NCBI GenBank assembly: GCA_947457465.1
Contig: CANGWB010000005.1
Span: 11,829 to 75,828 of the forward strand
DNA from: Chitinophagaceae bacterium
GTDB taxonomy: Bacteria; Bacteroidota; Bacteroidia; Chitinophagales; Chitinophagaceae
Length of the DNA: 64,000 nucleotides
Direction: 5' to 3'
In this document: positions 1 through 64,000 of the stretch, one piece after another
How positions within the stretch are numbered: position 1 is the stretch's first letter
Layout of the letters: each line of letters starts with the position of its first letter
Program-made: the position numbers and the translations under genes
Notes under the pieces: generated by a model
Told to the model about the DNA's origin: nothing
Seen by the model: only the letters and a program-made list of their open reading frames with translations
The model's database searches: none

Positions 1-631
1 TTTTATGATAATCGAGATGGTCGTGTGTGATGTTCGTAAAAATTCCGCCTGCAAACGAAATACCATGTATGCGATGCTGATGGATCGCATGCGAACTAGC
101 CTCCATAAAAACATAGCTACAACCCGCCTCTACCATTTTACGCAGCAAGCCGTGGAGCTGAATTGCATCGGGCGTGGTATGCGTCGATTCAACCACTTCA
201 CCTTCGACCCGATTTTCTACAGTGCTCAGCAGTCCGCACCGATACCCCATCGAGCGGAATAGTTTATAGAGAAGCGTCGCTACCGTAGTTTTTCCATTGG
301 TACCGGTCACGCCTACTATCTTCAATTGCTTGGCAGGATCACCATAAAAGTTAGCAGCCATCACCGCCAGCGCAATCGAAGAATCGGCTGTTTGGATCCA
401 GGCAGCGGATGTTTCCGTGTCAGGTGCCGTCTCGGCAACGATCAATGCAGCACCGTTCGAAATTGCCTGTTGGATGTAATCATGACCATCGACCTGTGTA
501 CCACGCAAGGCAATGAAGGCCGCACCCGGAGTCACCTTACGGGAATCGGTATGCAGCGCATTTATGTCGACCATCAGTTCTCCACTGACGGCTTGAATGG
601 TAACGCGATATAATAATTCCTGTGCAATCAT
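1..631 (-). CDS. murE: UDP-N-acetylmuramoyl-L-alanyl-D-glutamate--diaminopimelate ligase, 5' part (runs off the left edge)
   Basis: Manual translation from ATG 631 (not in ORF track): MIAQELLYRV...DSRKV...VGVTGTNGKTT...HTTPD...MEASSH...FTNITHDHLDYH, the Mur ligase motifs; directly follows ftsI. Confidence 0.95.
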   Translation of the reverse strand, partial: MIAQELLYRVTIQAVSGELMVDINALHTDSRKVTPGAAFIALRGTQVDGHDYIQQAISNGAALIVAETAPDTETSAAWIQTADSSIALAVMAANFYGDPAKQLKIVGVTGTNGKTTVATLLYKLFRSMGYRCGLLSTVENRVEGEVVESTHTTPDAIQLHGLLRKMVEAGCSYVFMEASSHAIHQHRIHGISFAGGIFTNITHDHLDYHK

Positions 632-633
632 GA

Positions 634-2772
634 TTAGTTCAGTTCAAGGATCAGTTTTGATCCGCGTGCGATCGGTGCGCCCGGCAACACAGATTGATTT
701 TTTATTTTTCCTTTTCCCCTGACTTCTAGTTGAATGTTGGCTCGCAGTTGCTCCACTTGCAGCACGGCATCACGCAAACTCATGTCGCGCAGATCAGGCA
801 TACCACCCGTTGCCGATTTCTTGGCCTGCCATTGATTGGCCGCATGCTCGGCTCGAACGGCCACGAAAGAGGCATTTGCCGATGAATCGATCTGTTGCAT
901 ACCCATAGCCGAGTAAACACGCAAGAGGGACGTACGACTTCCTGCATATTGAGAGGAGCTACTATCCTTTTTAATAGCCAGCTGAACAGGTTGGGGCGAC
1001 ACAACATACATAGCATGCAACTTCGTCGCGATCTCTCTGAACACAGGTGCGGCAAGCGTTCCACCGTATATATCTGAAGCGCCCGGTTTTGTACGGATCA
1101 ATACAATGCAACTGAACTGAGGGCGATCAGCCGGAAAATAGCCAGCGAATGATGCTTGATAAACACCATCCTTGTATTGATACGTTCCATCCCAAACCTG
1201 TGCCGTTCCGGTTTTTCCTGCTACGCTAAAGGGAAGATCCTTGAATGCTCGGCGGCCGGTGCCTTCGGTAACGACTGCTTCCAAGGAACGACGGGCCGAT
1301 TCAATCACATCCGCGCGTGCGATAGAATTTGCGAGTACCGTTGGTACGAATTGACGATAGGCAACGCCACCCTGACGGATCGAACTGACTAGATAGGGTT
1401 TCATCATTTTTCCACCGTTGGCAACTGCATTGTAAAACGTGAGCGTATGAAGTGGGCTGACTTGCACGCCATATCCGAAACTGATCCACAGCATATTTCC
1501 AACGGAACTTCCTTTCTGATCGAGCGGATTGATTCGAGGCGATGGCAGATCCGTCAGATCGATGGGCAGGCGATCGACCAAGCCGTATCGTTTCAGATAA
1601 TCTCTTATCTCGGTTGGTTTATTGCCAAAGGCTTTCAGCGCCAAGCGGCTCATACCGATATTGGAGCTGTGTGAAAAACATTCTTGTACAGTAAGTATGG
1701 GCTTAGGTGAGCGCTCGGCATCGGTGACCCATTTGGAGGCAACCAGTCCTTTGGTAGTAGAACCGATCGTGACTGTATCATTAATCGAGGATGTTCTTTT
1801 TTCTAAAACCGCCAGCAAGGTTGCCAGTTTGATCGTTGATCCAGGCTCGGTATTGCGCAAAGCATAATTATCATCTTCCCAATAACTGCCGTCGGGTCGT
1901 CGACCGAGGTTCGCAATAGCTTTGATCTTACCGGTAGCTGTCTCCATCACAATGGCGGTACCGTAGAGGGCTTCGATCTGTTGAACTTTCGCTAACAAGG
2001 CCTGTTCCGTGATATCTTGGATGGCGAGATCCAGCGTCGTGTAGATATCTTTTCCGTCCAGCGGCTCTGTTTCCGTTCCTTCGATGGGAACCGCCGTTCC
2101 GGGTGCTACATATTGCACCATTCGCTGGCCGTCCCGTCCACTTAGCAAAGAGTCATAACTTTTTTCCAATCCGACATTCATCTTCTTGACTTTGCCGTCG
2201 GATAAAATATGTTCACGAGAGAGCCCTACGGTTCGGCTAGCCAGCATTCCATATGGAACCAAACGCTTAGAGCTCACTTCAATGATAAGTCCGCTTTTAT
2301 TTCTACCCAGGTTGGCGAGTGGAAAGTTGCGGAATGCCTTGTATTGATCGAAACTGAGTTTCTTCTTCAAGGAATAATATCGATCACCGCGTTGAAACGC
2401 GGCTTTTAATTCACTCGAATAGGTTGCTGCGGAACGGTCGCCGAAATAGGCTGACATCGCCCGGGCAAACGAATCGATCTTCTCATTGAAACGCTTTCCC
2501 TTCTTTTCCTTCAATCCGTCTGCTTGAAAATCAAAATAGACATCGAAGGTGGGAATAGAAGTACTAAGCATCTCCCCGTTCTCCGTATAGATAGTGCCTC
2601 TTTGTGCGTCGAGTGACACAAAGCGCTGACGCATGCTATCACTCAGCGCGCGCCAATAACTTCCTTCCACGCGCTGGATATAGACGGCCCGACCTAATAC
2701 CAGAAAACCCAGTACGGCGATACCGATAAAACTGAGGTATACCCTTGCTAATATGTCGCGCTTGGTATCCAT
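634..2772 (-). CDS. ftsI: Penicillin-binding protein 3 / cell division transpeptidase with C-terminal PASTA-like domain
   Basis: N-terminal TM helix, EPGSTIK (SxxK), HSSN (SxN), KTGTAQ. Start moved to ATG 2772, which overlaps the ftsL stop (TGATG). Confidence 0.93.
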   Translation of the reverse strand: MDTKRDILARVYLSFIGIAVLGFLVLGRAVYIQRVEGSYWRALSDSMRQRFVSLDAQRGTIYTENGEMLSTSIPTFDVYFDFQADGLKEKKGKRFNEKIDSFARAMSAYFGDRSAATYSSELKAAFQRGDRYYSLKKKLSFDQYKAFRNFPLANLGRNKSGLIIEVSSKRLVPYGMLASRTVGLSREHILSDGKVKKMNVGLEKSYDSLLSGRDGQRMVQYVAPGTAVPIEGTETEPLDGKDIYTTLDLAIQDITEQALLAKVQQIEALYGTAIVMETATGKIKAIANLGRRPDGSYWEDDNYALRNTEPGSTIKLATLLAVLEKRTSSINDTVTIGSTTKGLVASKWVTDAERSPKPILTVQECFSHSSNIGMSRLALKAFGNKPTEIRDYLKRYGLVDRLPIDLTDLPSPRINPLDQKGSSVGNMLWISFGYGVQVSPLHTLTFYNAVANGGKMMKPYLVSSIRQGGVAYRQFVPTVLANSIARADVIESARRSLEAVVTEGTGRRAFKDLPFSVAGKTGTAQVWDGTYQYKDGVYQASFAGYFPADRPQFSCIVLIRTKPGASDIYGGTLAAPVFREIATKLHAMYVVSPQPVQLAIKKDSSSSQYAGSRTSLLRVYSAMGMQQIDSSANASFVAVRAEHAANQWQAKKSATGGMPDLRDMSLRDAVLQVEQLRANIQLEVRGKGKIKNQSVLPGAPIARGSKLILELN

Positions 2773-3107
2773 CAATCGGTTTGTTTTTTGTCCGTGGCAG
2801 AGGAATCGCTTAATACCCAAGGCGACCCGGTTAGTGCTTTCAATCCCAAGGGCTCTACGGCCCGGGCCACCTCACTCGGCATACTGCGTGCCAGTAATTC
2901 ACCTTTAGCCGTTATATATTCGTATTGCAATTCACGGATCTCTTTCTCTGCGAGCTGGGTGAGACGAATGGTTTTATTCGCCCAATGACCATTGTAGATA
3001 TAAACGACACCCAATAATGTCAGGAATAAAATGAACGGCAGCTGGCGAACCAGTGAGGGGTAGTTCAACCACCGCTTCCAGTTCAGCTTTGTTTCATTTG
3101 TTGACAT
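2772..3107 (-). CDS. ftsL: FtsL-like cell division protein (Bacteroidota type)
   Basis: 111 aa, single TM followed by coiled coil; position between rsmH and ftsI. Confidence 0.8.
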   Translation of the reverse strand: MSTNETKLNWKRWLNYPSLVRQLPFILFLTLLGVVYIYNGHWANKTIRLTQLAEKEIRELQYEYITAKGELLARSMPSEVARAVEPLGLKALTGSPWVLSDSSATDKKQTD

Positions 3108-3154
3108 GATCGATTACTTAATTTTTATTCATCTGCTTCTGTCTTGGCCGTCAC

Positions 3155-4087
3155 TCATCGCTTCTCAGCGATGCGCAACTTGGCACTTCGGGAACGGGGG
3201 TTGATTCGTTTCTCTTCTTCGGTCGGCTCAATGGGCTTTCGGGTGATCACCTCAAAAGGGTTGACCGATTCAGTTCGGGAAAAGGGGTTTGGATCCGGGT
3301 CCTCGAAAGAACCTTTTCGGAAAAAATGCTTGACCAGCCGGTCTTCGATCGAATGAAACGTGATGATGGCCGCACGACCACCGGGTTTGAGCACCGCCGG
3401 TAATTGCTCGAGTAACTCTTGCAAAGACGCGACTTCCTCATTGACCTCCATACGCAAGGCCTGAAATACCTGGGCGAAATACTTGCTGGGATTCCCCTTT
3501 ACGATCTCTCGGATGACCTGCTTCAGCGCTTCAGTCGAATCAATTTTCACATGTTGCCGTTGTGAGACAAGCAAACGTGCCAAGGTGCGCGAATTGGTCA
3601 CCTCGCCATATTGCTCGAACATCCGATGCAACGCCGATTCTTCATATTGAGCGATCACATCAGCCGCCGTCATCGATTGACGCTGGTCCATCCGCATGTC
3701 CAACGGCCCTTCGAAGCGGATGGAAAAACCACGATCCGCTTCATCGAACTGATGACTGCTAACACCCAGATCGGCCAGCACACCATCAACCTGATCGACA
3801 CCCGACAAACGCAGAAAACGTCGGAGGTGGCGAAAGTTCTGTGGCCAGAATTGCACCCGTGGATCGGCTGGTAGATTTTGAACCGCATCAGCATCCTGAT
3901 CGAACGCGATCAATTTGCCATTCGGACCCAACTGCTGCAATAGCGCACGACCATGACCTCCACCACCCAACGTGCAATCGACATAAACGCCGGCCGGCCG
4001 AATGTTCAGCCCCTCCACCGCCTCCAGCAACAGCACGGGCACGTGGTAGAATGGATCGGAAGCCTGTGGTGTTACCTTCCTTTCCAT
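3155..4087 (-). CDS. rsmH: 16S rRNA m4C1402 methyltransferase
   Basis: HVPVLL, DCTLGGGGH, DLGVSSHQFD, DGP/LDMRM, ITFHSIEDR, NPRSRSAKLR motifs. Confidence 0.97.
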   Translation of the reverse strand: MERKVTPQASDPFYHVPVLLLEAVEGLNIRPAGVYVDCTLGGGGHGRALLQQLGPNGKLIAFDQDADAVQNLPADPRVQFWPQNFRHLRRFLRLSGVDQVDGVLADLGVSSHQFDEADRGFSIRFEGPLDMRMDQRQSMTAADVIAQYEESALHRMFEQYGEVTNSRTLARLLVSQRQHVKIDSTEALKQVIREIVKGNPSKYFAQVFQALRMEVNEEVASLQELLEQLPAVLKPGGRAAIITFHSIEDRLVKHFFRKGSFEDPDPNPFSRTESVNPFEVITRKPIEPTEEEKRINPRSRSAKLRIAEKR

Positions 4088-4093
4088 CTGAAC

Positions 4094-4561
4094 TTATTGA
4101 CCGGCTGCGTGCTGGTTAGGAACCATCACTTCTTGCGCCAGCTTGCTGAACGCCTCCGGAGAGAACGAATCAAAGAACTGTTTGTACGTATTACTATCCC
4201 AGATCTCAATCTTGTTTACGGCCGCCACCAGCACGATGTCGCGCTGGAGATTGGCATGCCCCTTCAGGTTCGGTGGTACCAATAAGCGACCCGCTGTATC
4301 CGGCTCCACCATGGTCGCCCCATTCAGGAAGTAGCGACGAAACTCCCGCACCTTCGGATCGAAGTCATTCAACTTGCTGATGTCGGCAAAAAGCGGCTCC
4401 CAATTCCGAATGGGGTACAAAGCCAGACTTTTCTCAAAACCCCTGTTCATGACAAACTGCAACCCCTCCCCCTCCAGCAACTGCTTCTTAAAGCCAGCCG
4501 GAAGCAGAAACCGCCCCTTGGCGTCCAGTGTTGCTTCGTATTCTCCAATGAAACCAGTCAT
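4094..4561 (-). CDS. mraZ: Division/cell wall cluster transcriptional repressor MraZ
   Basis: FIGEYEATLDAKGRFLLP ... DTAGRLLVP ... KIEIWD; first gene of the dcw cluster. Start moved to ATG 4561. Confidence 0.95.
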   Translation of the reverse strand: MTGFIGEYEATLDAKGRFLLPAGFKKQLLEGEGLQFVMNRGFEKSLALYPIRNWEPLFADISKLNDFDPKVREFRRYFLNGATMVEPDTAGRLLVPPNLKGHANLQRDIVLVAAVNKIEIWDSNTYKQFFDSFSPEAFSKLAQEVMVPNQHAAGQ

Positions 4562-4580
4562 TATCAGTAGGTTGAGCAGG

Positions 4581-4620
4581 CATTGACCTGCATTGACACA
4601 AAATAACACTTTTTACCACC
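4581..4620 (-). promoter_or_regulatory. MraZ-type operator: GTG direct repeats at 10-bp period
   Basis: Minus strand reads gGTGgtaaaa aGTGttattt tGTGtcaatg cAGGtcaatg, 20-60 nt upstream of mraZ; MraZ is known to bind GTG-core repeats at about 10-bp spacing. Confidence 0.65.
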
Positions 4621-4648
4621 GTAAGACCAAATTTTGGGGAGTGTTAAT

Positions 4649-4769
4649 TTATCCCCACACACATATCCGATGAAACCTTTTACAGTATGGCGTTTCATTG
4701 ATTTTTAATGATGTTTCTTAGAAAATCATGTGCGTTACATGTGGATTGGTGTGGATAACCTGTGGATTG
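4649..4769. promoter_or_regulatory. Cluster of DnaA-box-like 9-mers in the mraZ/queA divergent intergenic region
   Basis: TTATCCCCA 4649-4657 (+), TGTGGATTG 4740-4748, TGTGGATAA 4750-4758 (perfect TTATCCACA on -), TGTGGATTG 4761-4769. Confidence 0.55.
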
Positions 4770-4823
4770 AGTTAAAATCCTGTCATTTTTGTGACTTTTG
4801 CATCACTCAACAGTTAGTTGCGT

Positions 4824-6041
4824 ATGGACCCACGTTTAATTGATATTGCGTCATTTGACTATGATTTGCCATCGGATCGGATTGCCGCCCATCCGGCGCA
4901 CCCGAGGGACCATTCCCGTTTATTGATTTATAGAGAGGGGCAATTACATCATCGTCCATTCTATGAATTACCCGAGGAACTTGGGTCCGGCGTTCAGTTA
5001 TGTGTCAATGATTCCCGAGTCATTCCCGCTCGTTTACTTTTTGAGAAGTCGACCGGCGGTCGGATAGAAGTGTTTTGTTTGGAGCCCGATCCCAGGTACC
5101 CCGAACCTTCGCTGGCATTGAACTGTAGGGGAGGTGTTTATTGGCGATGCCTGATCGGAGGTGCTTCCAAATGGAAAAAAGGAACGTCCCTTCAATTATT
5201 GCTTCCGGACTCCGAAAAGCAAGAATACCTCACGGCGCATCTTCTGGAAAAAGGGGAGACGGATTTTCAGATTCTATTTGAATGGCCTGAAGCCATTGGC
5301 AGTTTTGGAGAAGTACTGGAACGAGCCGGCCGCATCCCCTTGCCGCCCTATATCAAACGAGCTCCTCAGGAGGCAGACCAAACCGATTATCAAACCACCT
5401 ACGCACAACAGAACGGATCCGTAGCGGCGCCTACAGCCGGACTGCATTTCACCGATAACGTATTAAATGCATTGAAGCAAATCAACATCGAGCCGCTGCC
5501 AGTGACGTTGCATGTTGGGGCCGGCACCTTCAAACCCGTCACCGCTGATCGACTGGAAAATCATGCCATGCACGGAGAATGGATCCACATACAAAGATCC
5601 TTGCTGAGTAAACTCCTGCAACACCAAGGGAAACGCGTTGTCGTAGGAACTACCACCCTTCGAACGCTAGAATCCATTTATTGGCTGGGTAACCGACTCT
5701 GCCAAACCGAGCATGCTTCGCTGGACCTGCTGACCCAATGGGAACCCTATGAAACACACGATCCGGTTTCCGTGCCTGCAGCGATCGAAGCCCTCATGAA
5801 AAAAATGGATAACAACGGGATCGACTCTTTGTGGGCGCGTACCGAACTACTGATCGCACCAGGGTATCAAATCCGAATGGCAGACGGCATCATCACAAAT
5901 TTTCATCAACCCCGATCCACTTTACTCTTGCTTATTTCTGCTTTTATCGGGGATGACTGGAGGAAAGTCTATTCCTATGCGATGGAGAATGATTTTCGCT
6001 TTTTGAGCTATGGCGACAGTAGTTTGCTTTGGAGAAGTTAA
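4824..6041 (+). CDS. queA: S-adenosylmethionine:tRNA ribosyltransferase-isomerase
   Basis: FDYDLP..IA, RDHSRLL, NDSRVIPARL, IPLPPYIKR, YQT.YA..GSVAAPTAGLHFT, TLHVGAGTF, VGTTTLRTLES, TNFHQP.STLL, FLSYGD. Confidence 0.95.
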   Translation: MDPRLIDIASFDYDLPSDRIAAHPAHPRDHSRLLIYREGQLHHRPFYELPEELGSGVQLCVNDSRVIPARLLFEKSTGGRIEVFCLEPDPRYPEPSLALNCRGGVYWRCLIGGASKWKKGTSLQLLLPDSEKQEYLTAHLLEKGETDFQILFEWPEAIGSFGEVLERAGRIPLPPYIKRAPQEADQTDYQTTYAQQNGSVAAPTAGLHFTDNVLNALKQINIEPLPVTLHVGAGTFKPVTADRLENHAMHGEWIHIQRSLLSKLLQHQGKRVVVGTTTLRTLESIYWLGNRLCQTEHASLDLLTQWEPYETHDPVSVPAAIEALMKKMDNNGIDSLWARTELLIAPGYQIRMADGIITNFHQPRSTLLLLISAFIGDDWRKVYSYAMENDFRFLSYGDSSLLWRS

Positions 6042-6053
6042 TGCGTGAACCAA

Positions 6054-7388
6054 TTATGCAGTTCCTCGCTGCGGAAAACGCAACTGAAAACGACTTCCCT
6101 TTCCAACGGTACTTTCTGCTGTGATCGCACCCCGATGCGCATCCACCAACGTTTTTACGTAACTCAGTCCGAGTCCGAATCCTTTCACGTTATGAATATT
6201 ACCCGTGTGTGCCCGGTAGAATTTCTCATAAATCCGCTTGAGTGTATCGCGTGTCATCCCGATGCCATTGTCGGAGATGGCGATATGTAACTGGCCGGAG
6301 GCCGACCAGGTTTCGATCTTCACCGCTGGCGCCACATCCTGTCTGGAATACTTCAACGCATTGTCGACCAAATTGCTGATCAGATTTGACATGTGACCCT
6401 CATCGGCCTGAATCAGATCGTTCGAAGCCTGCAAAGACAGTTCGATCTTTCCGCCTCGTGACTCCAACTGAAGCGCGTAGGTACCCACTACCTGCTCGAT
6501 CAAGGGGTGAACATGTACAGGTTTGAATTCGATCTCGAAATCTTGTCGCTCTAATTGGGAAGCACGAAGAATGGATTCAACCTGACGATTCATCCGCAGA
6601 TTTTCTTCTTTGATGATCGAATTGAAATAATTCATGCGTGCCGGATCGGCTTTCACCTTTTCATTCCGCAAGGCATCCACGGCTAAGGAGATGGTGGCAA
6701 TGGGTGTCTTGAATTCGTGTGTCATGTTATTGATGAAATCATTCTTGATCTCCACCAGTTTCTTCTGTCGAACCATCGTGCGAAGCGTCAGGTAGAAAGC
6801 TGTAACAATGATCAACGTGAATAGAATGGAAACCGCGATCGGCCACCAAAGAGATTGCAATACCAGGGAACGGATATCGGGAATCACCACAAACAGCACC
6901 TCTCCTCTTCCCAAATTCTCCCCCACCGTGCCGCTCATCGCTTCGAGTACCCAATTGAATGTAAAGTTGTTGGCCGTATCAGAATACGCTTGTATGAAAT
7001 TGGGGGATACGCGTTCGAACGCGTTATTATCTGCTGCTTCAAAGGATGCGATACCGAACTCAAACCGCATACGCTCCGGAAGATGATACAATTGAAAAGC
7101 CTGTCTGAATTTTTTATCGACTTCCTCTACAGATACCTGCTGCCCGATGGATGGTGGACGAAAGATCTTGGATAAAAAACCATCATCCCAGAAAGGCCGG
7201 GTGGCAAGAGGACTGCCTTTGCGTGCGATCAGATCGTTACCTACCCAAATCGTTGCCTCCTCTACACTGTGCTTGATCTGCTCCTGGCGCAGCAACACCA
7301 TATTCTTCACCCATGACACTTGTATGCCGATGATGCCGATCAGTGATAAGCTGATCAATAAAATGATCAAGGGGAGGATTCGTTTCAC
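6054..7388 (-). CDS. Membrane sensor histidine kinase (HisKA + HATPase), no adjacent response regulator
   Basis: Two TM helices, DFINNMTHEFKTP H-box, NLVDNALKY, DNGIGM, FYR, GFGLGL. GTG 7388 chosen because TATTTTTG lies 6 nt upstream. Confidence 0.92.
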   Translation of the reverse strand: MKRILPLIILLISLSLIGIIGIQVSWVKNMVLLRQEQIKHSVEEATIWVGNDLIARKGSPLATRPFWDDGFLSKIFRPPSIGQQVSVEEVDKKFRQAFQLYHLPERMRFEFGIASFEAADNNAFERVSPNFIQAYSDTANNFTFNWVLEAMSGTVGENLGRGEVLFVVIPDIRSLVLQSLWWPIAVSILFTLIIVTAFYLTLRTMVRQKKLVEIKNDFINNMTHEFKTPIATISLAVDALRNEKVKADPARMNYFNSIIKEENLRMNRQVESILRASQLERQDFEIEFKPVHVHPLIEQVVGTYALQLESRGGKIELSLQASNDLIQADEGHMSNLISNLVDNALKYSRQDVAPAVKIETWSASGQLHIAISDNGIGMTRDTLKRIYEKFYRAHTGNIHNVKGFGLGLSYVKTLVDAHRGAITAESTVGKGSRFQLRFPQRGTA

Positions 7389-7468
7389 AGGAGTCAAAAA
7401 TAAGGTACCGGAGTAAGCTTCCTGTCCTTCAGGGGTACCACCTCCGTTTAATCCGTGTTAAATCGTCA

Positions 7469-9208
7469 CTATTTAACGGTGATCTTGGCCATCTTGAGCT
7501 TGGTACGGGCCAACGCTCGGATACGCCAGGAGGGCAGGAAGACCTCATTCTTTACAACCATCGCATGCCGGGGCATCAAAATGGTTTCTTCGTCATTTGT
7601 CGAGATGGTCCGACGAGTCATCTTTCCGGTAGGAATATCAATCGATACGCCCCAGGTATTGCTATTCTTACGGAAGTTAAAGATCCGTTTCACTTTATCA
7701 CCATAGCCCGCAAGGGTATTGTTCTTGCTGTGATCGTTGAATACCAGTATCAACCTATTGTTGTGAATGAGTTGGGCAAAAGAGGAATAGTAGGGCATCC
7801 CTCCGCCCTTCGCAAAATAGCCGCTGTAGTCCGAATAGAAACGGATGCCGCCACCCACACCGGAGTTCGAGGTCCGAATCTCTTCCAGCTGATTCTTGGG
7901 AATATCATTGATCCATTTGATCTGTCCGCGTTCATCGGCATTCACCACCAGAATGTCCTTATTCTCGAAACGATGCACGTGGTAGGTGGTCGTTCGCCAG
8001 GAGCGGGTGGATGCATTGTATTCCGAGGTCGTGTAGGTGTAATAGGTATACTTTGAGATTTCGGCTGTGATCAGATAACTGTTATCGGCCGGATTAAAAT
8101 CGACTGATTTGATGATGTACGAGTTGGGAAACTCATTTTCTTCATCATCGTCCCTCGCTTTCTTGGACGATCGCTTACTGTCGCGCGTTTCATCGTCCTC
8201 ATCCGCTTCATCTTCTGTATAATTCGCACCCAACATGGAGGCGTCCAATGGCTTAAAAGAAGCAAGTGTCAACGCTCCAACTTCTGTATTCAGTTTGCTC
8301 AGGAAGAATCCGTTCAGGTCTTCTTTATTAGAGGTGTTACTGTAAAAGCCGGCCAACAAGAGCTCCCCGCTTTTTAGCTCCATCAGCTTGCCTCCCAGCG
8401 TATATTTATCGTCCGACTCGACCACTACATCTTTTTCCTTTTTCCCCTTGGCATTATAGATGGCCATAGCATATTTTTTGAAAACCAGACGAGCCCGTTT
8501 CCGTTTTCCCACAGGTACTTCATCGAACTCCTTACCCAACACCACGATCTTATTGTTGGCTGTGTATTTCACGTCCTCGAGACTGTAAGTATTTTTTGGA
8601 TATTGTAAGTCGATCGAGGCATGCTGTTTGATTTTCAGGTTCTTGTCCAGCAGCACGATATCGAGATTGTTACGGTCGCTGGCAGAGATGTCAGTCACCA
8701 ACAAAAAATACTGGCCATTCTGAGCCGGCGCTACACTCAGGTCATAATCATCACGTTTGCTTTCCAATGTATAACTACCGATCTCCAGCATATTACCGGA
8801 GAGATCGCCTGTGTTCTTATCCACCTTCGATGCATAAACCTTAAAGACACGCTCCTTTTTTATGTAATCCGTGGCAAACAAAAAGATCTCATTGCCAAGC
8901 GGTTGAAAACTATGAAACTCCAACCCCTTGAGTTCACGTTTATAATCCTTTTCATAAACCTCTTCAAAATTCCGATCGAACTTGATCAGTTTATATGCTG
9001 TTCCATAGGCGGCCCCGATCACGAAGTAGCTTTTCATGCGCAGACTCCCCTCAGCAAAATAGACACCGGTATTGTCTGCGGTGACGATATCCATATCCAT
9101 TGTACCCTTCTTCATCTTCAGCATATCACCCCAGTTCACCTGATATTGCTGCGCCATCGGCTGAAGCGACAGCAAGAGGCAACCCACTATAAATAAAATC
9201 GTACGCAT
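7469..9208 (-). CDS. Uncharacterised secreted beta-rich protein (possible beta-propeller)
   Basis: 579 aa from ATG 9208 with Sec signal (MRTILFIVGCLLLSLQPMA|Q), repeated short beta-strand pattern and an acidic insert EDEADEDDE...DDDEENE. Confidence 0.75.
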   Translation of the reverse strand: MRTILFIVGCLLLSLQPMAQQYQVNWGDMLKMKKGTMDMDIVTADNTGVYFAEGSLRMKSYFVIGAAYGTAYKLIKFDRNFEEVYEKDYKRELKGLEFHSFQPLGNEIFLFATDYIKKERVFKVYASKVDKNTGDLSGNMLEIGSYTLESKRDDYDLSVAPAQNGQYFLLVTDISASDRNNLDIVLLDKNLKIKQHASIDLQYPKNTYSLEDVKYTANNKIVVLGKEFDEVPVGKRKRARLVFKKYAMAIYNAKGKKEKDVVVESDDKYTLGGKLMELKSGELLLAGFYSNTSNKEDLNGFFLSKLNTEVGALTLASFKPLDASMLGANYTEDEADEDDETRDSKRSSKKARDDDEENEFPNSYIIKSVDFNPADNSYLITAEISKYTYYTYTTSEYNASTRSWRTTTYHVHRFENKDILVVNADERGQIKWINDIPKNQLEEIRTSNSGVGGGIRFYSDYSGYFAKGGGMPYYSSFAQLIHNNRLILVFNDHSKNNTLAGYGDKVKRIFNFRKNSNTWGVSIDIPTGKMTRRTISTNDEETILMPRHAMVVKNEVFLPSWRIRALARTKLKMAKITVK

Positions 9209-9228
9209 GTATGAGATTTTGTTGAAAA

Positions 9229-9256
9229 TAAAAAAACCGCCCCATTTGGGGCGGTT
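9229..9256 (-). terminator. Intrinsic terminator of atpDC
   Basis: Stem AACCGCCCC/GGGGCGGTT, 4-nt loop, followed by a T-run on the minus strand, 20 nt after the atpC stop. Confidence 0.85.
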
Positions 9257-9275
9257 CAATGATTAATTAGATTGA

Positions 9276-9530
9276 TCAGGCTTCTTGTGCACCTTCCAGC
9301 AAAACAGTGACGCGATTGTTCAGTACCTCTACAAATCCTCCCTGTACCTGATACGTGGCCAGTTCCTGTCCGGCGGCACGCAACACCTTTACCTTTCCGG
9401 CTTTCAGGGCACTGATCAGTGGAGCATGTCGGTCAAGCACTTCAAAGCTTCCACTGATACCCGGCATTTGTACGCCGTAGACGTCACCGCTGAACAGCTT
9501 TTTTTCCGGGGTCAGGATTTCAAGTGTCAT
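9276..9530 (-). CDS. atpC: F1 ATP synthase epsilon subunit (short form, 84 aa)
   Basis: MTLEILTPEKKLFSG...G.F.VL..HAPLISAL..G...V.GGFVEV.NN.VTVL; follows atpD. Start moved to ATG 9530. Confidence 0.93.
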   Translation of the reverse strand: MTLEILTPEKKLFSGDVYGVQMPGISGSFEVLDRHAPLISALKAGKVKVLRAAGQELATYQVQGGFVEVLNNRVTVLLEGAQEA

Positions 9531-9546
9531 ATCAGTTATTTGCGAA

Positions 9547-11082
<1,536 letters not shown>

Positions 11083-11090
11083 TCAGGCCG

Positions 11091-11098
11091 CAAAGGTA
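11091..11098 (-). promoter_or_regulatory. Bacteroidota primary-sigma -7 box for atpDC
   Basis: TACCTTTG on the minus strand, an exact TAnnTTTG match about 45 nt upstream of atpD. Confidence 0.65.
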
Positions 11099-11179
11099 AG
11101 GGACTGGCCGAGGAAATTAAAATCCGGAGGTGTCAAAATTGGAGCGGTGGAAAACTGCTGAATCTTCGTTACTTGCAGC

Positions 11180-12343
11180 ATGCACTTGATCGAGGTGAAT
11201 ACGCCCGCCCTGGCCCGGACTTTTTTAGAGATCAACCCCCTGATTCAGCAGTCCGACCCCCACTACATCCGCCCCCTGGACAAGGATGTGGCCGATGTTT
11301 TCGACCCTAAAAAAAATAAGGCCTTCCGGTTTGGAGAGGCCTCCCGTTGGGTCCTCTTCGATGCACAACACAAGCCCATCGGGCGAATCGCGGCATTCGT
11401 CAACAAAAAGTACAAGAACAAAGGGGATGATCTGCCTGTGGGCGGCATTGGTTTTTTTGATTGCATTCATGACCAGACGGCAGCCGACACCCTTTTTGAC
11501 GTCGCCAAGCATTGGCTCTTGCAAAAAGGCATGGAAGCCATGGACGGACCCATCAATTTCGGAGAACGAGACCGATGGTGGGGCCTGATCGTCGATGGGT
11601 TTCAATCGCCCCTCTATGGGATGAATTATAATCCGCCTTATTACCGGGAGCTGTTTGAACGCTATGGTTTCAAATGTTTTTATAACCAGATCTGTTTTGG
11701 TCTGGACCCCCGAAAGGAACTCAGCCAAAAGATCCTGGATCGTCATGCCGCAATCGCCGCGGATCCTGACTTTCATGCCGAACACCTTCGCAAACGGAAT
11801 TGGCAGAAATATGCGTTGGATTTCATGACGGTATACAATCGAGCCTGGGCCGGCCATGCCGGCATGAAGGAACTTCGTAAAGAACAGGTGATGAGCCTGT
11901 TCAAAAAAATGATGCCCGTGGTAGAGGAAAACATCGTTTGGTTTACCTACCACAAACAAGAACCCATCGCCCTTTTCATGAATCTCCCCGATTTAAATCA
12001 GTGGTTCAAACACTTGCACGGCAAATTCGGACTTTGGGAGAAACTCAAATTCCTCTGGATCAAACGAACCCGCCCGAATCCCCGTTTCACCGGAATCGCC
12101 TTCGGAGTGATCCCTGAGTTCCAAGGCAAGGGGGTCGATTCCTTCATGATCAACGAGGCGAAAAAACTGATCCAGCCATTGAATCGATACGAGTCCTATG
12201 AACTGCAATGGATCGGTGAATTCAACCCCAAAATGCTGAACGTGGCGCAGAGCCTTGGCGACACCTTCCCCTCCCGTAAACTGATCACCTATCGGTATCT
12301 TTTTGACCGCACGCGTCCATTCAAAACGCATCCGACCCTCTAA
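11180..12343 (+). CDS. Tandem-GNAT-fold acyltransferase, YghO / bacterial ceramide synthase-like family
   Basis: 387 aa; GRIAAFVN, GIGFFDC, DGPINFG...GLIVDGF, MNYNPPYY, FGVIPEFQGKGVD (GNAT motif A), WIGEFNPKM. Confidence 0.6.
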   Translation: MHLIEVNTPALARTFLEINPLIQQSDPHYIRPLDKDVADVFDPKKNKAFRFGEASRWVLFDAQHKPIGRIAAFVNKKYKNKGDDLPVGGIGFFDCIHDQTAADTLFDVAKHWLLQKGMEAMDGPINFGERDRWWGLIVDGFQSPLYGMNYNPPYYRELFERYGFKCFYNQICFGLDPRKELSQKILDRHAAIAADPDFHAEHLRKRNWQKYALDFMTVYNRAWAGHAGMKELRKEQVMSLFKKMMPVVEENIVWFTYHKQEPIALFMNLPDLNQWFKHLHGKFGLWEKLKFLWIKRTRPNPRFTGIAFGVIPEFQGKGVDSFMINEAKKLIQPLNRYESYELQWIGEFNPKMLNVAQSLGDTFPSRKLITYRYLFDRTRPFKTHPTL

Positions 12344-12400
12344 CCGCATGCAAGACAACAGAACCGCTATGGTTCGTTATCTTGCAGACACGAACGACTA

Positions 12401-14188
12401 ATGGATAAATTCATTGTTTCCGCCAGAAAGTATCGCCCACAGACCTTTGACTCGGTCGTGGGACAAGCCCATATCACGACCACTTTACGAAATGCCATCC
12501 GCCAGAAACACCTGGCACATGCATTTCTTTTCTGCGGACCAAGAGGGGTGGGCAAAACAACCTGCGCCCGGATCCTCGCAAAAACAATCAACTGCGAAAA
12601 AATAACCGCAGAGGGTGAAGCCTGTGATCAATGCACCAACTGTCGTTCCTTCAACGAAGGTAGCTCCCTGAATTATTTTGAATTGGATGCGGCTTCCAAT
12701 AATTCAGTCGACCAGATCCGTGACCTCACCGAGCAAGTTCGCTTCATGCCACAGGCAGGAACACATAAAGTTTATGTGATCGATGAGGTTCACATGTTAA
12801 GCACGGCCGCCTTCAACGCATTCCTGAAAACGTTAGAAGAACCCCCTCCCTACGCGATCTTCATTCTGGCGACTACCGAAAAACACAAAATATTACCGAC
12901 AATCCTGAGTCGTTGTCAGATCTTCGACTTCAAGCGTATCACGTTGCGCGACACGGTGGATCACCTGACCTCTATCTGTAAAAAAGAATCGATCCCAACG
13001 GAAGAGAACACGCTACAACTCATCGCACAGAAAAGTGAGGGATGCATGCGCGATGCCCTCAGTTTATTGGATAAGATCGTCAGCTTCAGTGGTGGCACCC
13101 TGAGCTATGCGCAAACACTTGAACACCTGAACATCCTGGACGCCGACTTGTATTTTCAACTACTTGAATTACTCAAGCAGCAACAGCTCAGCGAGTCTTT
13201 ACTCCTGTACGACGGCATTCATCAAAAAGGATTTGAAGGCGATCAATTCCTATCCGGATTCGCTGAATTTCTTCGCAATCTACTCGTCAGCCAGGATGAA
13301 AAAGCAGCCGGCCTACTCGATGTGGCAGAAGGATTCAAAGAGCGTTACCGTTTAGTAGCACCCACATTCTCTGCCGGATATTTGGTTAGCGCCCTCAACC
13401 TGATCAACCAGACCGAGGTTCAATACAGAACCGCACGTAACAAGCGACTTCAAGTGGAGTTGGCGCTGATCAAACTGGCCTATCTGCAGCAGGCACTGGA
13501 CCTTTCTGCAGGTGAGTCCGGATCAAAAAAAAAAATAACGGATAGTCCGCTGGCATTCAGGATCCGTCCCATCCGCAGTGTACGCAAACAATCGCCCCCG
13601 GCATCCCCACCCAGCAACTTACCGGAAGCAAAACTGATCATCGAAACCGGCAGCGAGCCCCCTCCAATATGGCAAAACCCGAGTTCGACGAAACCTGCTA
13701 CCCCACTACCCGCTACTGTAAGCACCCCTTCCCCCAAGTTAAGTGCACTGAGTAAAATACGTGGACAGTTCGCTCAAGCCAAACCTACATCTTCCGAAGA
13801 AAAAGTGATCGATCTCGAGATAGGCTCATTAATGGAGGCCTGGTCGGTTTACACGGAAGATTTGCGGGAGAAAAAGAATCCGGCCGTTCCTTCTTTTGAA
13901 CGGGCCCGACTGGAATGTGTCGGCTCCAATGAATTCAAGGTGATCAGCTTCAATAACATCGAGCAACGCTTCATCGAACAAGAAAGAAACCCGCTCTATG
14001 AATTCCTGGTAAGTCGACTTCGGATCCCCTCCATTCAATTTCAGGTTTTCGTGGGCGAACCCGATCCTGCCGAACAACAGAATATCCCGGTTACCCTCTC
14101 GAGCCGTGATCAATTCCAAGCCATGCTGGCACAATACCCACTGGTGGAGACGTTGAAGGAAAAGCTGGGACTGGACCTGGATTACTGA
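12401..14188 (+). CDS. dnaX: DNA polymerase III subunit gamma/tau
   Basis: ARKYRPQTF, GPRGVGKTT, zinc module C-C-C-C, ELDAASNNSVD, IDEVHML, LKTLEEPP, TILSRCQ.FDF, GCMRDALSLLD; Pro-rich linker then C-terminal domain. Confidence 0.97.
   Translation: MDKFIVSARKYRPQTFDSVVGQAHITTTLRNAIRQKHLAHAFLFCGPRGVGKTTCARILAKTINCEKITAEGEACDQCTNCRSFNEGSSLNYFELDAASNNSVDQIRDLTEQVRFMPQAGTHKVYVIDEVHMLSTAAFNAFLKTLEEPPPYAIFILATTEKHKILPTILSRCQIFDFKRITLRDTVDHLTSICKKESIPTEENTLQLIAQKSEGCMRDALSLLDKIVSFSGGTLSYAQTLEHLNILDADLYFQLLELLKQQQLSESLLLYDGIHQKGFEGDQFLSGFAEFLRNLLVSQDEKAAGLLDVAEGFKERYRLVAPTFSAGYLVSALNLINQTEVQYRTARNKRLQVELALIKLAYLQQALDLSAGESGSKKKITDSPLAFRIRPIRSVRKQSPPASPPSNLPEAKLIIETGSEPPPIWQNPSSTKPATPLPATVSTPSPKLSALSKIRGQFAQAKPTSSEEKVIDLEIGSLMEAWSVYTEDLREKKNPAVPSFERARLECVGSNEFKVISFNNIEQRFIEQERNPLYEFLVSRLRIPSIQFQVFVGEPDPAEQQNIPVTLSSRDQFQAMLAQYPLVETLKEKLGLDLDY
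13525..13535 (+). other. A11 homopolymer slippage/frameshift site in dnaX
   Basis: TCA AAA AAA AAA ATA ACG GAT AGT: with one A fewer the frame meets TAA at 13536-13538; with one A more it meets TAG at 13543-13545. Confidence 0.8.
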
Positions 14189-14245
14189 ATCACCCCTCCC
14201 TTATTCTGCTGTTTTACCTTAATTTCGGGCAAATTTTTTTGACCG

Positions 14246-15874
14246 ATGGCTGAGGTGATTTTGATGCCCCGTTTGAGCGATACGATGACCGAAGGTGTGA
14301 TTGCCGCCTGGCATAAAAATGTGGGCGATCCCGTTCGCAAAGGCGAATTACTGGCTGAAGTGGAAACAGATAAGGCCACCATGGAGCTGGAAAGCTACAA
14401 GGATGGCGTATTACTTCATATCGGCACTCAAAAAGGTGGTAAACTTCAGGTCAATGACCTGTTGGCGATCATCGGTCAGGCCGGAGAAGATATCAGTGCC
14501 TTGATCTCCGCCCCAAGCGAAGCTCCAACTCAAACTTCAACCCCAACACCTGCTCCGGCAACCGCAGCATCTACTCCTACTTCTAATCCAGCAACCGAAC
14601 CTACCGGTATCGATCTTTCAAAAGTGGAGGAAGTGGTATTGATGCCACGCCTCAGCGATACGATGGAATCTGGGGTGATCGCTGCCTGGCACAAAAAAGT
14701 CGGCGACCCTGTTCAAAAAGGAGAGATCCTAGCGGAGATCGAAACCGACAAAGCCACTATGGAGTTGGAGAGTTACAAAACTGGAACCCTCCTTCATATT
14801 GGCGCGCAGGCCGGAGAAAAGATCGATGTGAATGCCTTGCTCTGCATCATCGGTGATGCCGGGAAGGTAGATGTACCTGCGCTGGTACAAGCGGCTTCAT
14901 CAACACCCGCGCCATCGACTGCTGCTAAACCGGATACTGTTGCAGCCACTCCTGCACCCATTAATACGCCCGCTCCGGCACCGGTTGTTTCTGCACCTGC
15001 CATCAGTGTTTCGACCCAATCGGATGGACGGATCAAGGCATCCCCATTGGCTAAAAAAATCGCACAAGAGAAAGGACTTGATCTTCGCAGTCTGCAAGGC
15101 AGTGGTGACGGAGGACGCATCATCAAAGCGGATATCGATAATTACCAGCCGCAAACTGCTTCGCTGTCCACTGCGCCTGCGATGAACTTCACGGAAGGCC
15201 ATACGGATATTCCCAACTCGCAAATGCGCAATGTGATCGCTAAGCGATTGGGCGAAAGCTTATTCAGTGCCCCCCACTTTTATTTGACGATGGAGATCGG
15301 TATGGATAATGCCATGTCGGCTCGTACACAGCTGAACGAGGTGAGTCCGGTGAAAGTCAGCTTTAACGATATGGTTGTTAAAGCAGTGGCTTTATCCCTG
15401 AAAAAACATCCGGCCATCAATGCTTCCTGGATGGGAGACAAGATCCGTCGATACAGCCATGTACACATTGGAGTAGCTGTTGCGATCGAAGACGGACTCA
15501 TTGTTCCGGTGATTCGATTTGCTGATCAAAAAACATTGCCACAGATCGCCGCCGAGTCGAAAGAGCTTGCAGGTAAAGCCAAAGGCAAGAAACTTCAACC
15601 CAACGAATTCAGCGGAAACACCTTCACCATCTCCAACTTGGGAATGATGGACATTGAAGAGTTCACAGCCATCATCAATCCGCCTGATAGCTGCATCCTG
15701 GCAGTGGGCCGCATCAAAGAAGTGGTGGTCCGTCAGGGGAGCGGATTTGGCGTGACCAACGTGATGAAAGTGACCTTGAGTTGTGATCACCGCAGTGTGG
15801 ATGGTGCCACCGGTGCTGCTTTCTTACAGTCGGTCAAGAAATACCTGGAGAATCCGCTGCAGATGTTCCTCTAA
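14246..15874 (+). CDS. pdhC: Pyruvate dehydrogenase E2, dihydrolipoamide acetyltransferase with two lipoyl domains
   Basis: Two MPRLSDTM...EVETDKATME lipoyl domains, ASPLAKKIA..G.G.GGRI subunit-binding domain, PHFY, DHRSVDGA catalytic motif. Confidence 0.95.
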   Translation: MAEVILMPRLSDTMTEGVIAAWHKNVGDPVRKGELLAEVETDKATMELESYKDGVLLHIGTQKGGKLQVNDLLAIIGQAGEDISALISAPSEAPTQTSTPTPAPATAASTPTSNPATEPTGIDLSKVEEVVLMPRLSDTMESGVIAAWHKKVGDPVQKGEILAEIETDKATMELESYKTGTLLHIGAQAGEKIDVNALLCIIGDAGKVDVPALVQAASSTPAPSTAAKPDTVAATPAPINTPAPAPVVSAPAISVSTQSDGRIKASPLAKKIAQEKGLDLRSLQGSGDGGRIIKADIDNYQPQTASLSTAPAMNFTEGHTDIPNSQMRNVIAKRLGESLFSAPHFYLTMEIGMDNAMSARTQLNEVSPVKVSFNDMVVKAVALSLKKHPAINASWMGDKIRRYSHVHIGVAVAIEDGLIVPVIRFADQKTLPQIAAESKELAGKAKGKKLQPNEFSGNTFTISNLGMMDIEEFTAIINPPDSCILAVGRIKEVVVRQGSGFGVTNVMKVTLSCDHRSVDGATGAAFLQSVKKYLENPLQMFL

Positions 15875-15875
15875 G

Positions 15876-17726
15876 TCAGTAGATGCCTTTGTAACGCAAT
15901 CGTACCACTCGGCCGTCCATTGTTGATGCCAATAATTCTTTGTCGTTGATCACCCGAACCGTATTCACCATCGAGTTGTCGATCTTATAGGACCATTTCA
16001 CGAATTGTTTTTTCGGATCCACGGCATACACAACACCATTACGGGTTCCAAAAAATACCATACCGTCTCGCTCTACCAACATAGAAGGAACATGGTCGTA
16101 GCCATAGCCAACATTCATTTTCCATAATACCTCCGGCCGATCGGCACGTGCTGCGTAGGCAACCAGGCTGTCCTGCATACTTTTTCCATAGATCATGGTT
16201 GCATCGTTTGAGAGACCGATCGATTCACGTAGGCCGCCATTTTTAGTGCGCCAAAGCGTACTGCCATCTCGAAGGCTGATCGCAGACAAGTATCTGTCCG
16301 GGGCCACCACAAACACCACGGAATCTTTTATCAGCGGCGTACAGGAAGCCGGAGAAAAGTTCCGAACAGATGACCCATTGCTCCACTTCCATTTCAGTTG
16401 GCCGGTTCGGGTATCGACTGCATAGAGGTGGCGATCCCAGGCCCCCAGGATCAGCTTTCCCTCAGCGATCACAGGGGTGCTGACAACCGGACCTTCCAGT
16501 CCTTTATAGGTCCATATCCGATCGCCGTTTTTCAAGTTCAGCGCATAGATCTCGCCGGCACTACCACCAATGAAAATAGTATCCCCTTTTATGAGCGGAC
16601 AGCCCAAAACAGCTGCCGGTGTTTTTTTCTTCCAAAACAATTTTCCGGATCGCCCATCCAAACAATGTATCTCACCATCCGCAGATCCAAACACAATACG
16701 CTTGCCACTTGCGGCAGCGGAGGAAAAGATAGCACCTGCGGCGGAATAGGTCCATTGGCGAGCACCTGTTTTCGAATCATACGCAATAAATTCACCCACA
16801 TGATTACCGATCATCACAGACCGCTTTGTATACAGCGGGCTGGAAAGAACATTGGCTGAAGAAGAAACTGTCCAAGCAGCTGAAACCTCAGGATACTTAG
16901 CATTAATCGAATAATCCGGTCTGCGAACCGACTGTTCGGGTACTCGAACGCCCGCTTTGACAGCTGCCCAACGCCTGGTGGTTGCTTCCAGTGGTTTTCG
17001 TTCCTGAAAGAAGATGCTGTCGCGGCGTACTTCTACCCAATTGTATCCTCCGCCGGGTGCTTTTGCTCGAAGATTGGATCTACCCATTACACCTGGTATT
17101 CCTTCAAAATCAAATTGCTTATTGGCATGACCATGCCCGCAAATGGCGACCATGGTATTGCGAGTCCGGAGACGATCCGTAGCCTCATACCAATTATCGA
17201 GGCTACTATCAATGGGATAATGATTCACAAATACGATAGGCGCTTGTGGATCGATAGCAGAAAGTTCTTTGTCCAGCCAGTTCACCGCATCTCGTGGAAT
17301 ATGACCATCACTCATGCGAACATAGGGCCCGGATGCACATCCGATAAAATGTATCCCCTTGTGTTCAAAGTGAAATTTATCGGATCCGAATATTCGGATG
17401 AATGATTGTCCGCCTGATTCACTCCAACCGGTATCGTGATTGCCCGGTATCGGGTACCAGGGGATCTTTAATTGATCAAGTATCGACTTAGCTAAACGGA
17501 TCTCCTCATCTTTGCCCATTTCAGTGATGTCACCAGTGACCAGCACAAAGTCTAAATCGGTTTGTAGATTTATATCGTTGACCGTTCGTCGAAGATCCTC
17601 CTCCGGAGAGCCGTTGGGAGAACCTATGTGTGTATCAGTGACAAAAGCAAAACGAAATGAGGCTGGCTGAGCTATTGATAATAAAGAATTGGTCAACAGG
17701 CTGAGCAGAAGAAGTATACGTTGCAT
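15876..17726 (-). CDS. Secreted calcineurin-like metallophosphoesterase fused to a PQQ/BamB-like beta-propeller
   Basis: Signal peptide; DTH, GDITE, GNHD, HYP, GHGH phosphoesterase motifs; repeated 'G...W......' propeller blades in the C-terminal half. Confidence 0.85.
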   Translation of the reverse strand: MQRILLLLSLLTNSLLSIAQPASFRFAFVTDTHIGSPNGSPEEDLRRTVNDINLQTDLDFVLVTGDITEMGKDEEIRLAKSILDQLKIPWYPIPGNHDTGWSESGGQSFIRIFGSDKFHFEHKGIHFIGCASGPYVRMSDGHIPRDAVNWLDKELSAIDPQAPIVFVNHYPIDSSLDNWYEATDRLRTRNTMVAICGHGHANKQFDFEGIPGVMGRSNLRAKAPGGGYNWVEVRRDSIFFQERKPLEATTRRWAAVKAGVRVPEQSVRRPDYSINAKYPEVSAAWTVSSSANVLSSPLYTKRSVMIGNHVGEFIAYDSKTGARQWTYSAAGAIFSSAAASGKRIVFGSADGEIHCLDGRSGKLFWKKKTPAAVLGCPLIKGDTIFIGGSAGEIYALNLKNGDRIWTYKGLEGPVVSTPVIAEGKLILGAWDRHLYAVDTRTGQLKWKWSNGSSVRNFSPASCTPLIKDSVVFVVAPDRYLSAISLRDGSTLWRTKNGGLRESIGLSNDATMIYGKSMQDSLVAYAARADRPEVLWKMNVGYGYDHVPSMLVERDGMVFFGTRNGVVYAVDPKKQFVKWSYKIDNSMVNTVRVINDKELLASTMDGRVVRLRYKGIY

Positions 17727-17763
17727 ATACACAATTTACAGCATTGCTGAGTACCTTGCGGGG

Positions 17764-18141
17764 GTGGATTCGAAACAACGACATACCCTGATCCTCGGCG
17801 CCTCCCCAAACCCGGAGCGATATAGTTTTATCGCATTGCAAATGCTTAAGCAAGCCGGCATATCTATATCCGCTATTGGAGCCCGTCCTGCGATAGTGGA
17901 GGATATTCAGATACACACAGGCTGGGATCAACTTTCTGATGACCGGATCGATACGATCACCTTATATATAGGAGCTGATCGACAAAAAGATCAGTACCAT
18001 AATATATTATCTGCTAAACCCCGGCGCATCATATTTAATCCGGGTACTGAAAACGCCGAACTCGAACAACTTGCACAGTCAGCCGGCATTGAGACCTTAC
18101 AGTCCTGTACGCTGGTAATGCTAAGGACAAACCTTTATTGA
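17764..18141 (+). CDS. CoA-binding protein (YccU-like)
   Basis: LILGASPNPERYS...IDTITLY...PRRIIFNPGTEN...CTLVML; GTG 17764 lies 4 nt after TACCTTGC. Confidence 0.88.
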   Translation: MDSKQRHTLILGASPNPERYSFIALQMLKQAGISISAIGARPAIVEDIQIHTGWDQLSDDRIDTITLYIGADRQKDQYHNILSAKPRRIIFNPGTENAELEQLAQSAGIETLQSCTLVMLRTNLY

Positions 18142-18146
18142 TACGG

Positions 18147-18180
18147 AATTCTACGATTCGCAGTAGAAATCCTACGATTC
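18147..18180 (+). repeat. 13-bp imperfect direct repeat at 21-bp period (possible regulator site)
   Basis: AATTCTACGATTC 18147-18159 and AATCCTACGATTC 18168-18180. Confidence 0.6.
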
Positions 18181-18189
18181 CAAAACATG

Positions 18190-18220
18190 AAAATGCCCTC
18201 ACTGAGGGTATTTTCTCTTT
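18190..18220 (+). terminator. Intrinsic terminator after the CoA-binding protein gene
   Basis: AAAATGCCCTC-ACT-GAGGGTATTTT followed by CTCTTT. Confidence 0.7.
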
Positions 18221-18344
18221 GTATTCTTTGGCATAGGGCCTTCGACCGAGTCATCTTTGGCTTGTCCTTTTCGAGAAACCAAAAGCAGTACGGAAACGAA
18301 CTGCGACCATCCATCCAATATCGATTAACTCTAAAAAGTTAATT

Positions 18345-18815
18345 ATGAAAACCAATCAGATCCTCGTCCTCGGCCTCTTATTACTGGCCACCGCGTTCAA
18401 TGCAAACGCACAGGATCCCACCATTCCCCTCAACGAGCCCAACTACAACAAGCCTCGGATTTTCAACACGATGCCTGACCGCATTGAGATTACGCCGGAG
18501 AAGTTGAACCAGTTGATCGCCACCCCGAATGGCCAGGCAACCAATATTCCTTTCAATGCCCAGGCAGGTGAGATCGATGGAGATGTGATCAGCGCCGTGA
18601 GCAAATACAACAATACCATCCAGAGTGTAGTGATCCGCTGTGCTGATTTCGATGGAGCTCGTCTGACGCTCAGTAAGGTTAATATGCCCGATGGCACAAC
18701 CAAGTATACCGGTCGTATCATCAGCATTCGCCACGGTGACCTGTACCAACTCATCCTGGAAGATACCGGATGGGTGCTTGTCAAGAAAAATTTCTACGAC
18801 CTCATTAACGAATAA
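18345..18815 (+). CDS. Secreted hypothetical protein resembling a stand-alone metalloprotease pro-domain
   Basis: 156 aa with Sec signal (…NANA|Q); beta-rich C-terminal half YTGRIISIRHGDLYQL...WVLVKK; no catalytic motif and no CTD. Confidence 0.7.
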   Translation: MKTNQILVLGLLLLATAFNANAQDPTIPLNEPNYNKPRIFNTMPDRIEITPEKLNQLIATPNGQATNIPFNAQAGEIDGDVISAVSKYNNTIQSVVIRCADFDGARLTLSKVNMPDGTTKYTGRIISIRHGDLYQLILEDTGWVLVKKNFYDLINE

Positions 18816-18907
18816 CCCCCTACGCGAAAACTAACTAGAGCCTGTTTCTAGTCCTACCCTTTGTTTTTGATCCGTGCACTTCTTTTACCATCCAGAAAAA
18901 CCCGATC

Positions 18908-20497
18908 ATGAAAAAGACGCTCTTCACCCTGACGCTGTTCCTGCTGGGATATGCCTTGAAAGCCCAGGTTCCAGTATTGAATAGCTATCCCTCTGCCAGT
19001 GCGGTGATTTTTCTTGACTTTGACGGTCATGCCGTAGATGGTACCGGCTGGAATTATAACGGACCCATCTTTTGTGCGCCATCTGGAATGGACAACACAA
19101 AGATCACAAGCGCGTTTAACCGGGTAGCGGAAGATTATCGTCCCTTTAACGTGAACATCACAACAGACTCCACCAAATTCCTGGCAGCACCCATCAACCG
19201 CCGTATGCGTGTAGTCATTACAGTTACCTCCAGCTGGTACGGTAATGCGGGCGGGGTCGCCTTCGTCGGCTCTTACACGTGGGGAGATGACACACCTTGT
19301 TTTGTCTTCTCTGCCCTGCTGAATTACAATGAAAAATATGTGGGGGAAGCAGCTTCTCATGAAGCCGGACATACATTAGGACTTTACCACCAGTCTTCTT
19401 ATGATGGAAACTGCGTTAAGACATCCGACTATAATGGCGGTTTGGGAACCGGCGAGATCGCCTGGGCCCCCATCATGGGTGTTGGCTATTACAAGAATAT
19501 GTCCCTCTGGCATAATGGTGCAAACCCATATGGCTGTAACAGTATCCAAAACGACCTGACTGTTATCACCACCAATAACGGATTCACCTTCCGTACTGAT
19601 GACTACGCTAGCAGCATCACTCAAGCGAACAGCTTGTCCTTCACCAACAACCAGTTTGTTATTAGCGGTGTAGTAGAGACTACTACTGACGTCGACTTTA
19701 TTCGGTTCAACATGCCCGTCAATGCTCGTTTTCTACTCGATGCCATTCCATACAATGTGGGCACAGGTAATTCCGGATCTAATGTAGACCTGCAAGTATC
19801 CCTCTACGATAGTCGTAGAAACCTGGTGCGGACTTACAATCCCGGTACGCTACTCAACTCCGTAATCGATACAACCCTGACCAATGGTACGTGGTTTCTG
19901 ATGGTTGAAGGAAAAGGCAATGCATTTGCTCCGGATTATGCCAGCTTGGGTTCCTATTCCCTCAGTGCCAGATTTTCTGTGGGCGGCGTATTACCGCTCC
20001 GTCAACTGGTATTGAAAGGACAGGTCAGTGGTGACCGTCACCAATTCACCTGGCTGATCGATGCAGATGAAGCGGTAACCGAGCAAATTCTTGAAGTCTC
20101 TGTAGACGGCCGCAACTTCACACCTGTTTCCGGCACTCCGGTAGACAGTCGGGCCTACCAATACAAACCCTTCGCCCAAGGCATGTTGCAATACCGAATG
20201 AAGGTGAGCTTTGACAATGGCGAGACCCACTATTCTAATCTGATCGCCCTGAAGAATGAGGCCGGTAACGACCAGCCCAAACTCATCAGTACCATTCTGA
20301 CAGGCAATAACATAACTGTGAGCAGCCCGGGTACATTCGACTATGCTCTGTATGACTTGAACGGAAAGATCTTGCTTCGTGGCCAACTCAGCACCGGAAT
20401 GAACAGTCTCCCTGCCGGCAACCTGAACAGCGGCATGTACATGATCCGCTTCAGCAAAGGAGCCGCTCAATGGACTGAAAAACTTATTCACCAATAA
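18908..20497 (+). CDS. Metzincin zinc metalloprotease (reprolysin-like) with type A T9SS C-terminal domain
   Basis: Signal peptide, IFLDFDGH, HEAGHTLGLYH (HExxHxxGxxH), Met-turn PIMG, PPC-like middle domain, terminal LYDLNGKI...GMYMIRF...KLIHQ. Confidence 0.9.
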   Translation: MKKTLFTLTLFLLGYALKAQVPVLNSYPSASAVIFLDFDGHAVDGTGWNYNGPIFCAPSGMDNTKITSAFNRVAEDYRPFNVNITTDSTKFLAAPINRRMRVVITVTSSWYGNAGGVAFVGSYTWGDDTPCFVFSALLNYNEKYVGEAASHEAGHTLGLYHQSSYDGNCVKTSDYNGGLGTGEIAWAPIMGVGYYKNMSLWHNGANPYGCNSIQNDLTVITTNNGFTFRTDDYASSITQANSLSFTNNQFVISGVVETTTDVDFIRFNMPVNARFLLDAIPYNVGTGNSGSNVDLQVSLYDSRRNLVRTYNPGTLLNSVIDTTLTNGTWFLMVEGKGNAFAPDYASLGSYSLSARFSVGGVLPLRQLVLKGQVSGDRHQFTWLIDADEAVTEQILEVSVDGRNFTPVSGTPVDSRAYQYKPFAQGMLQYRMKVSFDNGETHYSNLIALKNEAGNDQPKLISTILTGNNITVSSPGTFDYALYDLNGKILLRGQLSTGMNSLPAGNLNSGMYMIRFSKGAAQWTEKLIHQ

Positions 20498-20543
20498 TTA
20501 TTTTCTCTGCTCCGAATGGAGCGTTAATCCGTGCCCTTTACTC

Positions 20544-20578
20544 AAGAGGTTTCCTTAACTTAGGGAAACCTCTTTTTT
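20544..20578 (+). terminator. Intrinsic terminator after the metzincin gene, abutting the next start codon
   Basis: AAGAGGTTTCCT-TAACTT-AGGGAAACCTCTT then TTTT; the next ATG is at 20579. Confidence 0.75.
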
Positions 20579-21052
20579 ATGTTGTGGCGAACATTCAATG
20601 GCGAGCCCCTTGATAAACCCATTTACGAAGCGGTTGAAAATACCCTTCGACGGGAAACGGATGCCGGATATAAACTGAAAGTTTGTATCGGAACCGATTC
20701 ACAGGTAAAGGGATCCGAAACGGAATATGCCACAGTGATCGTCTTCCTCCGATCAGGTAGAGGGGGTTTCATGTATATCCACAACGAAAGATCTAACCAC
20801 GCTCTCGGCATCAAGGAACGGATGTTGACAGAAGTAGCGAAGAGCATCGACATCGCCTATCAATTATGCCCTTTGTTCAATACCTACCAGGTCGATATGG
20901 AGGTGCACGCCGATATCAATACCAACCCCCAATTCAAAAGCAATGATGCCTTGCGGGAAGCCATGGGCTATATCATGGGAATGGGATTTGCGTTCAAAGC
21001 AAAACCAGAGGCATTTGCCAGCAGCAGTTGTGCTAACAAAGCAGTGAACTGA
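20579..21052 (+). CDS. Ribonuclease H-like YkuK (DUF458) family protein
   Basis: VCIGTDSQ...ATVIVF...RMLTEVAKSI...EVHADIN...MGYIMGMGF...KPEAFASSSCA. Confidence 0.85.
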   Translation: MLWRTFNGEPLDKPIYEAVENTLRRETDAGYKLKVCIGTDSQVKGSETEYATVIVFLRSGRGGFMYIHNERSNHALGIKERMLTEVAKSIDIAYQLCPLFNTYQVDMEVHADINTNPQFKSNDALREAMGYIMGMGFAFKAKPEAFASSSCANKAVN

Positions 21053-21060
21053 TCCGCGAA

Positions 21061-21360
21061 CTATTTTTCGTGCTGACGAAGCCAGGCTCTTCTTCCGGCC
21101 CAAACGATCAAGGTGACCATACCCAGGATCAACAGGATCAACCCGGTCTTTTCAGTGGGTTCAGGTTCACGAAGGTCCTGTTTGGCAGGCCCGACGGCAG
21201 CCACACTGTCTTTGAATTTGATAAGCTTGGTGACATCCGAATCAGCCCCTAGTACAGCCTGAGTGGTATCAAGACGTTTGCCCTTGAAACGGGGTTGAGC
21301 TGAAACTGTACAGAGAAGTACAGAAAGGATAAGGGTTAAAATGACAGAAAAACGAAACAT
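21061..21360 (-). CDS. Small hypothetical membrane-anchored protein
   Basis: 99 aa; N-terminal signal peptide, C-terminal TM (LILLILGMVTLIVWAG) followed by a basic tail. Confidence 0.65.
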   Translation of the reverse strand: MFRFSVILTLILSVLLCTVSAQPRFKGKRLDTTQAVLGADSDVTKLIKFKDSVAAVGPAKQDLREPEPTEKTGLILLILGMVTLIVWAGRRAWLRQHEK

Positions 21361-21363
21361 AGT

Positions 21364-21522
21364 TCATCGATTGAGATAGACCTGTTGGGAACAGGATTGT
21401 ATCATTCGAGCTCGGAGCGACTGCTCATAAGGACCGGTCACAGATTGCGCTCTCCAGAATAAGAGGATCAGGAGCAGATAAGTTAGAAGCAAGTTCCTGC
21501 TTTCACTGTTTTTGATCCGCAT
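21364..21522 (-). CDS. Small hypothetical membrane peptide (52 aa, below the ORF-track cut-off)
   Basis: MRIKNSESRNLLLTYLLLILLFWRAQSVTGPYEQSLRARMIQSCSQQVYLNR*; TACCTTCG box 4 nt upstream of the ATG; stop 3 nt before the next gene. Confidence 0.5.
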   Translation of the reverse strand: MRIKNSESRNLLLTYLLLILLFWRAQSVTGPYEQSLRARMIQSCSQQVYLNR

Positions 21523-21576
21523 GAAACGAAGGTAATGCACCGATCCGAAAGTTCAGGTTTACACAAATGATGTTGA

Positions 21577-22194
21577 TCAGCGGGCCGGATAATCTTGCTT
21601 GAATGCCATTACATGGGCCAGTAATTCTTCTCTACCGCTTCGATCGACGGCGGAAGTGATCACATGTGGGGGCGGCTCCTCCCAGGTTGTTGCGAGCGCT
21701 GCTAAAAACTCATCCCGATGCCGAAGCGTGGCACCCGGCTTATTCTTATCTGCTTTCGTGAATACCAGCACAAAAGGAACACCCCAATTACCTAGCGCAT
21801 TGATAAAATCCACATCAATGGTTTGTGGTGTATGCCGGCTGTCGATCAGAACAAACAAACACAGAAGATTTTCCCGCTTCCGGATGTAGGACTCGATCAT
21901 GTTGCCCCAATTACGACGAGCCTTTTGAGAAACAGAGGCATAACCATAACCCGGTAGATCGACCAAGTACCAATTTTTCTTATCGGAGGAAGTGACTGTA
22001 AAATGATTGATGAGTTGGGTTTTGCCGGGGCGTGCAGAGGTCTTTGCCAGTCCGTGTTGCCGGGTGAGCATATTGATCAGGGAGGACTTCCCCACATTGC
22101 TTCGGCCGATGAAAGCGAATTCGGGCCGATCGGCGGCAGGACACTGTTTGTGCGTGGCACTACTGATCAGATATTGGGCTCGTATGATCTCCAT
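21577..22194 (-). CDS. engB: Ribosome biogenesis GTP-binding protein YihA/YsxC
   Basis: GRSNVGKSSLIN, PGKTQLIN, DLPGYG, TKADK motifs. Start moved to ATG 22194. Confidence 0.96.
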   Translation of the reverse strand: MEIIRAQYLISSATHKQCPAADRPEFAFIGRSNVGKSSLINMLTRQHGLAKTSARPGKTQLINHFTVTSSDKKNWYLVDLPGYGYASVSQKARRNWGNMIESYIRKRENLLCLFVLIDSRHTPQTIDVDFINALGNWGVPFVLVFTKADKNKPGATLRHRDEFLAALATTWEEPPPHVITSAVDRSGREELLAHVMAFKQDYPAR

Positions 22195-22230
22195 TCGCTC
22201 AAAGGTCGGCAAATGTTACCTTTGCGACGC

Positions 22231-22983
22231 ATGAATCATCCCCTGCCGCACGATAACGTTGTTCCTGACCGGAATTCAGCTGAAACCAAAAAGGAGCAAG
22301 TGGCCCGCATGTTCGACCAGATCGCGCCCCGGTATGATCTGCTTAATCGATTTTTATCTGCCCGGATCGATCTGCACTGGAGAAAAGATGCGCTCCGGGA
22401 GATGATTCCCCATGCCCCCAAACGTATACTGGATGTAGCCACCGGAACAGCCGACTTGGCCCTGCTGGCCGAAAAAATTCTGCACCCCGACTCCATCATT
22501 GGTATCGATATCTCTCCCCAGATGCTGAGTGTTGGCCGTGACAAGATCGAAAAGGTAAAAAAGTCAAGCAGCATCCTGCTTGAATCCGGCGATGCAGAAG
22601 CAATAAATCATCCCGACGGATCGTTTGATCTGGTGATGGTAGCGTATGGCATCCGAAATTTTCAAGACCTCACTACCGGTCTAAAAGAAATGTTCCGCGT
22701 TCTTCGTCCCGGCGGTAAACTACTGATCCTGGAGTTTTCCCGTCCGAAAAACCCAATCTGGCGAAGCCTCTATCAATTTTACATGAAGCAGTATGTCCCA
22801 ACCGTAGCCAGCTGGATGGGGCAAGACAAAAAAGCATACTCATATCTGGATGAATCAGCACGTTTATTTCCGGAACGCACCGAACTGGTAAATATCCTCG
22901 AAACGGCCGGCTATAGTGATTGTACCTACAAAACCTATACCGGTGGCATATGCTCCCGATATATAGCTACACGCCCCCTATGA
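22231..22983 (+). CDS. menG: Demethylmenaquinone methyltransferase (UbiE/MenG)
   Basis: KKEQVARMFDQIAPRYDLLN, LDVATGTAD, GIDIS..ML, YGIRNF, LRPGG...LEFS, Y.YL.ES. Start moved to ATG 22231. Confidence 0.93.
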   Translation: MNHPLPHDNVVPDRNSAETKKEQVARMFDQIAPRYDLLNRFLSARIDLHWRKDALREMIPHAPKRILDVATGTADLALLAEKILHPDSIIGIDISPQMLSVGRDKIEKVKKSSSILLESGDAEAINHPDGSFDLVMVAYGIRNFQDLTTGLKEMFRVLRPGGKLLILEFSRPKNPIWRSLYQFYMKQYVPTVASWMGQDKKAYSYLDESARLFPERTELVNILETAGYSDCTYKTYTGGICSRYIATRPL

Positions 22984-23699
22984 TACGATTCCTATTCATA
23001 TTGCTGCTAGCTTCCGCCTCATTGGCTCCAACGAAACTTTCTGCTCAGATCGACCGAGTAGAGATGAATCTTTTTGACCATGACAGTAAACCCTATTATT
23101 TCGGTATCACACTGGGTGCAAACCTGGCTCGCTTTCACACCTCCCTACATCCACGCTTTCTTCAGTACGACAGCATAATGGTGGCAGAACCGCTGAACAG
23201 TGGCGGACTGACACTTGGACTTTCTGCCACCGCACGTCTATCCAATCGATTTCAATTGCGCTTCAATCCACAACTGATGTTCATCGAACGAAATATTTTC
23301 TACAAACTGAAACAACCTGATATCAACGGATTAACAGACATCAAAAAAACGGTCGAGTCCGTAATCATGTCCTTCCCGATTCAAGTCAAATTTCAAAGTG
23401 ACCGGATCGGCAATTTTCGTGTTTATACACTAGCCGGATTCAAAGGGGATATCGACATGGCGAGTAACGCGCGGGCTAAGCGAGCTGAGGAGCTGGTTAA
23501 AATAGAAAAACATGATTTCGGTCCGGAGTTCGGCATCGGATTCAACTTCTTCTTTGAAAGTTTCATCTTTTCGCCGGAGATCAAGATCAGTAATGGACTC
23601 CGCAACATCCATGCCCGAGACGAAAACCTGAAATTCTCTAATGTATTCGACCGGATCCAATCTCGCATGATCGTATTCAGCATTCACCTCGAGGGATGA
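22980..23699 (+). CDS. porT: T9SS outer membrane beta-barrel PorT/SprT
   Basis: Signal peptide; HD.KPYYFG..LG, LRFNP, PIQVKFQSDRIGNFRVY, GIGFNFFFE..IFSPEIK...; ATGA-coupled to ubiE/menG, the usual Bacteroidota position. Confidence 0.82.
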   Translation: MIRFLFILLLASASLAPTKLSAQIDRVEMNLFDHDSKPYYFGITLGANLARFHTSLHPRFLQYDSIMVAEPLNSGGLTLGLSATARLSNRFQLRFNPQLMFIERNIFYKLKQPDINGLTDIKKTVESVIMSFPIQVKFQSDRIGNFRVYTLAGFKGDIDMASNARAKRAEELVKIEKHDFGPEFGIGFNFFFESFIFSPEIKISNGLRNIHARDENLKFSNVFDRIQSRMIVFSIHLEG

Positions 23700-23714
23700 T
23701 GAAAAACTTGTTTC

Positions 23715-24791
23715 ATGCAAGTGCCTAAAAATGGAACAATTGCATCCCTAACCGGTTTTCGCTGGCTGGCGGCATCGCTCGTTTTCGTATATCACAACCG
23801 CAAATATTGGAGGGACCAACTCCCTGACCAGATCGATCATTTATTCAGCGAATTTCACATTGGCGTATCACTTTTCTTTATACTGAGCGGCTACCTGATT
23901 ACCATGAGCTATGGCACAAAGCCGCTAAATTCGAAAAAAGAATACATAAAATATACAGCCCAGCGAATAGCAAGAATCTACCCCATGTACTGGCTCATCT
24001 TGCTGGCATATACGATCGACCCTGCCTATGGTGCCGGGCAATGGAATCTACTGCTATTTACCCTGGGACATGGATTTTCAAATCAATTGAATCTGAATGG
24101 AATCTCACAAGCCTGGTCTCTGACTGTTGAAATAAGTTATTATTTGATCGCACCACTCATCACCAAAATGATGGTTGCTAACGGACGTTATATCCTACTT
24201 CTCCTACCAACAACTTGCGCTTGCCTGTTCTTAACAGGCTATTTCTGGAATATCACAAATGGCAACCCGCAATCTTTTTTATCGCCACTGCTTTTCGTAC
24301 TTAACGGAACCATCGGAGGCCAATTATTATTTTTTGTCGCCGGCGCATCCCTAATTTTATTCCCAAACCACCCCTTGTTTGTCAAAGGTTTGACTCATAA
24401 AACATGGCTGGGAACACTTGGCGTAATCTGCACAATGGCCCTATCCAGTATCTTTCATCAGACCCCATACGATCAAGCAAATCAATACCTATCCGGAACG
24501 CTTTTTCAATTGTTATTGATATCATTTTTTGGCAGATGCTGGATTCAGGGCCTGACCGAAGAGCACACCATCCAAAGTAAAATATTCAGTTCTCCCGCCT
24601 TTGTCCTTCTAGGAAATGCATCCTTCATTTTCTATCTGATCCACATATCTTATGTAAACCAGAAGATCAAAGAGTATATTCTATTGCCCGACCGAAACTA
24701 CATTCTTTTGTGGCTAGCATCTTGCCTATTGTATATCCTGATCGAAAAACCGTTATATAGTTTTTGCAGGAGACTGATAACCAAATGGTGA
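23715..24791 (+). CDS. Acyltransferase family 3 (OafA-like membrane O-acyltransferase)
   Basis: LTGFRWLAA..V.VYH, GVSLFFILSGYLI, R.ARIYP, AWSLTVEISYY, LGNASFIFYLIH, LIEKP. Confidence 0.9.
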   Translation: MQVPKNGTIASLTGFRWLAASLVFVYHNRKYWRDQLPDQIDHLFSEFHIGVSLFFILSGYLITMSYGTKPLNSKKEYIKYTAQRIARIYPMYWLILLAYTIDPAYGAGQWNLLLFTLGHGFSNQLNLNGISQAWSLTVEISYYLIAPLITKMMVANGRYILLLLPTTCACLFLTGYFWNITNGNPQSFLSPLLFVLNGTIGGQLLFFVAGASLILFPNHPLFVKGLTHKTWLGTLGVICTMALSSIFHQTPYDQANQYLSGTLFQLLLISFFGRCWIQGLTEEHTIQSKIFSSPAFVLLGNASFIFYLIHISYVNQKIKEYILLPDRNYILLWLASCLLYILIEKPLYSFCRRLITKW

Positions 24792-24796
24792 CCTGA

Positions 24797-26479
24797 TCAG
24801 TAATCGATCTCTCTTCTCATCCGATTCCAACGTAGGCCTACACTGAACCAATTTGTCCGACGATCGATGATTGGGCTCGTCAAGGATCGTTCATTCCAAA
24901 AACCAGCCTGCATCTCCAAATAGAGATTTCTAACCCACTCGTAGGTGATCAGCAAGGACGAATACAGAACACGTGTATCTCTTCCCGACCCGATCGTATA
25001 ACCGTAATCCCCCATTCGGTACGGCGGAACATTAGGTAAAAAAATATTAGAACCAAAACTTCTTGCGGTGCTGTCGCGGCCCTGACGGTAAGCAATCGCT
25101 TTTGCCTCCATACGCAAACGAGGTAAGGGCTGATAACGTAGAATACCGATGAACTCAGAAAAATTCGCACCCAAAGGATGCGCGAGTGGCTGGTTATAAT
25201 GGGTGTAATTGGCCACTGAATCACGATGAGAATAGGTGAACGGACGAACCCAGTTATATTCCAACTGCAGATCCAAATTCTTAACTGCACCCACATTCAT
25301 ATAATGTGCTCCCACCTGATAGCCCCATTTATTCGCCCACCACTGGTTGCCGTTACGGATCTCTGACAGATTGAATTCATCCAATAGTAATTGACCATAC
25401 AATTGAACAGATTTATGAGGTTGAATCTTCCAGTCCAATCCGGCCAGTGAATTATCCATACTCCCGTTCTGATGCTCGACGGAGCGATAGAAGATCACTG
25501 GATTTAGATAAGAAAAATCAAAACGATTGGGCCTTCCGAATATCACGCCTTCAAAAAATCCCAACTGCAGCCACCGAGTCACTTGTAGGTCGAGGTGATG
25601 CATCGCTACGTATTTCTTACCGATCAATCGATCGCCTACCCGGTCATCGGCTTGCTGCAATTCCATGAAGAGATTCCGATAATTGAATTTCCAGATCCGT
25701 GTATTGAATCGAAGAAATGTATAGCTGTTTCCCCAATCACTGAGAAACAAACTCCGGTGTCCGTTTCCGATGAAATGACGATCATATCCGAAGGCCACCT
25801 CCACATATTTAGTGGCAGGAAAGGTGACATAGGCACGAGCATCAAAATAATCATACCCGGCACCCTTGAAATTTTTATAGAAGCCTTGATTCGGTAATGC
25901 TTTTCGGCTCCTCTCCCAATCTCTTGCATAGACCGGAAGTCGTTCCTGGTTTTCTGTCAGGTAGGTATGAAATCCGATCTTCCCGGCGATTCGTCCATCC
26001 ACCACTACACCCCTGGTGTTCTCAAACAGTCGGTCGCTGCTGCCACCTTCCTTCCCCGCTGTCAGGCCCAATACCGGATTCACGATCAGATCAAAATCAG
26101 TCGAATGTACTTCATACAAGTTAGCGGGATTGTTGAAGAAAGGTCCCCATCTCCGCCGAGGCATTACGATCACATCCAATGTATCGACCGAATCTGAAGT
26201 GGGCTTAGATAATTGACCCGATGAGATTGCCTGTTCGTTCCATCGATCTGCTTTAGATCCATTGGGGATGGATGTCATCCAGGTAGCCGAACGGGCAGCC
26301 GGCCAGGTTTTACTGAATGCCTGCTTACCCGTATTAGGTGTCGTGAGTATCTCCATCCGACGGACCGTATGATTGATCGGATCACCCGGCATCCAGTAGG
26401 TTTGCTGCGCACTTCCGACAAGGAATGTCAACAGGAAGAGGATACTCAGCAAACATTTTATAATTTTCGGTAGATTCAT
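24797..26479 (-). CDS. Outer membrane protein of the RemB / capsule-assembly Wzi-like family
   Basis: Signal peptide; ENTRG, YDYFDA, FIGNGHRSLFLSD, LNPVIFYR, EYNWVRPFTYSH, Y.HYNQPLAHPLGANF. Start moved to ATG 26479. Confidence 0.65.
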   Translation of the reverse strand: MNLPKIIKCLLSILFLLTFLVGSAQQTYWMPGDPINHTVRRMEILTTPNTGKQAFSKTWPAARSATWMTSIPNGSKADRWNEQAISSGQLSKPTSDSVDTLDVIVMPRRRWGPFFNNPANLYEVHSTDFDLIVNPVLGLTAGKEGGSSDRLFENTRGVVVDGRIAGKIGFHTYLTENQERLPVYARDWERSRKALPNQGFYKNFKGAGYDYFDARAYVTFPATKYVEVAFGYDRHFIGNGHRSLFLSDWGNSYTFLRFNTRIWKFNYRNLFMELQQADDRVGDRLIGKKYVAMHHLDLQVTRWLQLGFFEGVIFGRPNRFDFSYLNPVIFYRSVEHQNGSMDNSLAGLDWKIQPHKSVQLYGQLLLDEFNLSEIRNGNQWWANKWGYQVGAHYMNVGAVKNLDLQLEYNWVRPFTYSHRDSVANYTHYNQPLAHPLGANFSEFIGILRYQPLPRLRMEAKAIAYRQGRDSTARSFGSNIFLPNVPPYRMGDYGYTIGSGRDTRVLYSSLLITYEWVRNLYLEMQAGFWNERSLTSPIIDRRTNWFSVGLRWNRMRREIDY

Positions 26480-26568
26480 AGAATCAATTGAGACAGAAAT
26501 GAATATTGCTGCTATCAACAGCTGAACGAAGGTAAGATTCAAGCCAGAATTCATAGCCCACGCCGATC

Positions 26569-27903
26569 ATGCACGTAGACCCGATCACCCGAGCCGACCT
26601 GAATCTCTTCCACGCAGAGGACAAACTTTCCGTATTCCATCGGCTCAATTTCACAACAACTGATGGGGGTCGGGAAGAATTACGACAACTCTTTGAGAAA
26701 CCACTGAACGAGATAAATAAGATTCGATCCCGACAGGAACTGCTTCGACAGATCGGTGCCAGACTAAACGAATGGCCTACGCAGATCACCAACGGCACCC
26801 TGCATGCCGTGGAGAAATGGTTGGAGTACCCCCTCGATCCGATAGCTGAATCCATCAGTGCTCCAGGCAATCTGTTATATAGATGGTTGCACCCGGCCGA
26901 CCATTCTATGATCCGATACAGCTTACCACACATGCTGGATCTATATCAAGGTTGTTGCCAAATCGTCCGGTGCTTTCGGGATGTTGAACTGAATGGGCCC
27001 CTCCAATATGAACTCCATCGCCTACAACAACTCTTGGAGCAAACGGGATTACAACGTTTATCGGCTGATAAAAAAAGTATTCCCCACTCCTACCTCAGCT
27101 CACTTCAGTTGGCTCGGATCACCCGAGTGGAATACAGATCGGAAATGATCGAACTAGTGAATCTGTTTTACCTCTTCGATGCCTGGCACGCAATGGCCAT
27201 GGCCACTTTAGAACTGAAAATGACATTCCCGGTTTTTTTGAAATCTGACAAACCCTTCATCCGAACCACACAACTTACCCATATCCAATTAGAACATCCG
27301 ATCGGATATGACTTACTGTTGGATACTGACCATCGTCTGCTGTTCCTGACGGGCGCCAATATGGCCGGAAAAAGTACGCTCATCAAATCCATCGGGATCG
27401 CGGTGTACTTAGCGCATCTTGGCATGGGCGTACCCGCACAACAAATGGAACTGAGTGTATTCGAGGGTATGCTCAGCAATGTAACCGTTACCGACAATGT
27501 CGTTAAGGGGGAAAGCTATTTTTTCAATGAAGTCCAACGCATCAAGCAAACGATCACACACATGATGGATGGAAGAAAATGGCTGGTATTGATCGATGAA
27601 CTTTTCAAAGGAACCAATGTGGAGGATGCCCGCCGTTGTTCGCTGGCCGTGATCAAAGGAATCGCTCAGTTGCCACAAGCTATCACACTACTGTCTACTC
27701 ATTTATACGAGATCGGTGATTCATTGAAAGATGAACCCCGCATCTTATATCGTTACTTTGAAACAGATGTCCGACCCGATACCTTACATTTTTCCTATCA
27801 ACTCAAAGAGGGAATCAGTCAGGATCGTATCGGCTACCGCATACTGGAACGTGAAGGCGTGGCAGCACTCCTGGAGAAAATTCAACGAAAAAAAGATTTA
27901 TGA
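26569..27903 (+). CDS. MutS-related ATPase (domains III/V only)
   Basis: TGANMAGKST Walker A, LIDELFKGTN Walker B, STHL; no N-terminal mismatch-recognition domain. Confidence 0.88.
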   Translation: MHVDPITRADLNLFHAEDKLSVFHRLNFTTTDGGREELRQLFEKPLNEINKIRSRQELLRQIGARLNEWPTQITNGTLHAVEKWLEYPLDPIAESISAPGNLLYRWLHPADHSMIRYSLPHMLDLYQGCCQIVRCFRDVELNGPLQYELHRLQQLLEQTGLQRLSADKKSIPHSYLSSLQLARITRVEYRSEMIELVNLFYLFDAWHAMAMATLELKMTFPVFLKSDKPFIRTTQLTHIQLEHPIGYDLLLDTDHRLLFLTGANMAGKSTLIKSIGIAVYLAHLGMGVPAQQMELSVFEGMLSNVTVTDNVVKGESYFFNEVQRIKQTITHMMDGRKWLVLIDELFKGTNVEDARRCSLAVIKGIAQLPQAITLLSTHLYEIGDSLKDEPRILYRYFETDVRPDTLHFSYQLKEGISQDRIGYRILEREGVAALLEKIQRKKDL

Positions 27904-29525
27904 GAATAATCACATGCTTGATCGGTCTACTGATCAGTTATACTTCAAGTGCACAGCGTCCTATCGACGTCCTTGACTACCAGTTCCAGCTCACTTTGTC
28001 GGATAGTTCAAATCTGATCCATGGCAAAGCAAGCATAGAATTCAAAGCCAATGAAACGGTCAATCAAATAGAGATCGATCTGGGTAAATACGATAAAAAC
28101 GGCAAGGGGATGCAAGTGACCTATGTGGGTCGATATGGCGACCGAAAAGGGAATCAACCAAACCGACTGGCTTTTGAATGGATTTCCGATGAGCGCATAC
28201 GCATCAAACTGGACATAACTGTTCAGAAAGATCAACAAGCGGGTATTTGGATTGAATACAACGGCATACCCCGCGACGGCCTGATCATATCTAAGAATAT
28301 GCACGGCGACCGCACCTTCTTTGCCGACAACTGGCCAAACCGAGCGCATCAATGGATTCCTTGCGTAGATGACCCCGCCGATAAAGCTTCCGTCTCGTTC
28401 ATCGTCTCCGCTCCGAAACATTATCGTGTTGTCTCCAATGGGGTTCCGATCGGTAACCCTAACAATGAATGGCCCGCGGGAATGACCACTTCCCATTGGG
28501 TAGAGAAAGTTCCGCTACCAACAAAAGTGATGGTGATCGGTGTCGCACGTTTTGAAGTAGACACGGTCGGCTATTTCATGACCAGTCTTCCAGTAACCAG
28601 CTGGGTCTTCCCCCAAGACACCGCTGCTGGCTTCAAAACCTATGCGCAGGCCATGCCCATTCTGATGTGGATGCGTAACCATATCGGCCATTACGCCTAT
28701 AGCAAGCTGGCCAACGTGCAGTCAAAGACCATCTTCGGCGGTATGGAAAATGCCAGCGCGATCTTTTACTACGAACAATCAGTGAAAGGAAAACGTGACG
28801 AAGAAGCACTCATCGCACACGAGATCGCTCATCAATGGTTCGGAAACATGGCCACCGAAAAAAGTTTTCACCACCTCTGGCTGAGCGAAGGCTTCGCCAC
28901 CTACATGACGCATCAATACATGGAATCGATATACGGTGATTCACTTTTGAAACAGCGGCTACAAGCCGACCGCGAAAAAATCAATGAATTCCTAAGTCGC
29001 ACCCCACGATCCGTCATCGATACCACCGCGAATTACATGAGCTTGCTGAACGCCAACAGCTATGAAAAAGGCGGATGGGTGTTGCACATGATCCGAAAAC
29101 AAGTTGGCGATGTGCTCTTTCGTCGGATCATCCGCGCTTATTACGAAAAATACGAGGGGAAAAATGCCGATACGGATGATTTTAGACGGATTGTAGAGTT
29201 ACTGACCAACCGCGACTGGTCCGTTTTCTTCAAACAGTGGCTAACCCAAAAAACAAACCCTTCTTTACAATTGACCTGGGAAAACGATACAAATGGAAAA
29301 CTAGCGACATTGGTGGTGCGTCAATTGCAAAACACCGAAGCATACTCTTTTCCGTTATCCATGGACCTGATCAACCGGTCGGGTGAGAAAAAACGGGTAA
29401 AGATCGATGTGACAAAAACCGAGCAGATCTTCATTCTCCCAACCAACGGAGAGATCGATTCGATCATCGTCGATCCGGATACGGAGTTGCTGATCGATAA
29501 ATTGATCGTCGCCCAAAAAAGCTGA
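27900..29525 (+). CDS. Secreted M1 family aminopeptidase
   Basis: Signal peptide; GGMEN, HEIAHQWFGN..18 aa..LSEGFATY, YEKGGWVLHM. Confidence 0.93.
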   Translation: MRIITCLIGLLISYTSSAQRPIDVLDYQFQLTLSDSSNLIHGKASIEFKANETVNQIEIDLGKYDKNGKGMQVTYVGRYGDRKGNQPNRLAFEWISDERIRIKLDITVQKDQQAGIWIEYNGIPRDGLIISKNMHGDRTFFADNWPNRAHQWIPCVDDPADKASVSFIVSAPKHYRVVSNGVPIGNPNNEWPAGMTTSHWVEKVPLPTKVMVIGVARFEVDTVGYFMTSLPVTSWVFPQDTAAGFKTYAQAMPILMWMRNHIGHYAYSKLANVQSKTIFGGMENASAIFYYEQSVKGKRDEEALIAHEIAHQWFGNMATEKSFHHLWLSEGFATYMTHQYMESIYGDSLLKQRLQADREKINEFLSRTPRSVIDTTANYMSLLNANSYEKGGWVLHMIRKQVGDVLFRRIIRAYYEKYEGKNADTDDFRRIVELLTNRDWSVFFKQWLTQKTNPSLQLTWENDTNGKLATLVVRQLQNTEAYSFPLSMDLINRSGEKKRVKIDVTKTEQIFILPTNGEIDSIIVDPDTELLIDKLIVAQKS

Positions 29526-29579
29526 CACCCCCCGATTCGACGTATTGACTTCCGGCTCTTCGACATTTAGTTTCGCCGG

Positions 29580-31127
29580 ATGCTCATCAAAACATTCGGC
29601 AGCGCCGTACAAGGAGTTGATGCGATCACCATCACACTGGAAGTGAATGGTATGAGCAGCACTCGAGATCCGTTGATCGTAGGATTACCGGATCATGCGA
29701 TTCGTGAAAGTATGCAGCGGATTGAAAGTGCACTGAAGACGAACGGATATGATATGCCGCGCACCAAAGTAGTGATCAACCTGGCGCCGGCCGATATACG
29801 AAAAAGCGGTACTGCCTTCGATCTGCCGATGGCGATCGGCATACTGGCTGCATCCGAACAGATCGAGTATACCACCCGGATACAGGAGTTTGTGGTCATG
29901 GGCGAGTTGGCGCTAGATGGTGGGATACGCCCCATCAAAGGTGCACTGCCGATCGCTTGCAGGGCAAAACAGGATGGCTTCAAAGGGGTGATCCTTCCAA
30001 AAGAAAATGTACAGGAAGCTGCTTTGGTAGAGGGACTGGACGTGTATGGAGCTAAAGATTTAAAGGAGGTGCTTGATTTTTTCATCAGCGAAACAGTCAA
30101 ACTGAAGCGGGCACACATATCTCTTTGTACCGATCCTGAAAAACTAAGGCTCGGAGAGTCGATCGACTTTGCAGATGTAAAGGGGCAGGAGCACGTGAAG
30201 CGGGCACTGGAGATCGCTGCGGCCGGCGGACATAATGCAATATTGATCGGTCCGCCCGGTTCCGGCAAAACCATGCTCGCCAAACGATTCGGTACAATCC
30301 TTCCTCCCCTATCGATGGAAGAAGCACTGGAGACGACCAAGATCCATTCGGTATGCGGAAAGTTATCTGGGGTGAACGGACTGGTACGCGACCGACCCTT
30401 TCGTGCACCGCATCATACGATTTCAGATATAGCACTGGTCGGTGGAGGTACCCAGCCACAACCCGGTGAGATATCGCTGGCGCATCATGGGGTATTGTTT
30501 TTGGATGAATTACCGGAATTCAAACGAACAGTACTGGATGTGATGCGCCAACCTATGGAAGAAAAAAAAGTCAGTATCTCGCGATCAAGGATCGCCGTGG
30601 AATTTCCCGCATCCTTTATGCTGGTCGCCTCCATGAATCCCTGTCCCTGCGGCTATTATAATCATCCGGAACGAAATTGCCATTGTGCACCCGGACAAGT
30701 TCAACGATACCTGAATCGCGTATCCGGACCACTACTCGACCGCATCGATCTGCATGTGGAAGTGACGCCTGTATCTTACACTGATCTGGCATCTGTAAAG
30801 GACGGTGAATCATCGGCAACCATCCGAAAAAGAGTGATCCGTGCTCGTGAATTGCAGCTACTGCGTTTCGGCCCTCAATCCCGGGTGCACACGAACGTAG
30901 CCATGCAGGGTAAATGGATCGAAAAGCACTGTCGATTGAGTGAATCCGGAGATAAACTACTGCGTACCGCGATGGAAAAACTGAACCTTTCCGCACGCGC
31001 ATACGACCGAATCAGAAAAGTAGCGCGGACGATCGCAGACCTGAACGAAGAAGAAAATATCCAAACAGAACACGTCGCCGAAGCCATTCAGTACCGTAGC
31101 CTGGACAGAGAGAACTGGAGCCGGTAG
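29580..31127 (+). CDS. comM: YifB/ComM family Mg-chelatase-like AAA+ ATPase
   Basis: VINLAPADIRKSG.AFDLP, GELALDG, GPPGSGKTMLA, RPFRAPHHT, LFLDELPEF, MNPCPCGY, SGPLLDRID, SARAYDR. Confidence 0.9.
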   Translation: MLIKTFGSAVQGVDAITITLEVNGMSSTRDPLIVGLPDHAIRESMQRIESALKTNGYDMPRTKVVINLAPADIRKSGTAFDLPMAIGILAASEQIEYTTRIQEFVVMGELALDGGIRPIKGALPIACRAKQDGFKGVILPKENVQEAALVEGLDVYGAKDLKEVLDFFISETVKLKRAHISLCTDPEKLRLGESIDFADVKGQEHVKRALEIAAAGGHNAILIGPPGSGKTMLAKRFGTILPPLSMEEALETTKIHSVCGKLSGVNGLVRDRPFRAPHHTISDIALVGGGTQPQPGEISLAHHGVLFLDELPEFKRTVLDVMRQPMEEKKVSISRSRIAVEFPASFMLVASMNPCPCGYYNHPERNCHCAPGQVQRYLNRVSGPLLDRIDLHVEVTPVSYTDLASVKDGESSATIRKRVIRARELQLLRFGPQSRVHTNVAMQGKWIEKHCRLSESGDKLLRTAMEKLNLSARAYDRIRKVARTIADLNEEENIQTEHVAEAIQYRSLDRENWSR

Positions 31128-31143
31128 GAGTTATATTTGCACC

Positions 31144-31914
31144 GTGCTCACCTTCGAACCATACCAATCACTCAACGGATTTTACGATCACATCTATGTG
31201 GTGAGCGTACGTGCGGCTGTAGAGCGGCGGACTAGATTTGATCAACGGTTCCAGGGACTGAAATATGAATACTTTTTTGGAGCTGATAAAGATCAATTCA
31301 CCATCGATCAACTAAAAGCAGAAGGCATATTCAGTGAATCATTGGCACGAATGCGTCATCGTTTCGGAAAAACAATGCGACCCGGTGAGATCGCCTGCTC
31401 CTGGAGTCATCGGATGATCTATGAAGACATGCTCAAAAAAGGATACGAGCGGGTCTTGATCCTCGAGGATGACGCTGTACCCGATGAGATTACCCTAGCA
31501 CAATTGAAGCAGGCGCTGGAGGAACTACCCAAGAATGCAGAACTAGTTTACTGGGGCTGGGGGAAAAATGGTGAACGCAATATCAGCGGGTGGTGGAAAC
31601 AACTGGTCTATCACATCCAACATGCAGTGGGCTTTTTGAAATGGAATCACCGGATCATACAGAACTTATATGCACGTCCGTTTAACGCGTATTTCAAAAA
31701 AGCAGGATTTCACGACTTCACCTATGCCTATGCCATTTCCAGATCGGGTGCAGAAAAACTGATCCGAATGCAAACCCCGATCCAGTACATCGCTGACAAT
31801 CTATTAGCGCACGCGGCTACAGAGGAAGATGTGATCGCCTACACCGCCTGGCCAAAGTATTTCCTGCACGACGAAGGTCCGGGCGGACAAGCGAACCCTT
31901 CGTATATTCGCTGA
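31144..31914 (+). CDS. Glycosyltransferase family 25
   Basis: IYVVS..R.ERR, GEIACSWSH, LILEDDA, YAISRSGAEKL, IADN. Confidence 0.85.
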   Translation: MLTFEPYQSLNGFYDHIYVVSVRAAVERRTRFDQRFQGLKYEYFFGADKDQFTIDQLKAEGIFSESLARMRHRFGKTMRPGEIACSWSHRMIYEDMLKKGYERVLILEDDAVPDEITLAQLKQALEELPKNAELVYWGWGKNGERNISGWWKQLVYHIQHAVGFLKWNHRIIQNLYARPFNAYFKKAGFHDFTYAYAISRSGAEKLIRMQTPIQYIADNLLAHAATEEDVIAYTAWPKYFLHDEGPGGQANPSYIR

Positions 31915-31931
31915 TTGACTTTTTCCCTTCC

Positions 31932-33725
31932 ATGAAAATTCTGTTCCATTATTTACGCCCCCACCGCGGTTGGGTAGCCTTGCTGCTTCTGCTTTCGGGC
32001 ATCAATATCGGTTTCTCGCTGATCGATCCGATCCTGCTTGGTAAATTGGTCAACCTGGCAAATCATTATTCCAGTAACCGCGAGGAGTATGACTTCAATA
32101 AATTCTTCTGGTCGTTTCAGGAAAATCCGCATTATGGGGTTGGGGCCTTGTTACTGACCTCGATCAGTGTGGCCATGATCAGCCGTATTGCAAAAGCCTT
32201 TCAGGATTACTTGCTGACTCGCATCACGCAGCAATTCGGCGCCACGGTCTTCACCGAGGGATTACAACACGCGATGCGTCTTCCCTACCAGGAATTTGAA
32301 GATGCCCGCAGTGGTGAAACCCTGAGCGTCTTACAGAAAGTGCGGACCGATACAGAAAAATTCGTCGCCTCTTTCATCAACATACTCTTCCCGATCATTG
32401 TCGGCATCCTTTTTGTTGCCGTATATGCTGCTGCCATTCACTGGAGTTTACCATTGATCTATTTCGGTGGGATCTTTTTACTGACGATTATTTCCAATCT
32501 GCTCAGTAAGAAAGTCAAGATCATTCAAAAGAAGATCGTCGGACAAACCACAGCCCTGGCCGGAGCCACCACCGAATCACTTCGAAATATCGAGTTGGTG
32601 AAAAGTTTGGGACTGACCACGCAAGAAGTAAAACGCCTCAACCAGAATACATTCAAGATCCTGGGCTTGGAAATGACCAAGGTAAAACGAGTACGCAGCA
32701 TCAGCTTTGTACAAGGTACGTTTGTGAACACCCTTCGTCAGGTAATCCTTTTCATGCTGATGTGGCTCATATTCCGAGACAAAATGAATGCGGGTCAGCT
32801 GGTGACCATGCAGATCTTTTCCTTCTTTGTCTTTGGTCCGCTACAAGAGATCGGCAACATCATACTCACCTATCGGGAAGCACAAGCCTCACTGGAAAAT
32901 TTCGGCCAATTGATGGAGAAGAAACCGGAACCTGAGCCAGCCACACCTACTACGCTCGGACCGATCGAACAACTGGCTTTCGATCAGGTCCTGTTCCGAA
33001 ACCGGGAAGGTGGACAACCTGCCGTGAACGGCATAAGCTTCGAGGCCCGTCGCGGCGAAACCATCGCTTTTGTGGGTCCGTCTGGTTCCGGAAAAACCAC
33101 CCTGATGAAATTACTGGTCGGTCTTTACCGACCACAGGAAGGCACCATCTATTTCAATAACCTGCCTGAATCGCAGATACATTTTCAAGAAGTACGGGAT
33201 CAGATCGGGTTTGTTACACAGGATACACAACTCTTCTCCGGTACGATTCGGGAGAATCTTTTGTTTGTTCGACCTGATGCAACAGACGAGCAACTTATCG
33301 ACGTGATCAACCGAGCCTCTTGCCAGAACCTGATGACCCGATCGGATGAAGGACTTAATGCGCGGATCGGAGAAGGCGGACTGAAACTATCAGGAGGAGA
33401 AAAACAACGTCTTTCCATTGCTCGCGCATTACTCCGAAACCCACGACTTTTGTTGTTTGACGAAGCCACTTCGGCATTGGATTCCATAACGGAGGAAGAG
33501 ATCAACAACACGATCCGGAATGTATCACAACGTGGCGAACAGATAACAATCCTGATCGCACATCGCTTATCGACGATCCTGCATGCCGATCGTATCTATG
33601 TCCTGGAAAAAGGCGACATCGTAGAAACCGGTACGCATCAGCAATTACTGAATGAAAAAGGGTTGTATTTTGCGATGTGGCGACAACAGATAGGTGAACG
33701 TAAAAATGATCAAATCAATTCCTAA
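31932..33725 (+). CDS. ABC exporter, fused permease/ATP-binding protein
   Basis: Six TM segments; GPSGSGKT, LSGGEKQR, LLFDEATSALD, IAHRLST. Confidence 0.95.
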   Translation: MKILFHYLRPHRGWVALLLLLSGINIGFSLIDPILLGKLVNLANHYSSNREEYDFNKFFWSFQENPHYGVGALLLTSISVAMISRIAKAFQDYLLTRITQQFGATVFTEGLQHAMRLPYQEFEDARSGETLSVLQKVRTDTEKFVASFINILFPIIVGILFVAVYAAAIHWSLPLIYFGGIFLLTIISNLLSKKVKIIQKKIVGQTTALAGATTESLRNIELVKSLGLTTQEVKRLNQNTFKILGLEMTKVKRVRSISFVQGTFVNTLRQVILFMLMWLIFRDKMNAGQLVTMQIFSFFVFGPLQEIGNIILTYREAQASLENFGQLMEKKPEPEPATPTTLGPIEQLAFDQVLFRNREGGQPAVNGISFEARRGETIAFVGPSGSGKTTLMKLLVGLYRPQEGTIYFNNLPESQIHFQEVRDQIGFVTQDTQLFSGTIRENLLFVRPDATDEQLIDVINRASCQNLMTRSDEGLNARIGEGGLKLSGGEKQRLSIARALLRNPRLLLFDEATSALDSITEEEINNTIRNVSQRGEQITILIAHRLSTILHADRIYVLEKGDIVETGTHQQLLNEKGLYFAMWRQQIGERKNDQINS

Positions 33726-34030
33726 TGGGCATTTTATCCTGGCTCGGTTTTGGAAACAACGGCCTTAAAAAAGCGCTGGAAGCAGGCGCCACCATTGTTG
33801 ATGTACGAACCCCTCATGAGTTCGATCAAGGAAAAATCCCCGGGTCGATCAATATCCCGGTCGATAGACTATCCAGTCAGATCAACAAACTTAAATCGAT
33901 AGACACGCCTATCGTCGTTTGCTGCGCCTCGGGCATGCGGGCCGGAATGGCAAAGTCGGTTTTGAAAAAAGCCGGCATCAAGGACGTGTACAACGGCGGT
34001 GGTTGGCAATCCCTGATGCAGAAATTATAA
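33725..34030 (+). CDS. Rhodanese-like domain protein
   Basis: IVDVRTP.EF..G.IPGSINIP, CCASGMRA active-site loop. Confidence 0.9.
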   Translation: MGILSWLGFGNNGLKKALEAGATIVDVRTPHEFDQGKIPGSINIPVDRLSSQINKLKSIDTPIVVCCASGMRAGMAKSVLKKAGIKDVYNGGGWQSLMQKL

Positions 34031-34483
34031 TGCTTGGTCTTTTTTCTCCGATCGGTCAGTGACCATATCATAGAAGATATTGGAGCGTTCCAGCTCCTCG
34101 ATATCACTTAGCTCCAATTCAATCGCCTTGGTACTCTGTGTGATCTCTACCAGTGATAAGATCAGCGAAGCGATCAGGGACAGTAAGCTTATGGCAAAGA
34201 TCCATTCTGCTGCGTCCAACGCTTCCCGATAAAGTGCGTACATACAGGCGACACAGCCCAGAAAACTCAGGATGCCCAATGCCTGCATGTAACGGATCAG
34301 ATTGATCCGTCTACGCAAACTAGCGATCTGAGCAAGTAGAGTTGGATGCACCTTTCCCTTCTTGTATTCTTCATGTAAGCGTCGCACCAGATTCGCCAGC
34401 GCCAGAAACCGGTTGGTATACGCCAGCATCAGCAACGTGATGCCTGGGAACAATAAAGCAGGGGTATTGAGGTTGATGTCCAT
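34025..34483 (-). CDS. DUF2721 family membrane protein
   Basis: TPALLFPGITLLMLAYTNRFLALA..VR.LH...QI..LRRR..LIR.MQ. Confidence 0.85.
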   Translation of the reverse strand: MDINLNTPALLFPGITLLMLAYTNRFLALANLVRRLHEEYKKGKVHPTLLAQIASLRRRINLIRYMQALGILSFLGCVACMYALYREALDAAEWIFAISLLSLIASLILSLVEITQSTKAIELELSDIEELERSNIFYDMVTDRSEKKDQAL

Positions 34484-34509
34484 ACCCTAAATATGAGATA
34501 ATTATTTCA

Positions 34510-36924
34510 CTATCTCGATATCCGGATCGGAACGATCAGCTTGATGTATGCATTGCGACCCTGATTGAATACTCCTACCCGGCCATTGATGGGATTCTCA
34601 TCTGTGTACTTCAACCGACTGAGGTGATTCTGCCAAGCCACATCGAATAAGTTAGTGATACCTGCATGCCAGCTGAACTGAATCTGGTTTTTTCGGTTTA
34701 CAACATCAGATCCAAATCCCAGGTTGACCAAGGTATAACTCGCTGTTTCTGTTTCTGTGCCAAATCCACTGAAAAATCGATTTTGACGTGCATTGATATC
34801 GAGGTCGATCTTGGCATATCCCCTGCGAATATTTGCACCCCATTTTTTCAGATCAGCTCTGAATTCAGAACGCCAGCGAGGAGCCGGAATCAGCGGTAAC
34901 CGATCGCTTCCTGGGGTAGAAAAATCAACCCTTTCATCAAAACGGCCGTATACCCAAGAAAAACTGTTTTGCCAGTGCAACCAGTCGAGCGGATGTGGAT
35001 GCAGATCGAACACCAACTCAAGTCCTGCCAACTGGGCGTTTCGTTGCTCGAACTGGAAAGCCATTAGGTCCTCCCCGTCCACATTCACCAATGAATCCCC
35101 TCCGTTGGCAGATAAAAGCTTCTGATAAAAAATGAAATTGCTGATGTTGTTGTAGAAAGCGGAGAGTCCGATCTGTAAATGATCGTAGGAAAGTTCCAAT
35201 CCGGCATCGAATTGCCAGCTCCTTTCCGACAAAAGCGAAGGGATACCATATTCATATCGATTGGTACCCTCATGCGTACCATTACTGGTCAACTCAGCAA
35301 CCGTGGGGGCTCTAAACCCACGTGCAACATTGAACTTCAACGTAAAGGCAGAATCCAACTCCCAACTGTAGCCCAAGGAGGCGGAGACGTTAGAAAAGTT
35401 ACGCTTTTGGGCGACGAATTTTTGCTCCGCGCCCTCCATAGCCGCATCGCTCTCCAGACGACGGTAATCATATCGTAATCCACCGCTCAGTGTTCCCTTA
35501 TTGAAAAATCGCTGTGTATGAGCGAATAGTCCCATATCAAAGAGCCGATATTCGGGAATCAGTAATTCCTCTCCCTTATTTTTATTCTGCTGCTGCATAC
35601 CATTGGCGCCAAGTGTAGTATGCCATTCTTTTACGGATGGCAATTGCCAGTGAAGTGTATAGTTCAAGGTATTCAGGTCGAAAAACAATTCCTGCTCCGC
35701 CGGATCTTCAGGATTTCCAAATTCGATTCGCTGATTGCGTTGCCAAGCAAGATTCGCTTTTACTAAACTGCGACCAACGCTCCATTGATTATCTGATACC
35801 AATCGATCATGTATCACTTGCTGGTTGGGTATCAACGGTTTTCGACCACGAAGATCCGCTTTGGTGGCAATGCGCTCTAATGGACTTCCCCCATATAGAA
35901 TAAATGCTCCAGTTGCATCATCCCGATCGCCTTCTACCAATCCGGGTTTTTGATTAAACCGCGTAAACACCAAGTGACTGAATCCGCGAGCGCGATTGAC
36001 ACCAACTTGTCCACCGAAATTCTGTTCGGAAAAACGAGAATTCAGCACCCGCCCATCTACTCGATTACCATAATCATGCGCAGATTTCGTGGTCACATAT
36101 CCCCCCCAGTTGATTCCTTTGTGTTGACCTGACAAGCGGAGATTGGAATGCAGCAGTCCGCTATTCGACTGGAATCCATTCAACCATTGCCCTTGTATCG
36201 TTCCCTCCGGTGCAGGGGCTTGTGTGAGAAATTGCACCACACCCGCCAAAGCATCACTGCCATACATCAAAGAGGCCGGTCCTTTGACTACCTCGATACC
36301 CGTAACGGTCGCCTCATCGATTTCGATACCATGCTCATCACCCCATTGCTGTCCCTCCTGACGAACCCCATCCTGCATCACAACGATCCGGTTTGCGCCC
36401 AAACCTCGAATAATGGGCTTGGAAATAGCCGGACCGGTACTGACAGATGCCACTCCCGGTAAAACAGTCATTGCCTCCACAATATTGGTCGCTGAAGACT
36501 GTAACAACGCTTGCCTGCGCAGTACAGAAATGGCTACCGGAGTTTTTCGGATGGTGGTTGCCGACCCAACACCCGTGATGACTACTCCTGCATTCTCTGT
36601 GATATATGGCTGAAGGGAGATGTTGAAAACAGCATCTTTCTCCAATTCAATGTGTTCAACCCAAGTTGAATATCCAACGGCACTGATCTCCAGCACATGA
36701 TGGCCCGCCGGAATCTGTTCAAATAAAAACTCACCTTTTTCATTGGTGATCGCTTGTCGACGAATATCCGGCAATTGAACCGTAGCAGCTACCACGATTT
36801 CACCGGTACGAGCATCGATCACCTTACCGGTTATTCGAAAGGCAGGCGGAACAACCGTAGCAGCCGCAGAAGCCGAAACAAAAAGAAATAAAAAAGTCAG
36901 TTGCGTGAAAAGAAAGCGCATCAT
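34510..36924 (-). CDS. TonB-dependent receptor (probably metal uptake)
   Basis: Signal peptide, carboxypeptidase-regulatory-like N-domain, plug with PIIRG and QWGDEHGIEID, KGPASLMYGSDA, C-terminal barrel strands. Start at ATG 36924 or 36921. Confidence 0.92.
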   Translation of the reverse strand: MMRFLFTQLTFLFLFVSASAAATVVPPAFRITGKVIDARTGEIVVAATVQLPDIRRQAITNEKGEFLFEQIPAGHHVLEISAVGYSTWVEHIELEKDAVFNISLQPYITENAGVVITGVGSATTIRKTPVAISVLRRQALLQSSATNIVEAMTVLPGVASVSTGPAISKPIIRGLGANRIVVMQDGVRQEGQQWGDEHGIEIDEATVTGIEVVKGPASLMYGSDALAGVVQFLTQAPAPEGTIQGQWLNGFQSNSGLLHSNLRLSGQHKGINWGGYVTTKSAHDYGNRVDGRVLNSRFSEQNFGGQVGVNRARGFSHLVFTRFNQKPGLVEGDRDDATGAFILYGGSPLERIATKADLRGRKPLIPNQQVIHDRLVSDNQWSVGRSLVKANLAWQRNQRIEFGNPEDPAEQELFFDLNTLNYTLHWQLPSVKEWHTTLGANGMQQQNKNKGEELLIPEYRLFDMGLFAHTQRFFNKGTLSGGLRYDYRRLESDAAMEGAEQKFVAQKRNFSNVSASLGYSWELDSAFTLKFNVARGFRAPTVAELTSNGTHEGTNRYEYGIPSLLSERSWQFDAGLELSYDHLQIGLSAFYNNISNFIFYQKLLSANGGDSLVNVDGEDLMAFQFEQRNAQLAGLELVFDLHPHPLDWLHWQNSFSWVYGRFDERVDFSTPGSDRLPLIPAPRWRSEFRADLKKWGANIRRGYAKIDLDINARQNRFFSGFGTETETASYTLVNLGFGSDVVNRKNQIQFSWHAGITNLFDVAWQNHLSRLKYTDENPINGRVGVFNQGRNAYIKLIVPIRISR

Positions 36925-36925
36925 A

Positions 36926-36968
36926 TTTGAAACTTTGTTGCAAATATATAAATGCAACATTGTTTCAC
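36926..36968. promoter_or_regulatory. Two TGCAAC-N3-GTTGCA-like palindromes flanking and overlapping the TBDR -7 box
   Basis: TTTGAAAC-TTT-GTTGCAAA 36926-36944 and TGCAAC-ATT-GTTTCA 36953-36967; TATATTTG on the minus strand at 36948-36941. Confidence 0.65.
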
Positions 36969-36972
36969 AAAA

Positions 36973-37548
36973 TTAATCAGAGATCCGATGCCCGGCATTC
37001 ACCCAATCGGTGATCCGCTGCTTATCGATCGTAGTTAATTGGCCCCCTTGTGGCATGAAGCTGGGGGTTCCGTCGACACAACGCACTTTTATGCGCTGCC
37101 AGCCGGCGACGATACTCGCATCTGCATCGAAATTGAAATTGCCGCTGTTTCCGGCGTTCAGGTGACAGGGACCGCAATAACCCGAAACGATCTGTTTCAC
37201 CTGCGCAAATTTGGGACCGTAGTTCAATATAGTAACCTGAGCGGTATCCAAACATCCCCGGTTGTTTCGCACCGTGATCACGTATTTCCCGGGTGACAGA
37301 TTGGAAAACAGGCCGGATGACTGAAATGCGCCGTTATCCAGTTTGTAACTCACTGAATCACCAGCCGGATTGAATACTGCGATCGAACCGTTGTTTCCGG
37401 TTCCGATGGCGGGACTGGCACTGTAAATAATATCCAACTGAACCCCGGTGCATGGGTTGGGAGGTGCATCCCCCGTACAGGAGGCCATTACAGATACAAG
37501 GATCCATACGCTCGTGGTCTGCCTGAGTAGATCAATAAATCGATTCAT
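36973..37548 (-). CDS. Lipoprotein with an Ig/SprB-like repeat and a C-terminal monoheme c-type cytochrome domain
   Basis: Lipobox VMAS-C; CGPCH (CxxCH) and distal FMPQGG...L...DK..I.DWV..G; ATG 37548 overlaps the upstream stop. Confidence 0.7.
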   Translation of the reverse strand: MNRFIDLLRQTTSVWILVSVMASCTGDAPPNPCTGVQLDIIYSASPAIGTGNNGSIAVFNPAGDSVSYKLDNGAFQSSGLFSNLSPGKYVITVRNNRGCLDTAQVTILNYGPKFAQVKQIVSGYCGPCHLNAGNSGNFNFDADASIVAGWQRIKVRCVDGTPSFMPQGGQLTTIDKQRITDWVNAGHRISD

Positions 37549-39143
37549 CAACGGACTTTTAACATGGCGCGTACATGCTGATTGACTCCATTTTGGAATC
37601 GCGCATAATAGACACCCGGTGGTAATGGTTCACTATCAAACGTGACAGTATAAGTACCCGCAGCATACTCCTTGTCTACCAGATTCGTCAATACACGTCC
37701 AAGTGTATCCATGATCTGGATCAGGGTATGCCCCCCGGCTGTTCTGAACTTAATAGTGGTGGTTGTTTGGAACGGATTCGGGTAGTTGGTAACCATCACC
37801 TCAACAGGAGAAGGATTCGGAGGCATGACTCCATTACAAACCCCCGCCTTGATCAGCGGCAGACTTTGTAACTGATTGTTGATATTGGGCGGGAACAAGG
37901 AATCGACCACCGACTTATCCAAGCAAAACCATTTCTCCAATAAAGTCGCATAGATACTTCTGAAATCGTATTGCATCGGTATGTTGTCGTTCACCGTAGC
38001 GGTTGCCGGCAAGGTCGGATTAACACCCAACATGCCAGGATCTACCGACTTACCGAATAGGAACATAGGCGCAGCCGCTCCGTGATCGGTACCGGAACTG
38101 GAGTTGGACTTGATGCGTCGACCGAATTCACTGAAGGTCATTCCCATAACCCGATCCTCGATACTCAAAAACTTTAAGTCTTCCTGAAACGCCCGGATCG
38201 CATCGGAGACACGTTGAAGCAATGTAGCATGTGACCCGGTAGTGGTATCTGCGGCATTGACTTGCACAGAGTGCGTGTCAAATCCACCGAAGCTCACCAT
38301 ATAAACACGTGTTCTCAATCCGCCTTTTATCAAGCGAGCGACGATCTTGAGTTGATCGGCTAATGAATTATTCGTGGGATAAGTAAACTGAGTGGTTACA
38401 TTATTGGCAGCTGTTCGAACTGCACTGGCATAGCCCTGCGTTTGCTGGTTGACCTGACGGATGAATTTCAATTCCTTACCGGCTCGGGTATTGGGTACAG
38501 GGTCGGTTGTGCCATTGATCAGGTTGTAAAAACTAGTGGGATTGGTGATGCTCATTCCCATGTTCACCGTAGGCCCTTGCAATGTCAAGGAGGTGGTTGA
38601 ACCGATCTGGATCGCCAAGGGATCAGGCATATCATCATTTGGATAACCGACAGGAAAATCAGGATACTCGTAATTCAGGTAACGCCCGGCCCATCCGGTG
38701 TACACTTCTTGATTACTGTTGGAGCCGCTCATCCAAATATCGGTGGCCCGGAAATGGGAGAAATTCGGTTGCGGATATCCGACAGCTTGAATCAGCTTGG
38801 CTTTTCCATCGGAGAATAGTCCCTGTAAACCGGTCATCGACGGATGCAGTCCGGTTCCGGTAACGCCGGTGATCGGAAGCACTCGATTTTCCGGAATGGC
38901 CACGTTGGATCGGGCATTGAAATAACGGGAGTAATCCGCTACCGGGATCACCGTGTTCAATCCGTCGTTACCACCCGATAATTGCACGATGACTAGCACA
39001 TGATCGGTCAAGGTGGTTCCTTGCATCAGCGCTTGCACCAGCGGTGATTGAGCATTGAAGGCCTTGATCGAATAGCCATTGATCAACTCCGGCAGCATGG
39101 CCGCCGCAGGGATTGAACTATATAAAAAGTCTTTGCGTTTCAT
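37548..39143 (-). CDS. DUF1501 family protein with type A T9SS C-terminal domain
   Basis: LVIVQLSGGNDGLNT, SHFRATDIW, GWAGRYL, GGFDTH, FSEFGRR, GTDHG; C-terminal YPNPF...D.LGR...G.YY. Start moved to ATG 39143. Confidence 0.88.
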   Translation of the reverse strand: MKRKDFLYSSIPAAAMLPELINGYSIKAFNAQSPLVQALMQGTTLTDHVLVIVQLSGGNDGLNTVIPVADYSRYFNARSNVAIPENRVLPITGVTGTGLHPSMTGLQGLFSDGKAKLIQAVGYPQPNFSHFRATDIWMSGSNSNQEVYTGWAGRYLNYEYPDFPVGYPNDDMPDPLAIQIGSTTSLTLQGPTVNMGMSITNPTSFYNLINGTTDPVPNTRAGKELKFIRQVNQQTQGYASAVRTAANNVTTQFTYPTNNSLADQLKIVARLIKGGLRTRVYMVSFGGFDTHSVQVNAADTTTGSHATLLQRVSDAIRAFQEDLKFLSIEDRVMGMTFSEFGRRIKSNSSSGTDHGAAAPMFLFGKSVDPGMLGVNPTLPATATVNDNIPMQYDFRSIYATLLEKWFCLDKSVVDSLFPPNINNQLQSLPLIKAGVCNGVMPPNPSPVEVMVTNYPNPFQTTTTIKFRTAGGHTLIQIMDTLGRVLTNLVDKEYAAGTYTVTFDSEPLPPGVYYARFQNGVNQHVRAMLKVR

Positions 39144-39163
39144 AAGTTGCAGTTGACGAAGGC

Positions 39164-40828
39164 TTAGATGAGTTGATATTCGGCCAGGTTGTACAAATAC
39201 TTGAACAGATTCATGAGACGAGTATTGACCGTATTGAAATTCGCAGTGGTCGGATTGGCAACGTAGGCCATCCAGGCATTGGTCCAGTAGTAATCCCACT
39301 GTTGCCCTGTCAATAGGATCTGTGTTTTGATCTGTGCCTTACTCGAAGCCGACAATGAATTGCGGAAAAAACGTGTCACGGCTTCATCGATCAAATCATT
39401 AGGATTTCCCGGATTGAAAAATGTTTGCGCGATTGCCACACAATCGAATCGAACCCTGACCCCGTTGACCAAATAACCTGTATTGATCATCGTATCAGTG
39501 AACTGATTTCGCTTGGGCAGCGAATCGGCGTTGATCCAGATTTCATGGAATAGAGGTTCCTGGTAGTATGCCGGCATACCGGATACATTGGGTGGATCAT
39601 GCAAATTCATCCCCATGTTCGTCATCCAGCTGTAGAATGTATTCCACATCCCGTAATTGGCGAGGTAATTGGACGGATCCGGAAACACCGTGTTCATTTC
39701 CCGAATCGCACCGATCACCTGATCGGCCGGATTCTTGATCACACAGCCGCGGTTCATGACGTCGAAAAAGTGTTGGCTTTGGAATAGCGCAGTCAATACC
39801 GGCTTCCATTCGTAGTTGTTATTGCGAAATATAGCAGCCAGTGGGGTGATCACATTTTGCTCAGTTGCCTCATCGATAGTATAATACACAAACCAGCGAT
39901 AGAGTTTGCGGACCAGAAACTTAGCGACCTCATTTTGCGCAAAGGTCATATTGATCAGATCGCTCAATTCCAGGTCGCCTGCTGTTGCACCGGTTCGACC
40001 GGTGATGACCGTGTTATTGAAAAAAGAGGAAAATGTTTTATTTACCGTGCTGTGTCGGGATGCGGTGAAAATAGCTTGCCAGGTTGTACCATTGATCTGC
40101 CAACCGGTTAACACTTTTGCGGCCTCTTTCACATCATTTTCAGTGTAGCGCGAATCCGGACCTTTACCGAGCGTGAACAACTCAAATAGTTCCCTTGCAT
40201 AGTTCTCGTCGGGTGCAGAGGCATTGTTCAAATAACCATTGAGGTAGCGAAGCATCATCAGATCCTTGGTGATGCTTCGTGTCAGCTCCTTGTAATTGCC
40301 CAATGCAAACTGTCGGATGAGCATTTGTTGGCGATAGGCCCAGTTAGCATTCCCCACATCGGCAGATTCATTCCCGAAGTGGTCGACTAAAAACATGATG
40401 AACTTTTCCCGAATACTTCGGTCCTGATTGATCAGTACACCGGTCCACCATTTCTTGTATGAAGCTCTTCGTTGCGCCTGAACCGTACCATCATTATTGA
40501 TGTCATTCACCCAGGTGGTTCCCTGCGTGATATTGGCATCGGCATTTACACCGGGGGTTGTTGAGGTGGTATACTCCTTAATCGGCAAAGCCGGATCGGC
40601 TGCGGTTGGATCGAGCAACTCATTGACGGCCTGGGATAGGCTTCTTGACTTGAAGTAATCTACGTCAGCCTTTTTGGCGCCGAACATGGTTCGCTTCAAC
40701 AGATGGATCACCTCTTGTTCAGTCCAGGGACCGGTATAGGTATCAATCCCCGATAAGGTGCGGGGCGGCTTCATTTCAGGGGTAGCCACTGTTCGCCGCG
40801 AGGCGGTCAGAAATTCTCTTCTATCCAT
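39164..40828 (-). CDS. DUF1800 family protein
   Basis: HLLKRT.FG, REK..MFL.DHF, MLRYLNG, PDENYARELFELFTLG, Y.E.DV.E.AKVLTGW, PPNVSG.P.Y; adjacent to DUF1501 as usual. Confidence 0.88.
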   Translation of the reverse strand: MDRREFLTASRRTVATPEMKPPRTLSGIDTYTGPWTEQEVIHLLKRTMFGAKKADVDYFKSRSLSQAVNELLDPTAADPALPIKEYTTSTTPGVNADANITQGTTWVNDINNDGTVQAQRRASYKKWWTGVLINQDRSIREKFIMFLVDHFGNESADVGNANWAYRQQMLIRQFALGNYKELTRSITKDLMMLRYLNGYLNNASAPDENYARELFELFTLGKGPDSRYTENDVKEAAKVLTGWQINGTTWQAIFTASRHSTVNKTFSSFFNNTVITGRTGATAGDLELSDLINMTFAQNEVAKFLVRKLYRWFVYYTIDEATEQNVITPLAAIFRNNNYEWKPVLTALFQSQHFFDVMNRGCVIKNPADQVIGAIREMNTVFPDPSNYLANYGMWNTFYSWMTNMGMNLHDPPNVSGMPAYYQEPLFHEIWINADSLPKRNQFTDTMINTGYLVNGVRVRFDCVAIAQTFFNPGNPNDLIDEAVTRFFRNSLSASSKAQIKTQILLTGQQWDYYWTNAWMAYVANPTTANFNTVNTRLMNLFKYLYNLAEYQLI

Positions 40829-40851
40829 GGCAGTTAGTTATGCGCTTGGTA

Positions 40852-40877
40852 TAGACTGAAAGTAGAAAAAAAGTTTA
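40852..40877 (-). promoter_or_regulatory. Candidate ECF-sigma promoter for the DUF1800 operon
   Basis: TAAAC-N16-GTCTA on the minus strand about 25 nt upstream of the DUF1800 ATG; no TAnnTTTG box seen. Confidence 0.4.
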
Positions 40878-40945
40878 AAAACCTACGATACGTCCAATGA
40901 AAAAACGGTAAAATGACTGATGGTTCGTATATCTACATGTTTAGC

Positions 40946-42121
40946 TCAGTAGGACTCCAGAATGCCTGCTATGCCTTGTCCACCCCCAACACAAGCCGTT
41001 ATCATCCCATAACGCTTGCCTAATCGCTTGAGATCGTGCAGATTCTGTATGGTCAGTTTGCAACCCGTACACCCCAAAGGATGTCCGAGTGCGATGGCAC
41101 CGCCGTTGATATTTACTTTTTGCTGATCCAGTCCGGCCTCGCGGATCACCGCCAGGGCCTGTGCGGCAAAAGCCTCATTTAATTCGATCAGATCGATCTG
41201 ATCCAGCTTCATCCCGGCTTGTTTGAGTGCCAGCGGAATGGCAGCAACGGGACCGATACCCATGATACGGGGATGCACACCTGCCACGGAGCAGGCGATC
41301 AATCGTCCGATTGGCGACAAACCCAATTCTTTCATTTTGCGTTCACTCATGACCACCACAAAAGCAGCTCCGTCAGAAGTTTGAGAGGCATTACCGGCCG
41401 TTACCGTTCCCTTGGGTGCAAAGGCCGGCTTGAGTTTTGACAAGGCATCGATAGACGTATCGGCACGCGGACCTTCATCCGTATCGACAACAAATTTTCG
41501 TTTTTGTTTTTTACCGTTTTCATCAAGATAAACTTCCTCCACCGTAACGGGAAGAATACCCGGTTTAAAATGACCAGCCTCAACCGCAGCCAAGGCTTTT
41601 TGATGAGATCGAAAGGAGAATTCATCTTGATCTGCTCGCGAAACAGAATAATCAGTGGCGACGGCTTCTGCCGTCAACCCCATATTCAGATAATAATCTG
41701 GCTCAGTAGAAGCGATCTCAAAAGAGGGAACGGTTTTCCAACCGGACGTAGGTACAAGACTCATACTCTCTACCCCACCGGCTACAATGATATCAGCCAT
41801 ACCGGATCGGATCTTAGCCGTAGCGATGGCGATGGTTTCGAGACCGGACGCACAATAACGATTCACTGTCATCCCGGGTGTTTCTATGCCAAGAGCCCGT
41901 GCTGCAATGATGCGACCCACCTGTAAGCCCTGTTCAGCCTCCGGTACTGCATTGCCCACGATCACATCGTCTACGAACTGACCCGCTAGGGCCGGCACGG
42001 AACGAATCAGCTCCTGAATGAGCGTGACGGCCAAATCATCTGGACGAGTGAAACGGAATCCACCTCGCTTTGATTTGGTGACTGCCGTCCGATAACCGGC
42101 TACGATATAGGCTTCGTTCAT
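40946..42121 (-). CDS. fadA: Acetyl-CoA C-acyltransferase (thiolase)
   Basis: VNRYCASG, GGVESMS, MGLTAE, GNASQ.SDGAA, NEAFAAQ, NGGAIALGHPLG, CVGGGQG. Confidence 0.9.
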   Translation of the reverse strand: MNEAYIVAGYRTAVTKSKRGGFRFTRPDDLAVTLIQELIRSVPALAGQFVDDVIVGNAVPEAEQGLQVGRIIAARALGIETPGMTVNRYCASGLETIAIATAKIRSGMADIIVAGGVESMSLVPTSGWKTVPSFEIASTEPDYYLNMGLTAEAVATDYSVSRADQDEFSFRSHQKALAAVEAGHFKPGILPVTVEEVYLDENGKKQKRKFVVDTDEGPRADTSIDALSKLKPAFAPKGTVTAGNASQTSDGAAFVVVMSERKMKELGLSPIGRLIACSVAGVHPRIMGIGPVAAIPLALKQAGMKLDQIDLIELNEAFAAQALAVIREAGLDQQKVNINGGAIALGHPLGCTGCKLTIQNLHDLKRLGKRYGMITACVGGGQGIAGILESY

Positions 42122-42197
42122 GTGAAAAATGCTTACTCAAATGTACCGAAACGAAATGGGCAGGCAATGGGCCGGTCCTTCGGTATATTTGTCCACC

Positions 42198-43220
42198 ATG
42201 TACCAGCTGATCAGAAACATATTATTTCTCTTACCCGCGGAAACAGCCCATACATTTTCGATGACACTACTACGGATGGCCTGTAGCCTGTCATTGACGA
42301 GATACTGGATCAAAAAATTCTATAGTCCTACTCCGAAGCGAATCGAAATGTGGGGATTACCCTTTCAAAACCGAGTCGGACTCGCAGCAGGATTTGATAA
42401 AAATGCCCGCTACCTGCGTGAACTCGAAACACTCGGATTCGGTCATGTAGAGATCGGCACCGTTACACCATTGCCACAGGCCGGCAACCCCAAACCCCGA
42501 CTATTCCGTTTACCGAAAGACCGGGCACTCATCAACCGCATGGGTTTTAATAATGACGGAGCGGAGGTCATCGCCGAACGACTTCGTGTATGGAGACAAA
42601 AAAATCCAGACACGCAGCTGATCGTTGGTGGCAACATAGGAAAAAACAAACAAACCCCCAACGAATTAGCTGAATCTGATTACCGGATCTGCTTCGAGAA
42701 ACTCTATCCGTATGTAGACTATTTCACCGTGAATGTCAGTTCACCTAATACACCCGGACTCCGTTCGCTGCAAGAACCCGAAGCGCTAAAGCGAATATTT
42801 CAAACCTTATTGGAAGCCAATCAACAACAGCCGCAACAAAAACCGATCTGGCTGAAAGTGGCACCCGATCTGGAAATCGAAGCGATGGATCAAGTGATCG
42901 ATCTGGTGCTCTCGATGGGATTGAACGGATTAGTGTTGTCGAACACCACCTTATCAAGAGCGGGATTAAAAACAGATCCGGATCAAGTGGAGAAGATCGG
43001 AGCCGGCGGACTCAGTGGTATGCCATTAAAGGACAGATCTGTAGCCTGGGTACAACGAGCCCATGAACGAACCAACGGTAAAGTTCCCATCATCGCCAGC
43101 GGTGGGATTTTCAAGAAAGAAGATGCCGAAAATTTAATTCGTGCAGGAGCGAGTTTAATTCAAGTATGGACGGGCTTTATTTATGAAGGTCCGGGTATCA
43201 TAAAAAACCTTTCTTCCTAG
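42198..43220 (+). CDS. pyrD: Quinone-dependent dihydroorotate dehydrogenase
   Basis: GLAAGFDKN, GTVTP.PQ.GN, RLFRL, INRMGFNN, GGNIGKNK, NVSSPNTPGLR, KVAPD, SNTT, GGLSG. Start moved to ATG 42198. Confidence 0.96.
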   Translation: MYQLIRNILFLLPAETAHTFSMTLLRMACSLSLTRYWIKKFYSPTPKRIEMWGLPFQNRVGLAAGFDKNARYLRELETLGFGHVEIGTVTPLPQAGNPKPRLFRLPKDRALINRMGFNNDGAEVIAERLRVWRQKNPDTQLIVGGNIGKNKQTPNELAESDYRICFEKLYPYVDYFTVNVSSPNTPGLRSLQEPEALKRIFQTLLEANQQQPQQKPIWLKVAPDLEIEAMDQVIDLVLSMGLNGLVLSNTTLSRAGLKTDPDQVEKIGAGGLSGMPLKDRSVAWVQRAHERTNGKVPIIASGGIFKKEDAENLIRAGASLIQVWTGFIYEGPGIIKNLSS

Positions 43221-43230
43221 ATAAATCGCC

Positions 43231-43932
43231 TTACTGTAAACGCAGGCAAGTGGCAGCCACTACACCGGCCGTCTCGGTTCGCAACCGAGTAGGTCCGAGT
43301 TGAACAGCCTCAAATCCCGCATCAAGTGCAGCCTGTATTTCTTTTGCCGTGAAATCTCCTTCGGGACCAATCAACATGCCTGCTTCTTCAAGTAGCCGCA
43401 GGTCCGCAATCGATTTTTTTTCCGACTCGATGCAATGAGCGATGTATCGTTGCAGCTGATCCGTTTCCCAGGTTCGGATCAGAGAAGCGATGGGTGTTGG
43501 CTCATGAAGGACCGGCAACCAGACTTGCTGACTTTGTAGCATGGCAGCGATCGATACCTGTCGAAGCCGATCGATACGAAGATGCTGTTTTTCTGTTCGC
43601 TCGGTGATGACTGGTTGAATGGAGCAAACACCTAATTCAGTGGCCTTTTCAATGAACCATTCAAAACGACTATTATTCTTTACCGGTGCGATGGCCAGAT
43701 GCACCCTCCTTCCTCTCCAAGGTGTACTGGTTCGTTGCTCTGCCAACAAGCAACAAGCTTTCTTGGAAACAACCTGCAAGATCCCGGTTACTTTATTCCC
43801 CAACCCGTCTGTGATATGCAGTGCTTCTCCAACCTTCATACGCAAGACCTGCGCAATGTGATGGCTGGTATCCGCATCTAGTTCGATCGATGCCGTTTGA
43901 GGAATATGAGGAATATAGAAGAAGGGTGCCAT
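43231..43932 (-). CDS. rsmE: 16S rRNA m3U1498 methyltransferase
   Basis: HHIAQVLRM, EKATELGV, ERT, QS.Q..LP, IGPEGDF, LG.TRLRTETA. Start moved to ATG 43932. Confidence 0.95.
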   Translation of the reverse strand: MAPFFYIPHIPQTASIELDADTSHHIAQVLRMKVGEALHITDGLGNKVTGILQVVSKKACCLLAEQRTSTPWRGRRVHLAIAPVKNNSRFEWFIEKATELGVCSIQPVITERTEKQHLRIDRLRQVSIAAMLQSQQVWLPVLHEPTPIASLIRTWETDQLQRYIAHCIESEKKSIADLRLLEEAGMLIGPEGDFTAKEIQAALDAGFEAVQLGPTRLRTETAGVVAATCLRLQ

Positions 43933-43933
43933 A

Positions 43934-45499
43934 TCAATCATCGAAATCCTCGCCATCGGATTCGTTCATGCGACTGGAGGTTTGAAGGAAGATCTTGGTT
44001 TGCCCCTGATCATCCAGATCACTCACGGGTTTCCAATTCGGCAACATGCCGGAGGAGTAGTTACCGCCTCCATTTTCATCAATGAATTTCTGTATGTGCA
44101 GGAGCGCTCGGAGATGTACGGTTTCCAAGGCGCCGTTACGGTGCTTGGCGATCTTCACAATGGTTTCGCCTTTATTGCTGTCGCCATTTTCATCCATCGT
44201 GACCTCGTAATACTCCGGACGATACAGAAACATGACCAGATCAGCATCCTGCTCGATCGCACCCGACTCTCGAAGATCACTCAATTGAGGGATCTTCACT
44301 CCATCCTTACTGGCACCGCGGGTTTCCACGGCACGACTCAATTGGGAGAGTGCAATGATCGGCACCGCCAATTCCTTAGCCAGCGCTTTCAGGTTTCGAG
44401 AGATGTTACTGATCTCCTGTTCCCGGTTGCTGTTTCGATTATCCCCTGTACCACTCATCAGTTGCAAGTAGTCGATGATGATCATGCCGATATTATGCTT
44501 ATTCTTCAAACGTCGACATTTCGCGCGCAATTCAAAAATGTTGAGTGCCGGCGTATCGTCGATAAACAAGGGGGCTTGTGCCAGTCGCTGAATACCCTTG
44601 GCATAAAGTTGTTTCATCTCATGATCAGCCAAGTTGCCTCGGTTGATCTTCTCCATGTGAATCTCACTCTCAGCAGATAGAATACGTTGCACCAACTGAG
44701 CGGCACTCATTTCAAGGGAAAATACCGCCACCGGTGTTGGCTTGGAGGAATGCATCGCAGCATTGCGCGCGAGGTTGAGGGCGAATGCTGTCTTACCGAC
44801 TGCGGGACGTGCCGCCAGAATGATCAGGTCTGTATTTTGCCAGCCGAAGGTGACGCGATCCAGCGTTGGGAATCCGCTTGGAACACCCGTGATATCTTCT
44901 TTTTTATTGCGTAAATCTTCAATGCGTTGGATTGATTGTACCAGAATGGAATCGATGGTCTGGAAGTTCTTGCGCAAGTTGCTATTGGTGATCTCGAACA
45001 GCTTGGATTCAGCCTGATCGAGCAACTCGAATACATCCGTGGAATCTTCATAGGATTCACCGATGATCTCTCCACTCACTCGGATCAACTCACGTTGAAT
45101 GAATTTCTGAAGGATGATGCGCGCATGCGCCTCGATGTGACTGGCTGACACCACCGCATTAGTCAAACGCGTTAAGTAATAAGCGCCGCCGATGGTCTCT
45201 AAGTCTTCCCGAAATCTTAATTCCTCCGCTACGGTAAGAATATCGATCGGCTGATTCTTCTGTGCGAGGGATTGAACCGCCTTGTAAATACGCTGATGCG
45301 CATCCACATAAAAACACTCGGGTTTGAGCAGTTCCGTCACCACATCAAATGCTTTCTTCTCCAATAGGATCGCGCCCAATACGGCCTCCTCCAGGTCTTT
45401 TGCCTGCGGCGGTACTTTTCCGTATACCATGCTGTTCATATCGAGTGCCGCCTTACCTCTCTTACGATCCCTTTCCCTTGGTGTGTTCTTTGTATCCAT
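43934..45499 (-). CDS. dnaB: Replicative DNA helicase
   Basis: PPQA.DLEEAVLGA, ILAARPAVGKT, FSLEMS, IDYLQL, ALSQLSR, LSDLRESGAIEQDAD, IAKHRNG. Confidence 0.98.
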   Translation of the reverse strand: MDTKNTPRERDRKRGKAALDMNSMVYGKVPPQAKDLEEAVLGAILLEKKAFDVVTELLKPECFYVDAHQRIYKAVQSLAQKNQPIDILTVAEELRFREDLETIGGAYYLTRLTNAVVSASHIEAHARIILQKFIQRELIRVSGEIIGESYEDSTDVFELLDQAESKLFEITNSNLRKNFQTIDSILVQSIQRIEDLRNKKEDITGVPSGFPTLDRVTFGWQNTDLIILAARPAVGKTAFALNLARNAAMHSSKPTPVAVFSLEMSAAQLVQRILSAESEIHMEKINRGNLADHEMKQLYAKGIQRLAQAPLFIDDTPALNIFELRAKCRRLKNKHNIGMIIIDYLQLMSGTGDNRNSNREQEISNISRNLKALAKELAVPIIALSQLSRAVETRGASKDGVKIPQLSDLRESGAIEQDADLVMFLYRPEYYEVTMDENGDSNKGETIVKIAKHRNGALETVHLRALLHIQKFIDENGGGNYSSGMLPNWKPVSDLDDQGQTKIFLQTSSRMNESDGEDFDD

Positions 45500-45608
45500 G
45501 ATTACTGAATTACGGCCGCTTGATCAACCGTATCACACGAAATAACTTGTTGCCCCTATTGGAAAAAAATTTTTCTTTCTGCACGAATTCTGCACCCCTA
45601 CAAAAGGG

Positions 45609-45617
45609 TTATCCACA
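45609..45617 (+). promoter_or_regulatory. Perfect DnaA box between recN and dnaB
   Basis: TTATCCACA about 110 nt upstream of the dnaB start. Confidence 0.45.
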
Positions 45618-45620
45618 ATA

Positions 45621-47288
45621 TCAAACGCCCAGTAGCTCGGCTGCATTTTGACGGGCAATCGATGTTGGCGACTCTCCTCCAATGATGCGGGCCAGCGCCT
45701 CTATTCGTTGGTCGGGCGTGAGCAATATAACCTGTGTTTCAATGCCTTGAGGTGTTTCAGACTTGGTGACATGCCAATGAAACTGACCCTTAGCCGCCAC
45801 CTGTGGCTGGTGGGTCACACAAATTACCTGCCGGTCGGCACCCAGCGCCCGTAGTAACAAACCGACTTGTTTGGCAGCTTCCCCGGATATGCCCGTATCG
45901 ATTTCGTCGAATATCAGCGTGGGCAATTGCATCTTATCAGCAGCAAGTGACTTAATACATAGCATCAGGCGGCTTAGTTCCCCACCGCTGGCCACTTTCC
46001 GTACCGGTTGCCATTGTGGTTCACCTTTTCCGCCAGTGTAATTGGCATCCAATAAAAAAATGCATTCGTCGGATCCGAAGGGACCGATCTCAGTTTCCCG
46101 AAGGGAAATACCGAATCGAGCGGTTGGCATTCCAACTTTTGCAAGAAGACTGTTCACTTGCTCGCTCCATGTTCCGACCACTGCCTCCCTTGCTGCATGT
46201 AGGATAGCTGATTTCTTTCGAAGGGCTTGTTCCTGTTTTTGTGTACGATCTTGAAGCGACTGGATCTCTGCCTCCATCGTTTCGGCAGCTGCCAGTTTCT
46301 CACTAAGCCGCTGCTGTAAGTCAATCAATTCAGCTGAATGCTTGGCACCATGCTTCTTCATCAACCGATACCCCAGCGACAATCGTTCCTGCATGTCGAA
46401 TAAAGCCCGTGGATCGAATTGAAAACCGGCACCAGCGCGATCCATTTCCCGAGCCAATTCACGGATCTCCATATCGACCGAACGCATTCGTTCCAGCCAT
46501 TCGGCAATGCTTGCATCCGTTTTTTCAAAGGGGTGCAGCGATTGTTGCATTTTCCGGAGTTGTTGTTGCAGGTTTTCTCCGTCGCCCTGCAAACGATCCA
46601 CCACTGACTGAATGGCCTGTGTCAGTCCCTCTGAACGATCCCCAGCACGAACTTTTTCTTCCAGCGATTCGATCTCCTCCGGCTGAAAGGAGGCATCCCT
46701 CAATTCCTGCAGGATATGCTGATCATACTCCTGTTCCTGTTTGATCCGCATCTGCCTGGCTTCCAACGCTTGCAGCGCATTCAAATCATGGCGCCAATCG
46801 GCATAAACAATTTGATAGGCATGTACGTCCTCGGTCAGTCCGGCCATGGCATCCAACAAGGCACGTTGACGATCTGTTTCGGTGAGCTCCAGTGTATCGA
46901 ACTGTTGATGAAGATCGACCAAGGAGGCTGTAAAGGATTGAAGTTGCGTCAAGTTGACCGGCGTATCGTTCAGAAAAGCACGTGATTTTCCATTCACAGT
47001 AACCTCTCTTCGGATACACCATTCACTTTCGCCCTCTATTTCCAATGATTGCAAAAGGGGATGCGTAGACAAATGTGGGGCGATGAATAAAGCCTCTACC
47101 ACACATTTTTCGGCAGCATCGCGAAGCACTGAGGAGTCGGCCCGATCGCCCAGCACCAAACCCAAAGCCCCCAGTAGAATCGACTTACCAGCACCGGTTT
47201 CACCCGTCATGACAGAGAAGCCGAGTGAGAAGTCCAACCGAACCTCCCGGATCAATGCATAATTACGTATATAAAGCTGCTGCAGCAT
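45621..47288 (-). CDS. recN: DNA repair protein RecN
   Basis: TGETGAGKS, coiled coils, ASGGELSR.ML, LIFDEIDTGISG, VTHQPQVAA. Confidence 0.97.
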   Translation of the reverse strand: MLQQLYIRNYALIREVRLDFSLGFSVMTGETGAGKSILLGALGLVLGDRADSSVLRDAAEKCVVEALFIAPHLSTHPLLQSLEIEGESEWCIRREVTVNGKSRAFLNDTPVNLTQLQSFTASLVDLHQQFDTLELTETDRQRALLDAMAGLTEDVHAYQIVYADWRHDLNALQALEARQMRIKQEQEYDQHILQELRDASFQPEEIESLEEKVRAGDRSEGLTQAIQSVVDRLQGDGENLQQQLRKMQQSLHPFEKTDASIAEWLERMRSVDMEIRELAREMDRAGAGFQFDPRALFDMQERLSLGYRLMKKHGAKHSAELIDLQQRLSEKLAAAETMEAEIQSLQDRTQKQEQALRKKSAILHAAREAVVGTWSEQVNSLLAKVGMPTARFGISLRETEIGPFGSDECIFLLDANYTGGKGEPQWQPVRKVASGGELSRLMLCIKSLAADKMQLPTLIFDEIDTGISGEAAKQVGLLLRALGADRQVICVTHQPQVAAKGQFHWHVTKSETPQGIETQVILLTPDQRIEALARIIGGESPTSIARQNAAELLGV

Positions 47289-47350
47289 GGAGAAGCAAAT
47301 TAACTCATAGGTGATTCACGGAAGAATGGTAACACTACAATTTTCCGGTC

Positions 47351-47377
47351 AAAAAAAATCCCGGCCGGGGCCGGGAT
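47351..47377 (-). terminator. Intrinsic terminator after the zinc-ribbon gene
   Basis: ATCCCGGC-N4-GCCGGGAT followed by T8 on the minus strand. Confidence 0.8.
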
Positions 47378-47396
47378 CGATTCAGTTTATGTTTGT

Positions 47397-48152
47397 TCAA
47401 CCAAGCGATACTTTGTTATTCAGCTCTTCGTCGACCAGAATACGACCGCAGTTCTCGCAGATCGTGATCTTTTTGTGCTGACGGATCTCACTTTGTTTCT
47501 GGGGCGGGATTGCGTTGAAGCAACCACCACAGGCATCCCGCTCAACAGGTACCACAGCAAGACCATTCCGATAGTTTCCACGGATCTTCTCGTAGCTGAG
47601 CAACAAACGGGCCTCTACAGAAGCTTTTGCTTCAGCAGCTTGCTTATTGAGTTCTTTCTCTTCTTTTTCGTTGGCGGTGATGATTTTATCCAGTTCTCCT
47701 TTTTTAGTTTGGAGAACACCGTCCTTCTCATCAATATTTTTCTTGGCAGCCTCTAAACTGATCGCCTTCAATGCGATCTCACCTTCCGCATCCTTGATGT
47801 GCTTTTTAGCCAGATCGATGTCGAGTTGCTGCATCTCAATCTCCTTGTTGATGGCCTCGAACTCACGATTGTTTTTAACGTTCTCGCTTTGCTTCTCGTA
47901 TTTCTTCAGCATCGCCTCTGAGTCAGCAATGGCGGCTTTGCGTTGCACGATGAATTCGTTCACCCCGTTGATCTCCTCTTCGATGCGGAGTTGACGGGCA
48001 CGGAGTCCGGCGATCTCATCCTCCAGATCAGCCACTTCCATGGGCAGTTCGCCCTTCAGGATGCGGATCTCATCGAGTTTACTGTCAATTTTTTGTAGAC
48101 GGAGCACTGAACTCAGTCGCTCTTCGATGGAAAAATCTTTAACGGCAGCCAT
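47397..48152 (-). CDS. Coiled-coil C4 zinc-ribbon protein (CT398/DUF164-like)
   Basis: LQKIDS.LDEI, long coiled coil, C-terminal CGGC...PPQ...CENCGRIL; follows nif3 as typical. Confidence 0.88.
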   Translation of the reverse strand: MAAVKDFSIEERLSSVLRLQKIDSKLDEIRILKGELPMEVADLEDEIAGLRARQLRIEEEINGVNEFIVQRKAAIADSEAMLKKYEKQSENVKNNREFEAINKEIEMQQLDIDLAKKHIKDAEGEIALKAISLEAAKKNIDEKDGVLQTKKGELDKIITANEKEEKELNKQAAEAKASVEARLLLSYEKIRGNYRNGLAVVPVERDACGGCFNAIPPQKQSEIRQHKKITICENCGRILVDEELNNKVSLG

Positions 48153-48172
48153 GAAACGGTACGATTTGCAGG

Positions 48173-49267
48173 TTAATGGTAGCAGACCGGATTGGTAGTC
48201 CGACCTGTTTTAAGGACGGCAAAGTTAGGGAATTTTCCGGCTAAAAAGCTCTGAATGAGGTCGATGGTAAACTGCTCAGATTCATAATGCCCCAGGTCGA
48301 CCAGCAACATCCGCCCATCTGCCTCGAAAAACTCATGATATTTCAGATCCGCCGTCAAAAAAACGTCCGCCCCGGATGCTAACGCCTTGGAAATCAGAAA
48401 GCTTCCGGCTCCCCCGCAGAGGGCCACTTTTTTGATGGGTCGATCAGCCGGACCGGAAAAACGAAGAACCGGCGTCCCGAAGAGATGCTTTATCCGGTTC
48501 AGAAACTCCTGCGCACCGATTGCTTCAGGCAACTCCCCGATCAACCCAGCCCCCACCCCAGGGTGTTCATTGGAGAGGCTGACCAAGTCATAGGCCACCT
48601 CTTCATATGGGTGAGCCTGCTTCAATGCCATGAGTACTTCTTTTTCCAAGTATGCGGGAAAGATCACCTCCAGCTTCCATTCCGCCTCCCGGTGCAATAC
48701 CCCGATTTCTCCCACGAAAGGATTTGCACCCTCCGAGGCGCGAAAGCTCCCTTCACCGGCTTGACGAAAACTACACTGATCATAGCGGCCGATATGACCC
48801 GCACCGGCCTGAAAAAGCGCAGTTGAAACTGCGTCTACATGAACAGACGGAACAAACGTATATAACTTTTTAAGTATCTGTTTCTGAGGGGATAGCACAG
48901 ATCGATGCAGTAAGCCGAACTGGTCGGCCATGCCCTTGCTGACACCTTCAATCACATTATCTAGATTGGTATGGATGGCATAAAGGCTGATATCATTCCG
49001 AATCGCCTTGATCAATGCCCTGCCAACATAGTGATTGGGATCGATCTTCTTCAGTCCACCGAATAAGATCGGATGATGCGCCACAACCAGGTTGCATCCC
49101 TTTTCCACGGCCTCGTCGATGACCTCCTCGGTGGCATCAAGGGCACAGAGCACCCCCGTACACACTAGCTGAGAATCGCCTGTGATCAACCCTGAATTGT
49201 CATAGGACTCTTGCAATGAACGTGGAGCCCACTGCTCCAATAGCTGAGTGATATCAGTGATTCGCAT
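48173..49267 (-). CDS. Nif3-like dinuclear metal centre hexameric protein with PII-like insert
   Basis: QESYDNSGL, VVAHHP, YAIHTNLD, AHPYEEVAYD, CGGAGS, DL.YH.FF, D.GHYESE. Confidence 0.93.
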   Translation of the reverse strand: MRITDITQLLEQWAPRSLQESYDNSGLITGDSQLVCTGVLCALDATEEVIDEAVEKGCNLVVAHHPILFGGLKKIDPNHYVGRALIKAIRNDISLYAIHTNLDNVIEGVSKGMADQFGLLHRSVLSPQKQILKKLYTFVPSVHVDAVSTALFQAGAGHIGRYDQCSFRQAGEGSFRASEGANPFVGEIGVLHREAEWKLEVIFPAYLEKEVLMALKQAHPYEEVAYDLVSLSNEHPGVGAGLIGELPEAIGAQEFLNRIKHLFGTPVLRFSGPADRPIKKVALCGGAGSFLISKALASGADVFLTADLKYHEFFEADGRMLLVDLGHYESEQFTIDLIQSFLAGKFPNFAVLKTGRTTNPVCYH

Positions 49268-49330
49268 GAGGGCAATTTACGAAGGGATTTTCCTATTGCA
49301 GGTATCGATCTGGGCGCTTACCTTGCCGCT

Positions 49331-49468
49331 ATGAAAAGGCTTTTCCTATTGCTCGCGATCTCTAACTCGACACCATTCAATCAGGGCCGAGGCGGTTTTG
49401 AAGCGGGGCTTGTGTATCGTTAGTACAACCCGAATACCGTATCGGATGCCCGTTGTCCGCGGTTTTGA
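49331..49468 (+). pseudogene. Internally deleted remnant of a PorP/SprF-family gene
   Basis: Frame reads MKRLFLLLAI-SNSTPFNQGRGGFEAGLVYR*YNPNTVSDARCPRF*: a signal-peptide start fused to a PorP-like C-terminus (compare FNGARGAFELSL...CPSF of the intact paralog at 61224-62261). Confidence 0.6.
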
Positions 49469-49520
49469 CGATTCAATCGAACCTTCCATTATTCAATTTG
49501 TTATATAAAAAATTCAAATT

Positions 49521-49991
49521 ATGGCATTACAAATAGGACAACCCGCTCCTGATTTCTCTCTGTTCGACAGCAACAAGAATAAGACAACCCTGAGTGAATT
49601 GCGAGGCAAGAACGTACTGCTTATGTTTTTCCCCCAAGCCTTTACAGGTGTATGTACCCAACAAGTATGCACGGCCAGAGACAACATGTCTCAGTATGAA
49701 CAAGCCAACGCCACCGTACTCGGTATTTCTGTCGACTCTGTATTCACGCTGGCTAAATTCAAGAAAACCGAGAACCTGAACTTCCCTTTGCTCAGTGATT
49801 TCAATAAAGAGGTTTCAACCGCCTATGGATGCCTGTACGATGAATGGATCCTTGACATGAAAGGTGTTTCCAAACGCGGTGCTTTTGTCATCGACGCTCA
49901 AGGCATCGTCCAATATGCTGAGGTTTTGGACAACCCAGGCAACTTACCCGATTTTCAAAAAATCCAGGAAATCTTAGCTGGACTTAAATAA
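49521..49991 (+). CDS. Peroxiredoxin (AhpC/TSA family, BCP/AhpE-like)
   Basis: G.PAPDF.L, FFPQAFTGVC (PxxxTxxC), GISVDS, PLLSD, R..FVID. Confidence 0.92.
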   Translation: MALQIGQPAPDFSLFDSNKNKTTLSELRGKNVLLMFFPQAFTGVCTQQVCTARDNMSQYEQANATVLGISVDSVFTLAKFKKTENLNFPLLSDFNKEVSTAYGCLYDEWILDMKGVSKRGAFVIDAQGIVQYAEVLDNPGNLPDFQKIQEILAGLK

Positions 49992-50029
49992 CTAGCTGAT
50001 AATCATCTTAATAAGATTTTTACTTCTGC

Positions 50030-50060
50030 ATACCGGCGTTATTTCGCCGGTATTTTTTTT
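50030..50060 (+). terminator. Intrinsic terminator after the peroxiredoxin gene
   Basis: ATACCGGCG-TTATTT-CGCCGGTAT followed by T-run. Confidence 0.8.
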
Positions 50061-50088
50061 CTGAGAAAATAAATCTAGCTTTGTTACG

Positions 50089-50430
50089 TTGCGAAAGCTT
50101 TTACTCATATCATTCTTCTGCCTCAGTGCTGGCTTGGTGCTGAATGCCCAATCTACTCGTGGTACGCTCCCAATGAGTGATGGACCCAAGGTTCGATTGT
50201 TCCCGAATCCGGCTACCACTTCCCTGCAAGTTAAATGGAATGAACAGCTGAAGCCTGCGAGCATAATGATCGTAAATGGGATCACCGGAAAACAGATGGT
50301 CTCAACGTCCATCAGTAACGGTCCCCTTCGAATCAATGTTGCTAATTACGTGCCTGGCATCTATGTATTCAGGATGTTCAGTAGCACTGGCACTTATCTC
50401 GGCGGTGCCACTTTTCAGGTATCCAAATAA
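50089..50430 (+). CDS. Minimal T9SS type A CTD protein (signal peptide + CTD, almost no cargo)
   Basis: 113 aa; signal ...VLNA|Q, then about 12 aa, then LFPNPAT...TGKQM...PGIYVF; TTG start 5 nt after TAGCTTTG. Confidence 0.75.
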   Translation: MRKLLLISFFCLSAGLVLNAQSTRGTLPMSDGPKVRLFPNPATTSLQVKWNEQLKPASIMIVNGITGKQMVSTSISNGPLRINVANYVPGIYVFRMFSSTGTYLGGATFQVSK

Positions 50431-50439
50431 TTCCCGCGT

Positions 50440-51612
50440 TTATTGTACTTGTACGATCAGGAACTTCAGGTATTGCGTGTTTTCTTGCCCCCATACGATC
50501 GGATGATCTGCCGATTGTGTCTGGTAGGTTACTTGTCGAATCTTTCGTCTTGCATCCTTGGCCGCCATTTCAATGATCTGCAAAAACAATTCGGGTTGGA
50601 TCAGATTGGTGCAAGAGGAGGTTACTAAGAAACCACCGGGTCGAACCAATTTCATCCCTCGCAGATTGATTTCCTTATATCCGGTGATCGCTTTTTGAAT
50701 GGTTTCGCGACTCTTGGTAAAGGCGGGCGGATCCAACATCACCACATCGTAAGACTTTCCCTCTTTGCCCCAAGACTTCAACACATCGAATGCATTGGCT
50801 GTTTCAAATCGACAACGGTCCGCTAAACCATTCAGGGCTGCATTCGCATTGGCCATCTCGACGGCCGAAGCAGATATATCCAAGCCCAATACGGAGCGGG
50901 CACCATAATGCGCCGCATGCACTTCAAAGGTTCCGGTATACGTGAAGGCCCCTAACACCTCGGCATCACGAACAATGTGTTGGATGGCTCTTCTATTATC
51001 CTGTTGATCCAGAAAATAACCGGTCTTCTGCCCTTTATCCAGATCCACATGAAAGGACAATCCATTCTCCTGTATCTTAATGCTGGTATCGAAGGGGGCA
51101 GACAGGAATCCCTTTTGTTGAGAAAGACCTTCCAGTTCACGAACCGGCACATCATTTCGCTCATAGATGCCCTTGGGTTGAAAAATCTTTTCGAGTGCGG
51201 CAACTATAGCCGGTTTCCATCGGTCGATTCCTAAGGCAAGGGTTTGTATAACAAAATGATCATTGAATTTATCGATGATCAGTTGTGGAATTCCGTCGGC
51301 CTCTCCAAAAACAAGTCGGCAGTTTTCGGTATATCCTAATTGCTTGCGGTACGACCAACAACGAGCGATCTGATCCTGGAAATACTCCTCATTGATAACC
51401 GCTTTCGAGTCGCGCGTGAGCAGCCGTAACCGGATTTGAGACTGGCTGTTGTAGTAGCCCTGACCTACAAATCGTCCGTCATGACTAACTAAGGTCACCA
51501 CATCGCCATCCTGGGCTGCAGAATCGACTGTATCGATCTCATTGGCGAACACCCAAGGGTGACCATTTATCACCCGGGGGGAAATTTTACGGCGCAATTT
51601 GGCGGTTAGCAT
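50440..51612 (-). CDS. RlmI-family SAM-dependent rRNA methyltransferase
   Basis: PUA domain GHPWVF, GEADG.P.LIID, ENG..F.VD...GQKTGYFLDQ, LDPPAF, TSSC. Confidence 0.9.
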   Translation of the reverse strand: MLTAKLRRKISPRVINGHPWVFANEIDTVDSAAQDGDVVTLVSHDGRFVGQGYYNSQSQIRLRLLTRDSKAVINEEYFQDQIARCWSYRKQLGYTENCRLVFGEADGIPQLIIDKFNDHFVIQTLALGIDRWKPAIVAALEKIFQPKGIYERNDVPVRELEGLSQQKGFLSAPFDTSIKIQENGLSFHVDLDKGQKTGYFLDQQDNRRAIQHIVRDAEVLGAFTYTGTFEVHAAHYGARSVLGLDISASAVEMANANAALNGLADRCRFETANAFDVLKSWGKEGKSYDVVMLDPPAFTKSRETIQKAITGYKEINLRGMKLVRPGGFLVTSSCTNLIQPELFLQIIEMAAKDARRKIRQVTYQTQSADHPIVWGQENTQYLKFLIVQVQ

Positions 51613-51732
51613 GCGGCAAAGTTAACCCGAAGCGGTTGCCCGGGTAGACAAAATGTCTTTTCCGCGGCGGATTTGTCCGACCCCACCACCACTGGTGCCA
51701 TAATTGAAGGTATTTTTGCGACTTGAAAGCAT

Positions 51733-52260
51733 ATGGAAAACAAAGAGAACATCCTGCCGGAAGAACCGCAGACAGAAACAACCGAACAAGCTGCCGAAAC
51801 AACGGCTCCCAGCGAATTGGAGATGAAATCGGCCGAACTGTTGGAATTGAAAGACAAGCACATTCGACTCGTGGCAGAGTTTGATAATTTCAAACGCCGC
51901 AACGCGAAAGAGCGGGTCGAATTGATCCAAACGGCGGGCAAGGAAGTCATTCAGTCGCTGTTGGACGTACTAGATGATTGCGACCGGGCCCAAAAACAAT
52001 TGGAAGGAACGGACGCCGATCCCGCCCTCAAAGAAGGAGTTATGCTGGTATTCAACAAACTCAGGAGCACCCTTCAGCAACGGGGATTGAAAACGATGGA
52101 GACCAAATACACTGAATTTAATGCCGATCTGCACGAAGCCATTACCGAGATTCCGGCTCCTAACGAGGAGCTCAAAGGGAAAGTACTGGACGAAGTCATG
52201 AAAGGATATTACCTGAACGATAAGATCATTCGCCACGCCAAAGTCGTGGTGGGAAATTGA
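51733..52260 (+). CDS. grpE: Nucleotide exchange factor GrpE
   Basis: [21 protein letters not shown]...LHEAI, GY.L.DK.IR.AKVVV. Confidence 0.96.
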
Positions 52261-52261
52261 T

Positions 52262-53425
52262 ATGAGCAAAAGAGACTACTACGAAATATTGGGTGTTGCT
52301 AAAACAGCCAGTGCGGATGAGATCAAAAAGGCCTACCGAAAAGTAGCCATGCAATTTCACCCCGACAGAAACCCGGGCGATAAAGCCGCTGAGGAAAAAT
52401 TCAAAGAGGCGGCGGAAGCCTATGAAGTGCTTAGTGATGCCGATAAAAAAGCACAATACGATCGCTATGGTCATGCCGGTGTATCCGGACAAGGCCGTGG
52501 GTTCGGCGGTGGCGGTAGCATGAACATGGAGGACATATTCAGCCAGTTCGGAGATATTTTCGGAGATGACCTTTTCGGAAGTTTCTTCGGTGGCGGACAA
52601 CGAGGCGGACGGGCCGGTCAGCGCAGCCGGGGTGTGCGTGGTAATAACCTGCGGGTGAAACTCAAATTGAATTACGAAGAGATCGCCAAGGGTGTCACAA
52701 AAAATATAAAGGTCAAGAAACATGTATCCTGCATCACTTGCGAGGGCAGCGGCGCAAAAGACAAGGGCAGTATGCAGACCTGCGGTGGTTGTGGCGGAAG
52801 CGGACAGGTTCGTCGGGTACAAAACACATTCCTCGGACAGATGCAGACGGTGACTACTTGCCCGAACTGTCACGGAGAAGGATCGACCATCACCGCCAAA
52901 TGTTCAAGTTGTAAAGGAGAAGGACGCGTGTTCGGTGAAGAGACCGTCAGCATCGACATACCCGCTGGTGTACAGGAAGGCATGCAGCTCAACGTGAGCG
53001 GAAAAGGAAACGCCGGTGAGCGTGGAGGCATGCCCGGAGATCTGATCATTCTCATTGAAGAAGAAGCGCATAAAGAATTGTACCGGGAAGGCCTGAATGT
53101 GGCCTATGAATTACACCTCTCCTTTCCGGATGCCGTATTCGGAACACAGGTGGAAGTCCCAACCATTGACGGGAAAGCGAAGATCAAGATCCCGGCCGGA
53201 ACCCAGAGTGGCAAGATCCTACGACTCAAAGGCAAAGGATTTCCATCTGTCAATTCCTATGAAAAAGGAGATCAATTGGTACAAGTAAGTGTCTGGACAC
53301 CGCAAGAACTCAATACGGAAGAAAAAGCACTGCTGGAGAAACTGGGTCAATCCCCCAACTTCAAACCCAGTCCGGATAAAAATGACAAGAGCTTTTTTGA
53401 TAAAGTGAAAGAAATCTTTTCATAA
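52262..53425 (+). CDS. dnaJ: Chaperone DnaJ
   Basis: J-domain with HPD, G/F-rich region, four CxxCxGxG repeats. Confidence 0.98.
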
Positions 53426-53429
53426 CAGT

Positions 53430-53483
53430 AGAAAGTAGAAGGTTTATGGTTTAACTCTTTCCACGTTAAACATTCTACTTTCT
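53430..53483. terminator. Long hairpin between convergent dnaJ and vWA genes (likely bidirectional terminator)
   Basis: AGAAAGTAGAA-G-GTTTA ... TAAAC-A-TTCTACTTTCT, 16 paired bases with one mismatch and a 20-nt loop. Confidence 0.55.
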
Positions 53484-55231
53484 TACTTTCTCCCCTTCCT
53501 ACCTCTTTTCTTTTTTGGATGGTAGATCACATCTGCAGCCATCACCAGCTGTTGAAATTCTCGTTGATAAGGATCGGACCAGGCGATCGAGTTTGGAAGA
53601 AATTTCAATAGCCCCTCCCAATCTTCATCAGCTACATAGCCTGACTGACGAAGCAGCGAACCGAACCAGGTAAGTGAAGCCACGAAACGGTATGCCGTAT
53701 CTACTCCAGAAAGCATTTCCCAGGAGGGTCGTATCCATTCTTCTTGAAATTGCTTCACAGAGTCGTTCGGCAATCGATAATCGAGACGCATTTTAGCTAA
53801 TGGCGCAGCAGATGAATCATTATCCCGCATGCGCAATTCAAAAACAGACCAGGCTGCTTGTCCCGTGCCCACTTCGCCTCCTTGCAAACGTGCAGTGGAA
53901 TCTCGGAAGGCACCCATCTTGTTATCGAAACCGATCAATCTATACTCTAATACCCGATCTGGATTGAATTGTGCACTGAGCGTAGCCTCATCTGCAACCG
54001 AATACAAGGTCTGTGCAAATTCTTTGAATAGCACTTTTTCCGCCTCTTGAAATCCGTCCAGGTATGCAAAATTTCCATTCCCCCGCTTGGCCAAGGTCTG
54101 GATCTTTGAATCCTTGTAATTACCCATACCCACGCCCAAGCAAGTCAAATAAATACCACGTTCACTTTCTTGAGTGATCAACGCCTCGAGCTCATCTTCT
54201 GTTTTCAGCCCTACATTAAAATCGCCATCGGTTGCCAGAATAACCCGGTTATTTCCGCCGGGAATAAAATGCCGACGAGCTACTGAATAGGCCAGCTTCA
54301 CACCGGACTCTCCCGGGGTAGCTCCCCCTGCAACCAATGAATCGATCACGTTTCGGATCGTATCTTTTTCCTTTCCGGAAACCGTGTGCAACACTACATC
54401 GGTTATGCCACCATATGTGACAATGGCAACTGAGTCTTTCTCTCGGAGATTATCGACCAATTTGCGGAAAGCAGATTGCAACAGCGGTAATCGATTGGGC
54501 GTATCCATCGAGGCGGATACATCGATCAGGAAGGTGAAATGGGCTGGTGGCAGCGTATCCAAATTCAATTGACGGGCATTGGTTTGCACAAAGAGTAATC
54601 GGCGCTGTGCATTCCAGGGGCAATCGGTCAAGCGACTGTTCAACTGGAATACTGATGCGCTGTCTGGCGCCTGATAAGCCAAGTTGAAATAATTGAGCAT
54701 CTCCTCGATACGCACAGCATCGGCCGGAACGGGCGACTGCTGACGAATAAAACGACGGATGTTGCTGTATGAAGCACGGTCTATATTCAGCGAAAGACCC
54801 GTGCTGGGATACATCGAAGCATTCACATATCTGTTTTCCAATAGATCCGCATAGGTTTCATTACCCGTAAGCCAATTACGCGATTCCTGTCGGTTCCAGC
54901 CCAATGTCAGGGAGGACAATGAGTATTTGGGGCGTATCTCCGCCGGACGCTTCAACGTAACCTGAACATATTGATCGGATTCCCACCGGGCCGTCAAGGG
55001 CAAAAATCCATCGAGATAGAATTGAAAGGAATCGATCAGCGCTACAGAAGGGATCGAAAACGTTCCTTGTTCACTGGTTTTAAAAAGCAGCCCGGTCGAC
55101 AATTGAATGATCCGCGCATTGGTGATGATTCCCTGCTGTTCATCCTTGACAACCCCACGGAAAAGATATGGCTGCGCGTACAAGCCGGCACCCAGAAGTA
55201 GCCACGTACATATGATGATCGTGCGTATCAA
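53483..55231 (-). CDS. YfbK-like vWA domain protein (carboxypeptidase-regulatory-like + vWF_A + vWA + DUF3520)
   Basis: D.ASYSN.RR, VRIEEM.NYF.L.Y, LIDVSASM, ILATDGDFNVG, GMGNYKD, YRLIGFDN. Confidence 0.88.
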   Translation of the reverse strand: MIRTIIICTWLLLGAGLYAQPYLFRGVVKDEQQGIITNARIIQLSTGLLFKTSEQGTFSIPSVALIDSFQFYLDGFLPLTARWESDQYVQVTLKRPAEIRPKYSLSSLTLGWNRQESRNWLTGNETYADLLENRYVNASMYPSTGLSLNIDRASYSNIRRFIRQQSPVPADAVRIEEMLNYFNLAYQAPDSASVFQLNSRLTDCPWNAQRRLLFVQTNARQLNLDTLPPAHFTFLIDVSASMDTPNRLPLLQSAFRKLVDNLREKDSVAIVTYGGITDVVLHTVSGKEKDTIRNVIDSLVAGGATPGESGVKLAYSVARRHFIPGGNNRVILATDGDFNVGLKTEDELEALITQESERGIYLTCLGVGMGNYKDSKIQTLAKRGNGNFAYLDGFQEAEKVLFKEFAQTLYSVADEATLSAQFNPDRVLEYRLIGFDNKMGAFRDSTARLQGGEVGTGQAAWSVFELRMRDNDSSAAPLAKMRLDYRLPNDSVKQFQEEWIRPSWEMLSGVDTAYRFVASLTWFGSLLRQSGYVADEDWEGLLKFLPNSIAWSDPYQREFQQLVMAADVIYHPKKKRGRKGRK

Positions 55232-55256
55232 CGCTAGAAGTTACGAAAAAAGCAGC

Positions 55257-55796
55257 CTATGGGTTGGATAGTTGATAGATGGCATCATATTGACGCCCCC
55301 ACCCATCATAATCCAAACCATAGCCCACGACGAATTTATTCGGAATAACAAAACCAACATAGTCCAACACCAATGGGTGCACCGTCGCTTCTGCCTTGTG
55401 CAATAAGGTTGCGATACGAACGGAACGCGGCTGCTGCTGCTGGAGATGAGGAAGAAACTGATATAAGGTATTCCCGGTATCGACAATATCCTCCAGTAAG
55501 ATCACATCCCGACCGGCCAGGTCAACCTCCAAACCGATCGCAGTTGTGATACTACCGGTAGAACGCATGCCTTTATAGGAAGCGAGCTTAATGAATGAAA
55601 TCTCCGGATCGATGGTTAGATTACGGATCAGATCCGCCGTGAATAAAAACGAACCATTCAGGATCGACAGAAACAACGGACGCTCTCCTTTCAGATCGCT
55701 ACTGATCTGCTTCGCCATTTCGCGCACTCGGGTTTGTATAGTGGTCGCATCCAAATAAACCTCAAAGGACTTATCCAGTACCTGTATCTTATTCAT
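55257..55796 (-). CDS. hpt: Hypoxanthine phosphoribosyltransferase
   Basis: ILNGSF.F.ADL, LLEDIVDTG.T, FVVGYGLDY. Confidence 0.96.
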   Translation of the reverse strand: MNKIQVLDKSFEVYLDATTIQTRVREMAKQISSDLKGERPLFLSILNGSFLFTADLIRNLTIDPEISFIKLASYKGMRSTGSITTAIGLEVDLAGRDVILLEDIVDTGNTLYQFLPHLQQQQPRSVRIATLLHKAEATVHPLVLDYVGFVIPNKFVVGYGLDYDGWGRQYDAIYQLSNP

Positions 55797-55817
55797 GGGG
55801 ATCTATTTAAGGAAGGT

Positions 55818-56375
55818 TTATTTTGACCCGGAGACCGACACTGCCGCCTGGTCATATTGATATAAGCTATACGTTTCAATCAGTTGCAATAAGGCCTCTG
55901 GATATCGGGGAGATGTAGCATATCCTGCCCGTTTCAAACCATAAGCCCATCCCTTATAATCGGAGGGGTCTAATTGGAAAAGAAAGGCGTAATGCGGCCT
56001 TGTTCGGAGAAAATCAGAATGATCGCGATACGACTCCAACGCGGACTCATATTTTCGGAAGCATTCATTTTTGAAATCATCCGTATGCCTGATTGTCAGA
56101 CCGGTCCATTCTTTCTTGCACTTGATGCCGAAATGGTTATTGGCCTCAACAGCTAACCGACTGCTTCCGGCACCCGACTCAGCGATCCCCTGTGCCAAGG
56201 TGATGGAGGCAGGAATACCACTGCGCTTCATTTCCTCGATAGCAATAGAACTGAACCGTACGATGTAATCCATCACACGAGGGTTTGGCTTCTCGGCCGG
56301 CTGTGCCACAGTATATGAAACACATAGGCATAAAAGCCCGGAAAGAAGAATCGTTCTTGATCGTGTTGCAATCAT
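55818..56375 (-). CDS. GH73 glucosaminidase/muramidase (FlgJ-like peptidoglycan hydrolase)
   Basis: Signal peptide; IPASITLAQGIAESGAG, NNHFGIKC, ECFRKY, GLKRAGYATSPRY. Confidence 0.9.
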   Translation of the reverse strand: MIATRSRTILLSGLLCLCVSYTVAQPAEKPNPRVMDYIVRFSSIAIEEMKRSGIPASITLAQGIAESGAGSSRLAVEANNHFGIKCKKEWTGLTIRHTDDFKNECFRKYESALESYRDHSDFLRTRPHYAFLFQLDPSDYKGWAYGLKRAGYATSPRYPEALLQLIETYSLYQYDQAAVSVSGSK

Positions 56376-57013
56376 TTTTTTCGGATCAACATTAATCCAT
56401 CACGCAAGGGTACCGGAACCTGTTCTACCTGATCACAATCCCAAACATGCTTGGCAAAATCTAGCATTGCCTTGGCATTCTTTCCTTTCACCGGATCGGC
56501 CAGTACCTGCCCATGAAAAAAGATGTTATCCGCTAAGATAAACCCGTTTGGTCGCACCTTAGGAAGTAACATGTTAAAATACTCGATGTAGGATGTCTTA
56601 TCCGCATCCAGGAAAACGAGGTCCCAGCCTTCATTCAATGAAGGCAAAATCTCGCGGGCATCCCCGATCAACAGCCGGATCCGATCCCGGAAGGAAGACT
56701 TATTAAAATAAGATTGCGCTAGACCGGCATCTGCCTCCCTTGCCTCAATGGTATATAGCTGGCCGTACTCGGTCAATCCGCTAGCCAGGCAAAGCGCGCT
56801 GTATCCGGTGAACGTACCGATCTCCAGTATGCGACGGGGTCGAATCATTTGACTGATCATACAGAGAAACTGACCTTGCTGCGCGCCACTTAACATGTGT
56901 GCTTCCGGGTGATGCGCCCTCGTATATGTTTCGATCTCCTGCAATAAATCCGGGAGCGGACTCACCAAACGGTCCATATATGCCTGCAATGCTTCCGGTA
57001 TCAATGTCTCCAT
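56372..57013 (-). CDS. Class I SAM-dependent O-methyltransferase (CCoAOMT/YrrM-like)
   Basis: MLSG..QG.FL, LEIGTFTGYSAL, FLDADK..Y, ADN, RDGL. Confidence 0.92.
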   Translation of the reverse strand: METLIPEALQAYMDRLVSPLPDLLQEIETYTRAHHPEAHMLSGAQQGQFLCMISQMIRPRRILEIGTFTGYSALCLASGLTEYGQLYTIEAREADAGLAQSYFNKSSFRDRIRLLIGDAREILPSLNEGWDLVFLDADKTSYIEYFNMLLPKVRPNGFILADNIFFHGQVLADPVKGKNAKAMLDFAKHVWDCDQVEQVPVPLRDGLMLIRKK

Positions 57014-57026
57014 AGAGCAGCTTCGA

Positions 57027-58541
57027 TTATTTCTTTTTTGAGATCGTCCATAACGCGATGAACGTCAACAACCCGTTGATCACGATCAACTCCGGTCCGA
57101 TCTTATATCCATGAAATACCGCGGCAGACCATTCATTCAATCCCAATTGAACACCCAGTTTGCCCTCGTAGTAGGCAGGGTTAGAAAGCAAGTCTAAGCA
57201 GAACGTCAGCAGGGGACCCAATGAAGCCACCCAAGGCACCCAGCGGTTGCGTAAGGAACGACTCGTCAGCATGCCGAATGCGAACAAGCCCAATAGCGGT
57301 CCGTATGTTATACCCGCAAATTTGATGATGAATTGAATGATCGATTTGTCGTTGATGGCTTTGAAGAGCATGACCATTCCAAAAAATAAAACGGCAAAGG
57401 AAACATGCACCAGCAGGCGAATGCGCTTTTTCTCCGACTCGCTGCGAGCCGACTCCCGAAAACCCAACAGATCGATACAGAAACTGGAAGTCAGCGAAGT
57501 GATCGCGCCATCCACACTTGGAAAAAGAGCAGAGATCAAGGCGATGATGAAGATCACACCGATGGTTCCGGAAAAGGCATCTCCCAGTGCCAGGGCCGGG
57601 AACAGATCATCACCGGAAGCAGGAACGCCATTCAATAAAACGGGATGCTGTGCCGCATACAGGTACAACACACCCCCCAGAATCAAAAACAACAGATTGA
57701 CCAAAACGAGAACGCTACTCATGGTCATCATATTCTTTTGAGAAGCTCCAAGCGTGCGTACACTGATGTTCTTCTGCATCATCTCCTGATCAAGCCCGGT
57801 CATCGTAATGGTGATGAACATTCCACCCAAAAATTGTTTCCAGAAATAGCCGGGGTGCTGAATGTCCCAGTTGAAGATGCGGGTATAGCCTTTTTCGCCC
57901 AGTGCCGACCAGGCCGATGAAAGATCAAGCTCCATGGTTTGCAAGAGTGCGATCAAGCAGACGATCAGTCCGATCAGCATACCGGATGTTTGCAGGGTAT
58001 CGGTGAACACGATCGTCTTTACACCACCCTCAATGGTATACAACATGATCAGCAGCAAGATCACCAACGCGGTGAGCCAAAAAGGAACACCTAAACGATC
58101 CAAGATGAAAAGTTGCAGAATGTTCACCACCAGAAACAAGCGGGCGGTAGCCCCAACGGTGCGGGAAAGTAAAAAGTAAGAGGCCCCGGTTCGATGGGCC
58201 GCTCGACCGAAACGCTGCGAGAGATACGTGTAGATGCTTGTCAGATTCAGCCGATAGTATAGAGGCAAGAGCACAAAAGCGACTACGATATAGCCAAGTA
58301 AATAACCTAGTACGAGCTGGAAATAATGAAAGTTGCCCTTCCCCACATCGCCCGGTACACTGACGAACGTAACCCCGGAAAGGGAGGTACCGATCATACC
58401 GAATGCCACCAGCACCCAATTGCTATTTCGGTTTCCAATGAAGAACGACTCATTATCGGCGTTGCGGGATGTATACCAGGCCACGCCCAATAACAACAGG
58501 AAGTAGCCGATCACGAAGGAGAATAGAATGATGGGTGTCAT
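57027..58541 (-). CDS. Sodium:solute symporter family protein
   Basis: About 13 TM helices; GTSLSGVTF.SVPG, GG.KT...TDTLQ, GLDQ.MMQK. Confidence 0.92.
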   Translation of the reverse strand: MTPIILFSFVIGYFLLLLGVAWYTSRNADNESFFIGNRNSNWVLVAFGMIGTSLSGVTFVSVPGDVGKGNFHYFQLVLGYLLGYIVVAFVLLPLYYRLNLTSIYTYLSQRFGRAAHRTGASYFLLSRTVGATARLFLVVNILQLFILDRLGVPFWLTALVILLLIMLYTIEGGVKTIVFTDTLQTSGMLIGLIVCLIALLQTMELDLSSAWSALGEKGYTRIFNWDIQHPGYFWKQFLGGMFITITMTGLDQEMMQKNISVRTLGASQKNMMTMSSVLVLVNLLFLILGGVLYLYAAQHPVLLNGVPASGDDLFPALALGDAFSGTIGVIFIIALISALFPSVDGAITSLTSSFCIDLLGFRESARSESEKKRIRLLVHVSFAVLFFGMVMLFKAINDKSIIQFIIKFAGITYGPLLGLFAFGMLTSRSLRNRWVPWVASLGPLLTFCLDLLSNPAYYEGKLGVQLGLNEWSAAVFHGYKIGPELIVINGLLTFIALWTISKKK

Positions 58542-58587
58542 AAATGTGAAAGTTTGAAGGTAGCCAAAAAACCACTACTTTTTATCC

Positions 58588-59145
58588 ATGGAAATACGAT
58601 CGGTGGCCGCCTTTTGCGGCTCTAAGAATGGCAACGATCCGGCCTTTGTGAATGACGCCAGACGATTGGGAGAACAACTCGCTAAAAATGGCATCAAGGT
58701 GGTATATGGTGGCGGTAGTGCCGGATTGATGGGAAGTGTAGCAGATGGCGCACTGCATAAACAAGGAACCGTCATCGGTATTTTACCCAAGCTGATGGTA
58801 GAGTGGGAAGTGGCGCATCGAAAACTGACCGAATTGATCATTTGTGACGATATGCACGAGCGCAAGAAAATGATTTATGCCCGTTGTGATGCGGCAATCA
58901 TTTTGCCGGGCGGATTTGGAACACTGGACGAACTGTTTGAGGTGTTGACCTGGAATCAGCTCACCATACACGACAAGCTGATCGGTATTCTGAATACGAA
59001 TGGATTTTACGATCACCTGCTGAACCACCTCACACATATGAAAAAAATCGGGTTTCTTTATGAAGGAGCCTACGAAAAGATCCACGTACGAAACACTCCT
59101 GAAGAAATGATCAAGTGGCTGACTCAGCGGGAGGAGTTGCCCTGA
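58588..59145 (+). CDS. LOG family (TIGR00730) nucleoside monophosphate phosphoribohydrolase
   Basis: VYGGG..GLMG, MHERK, LPGGFGTLDE motifs. Confidence 0.93.
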   Translation: MEIRSVAAFCGSKNGNDPAFVNDARRLGEQLAKNGIKVVYGGGSAGLMGSVADGALHKQGTVIGILPKLMVEWEVAHRKLTELIICDDMHERKKMIYARCDAAIILPGGFGTLDELFEVLTWNQLTIHDKLIGILNTNGFYDHLLNHLTHMKKIGFLYEGAYEKIHVRNTPEEMIKWLTQREELP

Positions 59146-59735
59146 AAAAGCGGAATCTGCAATCCGCCACGAACGATCGGAATGGTTCGACCGTAAGCAT
59201 CCGTATAGGGCGAATTGATATCACCACCTATATCGAACATGACTGCCAGATAATAGAACGGTCGACCACCCCGGCCTTGGCGACCCGAGGTATATCCCCC
59301 TCCGATCAACGTGCTGGAGGCTCCCACTGAAATTTTTTCCTTGACACCAGCCACCGGAATAAATGTCTGTTGAATCGAATTGCGCTCTACTTGTCCCTGT
59401 ACAAAAAGAAAACGGACAGGATAAATCCGGGCAAATCCCCCGCCACCGAAAAGCGTCTGACGAAGCTTGTCGTTCAATACGCCATTGTAATCTCGATAAC
59501 TGGTATACGTCGCATTGACTACAACACCCGCATCCAGCCAGTTGGTCAAGCTATAACCCAATACTGGCGATCCGCCCACCAGAAATGTATTGCCAAAAAA
59601 AGAAAATGAAACACTTCCGCCGGTGAACAGATTTTCCTGAAAAGGCCTCTTCTCGTCATCTGCACCATCACGAAATTGAGCCAGAGAGCAGAAGCTCATC
59701 AGCGATGTCATAACAAAAAGCAAAAAGGATCGCAT
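59124..59735 (-). CDS. Hypothetical outer membrane beta-barrel protein
   Basis: Signal peptide, alternating G/aromatic strands (FTGGSV, SP.LGY, GGGY). Confidence 0.7.
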   Translation of the reverse strand: MRSFLLFVMTSLMSFCSLAQFRDGADDEKRPFQENLFTGGSVSFSFFGNTFLVGGSPVLGYSLTNWLDAGVVVNATYTSYRDYNGVLNDKLRQTLFGGGGFARIYPVRFLFVQGQVERNSIQQTFIPVAGVKEKISVGASSTLIGGGYTSGRQGRGGRPFYYLAVMFDIGGDINSPYTDAYGRTIPIVRGGLQIPLFQGNSSR

Positions 59736-59745
59736 AACGAAGATT

Positions 59746-61164
59746 TTACTTTGAGGAAGCTGTTGGAAGGATCTTCCCCGGATTCAGAATTTGGTTCGGA
59801 TCGAAGGCCTGTTTGACGGATCGCATGAGATCCAGGTTTACCGGCGAAAAAACGATATCCATGAAATCTTTTTGAATGAGCCCGACCCCATGTTCCCCAC
59901 TGATCGTACCGCCCAAGCCATGTACCAATTTGAAAAGATCGCGGAGGATCGTTTGTACGCCGGCATGTCCATAACTATTGGGAACCCCCGGATGATGGAT
60001 ACGAATATGCAGATTGCCATCGCCGGCATGCCCATAGCAAACCACCTCAAATCCGTGTTCCGCCCCTAGCTCCTTCACCCCCCGGATCAATGCCGGTAGC
60101 TCCGCCCTTGGCACCACCGTATCTTCTTCGATCGTATAGCCAACCAATTTAACAGCCTCAGCTACCCGCCGGCGAAGTTTCCAAAGAGCCGCTTTCTGTT
60201 GAGCATCATCGGCAAAATAGATCTCCCCGATATCATATTGCATGAGCAACGCACCGATGGATTCCATCTCCTGCATCAACACATCAAGATTATTGCCATC
60301 CACTTCAATGATCAGGTGCGCAGCTGTATCGTCTGTAATCGGCACGATCGCATCGGGCACCATCTTGCTCACGATCTTCAATGCATTGATCTCCATCAAC
60401 TCGAGTGCACTGGGAACAAATCCGGCTCGAAAGATCGCACTGACGGCTTCTCCCGCCTGCTCCAGATTTCGGAATGGTACCAGCATCAAAAGATCATGCT
60501 TCGGAAAGGGGATCAATTTCAATACGATCTTGGTTACAATACCCAGCGTTCCTTCGCTTCCAACCATCAGCTGCGTCAGATTATATCCGGTAGAATTCTT
60601 CAATACGTTCGCCCCGGTCCAGATCACCTCTCCGCTGGCCAAGACCACTTGCAGGTTGAGCACATAATCTTTTACGACACCGTATTTGACCGCTTTCGGT
60701 CCGCCACTGTTCTCGGCAATATTTCCTCCGATGAAACACGAACCGCGGCTGCTCGGGTCTGGCGGATAAAACAATCCTTTTTCTTTCACGGCATTTTGCA
60801 ACACTTCAGTAATAACACCGGGCTCAACCGTCACTTGCAGATTTCGTTCATCGATCTCCACGATCCGATTCATCCGCTCCGTCGATAGAGAAACACCGCC
60901 CAGATGCGGCAGTGCGCCTCCACTAAGACCAGTACCAGCCCCTCGGGCGGTGACAGGTATATGTTGCTGATTACAATATTTCAGGATGGATTGTATGGCT
61001 TGAGTATCGGTTGGTTTAAGTACAACTTCCGGCGGGAATAACAGATTCTCTGTTTCATCCCGGCCATATCGCTGCAGCGATTCTTCATCCACCAGTACAA
61101 ATTCTGCACCGATTACGGAGCGAAAGAAATCCAGGTCCTCAGACCTAACCAGTTTATATGCCAT
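59746..61164 (-). CDS. FAD-linked oxidase, GlcD / D-lactate dehydrogenase family
   Basis: RGAGTGLSGG, PPDPSS...IGGN, GSEGTLG, GHAGDGNLH, SGEHGVG, DP..ILNPGK. Start moved to ATG 61164. Confidence 0.9.
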   Translation of the reverse strand: MAYKLVRSEDLDFFRSVIGAEFVLVDEESLQRYGRDETENLLFPPEVVLKPTDTQAIQSILKYCNQQHIPVTARGAGTGLSGGALPHLGGVSLSTERMNRIVEIDERNLQVTVEPGVITEVLQNAVKEKGLFYPPDPSSRGSCFIGGNIAENSGGPKAVKYGVVKDYVLNLQVVLASGEVIWTGANVLKNSTGYNLTQLMVGSEGTLGIVTKIVLKLIPFPKHDLLMLVPFRNLEQAGEAVSAIFRAGFVPSALELMEINALKIVSKMVPDAIVPITDDTAAHLIIEVDGNNLDVLMQEMESIGALLMQYDIGEIYFADDAQQKAALWKLRRRVAEAVKLVGYTIEEDTVVPRAELPALIRGVKELGAEHGFEVVCYGHAGDGNLHIRIHHPGVPNSYGHAGVQTILRDLFKLVHGLGGTISGEHGVGLIQKDFMDIVFSPVNLDLMRSVKQAFDPNQILNPGKILPTASSK

Positions 61165-61223
61165 GTTGGGGAGGTGATAAGTCGATGCAAAAATCGGCAA
61201 TCTAAGGGGAATTCCGAGACAGA

Positions 61224-62261
61224 TCAGTAGCGAAAAGAAGGGCACATGGATTCACGGCCGTTGCCCCGATACCGATCTCGTCGACCTTGCTTGATCAATG
61301 AAAGTTCAAAGGCACCTCTGGCACCATTGAAGGCATTCAAGCCTGATAGCGTAACATCGTAAGAGAAGGTGAATACCAGTTCATTTAAACCGATCCCTAC
61401 TATTGGAATGATGGATTCGCGGTGACGATAACCGATACCGGCCAGGAGTTCAGTAGCTCCATCCCCGCTGGCATTATACCGACCGATCAGGCTTCCCATG
61501 ATTTGGGAAGCGCGTGCCTGAAGCGTGTAATAGGCAGACGGACTCAGGATCACTCGATCATTCAACTTAAAGCTGCTATTGAAAAAACCATTGTATCGAA
61601 CACTCAACCGATTATCGACTCCACCTGTGGAAGCAAAAAAACTTTCACGAGGTCGGTTCACATGCATCACAGAGACCCCGCCATTCAGCCAGACTCGGTC
61701 GTTCGGAAAATAAGCATAATTCAATCCGGTCTGCAGGTCGAGATAATTGGATTGATTGGTCAGCAACACCGGCGCTCCAGTTTGATGCACATCGAAAAAT
61801 TGTCCGTTCCACTGACTGGGAAAGCTGAGCCCTTGCGTATTGATCTGTTTATTAGACCAACCCACATTGAAACCCAAACTCAACAAACTTCCTTCCCCAA
61901 GCATCTGATGATACGCAACCGCGCCGTATGCCTTGGTGGACGTGAGCACACCTGCTCCCGCCACATCCCGCAACAACAAACCACCCAACCCGATCCATCC
62001 GTTCGCGTCGGGATCCGACATGACCTGCATATCCCCGAATAAACTCATGGTCTTGTAAGGGAAAGCGGTTACCGATGACCACTGATTTCGGTATTGTGCA
62101 CCCATTCGATAGTCTCCATCCGGAATGAAACCCGCATTCGCCGGATTGGTGAGCAGCGGACTATTCATGAACTGAGAAAAATGCAGATCCTGTGCGTTCG
62201 TGTTGGCAGACATGCAAACGAACAGCACGGAAAGGATTCCATATCGTAAGAAACGCATCAT
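61224..62261 (-). CDS. PorP/SprF family T9SS outer membrane protein
   Basis: QDLHFSQF...PL.TNPANAG, YRNQW, SYD.T.S.L, G.FELSL...CP.F; ATGA-coupled to a type B CTD protein. Confidence 0.88.
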   Translation of the reverse strand: MMRFLRYGILSVLFVCMSANTNAQDLHFSQFMNSPLLTNPANAGFIPDGDYRMGAQYRNQWSSVTAFPYKTMSLFGDMQVMSDPDANGWIGLGGLLLRDVAGAGVLTSTKAYGAVAYHQMLGEGSLLSLGFNVGWSNKQINTQGLSFPSQWNGQFFDVHQTGAPVLLTNQSNYLDLQTGLNYAYFPNDRVWLNGGVSVMHVNRPRESFFASTGGVDNRLSVRYNGFFNSSFKLNDRVILSPSAYYTLQARASQIMGSLIGRYNASGDGATELLAGIGYRHRESIIPIVGIGLNELVFTFSYDVTLSGLNAFNGARGAFELSLIKQGRRDRYRGNGRESMCPSFRY

Positions 62262-64000
62262 CGGATCAGTGTGATGTCTCCTTTTTTATTGACTTCCACG
62301 CCATCAAAGAAGGTGGCGCTGAGTGTGTATACATAAACATCCATCGGTTGCATTACACCATTGAATTTTCCGTTCCATCCGATGTTCGGATCGTTGGTCT
62401 CAAATACTTTTTGCCCCCAACGGTTCCAGATCGTGAATTTCAATTGTGAAATACCGTATCCTCTTACATACAGGATGCTGTTCGCATCACTTGTCATGGG
62501 TGTGAACGCATTGGGTACATCGATGGCTGGGATGACCAATGCCTGTACCGGCTGACAAATTTGTCGCGGACAACCCAAAGAATTGTATGCGGTCAGACAG
62601 GCCTGGAACTGACCTGTAGCACGATACTGATGTGTCACCGGCGCTCTCGAAACCGTCAACAAAGAATCCCCATCGCCAAAATCCCAACGGAATCGGACTG
62701 CATCGCTGCTGGAATTATTTGTAAAGGTGGTGGGTGTATTCGCCTGAGGTTGCAAAGGAGTAAAGGTAAATGCAGCCGTAGGCGCATCCAATACTCGAAT
62801 GGTGAACCGTGCCGTATCCGTCCCGTTGCAGGTGTTTGCGTTGGTGGTGACCAGCACTACATTGTACAGCCCGGGATTATTGTACAAATGAGTAGGGCTG
62901 GATTGAGTAGAAGTCGATCCATCTCCAAAATCCCAGAAATAACTTTGTGCAGACACTGAATTGTCTGTGAATACAGCATTGTAGGGTCGACATCCTTCCA
63001 AAGGCGTCGAAAACGAGGCTTTCACATTGGTCGCCACACTGATGGGCACAATCAACGAATCAGGACCGTTACAATAATTCGTATCGACAAGGATCAATTT
63101 TACGTTGTATGTACCTGGCCCCGGAAAACTATGAAAGACAGCTGCACTGCCTGCTGTAACGCGTGGTGAACCATCCCCGAAATCCCACACAAACGACTGA
63201 CCAGTGAATGGCCGTGGCGCCGGGGGAACCGAGGTATTATCGAACCGATAATTGAACTGTGTACAAGGTGGCAGTTTGACCGGCTGGAACCCGACCGTTG
63301 CTTTCAAGTCACTAACGCGTATCTGCATCCGGGCCGTATCGCGGATATTACAACTCGACGAATCCACTGCCACCAGCATCACGTTATATAAACCAGCCGC
63401 CTGATACTGATGAGAAGCGGTGGCTGTAGTTGTAACGATCTGCGGCGAACCATCCCCGAAGATCCACTCATAAAATACTCCGTTTGCGATCGTATCCCGA
63501 AAATCAACTGTGAGCGGAACACAACCGGCGGTGTCGCGAGGAACGCCGTTGATGCTGGATTGTACAGATGCACGAATACCGGCTAGGTCCATATCGATCT
63601 TCAGCATGGTCAAGTTACATTGCCCTCCACCTGTGGCATTGTTCGTAGTTGACCAAGCACCAATAGTCGTCGGATATGTGGGCAACGGTGGCGTACTCAA
63701 TGCCTTGCAATTCCCACAGATCGCTTGATAGATAACGCCCTCTCGATCAAACCGGCTGGTACCGCCATCGACATGGTCGCATCCTTCGCCGGCCCGGTTA
63801 TTCTCCCCGAAGAAACTGGCAAAGAGTAAGGACTCCGCATTTCGCTTGATGACGATGAAATAAAGATCCCTCCCATCGGTCGTTGTTTTGAATGCATTCG
63901 GTGTAACCGGTAATCCGGTCGTACCGGCACTGTTGTATCCGTTCGTATTGACAAAGAAGCCGCCCCAACCGGATATATAAATATTCTCGCATCTATCTAC
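62258..64000 (-). CDS. Large PKD-repeat T9SS cargo with type B (gliding-motility-associated) CTD, 3' part (runs off the right edge)
   Basis: The frame is open from 64000 to the stop at 62258 (checked manually; includes HVDGGTSRFD); four W.FGDG PKD repeats; VPNAFTP...WNRWGQ.VF...WNG...VY.Y CTD. Confidence 0.9.
   Translation of the reverse strand, partial: VDRCENIYISGWGGFFVNTNGYNSAGTTGLPVTPNAFKTTTDGRDLYFIVIKRNAESLLFASFFGENNRAGEGCDHVDGGTSRFDREGVIYQAICGNCKALSTPPLPTYPTTIGAWSTTNNATGGGQCNLTMLKIDMDLAGIRASVQSSINGVPRDTAGCVPLTVDFRDTIANGVFYEWIFGDGSPQIVTTTATASHQYQAAGLYNVMLVAVDSSSCNIRDTARMQIRVSDLKATVGFQPVKLPPCTQFNYRFDNTSVPPAPRPFTGQSFVWDFGDGSPRVTAGSAAVFHSFPGPGTYNVKLILVDTNYCNGPDSLIVPISVATNVKASFSTPLEGCRPYNAVFTDNSVSAQSYFWDFGDGSTSTQSSPTHLYNNPGLYNVVLVTTNANTCNGTDTARFTIRVLDAPTAAFTFTPLQPQANTPTTFTNNSSSDAVRFRWDFGDGDSLLTVSRAPVTHQYRATGQFQACLTAYNSLGCPRQICQPVQALVIPAIDVPNAFTPMTSDANSILYVRGYGISQLKFTIWNRWGQKVFETNDPNIGWNGKFNGVMQPMDVYVYTLSATFFDGVEVNKKGDITLIR

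What the first reader, a model, noticed from the sequence alone, without database searches (positions are those of the whole stretch)
13520..13545. dnaX A11 tract wired to give gamma by slippage in either direction
Seen: an 11-A run (13525-13535) right after the clamp-loader domain III (…LIKLAYLQQALDLSAGESGS KKK). With 10 A the frame reads S-K-K-K-TAA (378 aa). With 12 A it reads S-K-K-K-N-N-G-TAG (381 aa). With 11 A it gives full-length tau (595 aa). It is the longest homopolymer I noticed in any CDS here. Known: Thermus thermophilus makes gamma and tau by transcriptional slippage on an A9 run, and E. coli by -1 ribosomal frameshifting at this same boundary. Inference: a programmed recoding site that sets the gamma:tau ratio in this lineage.
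Basis: partly seen in the sequence, partly recalled or inferred. Interest (0 to 1): 0.72.

Follow-up and report, generated by a model that had tools for sequence, protein, structure and literature searches.

The report
Conserved poly-A slippage site in dnaX
A run of eleven A's in the DNA-replication gene dnaX of a freshwater Chitinophagaceae bacterium is a conserved slippery site that very probably lets one gene make both the long (tau) and short (gamma) clamp-loader proteins. The trick has been shown in Thermus and was already predicted for other Bacteroidetes, so this is a real but expected feature.

Summary
dnaX (12401-14188, +) carries A11 at 13525-13535, about ten residues past clamp-loader domain III. 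A11 gives a 595-aa tau. A10 or A13 ends at TAA (378/379 aa), and A12 or A9 ends at TAG (381/380 aa).

It is the longest homopolymer in the whole 2.06-Mb genome and the only AAA-AAA-AAA among 105 Lys-Lys-Lys triplets in long ORFs. Eight independent metagenomes confirm it and show no indels.

All 56 distinct Chitinophagaceae relatives keep an A9-A11 run there and never use AAG. Their downstream synonymous sites co-vary so that stops persist in both alternative frames. Elsewhere in Bacteroidota, 46 of 57 loci keep the run. In 18 of those, the essential tau lies in the +1A or -1A frame, so slippage must work there.

No conserved stem-loop or Rfam dnaX element is present. The best reading is Thermus-type transcriptional slippage, with a possible ribosomal contribution. 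No RNA data cover the site, so products and ratio remain unshown.

Poly-A recoding of dnaX in Bacteroidetes was predicted by Antonov et al. 2013. This is a new member of a known kind, of modest interest.

The parts
12401..14188 (+). dnaX, full-length tau ORF (595 aa) as encoded by the genomic A11
   Evidence: ORF list. Pfam DNA_pol3_delta2, ATPase lid and gamma domain III. NCBIfam PRK14971/PRK05563/TIGR02397 dnaX. Matches PDB E. coli tau/gamma.
12401..13534 (+). Part shared by tau and the predicted gamma: domains I-III, a short linker and Ser-Lys-Lys-Lys
   Evidence: Domain III ends at residue 365. Residues 5-360 align to the 373-aa crystallised E. coli gamma core.
13525..13535 (+). A11 slippery tract (codons 375-379: TCA AAA AAA AAA ATA)
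   Evidence: An A9-A11 run at the homologous spot in 56/56 family contexts and 46/57 other Bacteroidota loci.
13536..13538 (+). TAA stop read in transcripts with one A fewer or two A's more (A10, A13), giving a 378/379-aa gamma
   Evidence: An equivalent stop immediately after the run is kept in 52/56 family contexts by co-varying codons (xTA-G/A, xTG-A). The rare Ile codon ATA (10% usage) is used in 25 contexts.
13543..13545 (+). TAG stop read in transcripts with one A more or two fewer (A12, A9), giving a 381/380-aa gamma
   Evidence: In relatives the stop is usually TGA, formed by a T at the third position of the second codon after the run (ATT/GTT/GCT/ACT in 47/56 contexts) followed by GA.
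13535..14188 (+). tau-specific C-terminal part (residues 379-595), reached only when the tract length is 11 plus or minus 3n
   Evidence: The NCBIfam PRK14971 profile covers residues 1-594.
13535..13535 (+). Natural A/G polymorphism. The allele A10+G (Ile to Val) coexists with A11 and keeps both off-frame stops
   Evidence: read laying on 8 metagenomes. The 96%-identical MAG locus L045 carries A10-G.

Best explanation
The A11 tract is a programmed recoding site of the Thermus thermophilus dnaX type. While RNA polymerase copies the eleven T's of the template, the short rA:dT hybrid can realign, so the mRNA pool carries tracts of different lengths. Messages with 11 plus or minus 3n A's are translated into full-length tau, with 0 or plus or minus 1 Lys. 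All other messages meet a stop within 0-3 codons after the lysines: TAA at 13536 in one frame and TAG at 13543 in the other. They give a gamma of 378-381 aa (about 42 kDa) that holds the complete clamp-loader core (domains I-III) but lacks the polymerase- and helicase-binding C-terminus. Some slippage by the ribosome on the same A-run may add to this. Shown here: the tract, the frames and stops, their conservation and synonymous-site co-variation, the avoidance of such tracts elsewhere in the genome, the stability of the tract in DNA, and relatives in which tau itself needs the shift. Inferred: that the RNA is heterogeneous, that gamma is made, and in what ratio.
For: (1) Anatomy.
(2) Counter-selection elsewhere: run counts fall from 187 (length 8) to 13 (length 9), and dnaX is the only run of 11. 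Only 1 of 105 KKK triplets is all-AAA.
(3) Conservation: 56/56 distinct Chitinophagaceae contexts have A9 (19), A10 (31) or A11 (6). Tau is always in frame there, the A+1-frame stop lies at 5-7 codons in 56/56, and the A-1-frame stop lies at 3-4 codons in 52/56.
(4) Synonymous-site selection: Ile after the run is always ATA, which is 10% of Ile codons. The next codon ends in T in 47/56 contexts across Ile, Val, Ala and Thr. Given the amino acids, the chance of keeping both stops is 0.02-0.25 per lineage.
(5) Slippage must be efficient in the clade: in G025, G027 and G030 (same order), and in 18 of 46 run-bearing other Bacteroidota loci, the genomic frame stops after the run and the essential tau continues in the +1A frame (12 loci) or the -1A frame (6 loci).
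(6) No E. coli-type stimulators: the downstream 50 nt fold no better than shuffles (mean z -0.28) and there is no Rfam hit, including the DnaX element.
(7) DNA stability: no indel in contigs of 8 metagenomes, and both natural alleles keep tau in frame.
(8) Literature: Thermus A9 with stops in both non-zero frames, giving about 50% full-length product (PMC1088944; PMC5009743). An A10 tract was predicted as a transcriptional realignment site in dnaX of Flavobacterium, Cytophaga, Capnocytophaga and Chlorobi (PMC3711429, Fig. S3).
Against: There is no direct evidence of heterogeneous transcripts or of a gamma protein in this organism or any Chitinophagaceae. The two metatranscriptome runs that hold dnaX fragments do not cover the tract, and no RNA runs were found for two isolate-like relatives. 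The slippage behaviour of Bacteroidota RNA polymerase on A9-A11 is untested. Sequence alone cannot separate transcriptional from ribosomal slippage. Only a tRNA-Lys(UUU) gene was found (the assembly has 30 tRNAs), which is the condition under which A-rich heptamers are shifty in E. coli. SD-like 4-mers occur 5-20 nt upstream in 35% of family loci against 10% in controls. Some lineages lack the run altogether (11 of 57 other Bacteroidota loci, two of them truncated contigs, and the complete genome G034), so gamma made this way is not indispensable.
Confidence: 0.74

Rival explanations
1. The same site works mainly at the ribosome. Tandem tRNA-Lys slippage on A_AAA_AAA gives a -1 shift (less often +1 or -2) on a homogeneous mRNA, as in E. 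coli dnaX, and the shifted ribosomes terminate at the nearby stops.
For: A-rich heptamers are known -1 shift sites (PMC5009743). Only tRNA-Lys(UUU) was detected. The -1-frame stop is conserved in 56/56 family contexts. SD-like 4-mers are moderately enriched upstream.
Against: A_AAA_AAA is reported as much less shifty than A_AAA_AAG (PMC5009743). There is no conserved downstream stem-loop and no Rfam DnaX element. The run is always 9 or more, the length at which polymerase slippage becomes efficient, whereas 7 would suffice for the ribosome (PMC5009743). The stop in the other frame is conserved almost as strictly (52/56). Relatives need a shift to that other frame to make the essential tau (6 loci), which -1 frameshifting cannot give.
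Confidence: 0.15
2. The tract is a heritable DNA-level switch (phase variation by replication slippage). It toggles lineages or cells between tau-in-frame and gamma-in-frame states, rather than being an RNA-level device.
For: The frame of tau relative to the run differs between species across Bacteroidota, so one-base changes of the tract do become fixed over evolutionary time.
Against: Contigs from 8 metagenomes show no indel at the tract in this species, only an A/G substitution. All 56 family contexts are in the tau-in-frame state. A cell in the gamma-only state would lack the essential tau unless RNA-level slippage also worked, so this rival presupposes the main explanation. Contigs drop rare variants, so low-frequency length variants are not excluded.
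Confidence: 0.04
3. The run is incidental: a Lys-Lys-Lys linker that happens to use AAA codons, with no functional truncated product.
For: Gamma is dispensable in some bacteria, and some Bacteroidota lack the run. No product has been observed here.
Against: AAA-AAA-AAA is otherwise avoided in this genome (1 of 105 KKK triplets). The nucleotide run, not the residue count, is conserved. Synonymous sites downstream are constrained to keep the stops. Relatives split dnaX at the run.
Confidence: 0.05

Closest known systems
Thermus thermophilus dnaX programmed transcriptional slippage (Larsen et al. 2000 PNAS 97:1683; Yurieva et al. 1997; as described in PMC1088944 and PMC5009743)
   Same: A homopolymeric A-run of 9 or more in the sense strand of dnaX. 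Tau is encoded in one uninterrupted ORF. Stop codons lie close by in both non-zero frames. The short product lacks the C-terminal domains.
   Different: The run is A11 here (A9-A11 in the family) against A9. The host is a mesophilic Bacteroidota at 48% GC rather than a GC-rich thermophile. The tract lies directly after domain III, at 63% of the ORF. Transcript heterogeneity and the two proteins have been demonstrated in Thermus and not here.
Two-ORF dnaX genes with an A10 tract (GeneTack dnaX cluster; Antonov, Coakley, Atkins, Baranov, Borodovsky 2013, NAR 41:6514, PMC3711429, Fig. S3): Flavobacterium johnsoniae and psychrophilum, Cytophaga hutchinsonii, Capnocytophaga ochracea, Chlorobi, Coraliomargarita
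   Same: Same phylum (Bacteroidetes) or sister phylum, same gene, same junction, same poly-A tract and same proposed mechanism (programmed transcriptional realignment). I found such forms in the window's own order (G025, G027, G030) and in 18 of 46 run-bearing other Bacteroidota loci.
   Different: In those genes the genomic frame gives gamma and tau needs the shift. In the window, and in all 56 Chitinophagaceae contexts, tau is in frame and gamma needs the shift. A frameshift-detecting program such as GeneTack does not flag this single-ORF form.
Escherichia coli dnaX -1 programmed ribosomal frameshifting (A_AAA_AAG, upstream Shine-Dalgarno, downstream stem-loop; Rfam DnaX element)
   Same: Same gene and same biological outcome (gamma as a C-terminally truncated tau). 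An A-rich lysine-coding shift site with a stop shortly after in the -1 frame.
   Different: There is no AAG-ending heptamer, no conserved stem-loop, no Rfam match and no consistently placed SD. The run is longer than a ribosomal site needs, and the second alternative frame is also closed.
Caulobacter crescentus DnaX processing by ClpXP (Vass and Chien; cited in PMC5009743 and bioRxiv 10.1101/2022.11.10.516041)
   Same: It produces a gamma-like form from a single tau ORF, which underlines that two DnaX forms are selected for in many bacteria.
   Different: It is a post-translational mechanism with no slippery nucleotide tract.

Membership tests
Thermus-type dnaX transcriptional slippage site | Homopolymeric A-run of at least 9 in the dnaX sense strand, between the clamp-loader core and the tau-specific C-terminus | tested here: met
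   A11 at 13525-13535, codons 375-379. Domain III ends at residue 365.
Thermus-type dnaX transcriptional slippage site | Tau encoded by one uninterrupted ORF at the genomic tract length | tested here: met
   595-aa ORF 12401-14188. Confirmed without indels in 8 metagenomes.
Thermus-type dnaX transcriptional slippage site | Stop codons close by in both non-zero frames | tested here: met
   TAA at 13536-13538 and TAG at 13543-13545. Conserved in relatives through co-varying synonymous sites.
Thermus-type dnaX transcriptional slippage site | mRNA population with heterogeneous tract length that is not present in DNA | not testable with these tools
   RNA contigs of X23 and X24 cover 12409-12636 and 12915-13116 only. 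No RNA runs were found for G027 or G028 dnaX. DNA shows no length variants.
Thermus-type dnaX transcriptional slippage site | Two protein products (tau and gamma) in the cell | not testable with these tools
   No proteomic data are available. Indirect support only: relatives whose tau requires the shift.
Two-ORF (reversed) dnaX, Antonov et al. 2013 | The genomic frame terminates at the tract, and tau is reachable only by recoding | tested here: not met
   Tau is in frame in the window and in 56/56 family contexts. The feature is met in relatives G025, G027 and G030 and in 18 other Bacteroidota loci.
E. coli-type dnaX -1 ribosomal frameshift signal | A_AAA_AAG heptamer | tested here: not met
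   The tract is all-A followed by T. An A_AAA_AAA heptamer is present but no AAG. The natural A10-G allele would create AAA_AAG only in the A-1 register.
E. coli-type dnaX -1 ribosomal frameshift signal | Downstream stimulatory stem-loop | tested here: not met
   Mean z of the 50 nt downstream is -0.28 over 73 loci. For the window, -9.8 kcal/mol and z +0.3. No Rfam family matches at E up to 10.
E. coli-type dnaX -1 ribosomal frameshift signal | Upstream Shine-Dalgarno-like stimulator at fixed spacing | tested here: inconclusive
   SD-like 4-mers at -20 to -5 in 19/54 family loci (35%) against 10% at control positions. Strict 5-mers in 4/54. The window has AGGTGA. The 16S 3' end is not in the assembly.

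The most novel reading that the evidence does not exclude
This reading has two parts. First, slippage at the dnaX A-run may be so efficient across Bacteroidota that the genomic frame of the essential tau C-terminus is nearly neutral and drifts among all three frames, with only the Chitinophagaceae holding it in frame. Second, within this one lake species the two coexisting alleles, A11 and A10+G, would slip at different rates. That would make them standing natural variation in the gamma:tau ratio, and hence in replisome stoichiometry. A nascent-RNA hairpin against the run, which I saw mainly in lineages whose tau depends on the shift, would be a second tuning element.
Probability: 0.22. Interest if true: 0.55.

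Novelty: new member of a known kind. Interest (0 to 1): 0.35.

Why it matters
Why bacteria keep two forms of DnaX is still an open question (bioRxiv 10.1101/2022.11.10.516041). Independent ways of making gamma are the main argument that the short form matters: ribosomal frameshifting, transcriptional slippage and proteolysis. This locus adds a large, uncultured-rich family (Chitinophagaceae) to the lineages that use the Thermus-style solution. The synonymous-site co-variation is unusually clean, which shows selection acting on the stops in both alternative frames.

For annotation, dnaX in these genomes should carry a note that a second product of about 378-381 aa is expected. The split dnaX genes in related Bacteroidota should not be called pseudogenes. 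It does not change the known picture of recoding, so its value is confirmatory.

Tried and rejected
(1) Direct RNA evidence. Only two metatranscriptome runs hold pieces of this dnaX, and neither covers the tract. RNA-run searches with the dnaX of two isolate-like relatives, G027 and G028, returned nothing.

(2) I tried to locate Flavobacterium johnsoniae dnaX, which has much RNA-seq, using the motif printed in Antonov's Fig. S3. I searched 400 Flavobacterium genomes and found no match (one search was a syntax error).

(3) E. coli-type stimulators. Folding of the 40 nt upstream and 50 nt downstream gave mean z of about -0.3, and Rfam gave no hit. Rejected.

(4) Terminator-like hairpin against the run (Roseiflexus IS model; PMC5009743). 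The last 5 nt before the run are paired more often than in shuffles over all loci (0.50 vs 0.39, p=1.5e-4). In Chitinophagaceae the effect is not significant (0.42 vs 0.35, p=0.07), and the window's own hairpin ends 4 nt short of the run. I do not accept it as part of this site.

(5) Assembly artefact or DNA-level length polymorphism: rejected.

(6) The primary Thermus paper (PMC26496) is not held, so its content is cited through PMC1088944 and PMC5009743.

Full report
OBSERVATION. The window's ORF 12401-14188 (+) encodes a 595-aa DnaX. Pfam finds the clamp-loader ATPase module, the lid and gamma domain III, which ends at residue 365. NCBIfam gives dnaX equivalogs, best PRK14971 over residues 1-594. 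Residues 5-360 align with residues 4-357 of the crystallised 373-aa E. coli gamma core.

The outcomes by tract length are:
- A11: 595 aa.
- A10 and A13: stop at TAA 13536-13538, giving 378 and 379 aa.
- A12 and A9: stop at TAG 13543-13545, giving 381 and 380 aa.

IS IT MORE THAN CHANCE? The window lies on contig C5 of a 2.06-Mb, 46-contig assembly. In that whole genome the counts of A/T runs are 2366 of length 6, 798 of length 7, 187 of length 8, 13 of length 9, one of length 10 and one of length 11. The run of 11 is the dnaX tract. Runs of 9 or more are therefore strongly avoided, and dnaX holds the extreme.

Lys is coded 60% by AAA. Yet of 105 Lys-Lys-Lys triplets in ORFs of 400 aa or more, only one is AAAAAAAAA, the dnaX tract itself, against about 22% expected.

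The tract is not an assembly error. Logan contigs of eight freshwater or lake metagenomes reproduce it with no inserted or deleted letter. They show two coexisting alleles: A11, and A10 followed by G (13535 A>G, Ile to Val, linked to SNPs at 13484, 13489 and 13513). Both alleles keep tau in frame and both off-frame stops. A 96%-identical MAG (locus L045, labelled Chitinophagaceae) carries the A10-G allele.

RELATIVES. All 41 relatives sampled have dnaX. I oriented every locus and read the junction. I then added 80 named loci from the genome collection. These confirm the family as Chitinophagaceae and reach across Bacteroidota.

In 56 distinct Chitinophagaceae contexts:
- The run is A9 (19 contexts), A10 (31) or A11 (6), and the lysines are never AAG.
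- Tau is always in frame.
- The A+1 frame stops 5-7 codons from the first lysine codon in 56/56.
- The A-1 frame stops at 3-4 codons in 52/56.

The stops are kept by co-variation rather than by identity. The first codon after the lysines is ATA, GTA or CTA when the next codon begins with G or A (making TAG or TAA). It is ATG, CTG or TTG when the next codon begins with A (making TGA). Ile is always ATA, which is only 10% of Ile codons in this genome. The second codon ends in T in 47 of 56 contexts across four amino acids (ATT, GTT, GCT, ACT) and is followed by GA, which makes TGA in the other frame. Given the amino acids and the genome's codon usage, the chance of keeping both stops as close as observed is 0.02-0.25 per lineage. 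This is the signature of selection on the alternative frames themselves.

SLIPPAGE MUST WORK IN THE CLADE. In three families of the same order the genomic frame stops right after the run and the tau C-terminus continues in another frame. G027 has A10 and tau needs one more A. G025 (A10) and G030 (A11) need one fewer A, or equivalently two more.

Of the 57 other Bacteroidota loci, 46 carry a run of 9 or more. Tau is in frame in 28 of them, needs +1A in 12 and needs -1A in 6. The remaining 11 loci have no run, and two of those are truncated contigs. Tau is the essential form that binds the polymerase and the helicase (established knowledge; bioRxiv 10.1101/2022.11.10.516041). These genomes therefore can only live if the tract is mis-copied or mis-read at a useful rate. 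In all of them the two non-tau frames close quickly: within 10 codons in 95 of 107 run-bearing loci.

MECHANISM. The literature gives two precedents. In Thermus thermophilus, an A9 run with stops in both non-zero frames gives a heterogeneous mRNA population and about 50% full-length product (PMC1088944; PMC5009743). In E. coli, -1 ribosomal frameshifting occurs at A_AAA_AAG, helped by an upstream Shine-Dalgarno sequence and a downstream stem-loop (PMC5009743; PMC3711429).

The E. coli-type helpers are not found here:
- The 50 nt downstream fold no better than shuffles (mean z -0.28 over 73 loci; the window gives z +0.3).
- No Rfam family, including the DnaX element, matches 13300-13800 even at E=10.
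- SD-like 4-mers are present upstream in only 35% of family loci, against 10% in controls. The enrichment is plausibly a by-product of Gly and Glu codons.

Three points favour polymerase slippage as the main route. The run is always at least 9, the length at which polymerase slippage becomes efficient (PMC5009743). Both alternative frames are closed. Some relatives need the frame that a -1 ribosomal shift cannot reach.

A ribosomal contribution cannot be excluded. Only a tRNA-Lys(UUU) gene was found, although the assembly holds only 30 tRNA genes.

The review describes Thermus transcripts as carrying one or several extra A's, and two extra A's reach the same frame as one missing A (A13 gives SKKKK*). 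The double stop therefore shows that every non-3n tract length ends in gamma. It does not show that both insertion and deletion occur.

DIRECT EVIDENCE. None could be obtained. Two metatranscriptomes contain dnaX fragments (12409-12636 and 12915-13116), so the gene is transcribed, but neither covers the tract. Searches for RNA runs of two isolate-like relatives found nothing. An attempt to reach Flavobacterium johnsoniae dnaX also failed.

COMPARISON AND NOVELTY. Antonov et al. 2013 (PMC3711429) reported 17 dnaX genes split into two ORFs. Nine of these have an A10 tract aligned to the Thermus site, including Flavobacterium johnsoniae, F. psychrophilum, Cytophaga hutchinsonii and Capnocytophaga ochracea, and the authors proposed transcriptional realignment. 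Poly-A recoding of dnaX in Bacteroidetes is therefore already in the literature.

What the window shows is the single-ORF (Thermus-like) state of the same device in Chitinophagaceae. A frameshift finder cannot flag this state. I found no paper that combines dnaX, Bacteroidetes and slippage other than Antonov et al.. Earlier notes of this scan list about 125 similar dnaX findings in other genomes, mostly judged 'new member of a known kind'. My independent tests agree with them. I file this as a new member of a known kind.

SIDE OBSERVATION ON A HAIRPIN. Earlier notes raised a terminator-like nascent-RNA hairpin against the run, like the Roseiflexus IS element (PMC5009743). Across 101 unique loci, the last five bases before the run are paired with upstream bases more often than when the upstream 30 nt are shuffled (0.50 vs 0.39, p=1.5e-4). 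The effect comes from non-Chitinophagaceae loci (0.60 vs 0.44, p=3e-4). It is not significant in the window's family (0.42 vs 0.35, p=0.07).

Among the non-family loci, pairing is 0.49 where tau is in frame, 0.71 where tau needs +1A and 0.89 where it needs -1A (p=0.004, n=28, 12 and 6). This has no phylogenetic correction, and the constrained hairpin energies do not differ. It is a lead, not a result. For this window the hairpin (13496-21, -7.6 kcal/mol) ends 4 nt before the run, so I do not count it as part of the site.

VERDICT. The mechanism is most likely Thermus-type transcriptional slippage (confidence 0.74 for a programmed slippage site with transcription as the main level). It is a known kind, and interest is modest (0.35).

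Noticed in passing
window 13535 (with linked sites 13484, 13489, 13513): Two alleles of the tract coexist in lake populations: A11 (Ile), and A10 followed by G (Val). Both keep tau in frame and both off-frame stops. In some runs the A10-G allele dominates (X1, X2, X5, X12), and in others the two are mixed (X3, X6, X11).
   Followed up: partly
L009 (G019:C11), junction of dnaX: This same-genus dnaX reads CAG TAA AAA AAA ATA, with an in-frame TAA at the 5' edge of an A9 run. It looks like its neighbour L008 with one extra base upstream and one A fewer. Simple tract slippage would not rescue tau. It may be an assembly error or a doubly shifted gene.
   Followed up: no
L094, L099, L118, L102 and other non-Chitinophagaceae loci, the 36 nt before the run: A short hairpin ends directly at the A-run (for example CCGCATCAGTAGATGCGG-A10). 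Pairing of the last 5 nt is highest where tau needs the shift: 0.71-0.89 against 0.49.
   Followed up: partly
L029/L042 (G034, complete 5.97-Mb genome of the same order); L088, L089, L092, L096, L097, L103, L109, L111, L119: These dnaX genes have no A-run of 7 or more at the junction. Several are labelled Bacteroidaceae or Bacteroidales. How, or whether, they make gamma is open.
   Followed up: no
own genome, contig C3:7186-7195 (outside the window): The second-longest homopolymer in the genome is an A10 run coding KKK at residue 168 of a 181-codon open frame, 13 codons before its stop. It may be another slippage-prone site, or it may lie at a gene end.
   Followed up: no
L023 (G007:C321) and G007:C372: The dnaX of this MAG is broken between two contigs a few bases after the A9 run. 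This suggests that assemblers tend to break at the tract.
   Followed up: no
G014:C96 and G014:C10: One same-genus MAG holds two full-length dnaX copies, each with an A10 tract (loci L004 and L041). It is probably a mixed bin of two strains or species.
   Followed up: no
L024 (G006:C4:176071-177859): The dnaX of this 8-contig same-genus genome changes frame near residue 107, far from the A-run. It is either a sequencing error or a disrupted gene.
   Followed up: no

Follow-up and report, generated by a model that had tools for sequence, protein, structure and literature searches.

A free-standing pro-domain-like protein encoded beside a T9SS-secreted metzincin in a freshwater Chitinophagaceae bacterium

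A freshwater Chitinophagaceae bacterium carries, within a stretch of 64,000 nucleotides that was analysed as a whole (the window), a gene for a small secreted protein and, directly 3' of it, a gene for a protease. We consider it likely that the small gene encodes an adamalysin-type pro-domain as a polypeptide of its own, co-transcribed with the metzincin on whose folding and latency it would act in trans. Metzincin latency usually depends on a covalently attached pro-segment that is cut off for activation; here the pro-domain would come from a gene of its own, and the partner family to which it belongs comprises 545 clusters at 50% identity. If this is true, the protease is kept latent and then activated without proteolysis. 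The initial annotation of this locus had proposed a free-standing pro-domain next to a pro-domain-less metzincin, and this proposal is supported by gene linkage, by a shared predicted fold and by the mutual exclusivity of the two arrangements among relatives; the two tests that were run to refute it, on structural similarity and on linkage, both came out in its favour.

Results

The locus and its two gene products

The features of the locus are collected in Table 1. As first annotated, an intact open reading frame for a 156-residue protein with a signal peptide of its own lies 92 bp upstream of an intact protease frame, and the Pfam and NCBIfam searches agree with the statement that the small protein has neither a catalytic motif nor a C-terminal sorting domain (CTD). 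By sequence inspection, it has a cleavable type-I signal peptide (MKTNQILVLGLLLLATAFNANA followed by QDP, with cleavage between ANA and Q) and no transmembrane anchor, and inspection together with the family alignment revealed no lipobox Cys. Pfam returned no significant match to the small protein (the sole hit, at E 0.067, is far below the cut-off), NCBIfam returned no match, and a profile of its family found nothing at E<=10 among PDB sequences. Among the best 150 of the 545 family clusters all representatives are short, the complete ones having about 145-220 aa; nearly all of these matches extend to the small protein's own C-terminus, and no protease-fused form is found among them. The 120 closest protease homologues listed all have <=557 aa, mostly about 530 aa, and so leave no room for a pro-region. 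A frameshift artefact is therefore excluded, since the small protein represents a conserved family of short proteins and the close homologues of the protease have no space for the missing part.

The protease starts with the signal peptide MKKTLFTLTLFLLGYALKA, followed by QVP, and FLDFDG appears within 16 residues, which agrees with the earlier description of a catalytic region placed right after the signal peptide with no pro-region. The presence of HExxHxxGxxH (HEAGHTLGLYH) and of a downstream Met-turn (PIMG) identifies it as a metzincin; H151, G154, H155, H161 and M190, and also P188 and G191, are invariant across 24 homologues. Its profile matches serralysins and snake-venom/ADAM proteinases. 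In Pfam, Reprolysin_3 reaches 21.6 bits, short of its cut-off of 22.4, and Reprolysin_5 and Reprolysin_4 also stay below cut-off, and precomputed PF13582, PF13583 or PF13688 hits are found on several orthologues and on single-chain forms from Flavobacterium. At its C-terminal end we found a T9SS type A sorting domain (TIGR04183, 37.9 bits, cut-off 23; PF18962, 29.1 bits, cut-off 27), the protease profile also matches solved T9SS CTDs, and the same genome encodes T9SS machinery (SprA_N 513 bits, GldM 108 bits); a sorting domain above cut-off and the machinery in the genome together define the protease as a T9SS type A cargo.

Table 1. Features of the two-gene locus, in window positions
Feature	Coordinates	Strand	Basis or remark
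Terminator-like hairpin after the upstream CoA-binding gene	18189..18215	+	12-pair stem, then T-rich tail
Small-protein gene, free-standing pro-domain-like, 156 aa	18345..18815	+	ORF; conserved family; AF2 model pLDDT 83
Small-protein signal peptide, residues 1-22, ending in ANA before QDP	18345..18410	+	Sequence inspection
Small-protein N-terminal extension QDPTIPLNEPNYNKPRIFNTMPD	18411..18479	+	Invariant columns; coil, pLDDT 56-74
Predicted pro-domain fold core: strand, helix, seven strands; conserved YTGRIIS strand	18480..18791	+	AF2, Foldseek, hhalign
Small-protein C-terminal tail FYDLINE, ending in Glu156	18792..18812	+	Proposed zinc-blocking 'switch'
Intergenic spacer, 92 bp	18816..18907	+	Bridged by RNA contigs
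Protease gene: 529-aa T9SS-secreted reprolysin-like metzincin without pro-region	18908..20497	+	ORF, profile matches
Protease signal peptide	18908-18964	+	Catalytic domain directly after
Protease catalytic domain, start QVPVLNSYPSASAVIFLDFDG	18965..19690	+	Segment also found in cis forms
Zinc-binding motif HEAGHTLGLYH	19358..19390	+	H151, G154, H155, H161 invariant
Met-turn PIMG	19469..19480	+	P188, M190, G191 invariant
T9SS type A C-terminal sorting domain	20309..20488	+	TIGR04183, PF18962
Strong terminator-like hairpin closing the unit	20544..20574	+	14 pairs, then TTTT

The two genes behave as one unit

In all 79 evaluable GTDB loci the small gene is succeeded directly by the protease gene, encoded on the same strand and always as a separate open reading frame, with a median intergenic gap of 82 bp (range -8 to 117 bp; in one locus, L085, the two genes overlap by 4 bp). 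Across 301 Chitinophagaceae genomes, 100 of the 105 matches to the small gene have the protease directly after them, and the co-occurrence check thus found linkage in other genomes to be near-universal. Linkage alone is weak evidence, because the whole block of four genes (CoA-binding, small protein, protease, RNaseH-like) is syntenic. Both genes have also been copied together, giving a tandem arrangement in L081 and a dispersed paralogous pair in L105.

No terminator-like site is present in the 92-bp spacer, such hairpins being found only before and after the pair, with the first of them setting the 5' limit of the two-gene unit. Metatranscriptome contigs cross the spacer in run X2 (18775-18925, with 0 differences) and in run X4 (18567-19336), and no RNA contig covers 17900-18283, the first one beginning at 18306. 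The small gene and the protease gene are co-transcribed and isolated from their neighbours by terminator-like sites.

Four genomes count against our main explanation: in two of them (G441, G448) the small gene is intact and the protease is gone from between the same neighbours, and in two others (G255, G465) the protease frame contains stop codons and the small gene matches without an internal stop. Separately, one locus in which the small gene precedes a lipoprotein metzincin (L080) was considered as proof that the two genes travel together and then withdrawn, because 11 other lipoprotein paralogs (L106-L116) have no upstream gene and L080 is nested among them in the tree.

The upstream gene and a cis pro-region are mutually exclusive

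Single-chain relatives of the protease possess an N-terminal pro-region of ~110 aa that ends in an invariant Cys (the cis form), and in them the upstream small gene is never present. These relatives come from Flavobacterium (L100-L103), from another family of the same class (L099) and from paralogs within the Chitinophagaceae (L117-L121). Every catalytic domain that starts right after the signal peptide has the upstream small gene, and this includes divergent cases (L083-L085, L097, L105, L123-L126). The upstream small gene and the cis pro-region are thus mutually exclusive. A class of lipoprotein paralogs has neither the upstream gene nor a long pro-region, which counts against the main explanation and means that the catalytic domain can exist without either.

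The cis pro-region shows, ahead of the catalytic domain, the motif ...EGHIILK..KEAYKYYSD..GNAFV.KVDINSLIC, and the pro-region pattern ending in Cys that the initial annotation had invoked is real in single-chain relatives. In these forms the pro-region and a linker are followed by the segment LLNLQSLPGAAGCVxLDFDG, and the same segment stands at the catalytic start of the protease studied here. On the unrooted catalytic-domain tree the cis class forms one clade, with the L105 pair as its sister; a single fission fits this tree as well as a single fusion does, and the word 'split' would imply a direction.

The small protein shares a predicted fold with the cis pro-region

For the small protein, AF2 predicts (pLDDT 83) the elements E-H-E-E-E-E-E-E-E-H with lengths of 4, 9, 6, 13, 8, 9, 9, 8, 8 and 5, and the model of a Flavobacterium cis pro-region (pLDDT 88) has ten elements of 5, 17, 6, 13, 8, 8, 8, 7, 7 and 3, in identical order. 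Foldseek gave both models the same best PDB match, the protease chaperone CpaB (6o38), with E 0.03 for the small protein and 0.003 for the cis pro-region, probability 1.0 and TM of 0.44-0.55 (for the small protein, 0.44 query-normalised and 0.55 target-normalised); neither model has a PDB match at E<=0.001, and TM stays at about 0.5. Further matches of the cis pro-region are the ADAM17 prodomain (probability 0.99) and, at a weaker level, profragilysin (probability 0.3-0.6); for both models, the 50 best PDB matches include no potempin structure. The two models agree closely in element order, element lengths and best PDB match, and their predicted fold is accordingly the same, so that the comparison with the pro-domains of single-chain homologs did find structural similarity, with CpaB as the common top match. 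Ahead of this core, the small protein has an N-terminal extension of 23 residues, PLNEPNYNKPRLF, with E31, P32, F40 and P44 invariant; AF2 predicts no structure for it (coil, pLDDT 56-74), and cis pro-regions contain no counterpart.

At the sequence level, hhalign of 211 trans against 31 cis sequences gave P=0.0025 over 86 columns with the strands matched one-to-one, a value that was reached only with enlarged, more diverse profiles: earlier, smaller profiles (24 against 41, then 26 sequences) gave P=0.15-0.16, and addition of DSSP-derived secondary structure changed little (P=0.094). None of 200 column shuffles and none of 200 block shuffles reach the hhalign score, and the reversed alignment scores 12.5 versus 22.7. 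The HHsearch probability of trans against cis is only 12%, and an HMM built from the cis pro-region failed to single out the small ORF among 12,253 genome ORFs. Sequence homology between the small protein and the cis pro-region is marginal, although above the shuffled null.

The last residue of the small protein is highly constrained, being E in 198 and D in 6 of the 211 members (E/D in 204/211); two members end in His, and one of these also bears a Cys. Only two divergent members, L097 and L125, have a Cys 3-4 residues from the end. Where a cysteine-switch Cys would follow the last strand there is none, and the chain ends at that point with Glu/Asp in those 204 members. From the conserved strand Gly to the C-terminus there are 33 residues in 180 of 193 trans members, and the same distance separates this Gly from the invariant Cys in 27 of 30 cis forms. 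As judged from this spacing, the terminal Glu and the cis Cys occupy equivalent positions, and the earlier claim that the small protein stops where the Cys of the cis form stands is borne out.

Discussion

We propose that both proteins enter the periplasm by the Sec route, where the small protein would bind the catalytic domain of the protease, aid its folding and hold it latent. Its C-terminal tail would be placed in the active-site cleft, and the terminal Glu, through its side chain and/or its alpha-carboxylate, would replace the zinc-blocking Cys thiol in a trans 'carboxylate switch'. With a T9SS sorting domain on the protease only, shedding or degradation of the partner at the time of export or later would render the enzyme active. 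In aspartate-switch zymogens (profragilysin-3 of Bacteroides fragilis, astacin, karilysin) a carboxylate of the pro-segment likewise blocks the catalytic zinc in place of a thiol; there it belongs to an internal Asp of a covalent pro-segment, whereas the candidate ligand here is the last residue of a separate chain. That a terminal Glu takes over, position for position, from the switch Cys can be tested directly, and the locus would offer a clean genetic system for telling apart what an ADAM-type pro-domain does as a chaperone and what it does as an inhibitor. The T9SS field would gain a candidate cargo-specific periplasmic partner.

The small protein resembles the pro-domains of cis 'LDFDG' metzincins from Flavobacterium and relatives (P0350-P0391) and the ADAM17 prodomain (PDB 8snm, 9o58) in predicted fold and element order. 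With the cis pro-domains it further shares a fold of about 110 aa encoded directly before the catalytic domain, a conserved G[RH]II strand and a ligand candidate 33 residues after the conserved Gly. In contrast, the cis pro-domains are covalently attached, use a switch Cys and lack the 23-residue N-terminal extension, while the small protein is a separate chain with a terminal Glu/Asp. TACE is inhibited in trans by its recombinant prodomain (PMC2802003).

The closest known system is CpaA/CpaB of Acinetobacter, a T2SS-secreted adamalysin-like metzincin with a dedicated chaperone (PDB 6O38; PMC7542363, PMC6299215). In CpaA, N-terminal repeat domains precede a C-terminal catalytic site (catalytic mutant E520A), and the C-terminal tail of CpaB occupies this active site, 'similar to zymogens' (PMC7542363). 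CpaA depends on this chaperone for its stability and secretion. Here too, a metzincin and a small partner are encoded by adjacent genes, the partner has CpaB as best structural match, as does the cis pro-region, and the tail in the CpaA active site parallels the near-invariant C-terminal Glu. The two systems differ in several respects: CpaB has an N-terminal membrane anchor instead of a cleavable signal peptide; cpaA is named before cpaB in published constructs (pcpaAB, pWH-cpaA-his-cpaB), whereas the partner lies upstream here, as a pro-domain would; T2SS in a proteobacterium contrasts with T9SS in Bacteroidota; and no PDB chain shows detectable similarity to the small protein in sequence. 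The locus studied here would provide an evolutionary reading for the otherwise isolated CpaA/CpaB case.

A further-reaching version of our proposal, which we regard as possible but put forward only tentatively, is that the Glu-terminated separate pro-domain ligates the zinc in the periplasm and that the T9SS translocon, reading only the CTD of the protease, strips the partner off, so that the act of export would activate the enzyme without proteolytic maturation. CpaB would then likewise be a detached adamalysin pro-domain, and trans pro-domains would recur across secretion systems.

It seems unlikely that the small protein is solely a self-protection inhibitor, similar to potempins or serralysin inhibitors, guarding the periplasm or surface against premature protease, with no folding role and a pro-domain likeness that is convergent. 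Such inhibitors do exist in Bacteroidota: in Tannerella forsythia, the specific inhibitor of a T9SS-secreted peptidase (KLIKK-peptidase), a potempin, is encoded by a small ORF that directly precedes the peptidase gene and is co-transcribed with it (PMC9890683). The marginal sequence similarity to the cis pro-region and the orphan small genes that outlive protease loss would also suit this reading. [quoted passage not shown] Against an inhibitor-only role also stand the absence of potempins among the 50 best PDB matches of both models, the element order identical to that of the cis pro-region and the alignment of the terminal Glu with the cis Cys.

A variant of the trans pro-domain explanation, differing in the site of release and in our estimation decidedly improbable, is that the small protein is a stable subunit exported with the protease through the T9SS pore, remaining bound outside the cell, where it would tune specificity or be removed extracellularly. 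T9SS exports folded cargo, and judged by its sequence, which shows no anchor but a cleavable signal peptide, the small protein is soluble; we know of no description of such piggy-back export through T9SS, though none of our observations contradicts this variant directly. A soluble partner might travel with the protease, because CpaB, once deprived of its membrane anchor, is secreted together with CpaA (PMC7542363).

That the two genes are mere syntenic neighbours with unrelated functions is very improbable, for although the flanking CoA-binding and RNaseH-like genes are equally conserved in position and the small protein has no family annotation, this reading is opposed by the duplication of the pair as a pair, by co-transcription between terminator-like sites that separate it from its neighbours, by the mutual exclusivity of upstream gene and cis pro-region, and by a predicted fold that resembles a protease prodomain and a protease chaperone.

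Linkage of the small gene and the protease gene

The initial annotation had described a secreted 156-aa protein encoded 92 bp before a protease without a pro-region, and the ORF calls agree on both genes. In the protease the signal peptide is followed at once by the catalytic domain (QVPVLNSYPSASAVIFLDFDG..., HEAGHTLGLYH, PIMG), and a region of PPC-like features is also present. Its T9SS type A sorting domain scored above cut-off with both TIGR04183 (37.9 bits) and PF18962 (29.1 bits), matches to Reprolysin_3, Reprolysin_4 and Reprolysin_5 fell slightly below theirs, and the protease-family profile matched serralysins, snake-venom/ADAM proteinases and solved T9SS CTDs. SprA and GldM were found in the same genome. 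The small protein gave nothing significant against Pfam (single match, E 0.067) and no match against NCBIfam or PDB sequences.

Features of the window and of loci in other genomes (L, loci; G, genomes; C, contigs)
Feature	Position	Strand	Remark
Metallophosphoesterase/PQQ-propeller gene	15876-17732	-	divergent; 5' end overlaps next gene (longest-ORF calls)
CoA_binding_2 gene	17689-18141	+
Stretch with zero metatranscriptome contig coverage	17900-18283
Terminator-like hairpin	18189-18215		before small gene
Small gene	18345-18815	+	type-I signal peptide
Conserved mature N-terminus of small protein	18411-18479		predicted unstructured
Metatranscriptome contig, related strain	18567-19336		773 nt, spans spacer
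Freshwater metatranscriptome contig	18775-18925		spans spacer, 0 differences
Protease gene	18908-20497	+	529 aa
Terminator-like hairpin	20544-20574		after protease
Lipoprotein metzincin	L080:505-1662
Tandem pairs (G059, window's genus)	L081:3619-8155		small, protease, small, protease between CoA-binding and RNaseH-like genes
Divergent pair (G159, C1, about 3491.4-3492.8 kb)	L085:5414-6780		141-aa small protein, ending ...FLVTE
Orphan small gene (G441)	L127:856-1335		ends ...AMVE
Orphan small gene (G448)	L128:2677-3216		ends ...AIKD
Interrupted catalytic frame (window's genus)	G255:C4:140631-141356		1 TAG
Interrupted catalytic frame	G465:C1:758825-759550		3 TGA, 1 TAG

The small-protein family comprises 545 clusters at 50% identity and, in a sample of 401 genomes of the phylum, is confined to Chitinophagaceae; the best 150 clusters are all short (complete members about 145-220 aa), and nearly every match in them reaches the protein's own C-terminus. 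A GTDB scan with one genome per species returned 162 stretches encoding a relative, and in 79 of the 80 loci examined a metzincin lies downstream on the same strand (median gap 82 bp, range -8 to 117 bp), the remaining contig ending too early. Likewise, 100 of 105 small-gene matches in 301 family genomes lie directly upstream of a catalytic-domain match, so that the co-occurrence check proposed earlier came out in favour of linkage. Two seemingly protease-only genomes were rejected as such, since divergent small genes are present (L097, L123). Linkage alone is not proof, because the CoA-binding and RNaseH-like neighbours are as syntenic as the pair itself. Duplication as a pair (tandem in L081, dispersed in L105), a 4-bp gene overlap in L085, hairpins that flank the two genes in the window with none between them, and RNA crossing the spacer point to a unit, and the computation shows the two genes to be co-transcribed. 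The true starts of the overlapping CoA_binding_2 and metallophosphoesterase genes are probably further in.

A predicted fold shared with single-chain pro-regions

We compared AlphaFold2 models of the small protein (pLDDT 83; E46-49, H51-59, E65-70, E75-87, E92-99, E105-113, E119-127, E132-139, E142-149, H150-154) and of a Flavobacterium pro-region alone (pLDDT 88, pTM 0.80; E2-6, H7-23, E30-35, E38-50, E53-60, E66-73, E76-83, E88-94, E99-105, short helix 107-109), which present ten elements in identical order with near-equal strand lengths. Among 350,542 PDB chains, the top Foldseek target of both models was CpaB (6O38 chains G-N), with E 0.03, probability 1.0 and TM 0.44/0.55 for the small protein and E 0.003-0.009, probability 1.0 and TM about 0.5 for the pro-region. 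For the latter the ADAM17 prodomain (8snm_A, 9o58_A; probability 0.99) ranked next, and profragilysin/BFT gave a weak match. No match of either model reached E<=0.001, so each is borderline on its own, and it is the agreement of two independent models that carries weight. The predicted structures thus favour the earlier proposal that the small protein is a free-standing pro-domain.

Comparison of small hhalign profiles of the separately encoded (trans) and single-chain (cis) sequences was not significant (P=0.15-0.16; P=0.094 with secondary structure added), and a pro-region HMM searched against 12,253 genome ORFs did not recover the small ORF. Profiles enlarged to 211 trans and 31 cis sequences, divergent members of both included, aligned locally over 86 columns with strands paired one-to-one (score 22.7, P=0.0025); this score was reached by 0/200 column shuffles (maximum 22.3) and 0/200 block shuffles (maximum 22.5), and the reversed alignment scored 12.5. 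This similarity lends modest support to homology, short of proof.

The C-terminus lies at the putative cysteine-switch position

The small protein ends in [DE][LV][VI]NE in 78 of the 79 loci, and of 211 family members 198 have Glu and 6 have Asp as the terminal residue; the divergent ends of L125 (...IIQPCKQ), L097 (...PVCSH) and L123 (...VIAH) place metal-ligand residues close to the C-terminus. Counted from the invariant Gly in the YTGRIIS strand, the C-terminus lies 33 residues away in 180/193 small proteins; in 27/30 cis pro-regions a spacing of 33 likewise separates the equivalent Gly (EGHIILK) from the invariant Cys. The small protein therefore ends exactly at the putative cysteine-switch position, as the initial annotation had guessed, and by this computation Glu in trans and Cys in cis are positionally equivalent.

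The mature N-terminus carries a strongly conserved IPLNEPNYNKPRLFxxLP motif with four invariant residues, absent from cis pro-regions, which might hold the protease as an additional clamp.

Three N-terminal classes of protease

Classes among catalytic-domain homologues
Class	N-terminus	Upstream small gene	Members
A	FLDFDG about 35 residues from start, no pro-region	always	the 79 loci; L083-L085, L097, L105, L123-L126
B	signal peptide, about 110-aa region ending ...VDINSLIC, about 40-aa linker, LLNLQSLPGAAGCVxLDFDG	never	Flavobacterium L100-L103, P0350-P0391; another family L099; Chitinophagaceae paralogs L117-L121
C	lipoproteins, about 310-416 aa, short CxFG..FN..KR.P segment	absent, except L080	L106-L116

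An upstream small gene and a cis pro-region are thus mutually exclusive. The tree of catalytic domains groups the cis class into one clade (98/88), with the L105 pair as sister (95/96), and the lipoproteins into another; being unrooted, it is as compatible with a single fission as with a single fusion.

Proposed mechanism and known systems

Both proteins carry Sec signals and only the protease a sorting domain. The small protein would bind the catalytic domain in the periplasm and help it fold, as ADAM pro-domains assist folding; its terminal carboxylate or Glu would block the zinc, and it would be lost at or after T9SS export. A soluble partner might also exit with the protease, because CpaB without its anchor is co-secreted with CpaA (PMC7542363).

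CpaB, which serves the adamalysin-like metzincin CpaA as its dedicated chaperone (PMC7542363), belongs to the closest known system, in which logic and, judging from the models, fold appear the same. Unlike the small protein, CpaB is membrane-anchored; cpaA is named before cpaB in published cloning constructs, whereas here the partner gene is upstream; and the secretion system and phylum differ. In the KLIKK-peptidase/potempin operons of Tannerella forsythia, too, the gene for an inhibitor precedes that for a T9SS peptidase, but the inhibitors there, the potempins, are lipoproteins whose barrel folds are unrelated, and the peptidases retain their own pro-peptides (PMC9890683). Our literature search found no description of a T9SS metzincin whose pro-domain is naturally encoded by a gene of its own, and the pair is relevant to research on peptidase zymogens and T9SS cargo handling.

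Orphan, possibly decaying and paralogous forms

In G441 and G448 the small gene is intact and has the CoA-binding and RNaseH-like genes as its immediate neighbours, the protease having been deleted from between them. The protease may be decaying in the G255 and G465 lineages, where its catalytic frame is interrupted and the adjacent small-gene match has no internal stop. In L085 the protease is shortened (314 aa) and its zinc motif reads HQIGHTLGLQH, with the catalytic Glu replaced by Gln; judging from its sequence, this may be a pseudo-protease that is inactive but has retained its partner and CTD. The lipoprotein metzincins (L106-L116 and the one in L080) are a paralogous clade; they have a lipobox Cys and lack a T9SS CTD, and a conserved N-terminal C[DT]FG..FN..KR.P segment precedes their catalytic domain and may be their own short Cys-switch pro-peptide.

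Follow-up and report, generated by a model that had tools for sequence, protein, structure and literature searches.

A DUF1800-DUF1501 gene pair, a cytochrome c lipoprotein gene and a TonB-dependent receptor gene in a Chitinophagaceae genome: probably a composite locus

Layout and transcription of the locus

Four consecutive genes on the minus strand of a Chitinophagaceae genome encode, in this order, a DUF1800 protein, a DUF1501 protein, a cytochrome c lipoprotein and a TonB-dependent receptor. Do they represent a single functional system? In the preliminary description the first three had been suggested to form an extracytoplasmic metalloenzyme complex with the cytochrome as its redox partner. 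The features referred to below (positions in the window, the whole 64,000-nucleotide stretch of DNA that was analysed) are:

40852-40889, minus strand: ECF-type promoter-like motif (TAAAC-N16-GTC) upstream of DUF1800, putative promoter
39164-40828, minus strand: DUF1800, 554 amino acids (PF08811)
37548-39143, minus strand: DUF1501, 531 amino acids (PF07394)
DUF1501 residues ~49-420, minus strand: predicted alkaline-phosphatase-superfamily core (AF2 model and Foldseek)
37572-37784, minus strand: type A T9SS C-terminal sorting domain (CTD) of DUF1501, residues 454-524 (PF18962 and TIGR04183)
36973-37548, minus strand: cytochrome c lipoprotein, 191 amino acids (lipobox, Ig-like domain, CGPCH)
36928-36967, no strand assigned: pair of palindromic operators of 15 bp each, TGAAACTTTGTTGCA (36928-36942) and TGCAACATTGTTTCA (36953-36967)
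36941-36948: receptor promoter box TATATTTG, flanked by both operators
34510-36924, minus strand: TonB-dependent receptor (CarboxypepD_reg, Plug and barrel)
34025-34483, minus strand: DUF2721 membrane protein (PF11026, E 1.2e-35)

The coordinates confirmed the tight linkage described for the first three genes: DUF1800 and DUF1501 are separated by 20 bp (39144-39163), and in the TGATG overlap the last base of the DUF1501 stop codon (TGA, 37550-37548) is at the same time the first base of the cytochrome-gene ATG (37548-37546). The start of DUF1501 was set to the ATG at 39143 (MKRKDFL), replacing the upstream GTG given by the ORF lister. The first ATG of the receptor gene lies 12 bp past the cytochrome-gene stop, and its true start is likely at 36924 (MMRFLF), 48 bp past that stop. 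Because each gene of the trio has hundreds of conserved homologues, none of them is a chance ORF.

Lake metatranscriptome contigs spanned both the DUF1800-DUF1501 junction (38996-39301 and 39135-39372) and the DUF1501-cytochrome junction (37511-37707 and 37523-37616); none was found on the receptor gene. There is no terminator-like site between the genes of the trio, and no TAnnTTTG box precedes DUF1501, the cytochrome gene or DUF1800 in the window. The three genes are very likely read as one transcript in this genome. Transcription probably starts at the ECF-type promoter upstream of DUF1800, with a putative sigma factor of that type: in 33 of 52 orthologous loci including the window, the motif AAC-N16/17-GTC occurred in the 130 bp upstream of the start of DUF1800, most often near -53.

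The DUF1800-DUF1501 pair and its export signals

DUF1501 scored 65.3 bits with PF07394 (cut-off 27). In Foldseek comparisons the core of its AF2 model (pLDDT 84.5) matched S1 sulfatases, choline sulfatase, phosphonate monoester hydrolase, LtaS-type enzymes and alkaline phosphatase (E 1e-7 to 1e-5, probability 1.0). Residues D60, S129-H130, R154, D289, H291, R342, N347 and D353-H354 are invariant, and the formylglycine motif (Cys/Ser-x-Pro-x-Arg) is absent. The model and the invariant Asp, Ser-His, Asp-x-His and Asp-His residues support the earlier suggestion of a metalloenzyme, as a protein of predicted alkaline-phosphatase/sulfatase fold. DUF1501 would be the catalytic subunit of the pair, with Asp60, Asp289/His291 and Asp353/His354 as putative metal ligands and the Ser129-His130 dyad as candidate nucleophile; this combination of fold, putative metal centre and dyad in a protein lacking the formylglycine motif suggests an enzyme that hydrolyses or transfers a phospho- or sulfo-ester-type group.

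DUF1800 matched PF08811 with 290.8 bits (cut-off 26.1, E 2.7e-86) and was modelled as an all-alpha protein (pLDDT 82.7, pTM 0.85). In Foldseek the DUF1800 model matched no solved structure (best E 0.44), nor did its sequence hit any PDB entry. In 39 of 40 sampled Bacteroidota loci DUF1800 directly precedes DUF1501 on the same strand, and the model makes it the predicted all-alpha partner subunit of DUF1501. A second pair in the same genome has neither a CTD nor a cytochrome gene. DUF1800 and DUF1501 are a widespread, self-contained two-gene module.

The sorting domain claimed for DUF1501 exceeded the cut-offs of PF18962 (33.0 bits, cut-off 27) and TIGR04183 (32.7 bits, cut-off 23), residues 461-529 form beta-sandwich strands in the AF2 model, and SprA is encoded in the genome, as is TatC. 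These data support a genuine type A CTD. Por_Secre_tail domains were found on 8 of 10 long DUF1501 proteins of Bacteroidota; the domain is thus recurrent on DUF1501 proteins in this phylum, and no description of it was found in the literature searched. The N-terminus of the window protein is Tat-like (KRKDFL, an RK variant). Among 67 DUF1501 orthologues 50 start with RRxFL and 15 with RKxFL, and RRxFL signals were present on essentially all DUF1501 proteins, including seven that belong to other families and bear a CTD. A signal sequence is missing from most DUF1800 proteins; the DUF1800 of the window begins MDRREFL and has no hydrophobic core. Since the twin-arginine signal is on DUF1501 and mostly absent from DUF1800, joint Tat export is proposed: the pair probably folds and assembles in the cytoplasm and leaves via Tat, DUF1800 presumably hitch-hiking. 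Through its CTD, DUF1501 would then enter the T9SS and end up either displayed on the cell surface or released. Judged by its sequence, DUF1501-CTD of this lineage carries predicted signals for two successive export systems.

The cytochrome gene and the receptor gene

The 191-amino-acid product of the third gene contains a lipobox (VMAS-C24), an Ig-like (SprB/CTD-like) segment (residues 30-97), the haem motif CGPCH (residues 125-129, 37162-37176) and, in the C-terminal cytochrome domain, Met165-Pro166. The lipobox, the Ig-like segment, C24, C33/C99, CGPCH and MP were invariant in 20 homologues, in agreement with the lipoprotein with a heme c motif described previously; 366 homologues, all of about 190 amino acids, were found. 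PF13442 matched 20 of 20 family members (best E 7e-6), with the window's own score under the cut-off, and a cytochrome c assembly protein is encoded in the genome. A lipoprotein with a C-terminal monohaem class I cytochrome c-like domain is supported, and it would serve as a small membrane-anchored electron carrier.

Could it serve DUF1501? If DUF1800, DUF1501-CTD and the cytochrome assembled into a single redox metalloenzyme complex, extracytoplasmic or on the cell surface, the cytochrome would supply or remove electrons at the DUF1501 active site, and the locus would correspond to the PSCyt-DUF1549/1553 plus DUF1501 module in a split form found in Bacteroidota. The co-directional, overlapping genes and the RNA contigs over both junctions are consistent with this, as is the published association of DUF1501-family with CxxCH proteins in the PVC superphylum (PMC3542564), which was reproduced for the other DUF1501 class in Bacteroidota (15 of 16 loci). 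Weak similarities were also detected with hhalign, locally between the profiles of DUF1800 and PSD1 (probability 50%) and between the cytochrome domain and PSCyt1 (E 0.0026). However, the PSCyt1 Pfam model did not match the lipoprotein, and the closest relatives of its cytochrome domain are small proteins carrying the domain C-terminally or in tandem copies, not PSCyt1-type architectures.

Evidence against a dedicated partner also came from other genomes. Among 80 related loci with the cytochrome gene (flanks readable in 78, two unresolved), it was co-directional with DUF1501 in only six, and the linkage seen in the window is largely absent from other genomes; in 67 the two genes were convergent, and in five the DUF pair was missing and the cytochrome gene retained. 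All co-directional cases belonged to the subclade of the window or to a single further lineage. Rooting the tree placed the convergent arrangement at the base, with the window type nested inside as one clade (100/100 support) and seen once more as an independent case. Co-directionality is thus a derived condition, which arose by local inversion in place. Full-length DUF1501-CTD orthologues were found in about 50 of 121 Chitinophagaceae genomes, but a cytochrome orthologue in only seven of the 121, and likewise in only seven of the roughly 50 with the pair. The proposed survey of CxxCH genes gave none among the three ORFs downstream of DUF1501 at 41 other Bacteroidota pairs, eight of them with a CTD. 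At 20 more distant orthologous pairs the cytochrome was likewise missing, its place being empty or taken by a two-component system or an ABC ATPase. Ancestral promoters also appear to differ, ECF-type for the DUF pair and housekeeping-type for the cytochrome gene: upstream of the latter TAAAC-N16/17-GTC occurred in only 5 of 65 convergent (type B) loci, and a TAnnTTG box in 31 of 72 non-co-directional loci (14% in shuffled sequence). We therefore consider the redox complex unlikely. Given the orientation counts, the tree, the orthologous pairs without it and the negative survey, the cytochrome is a recent add-on to the DUF pair, not an obligatory partner.

Within its own clade the cytochrome gene adjoins the DUF1501 3' end in 73 of 78 resolved loci, which favours a link between them. 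This adjacency is well kept, since it held while the neighbouring receptor slot was swapped at least twice. Selected co-expression would fit the tight TGATG overlap at the post-inversion junction and the continued conservation of the gene; the DUF pair may have recruited the cytochrome functionally in this lineage.

The receptor gene described downstream in the same direction was confirmed, and the conserved operator supports the regulation suggested for it. Its best NCBIfam hits were TonB-hemin and ZnuD, all far under the cut-offs, and its closest solved structures PhuR, ZnuD and ShuA. The two operators are the sole intergenic perfect matches in the 2.06-Mb genome; the motif occurred in 63 of 67 cytochrome-receptor intergenic regions (background 0.12 per kb) and was found only at receptor or ZnuA/ZnuB promoters. 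In relatives a porin-ZnuA-ZnuB cassette occupies the receptor slot behind the same motif. The half-site TG(N)AAC(A) is, to our knowledge, not a described Zur or Fur box. The receptor is specifically regulated, probably by metal; it belongs to the haem/ZnuD clade and is a separate transcription unit, probably for zinc uptake, and would be a Zur-like-regulated importer of zinc or another metal, with repressor and zinc substrate both putative. In most related loci the DUF2721 gene is 3' of the receptor or of the ZnuA/ZnuB cassette, with which it travels together.

A cytochrome that reduces or handles metal or haem for this receptor, the DUF pair being unrelated, would explain why the two genes are divergent over a common, operator-containing intergenic region in 61 loci, and why the cytochrome gene is beside the receptor in four of five full-flank genomes without a DUF pair nearby. 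The best family hits are haem receptors, and the genome must import haem, since the ferrochelatase and ALAD genes are missing. Nevertheless, replacement of the receptor by porin, ZnuA and ABC-3 genes behind the same operator indicates zinc, which needs no redox step. The operator sits at the promoter on the receptor side, 110-195 bp from the cytochrome start, and the cytochrome gene has its own box; in the window this gene is now upstream of the operator, and six full-flank loci have cytochrome and DUF pair without a receptor. This makes a receptor partner very improbable.

It is also quite improbable that DUF1800, DUF1501-CTD, a variable middle gene, the receptor and DUF2721 form a nutrient-acquisition island, with an enzyme on the surface acting on an external substrate and uptake of the product, or of its metal, through the receptor. 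A co-directional receptor (with DUF2721) does follow the DUF pair in most close loci and in 11 of 20 distant orthologous ones, directly in three. But the flanking housekeeping genes, for thiolase, pyrD, rsmE and dnaB, are kept in the same order, so the arrangement looks like backbone synteny. Moreover, CTD-type pairs of other Bacteroidota families have no receptor nearby, the promoter of the pair and the receptor operator are separate, and an ABC-type zinc system can replace the receptor.

We favour, with moderate confidence, a composite of three independently conserved units, the DUF pair, the cytochrome and the receptor, which look like one system in the window's lineage because of the local inversion. 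The cytochrome gene would ancestrally have been its own unit, on the opposite strand and with a housekeeping-type promoter, and would now be read from the DUF operon transcript.

Comparison with known systems

Among solved and curated proteins the receptor is nearest to ZnuD of the Neisseria Zur regulon (4rdr) and to PhuR and ShuA, but it misses all curated cut-offs widely and has a Bacteroidota-type N-terminal CarboxypepD_reg domain. As with Fur-family boxes, 7-1-7-type palindromes cover its promoter; a further likeness to the ZnuD/Zur system is that ZnuA/ABC-3 cassettes can take its place under the same operator.

In the alkaline-phosphatase superfamily an N-terminal Asp and a late Asp-His pair are typical of the metal sites. 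DUF1501 has the same pattern, and its core fold matched S1 sulfatases (8di0, 6s21), choline sulfatase (6g60), phosphonate monoester hydrolase (2vqr), LtaS-type transferases (4uop) and alkaline phosphatase (1ali). It differs in lacking the formylglycine motif, in the spacing of its Ser-His dyad, in its apparent need for a dedicated all-alpha partner and in sequence identity of only about 10%.

PSCyt1-PSCyt2-PSD1 (DUF1549/DUF1553) plus DUF1501 modules are known from Planctomycetes and Verrucomicrobia (Kamneva et al. 2012, PMC3542564; He et al. 2017, PMC5615132). Both there and here a DUF1501-family protein with a Tat signal and a phosphatase/sulfatase fold is encoded beside a CxxCH protein. In the present locus, however, the partner is DUF1800, resembling PSD1 only weakly, DUF1501 belongs to a low-scoring subclass (65 bits, about 500 bits for the PSCyt-linked class), and the cytochrome is a separate lipoprotein with a C-terminal domain failing the PSCyt1 model and is missing from most orthologous pairs.

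Two-gene DUF1800-DUF1501 units are known as well, for example from Proteobacteria, where they were transferred together with chitin synthase genes (Goncalves et al. 2016, PMC5122149). Gene order, tight linkage, the twin-arginine-type DUF1501 N-terminus and the mostly signal-less DUF1800 are the same, and both Pfam models scored above cut-off here. The present clade differs in the type A CTD, in DUF1800 starting with MDRR[DE]FL, in the ECF-type promoter and, in the window's subclade, in the appended cytochrome gene.

Type A cargo of the T9SS has been summarised as Sec-dependent, with a Sec signal and a CTD (PMC9251779, PMC5445135). DUF1501 shares with it the C-terminal beta-sandwich sorting domain, above thresholds and with SprA in the genome, but the N-terminal signal of its subfamily is twin-arginine-type, the window copy being an RK variant. 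This recurring combination of twin-arginine signal and T9SS domain is the most interesting remainder of the finding.

Gene arrangement and promoters

Features of the locus (window coordinates)
34510-36924, minus strand: TonB-dependent receptor, 3' of the cytochrome gene
After the receptor, same strand: DUF2721 gene
36928-36967: two 15-bp palindromes flanking TATATTTG of the receptor promoter
36973-37548, minus strand: cytochrome lipoprotein gene, 191 aa
37548-39143, minus strand: DUF1501, 531 aa, start ATG at 39143 (MKRKDFL); PF07394 65.3 bits against a cut-off of 27, residues 50-414
39060-39143, minus strand: N-terminal segment of DUF1501, compared with RRxFL signals
39164-40828, minus strand: DUF1800, 554 aa; PF08811 290.8 bits against a gathering threshold of 26.1, residues 42-517
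40790-40828, minus strand: N-terminus of DUF1800
40852-40889, minus strand: ECF-type promoter-like motif TTTAAAC-N16/17-(A)GTC upstream of DUF1800

The coordinates, the common strand and the domain matches of DUF1800, DUF1501 and the cytochrome gene were confirmed, as was their tight linkage noted in the preliminary description (a gap of 20 bp between the first two genes, then a TGATG overlap in which the TGA of DUF1501 and the ATG of the cytochrome gene have one base in common). Neither a terminator-like site nor a Bacteroidetes-type TAnnTTTG box was found between the three genes, and both junctions were spanned by near-identical contigs in two lake metatranscriptomes (the contigs are unstranded and possibly include DNA). 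The three genes are therefore very probably transcribed as a single unit in the window's organism.

Upstream of DUF1800 the motif TAAAC-N16/17-GTC was present in 33 of 52 orthologous loci, the window among them, most often near -53. It is the probable ECF-sigma-type promoter of the DUF operon, and as such offers a way of finding out when the pair is induced. The same motif preceded the cytochrome gene in only 5 of the 65 convergent (type B) loci, in which this gene lies on the strand opposite to DUF1501. A TAnnTTG box was located within 90 bp of the cytochrome gene in 31 of 72 non-co-directional loci, compared with 14% in shuffled sequence. The DUF pair, the cytochrome gene and the receptor (see below) are set apart by their control regions.

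The cytochrome lipoprotein and its relation to the DUF1800/DUF1501 pair

The 191-aa protein has a VMAS-C24 lipobox behind a hydrophobic stretch, an Ig-like segment, a CGPCH motif and a distal Met-Pro, all of them invariant in 20 homologues; the invariant lipobox cysteine identifies it as a predicted bacterial lipoprotein. All 20 homologues matched the class I cytochrome c family PF13442 weakly (best E 7e-6), the window's own protein scoring 15-18 bits, below the 27-bit cut-off. A cytochrome c assembly protein (Cytochrom_C_asm) is present in the window's genome.

It had been proposed that this cytochrome is a dedicated redox partner of the pair. In the window's genome the operon layout, with the genes on the same strand, short gaps and no internal promoter or terminator, is in line with a three-gene operon of DUF1800, DUF1501 and the cytochrome. 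The comparison of related loci did not favour the proposed partnership. With one genome taken per species, the best 80 loci of 183 relatives were analysed. The cytochrome gene was co-directional with DUF1501 in just six of these (gaps of 2-77 bp) and convergent in 67, at a distance of up to about 300 bp in 63 and with insertions of 1.2-3.1 kb in the remaining four. Five loci had no DUF pair within 8 kb, and two were not resolved. When the tree of the cytochromes was rooted on distant homologues, the convergent arrangement came out as basal and dominant, and the window-type orientation occurred in a single nested clade (support 100/100) and in one independent case. The three-gene 'operon' therefore arose by an in-place inversion of the cytochrome gene.

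In a reciprocal survey, DUF1501 was matched in 181 of the 401 Bacteroidota genomes sampled; 40 loci were fetched and 41 pairs scored. DUF1800 was directly upstream of DUF1501 in 39 of the 40 loci. The survey of CxxCH genes following the pair, suggested in the preliminary description, gave none: among the three ORFs downstream of the 41 pairs there was neither a CxxCH ORF nor a homologue of the window's cytochrome. Since eight of the ten long DUF1501 proteins in this sample carried a T9SS domain, the variant with the type A C-terminal sorting domain (CTD) turns up repeatedly in different families with no cytochrome present. In Chitinophagaceae, about 50 of 121 genomes had a full-length DUF1501-CTD orthologue (45-79% identity), and only seven had a cytochrome orthologue. 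In twenty more distant orthologous loci no cytochrome was found; the position separating DUF1501 from the receptor was empty there, or was taken up by a TPR histidine kinase together with a LuxR-type response regulator, or by an ABC ATPase. A dedicated three-protein redox complex is not supported by this comparative evidence, although it may exist, as the less likely reading, in the window's subclade; gene order indicates that the cytochrome is a captured neighbour here, not a conserved partner of the DUF pair. A tempting lead to the function of the pair is thereby removed.

When 1.84 billion representative proteins were searched with a profile of the cytochrome domain, 493 relatives emerged; of the best 150, nearly all were small proteins in which the domain is C-terminal or repeated in tandem. 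Another operon holds more distant, paralogous lipoproteins that combine the same cytochrome domain with between one and several Ig repeats. In about 18 loci (L132-L153) they were preceded by ORFs of about 190 aa and about 400-500 aa. From the gene sizes these operons were guessed to encode Alternative Complex III (ActC-F), a candidate that was rejected when Pfam identified, in one of the loci (L133, 5637-10784), an ECF sigma factor, a 442-aa OMP_b-brl_2 protein, the Ig-cytochrome, a small cytochrome c, YceI and a DUF5777 barrel. The paralogue operon has the look of an envelope module, for redox or stress functions, that is so far undescribed.

Three loci titled as Sphingomonadales MAGs (L042, L051 and L064) were nested in the Chitinophagaceae clade of the cytochrome tree and had the same synteny. 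These records are probably mis-binned or mislabelled.

The receptor slot and haem supply

As described earlier, a putatively metal-regulated TonB receptor follows in the same direction. The palindromes at its promoter read TG(N)AAC-N3-GTT(N)CA, or alternatively 7-1-7. Perfect matches occurred three times in the 2.06-Mb genome: two at the receptor promoter, the sole intergenic ones, and one inside a gene, which ruled out a genome-wide regulon for this operator. Of 67 cytochrome-receptor intergenic regions, 63 had the motif, whose background frequency was 0.12 per kb. The same operator precedes a ZnuD-like receptor, a second type of receptor (about 26% identical) or a porin-ZnuA-ABC-3 cassette. 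In a genome of the same genus and in two others, the receptor was replaced behind it by a small ORF, the porin, ZnuA, ABC-3 and DUF2721. Operator sites in related loci are at L157 7887, L158 8759, L155 8780 and L189 9741/9760. The best curated matches of the porin-ZnuA-ABC-3 cassette were to the zinc system AztC/AztB, below the cut-off.

The nearest relatives of the window's receptor were PhuR, ZnuD and ShuA, and its scores against curated NCBIfam models were below the cut-offs (TonB-hemin 175 bits against 317, ZnuD 99 against 950). The operator is probably a lineage-specific Zur box. Because ZnuA/ABC-3 cassettes stand behind the same operator, we read the receptor slot, from its context, as Zur-like-controlled uptake of zinc or a related metal that stands apart from the upstream genes. 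In the two lake metatranscriptomes the receptor was not covered by any RNA contig, an absence that is uninformative.

In many relatives, though not in the window, the operator is separated from the receptor or porin by a small signal-bearing ORF (L029 7387-7749; 107-124 aa in L157, L158 and L179). The copy in L029 is rich in His. The ORF had no Pfam match, and the L157 copy weakly matched the LIC10965 family; it may encode a metal-binding periplasmic protein.

Six-frame searches of the genome (estimated 100% complete) found neither ferrochelatase (PF00762) nor ALAD/HemB (PF00490); the organism would seem to be auxotrophic for haem while still producing c-type cytochromes. Ferrochelatase was absent from 37 of 121 genomes of the family, and from six of the seven with a cytochrome orthologue (Fisher p = 0.003, kinship ignored). 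The missing enzymes, together with the haem-receptor-like matches, had given rise to the idea that receptor and cytochrome form a hemophore-like pair for haem uptake. This idea was weakened by the same-genus genome in which the porin-ZnuA-ABC-3 genes occupy the same slot behind the same operator. Both the apparent haem auxotrophy and the Zur-like operator with its swappable zinc cassettes are useful for the annotation of freshwater Chitinophagaceae.

Export signals, predicted fold and comparison with known modules

The T9SS type A CTD attributed to DUF1501 was borne out: residues 454-524 scored above the cut-off with both PF18962 (33.0 against 27) and TIGR04183 (32.7 against 23). The genome encodes SprA (2411.8 bits), and a CTD above threshold in a T9SS genome marks DUF1501 as predicted type A cargo. 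TatC is also encoded. The N-terminus of the window's DUF1501 reads KRKDFL, the RK form, followed by a weak hydrophobic stretch; among 67 orthologues of its clade, 50 had RRxFL and 15 RKxFL. Essentially all sampled DUF1501 proteins had RRxFL and then a hydrophobic stretch, including seven CTD-bearing ones from other families. These seven, with canonical RRxFL, belong to several Bacteroidota families (L103, L106, L109, L112, L113 13588-15162, L123 and L130). In five of them a conserved His-rich stretch, LE[HD]GxxHxxxHxxWSRRxFL, directly precedes the twin-arginine signal, and it was also seen in L116, a long DUF1501 in which no CTD was detected.

Most sampled DUF1800 proteins had no signal. In the window's clade 45 of 61 started with MDRR[DE]FL followed by a charged, non-hydrophobic stretch. 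The twin-arginine motif is present there but the core of a signal peptide is not, and the motif might act in co-export as a tag for a chaperone or for targeting. Twin-arginine signals and the CTD on DUF1501, combined with a mostly signal-less DUF1800, suggest joint export by Tat and secretion by the T9SS afterwards. T9SS cargo is treated in reviews as Sec-dependent (PMC9251779, PMC5445135), and our literature search for Tat-dependent cargo found no paper describing combined Tat and T9SS targeting. What is new at this locus is the DUF1501 variant with CTD and twin-arginine signal, not the cytochrome. It defines a subfamily with a predicted cell-surface location and, if confirmed, would extend the accepted Sec-only entry of T9SS cargo.

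A second pair in the window's genome (contig C2 24402-27032; L005 7402-10032) is canonical: its DUF1800 is without signal, its DUF1501 starts with a Tat signal (RRKEFL) but lacks the CTD, and neither a cytochrome nor a receptor lies close by.

The AF2 model of DUF1501, built on a 30-sequence alignment (pLDDT 84.5), consisted of an alpha/beta core and a C-terminal beta-sandwich. The Foldseek search proposed earlier placed the core in the alkaline-phosphatase superfamily (prob 1.0, E 1e-7 to 1e-5), with S1 sulfatases, choline sulfatase, phosphonate monoester hydrolase, LtaS-type enzymes and alkaline phosphatase among the matches; by PDB sequence the match to a sulfatase reached only E 0.068. Invariant in the alignment were D60, S129-H130 (within FSHFRATD), R154, D289, H291, R342, N347 and D353-H354, which presumably agree with the metal-ligand and nucleophile pattern of the superfamily. 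The predicted fold and the conserved putative metal-ligand residues assign the DUF1501 core to this superfamily. The formylglycine motif of S1 sulfatases, Cys/Ser-x-Pro-x-Arg, was absent from the DUF1501 alignment. DUF1800 was modelled as all-alpha (pLDDT 82.7, pTM 0.85), and no relative among solved structures was found by sequence (PDB) or by fold (Foldseek). The DUF1800 homologues listed were all at least 73% identical, and the diversity of DUF1800 was taken from genome loci instead. A literature search on the function of DUF1800/DUF1501 found genetic-association papers only and no function described. The pair, present in many other phyla, is among the more widespread exported pairs without a known function, a problem that the window's locus narrows without solving it.

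The locus is best read as a composite. DUF1800 and DUF1501 would form an ECF-type-controlled, Tat- and T9SS-targeted enzyme module; the small cytochrome lipoprotein would be a captured unit, and the receptor an independent, Zur-like-regulated metal unit. A bolder proposal, which we regard as a long shot, is that a folded, cofactor-loaded DUF1800-DUF1501 heterodimer passes through Tat, with DUF1800 hitch-hiking, and then, in a recurrent Bacteroidota subfamily, through the T9SS by means of the CTD, and that in the window's subclade the enzyme has recruited a dedicated monohaem lipoprotein. If true, this would be the first Tat-to-T9SS route and a case of piggy-back cargo. The recruited lipoprotein would be an independent repeat of the DUF1501-cytochrome pairing of Planctomycetes, and would imply redox-coupled chemistry by DUF1501 enzymes on an alkaline-phosphatase scaffold.

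In the module of Kamneva et al. 2012 (PMC3542564) a DUF1501 gene lies beside a PSCyt2/PSD1 (DUF1549/DUF1553) protein. In 15 of 16 Bacteroidota loci of the high-scoring DUF1501 class, DUF1501 was preceded by a protein of 750-1109 aa that has two CxxCH motifs, and two of these proteins were confirmed as PSCyt1+PSCyt2+PSD1, in agreement with PMC3542564. The window's DUF1501 belongs instead to the low-scoring PF07394 subclass partnered by DUF1800, and genuine PSCyt/DUF1501 modules within Bacteroidota differ in appearance from its locus. No PSCyt2 or PSD1 match was found at E <= 10; hhalign of DUF1800 with the partners of the high-scoring class produced a single local alignment, at the beginning of PSD1 (prob 50%, E 1.6e-4). 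The cytochrome domain was considered as a split-off PSCyt1, being similar by eye and collinear with it by hhalign, but weakly so (E 0.0026, prob 11%). PSCyt1 (PF07635), which is N-terminal in PSCyt2/PSD1 proteins, had no match in the window's protein at E <= 10 or in the 20 homologues at E <= 1, and the best 150 relatives were not of the PSCyt1 type. The missing PF07635 match and the small relatives with C-terminal or tandem domains led to the rejection of PSCyt1 membership; the likeness to PSCyt/DUF1501 modules is real as an analogy of how they would work, not as a demonstrated family tie.
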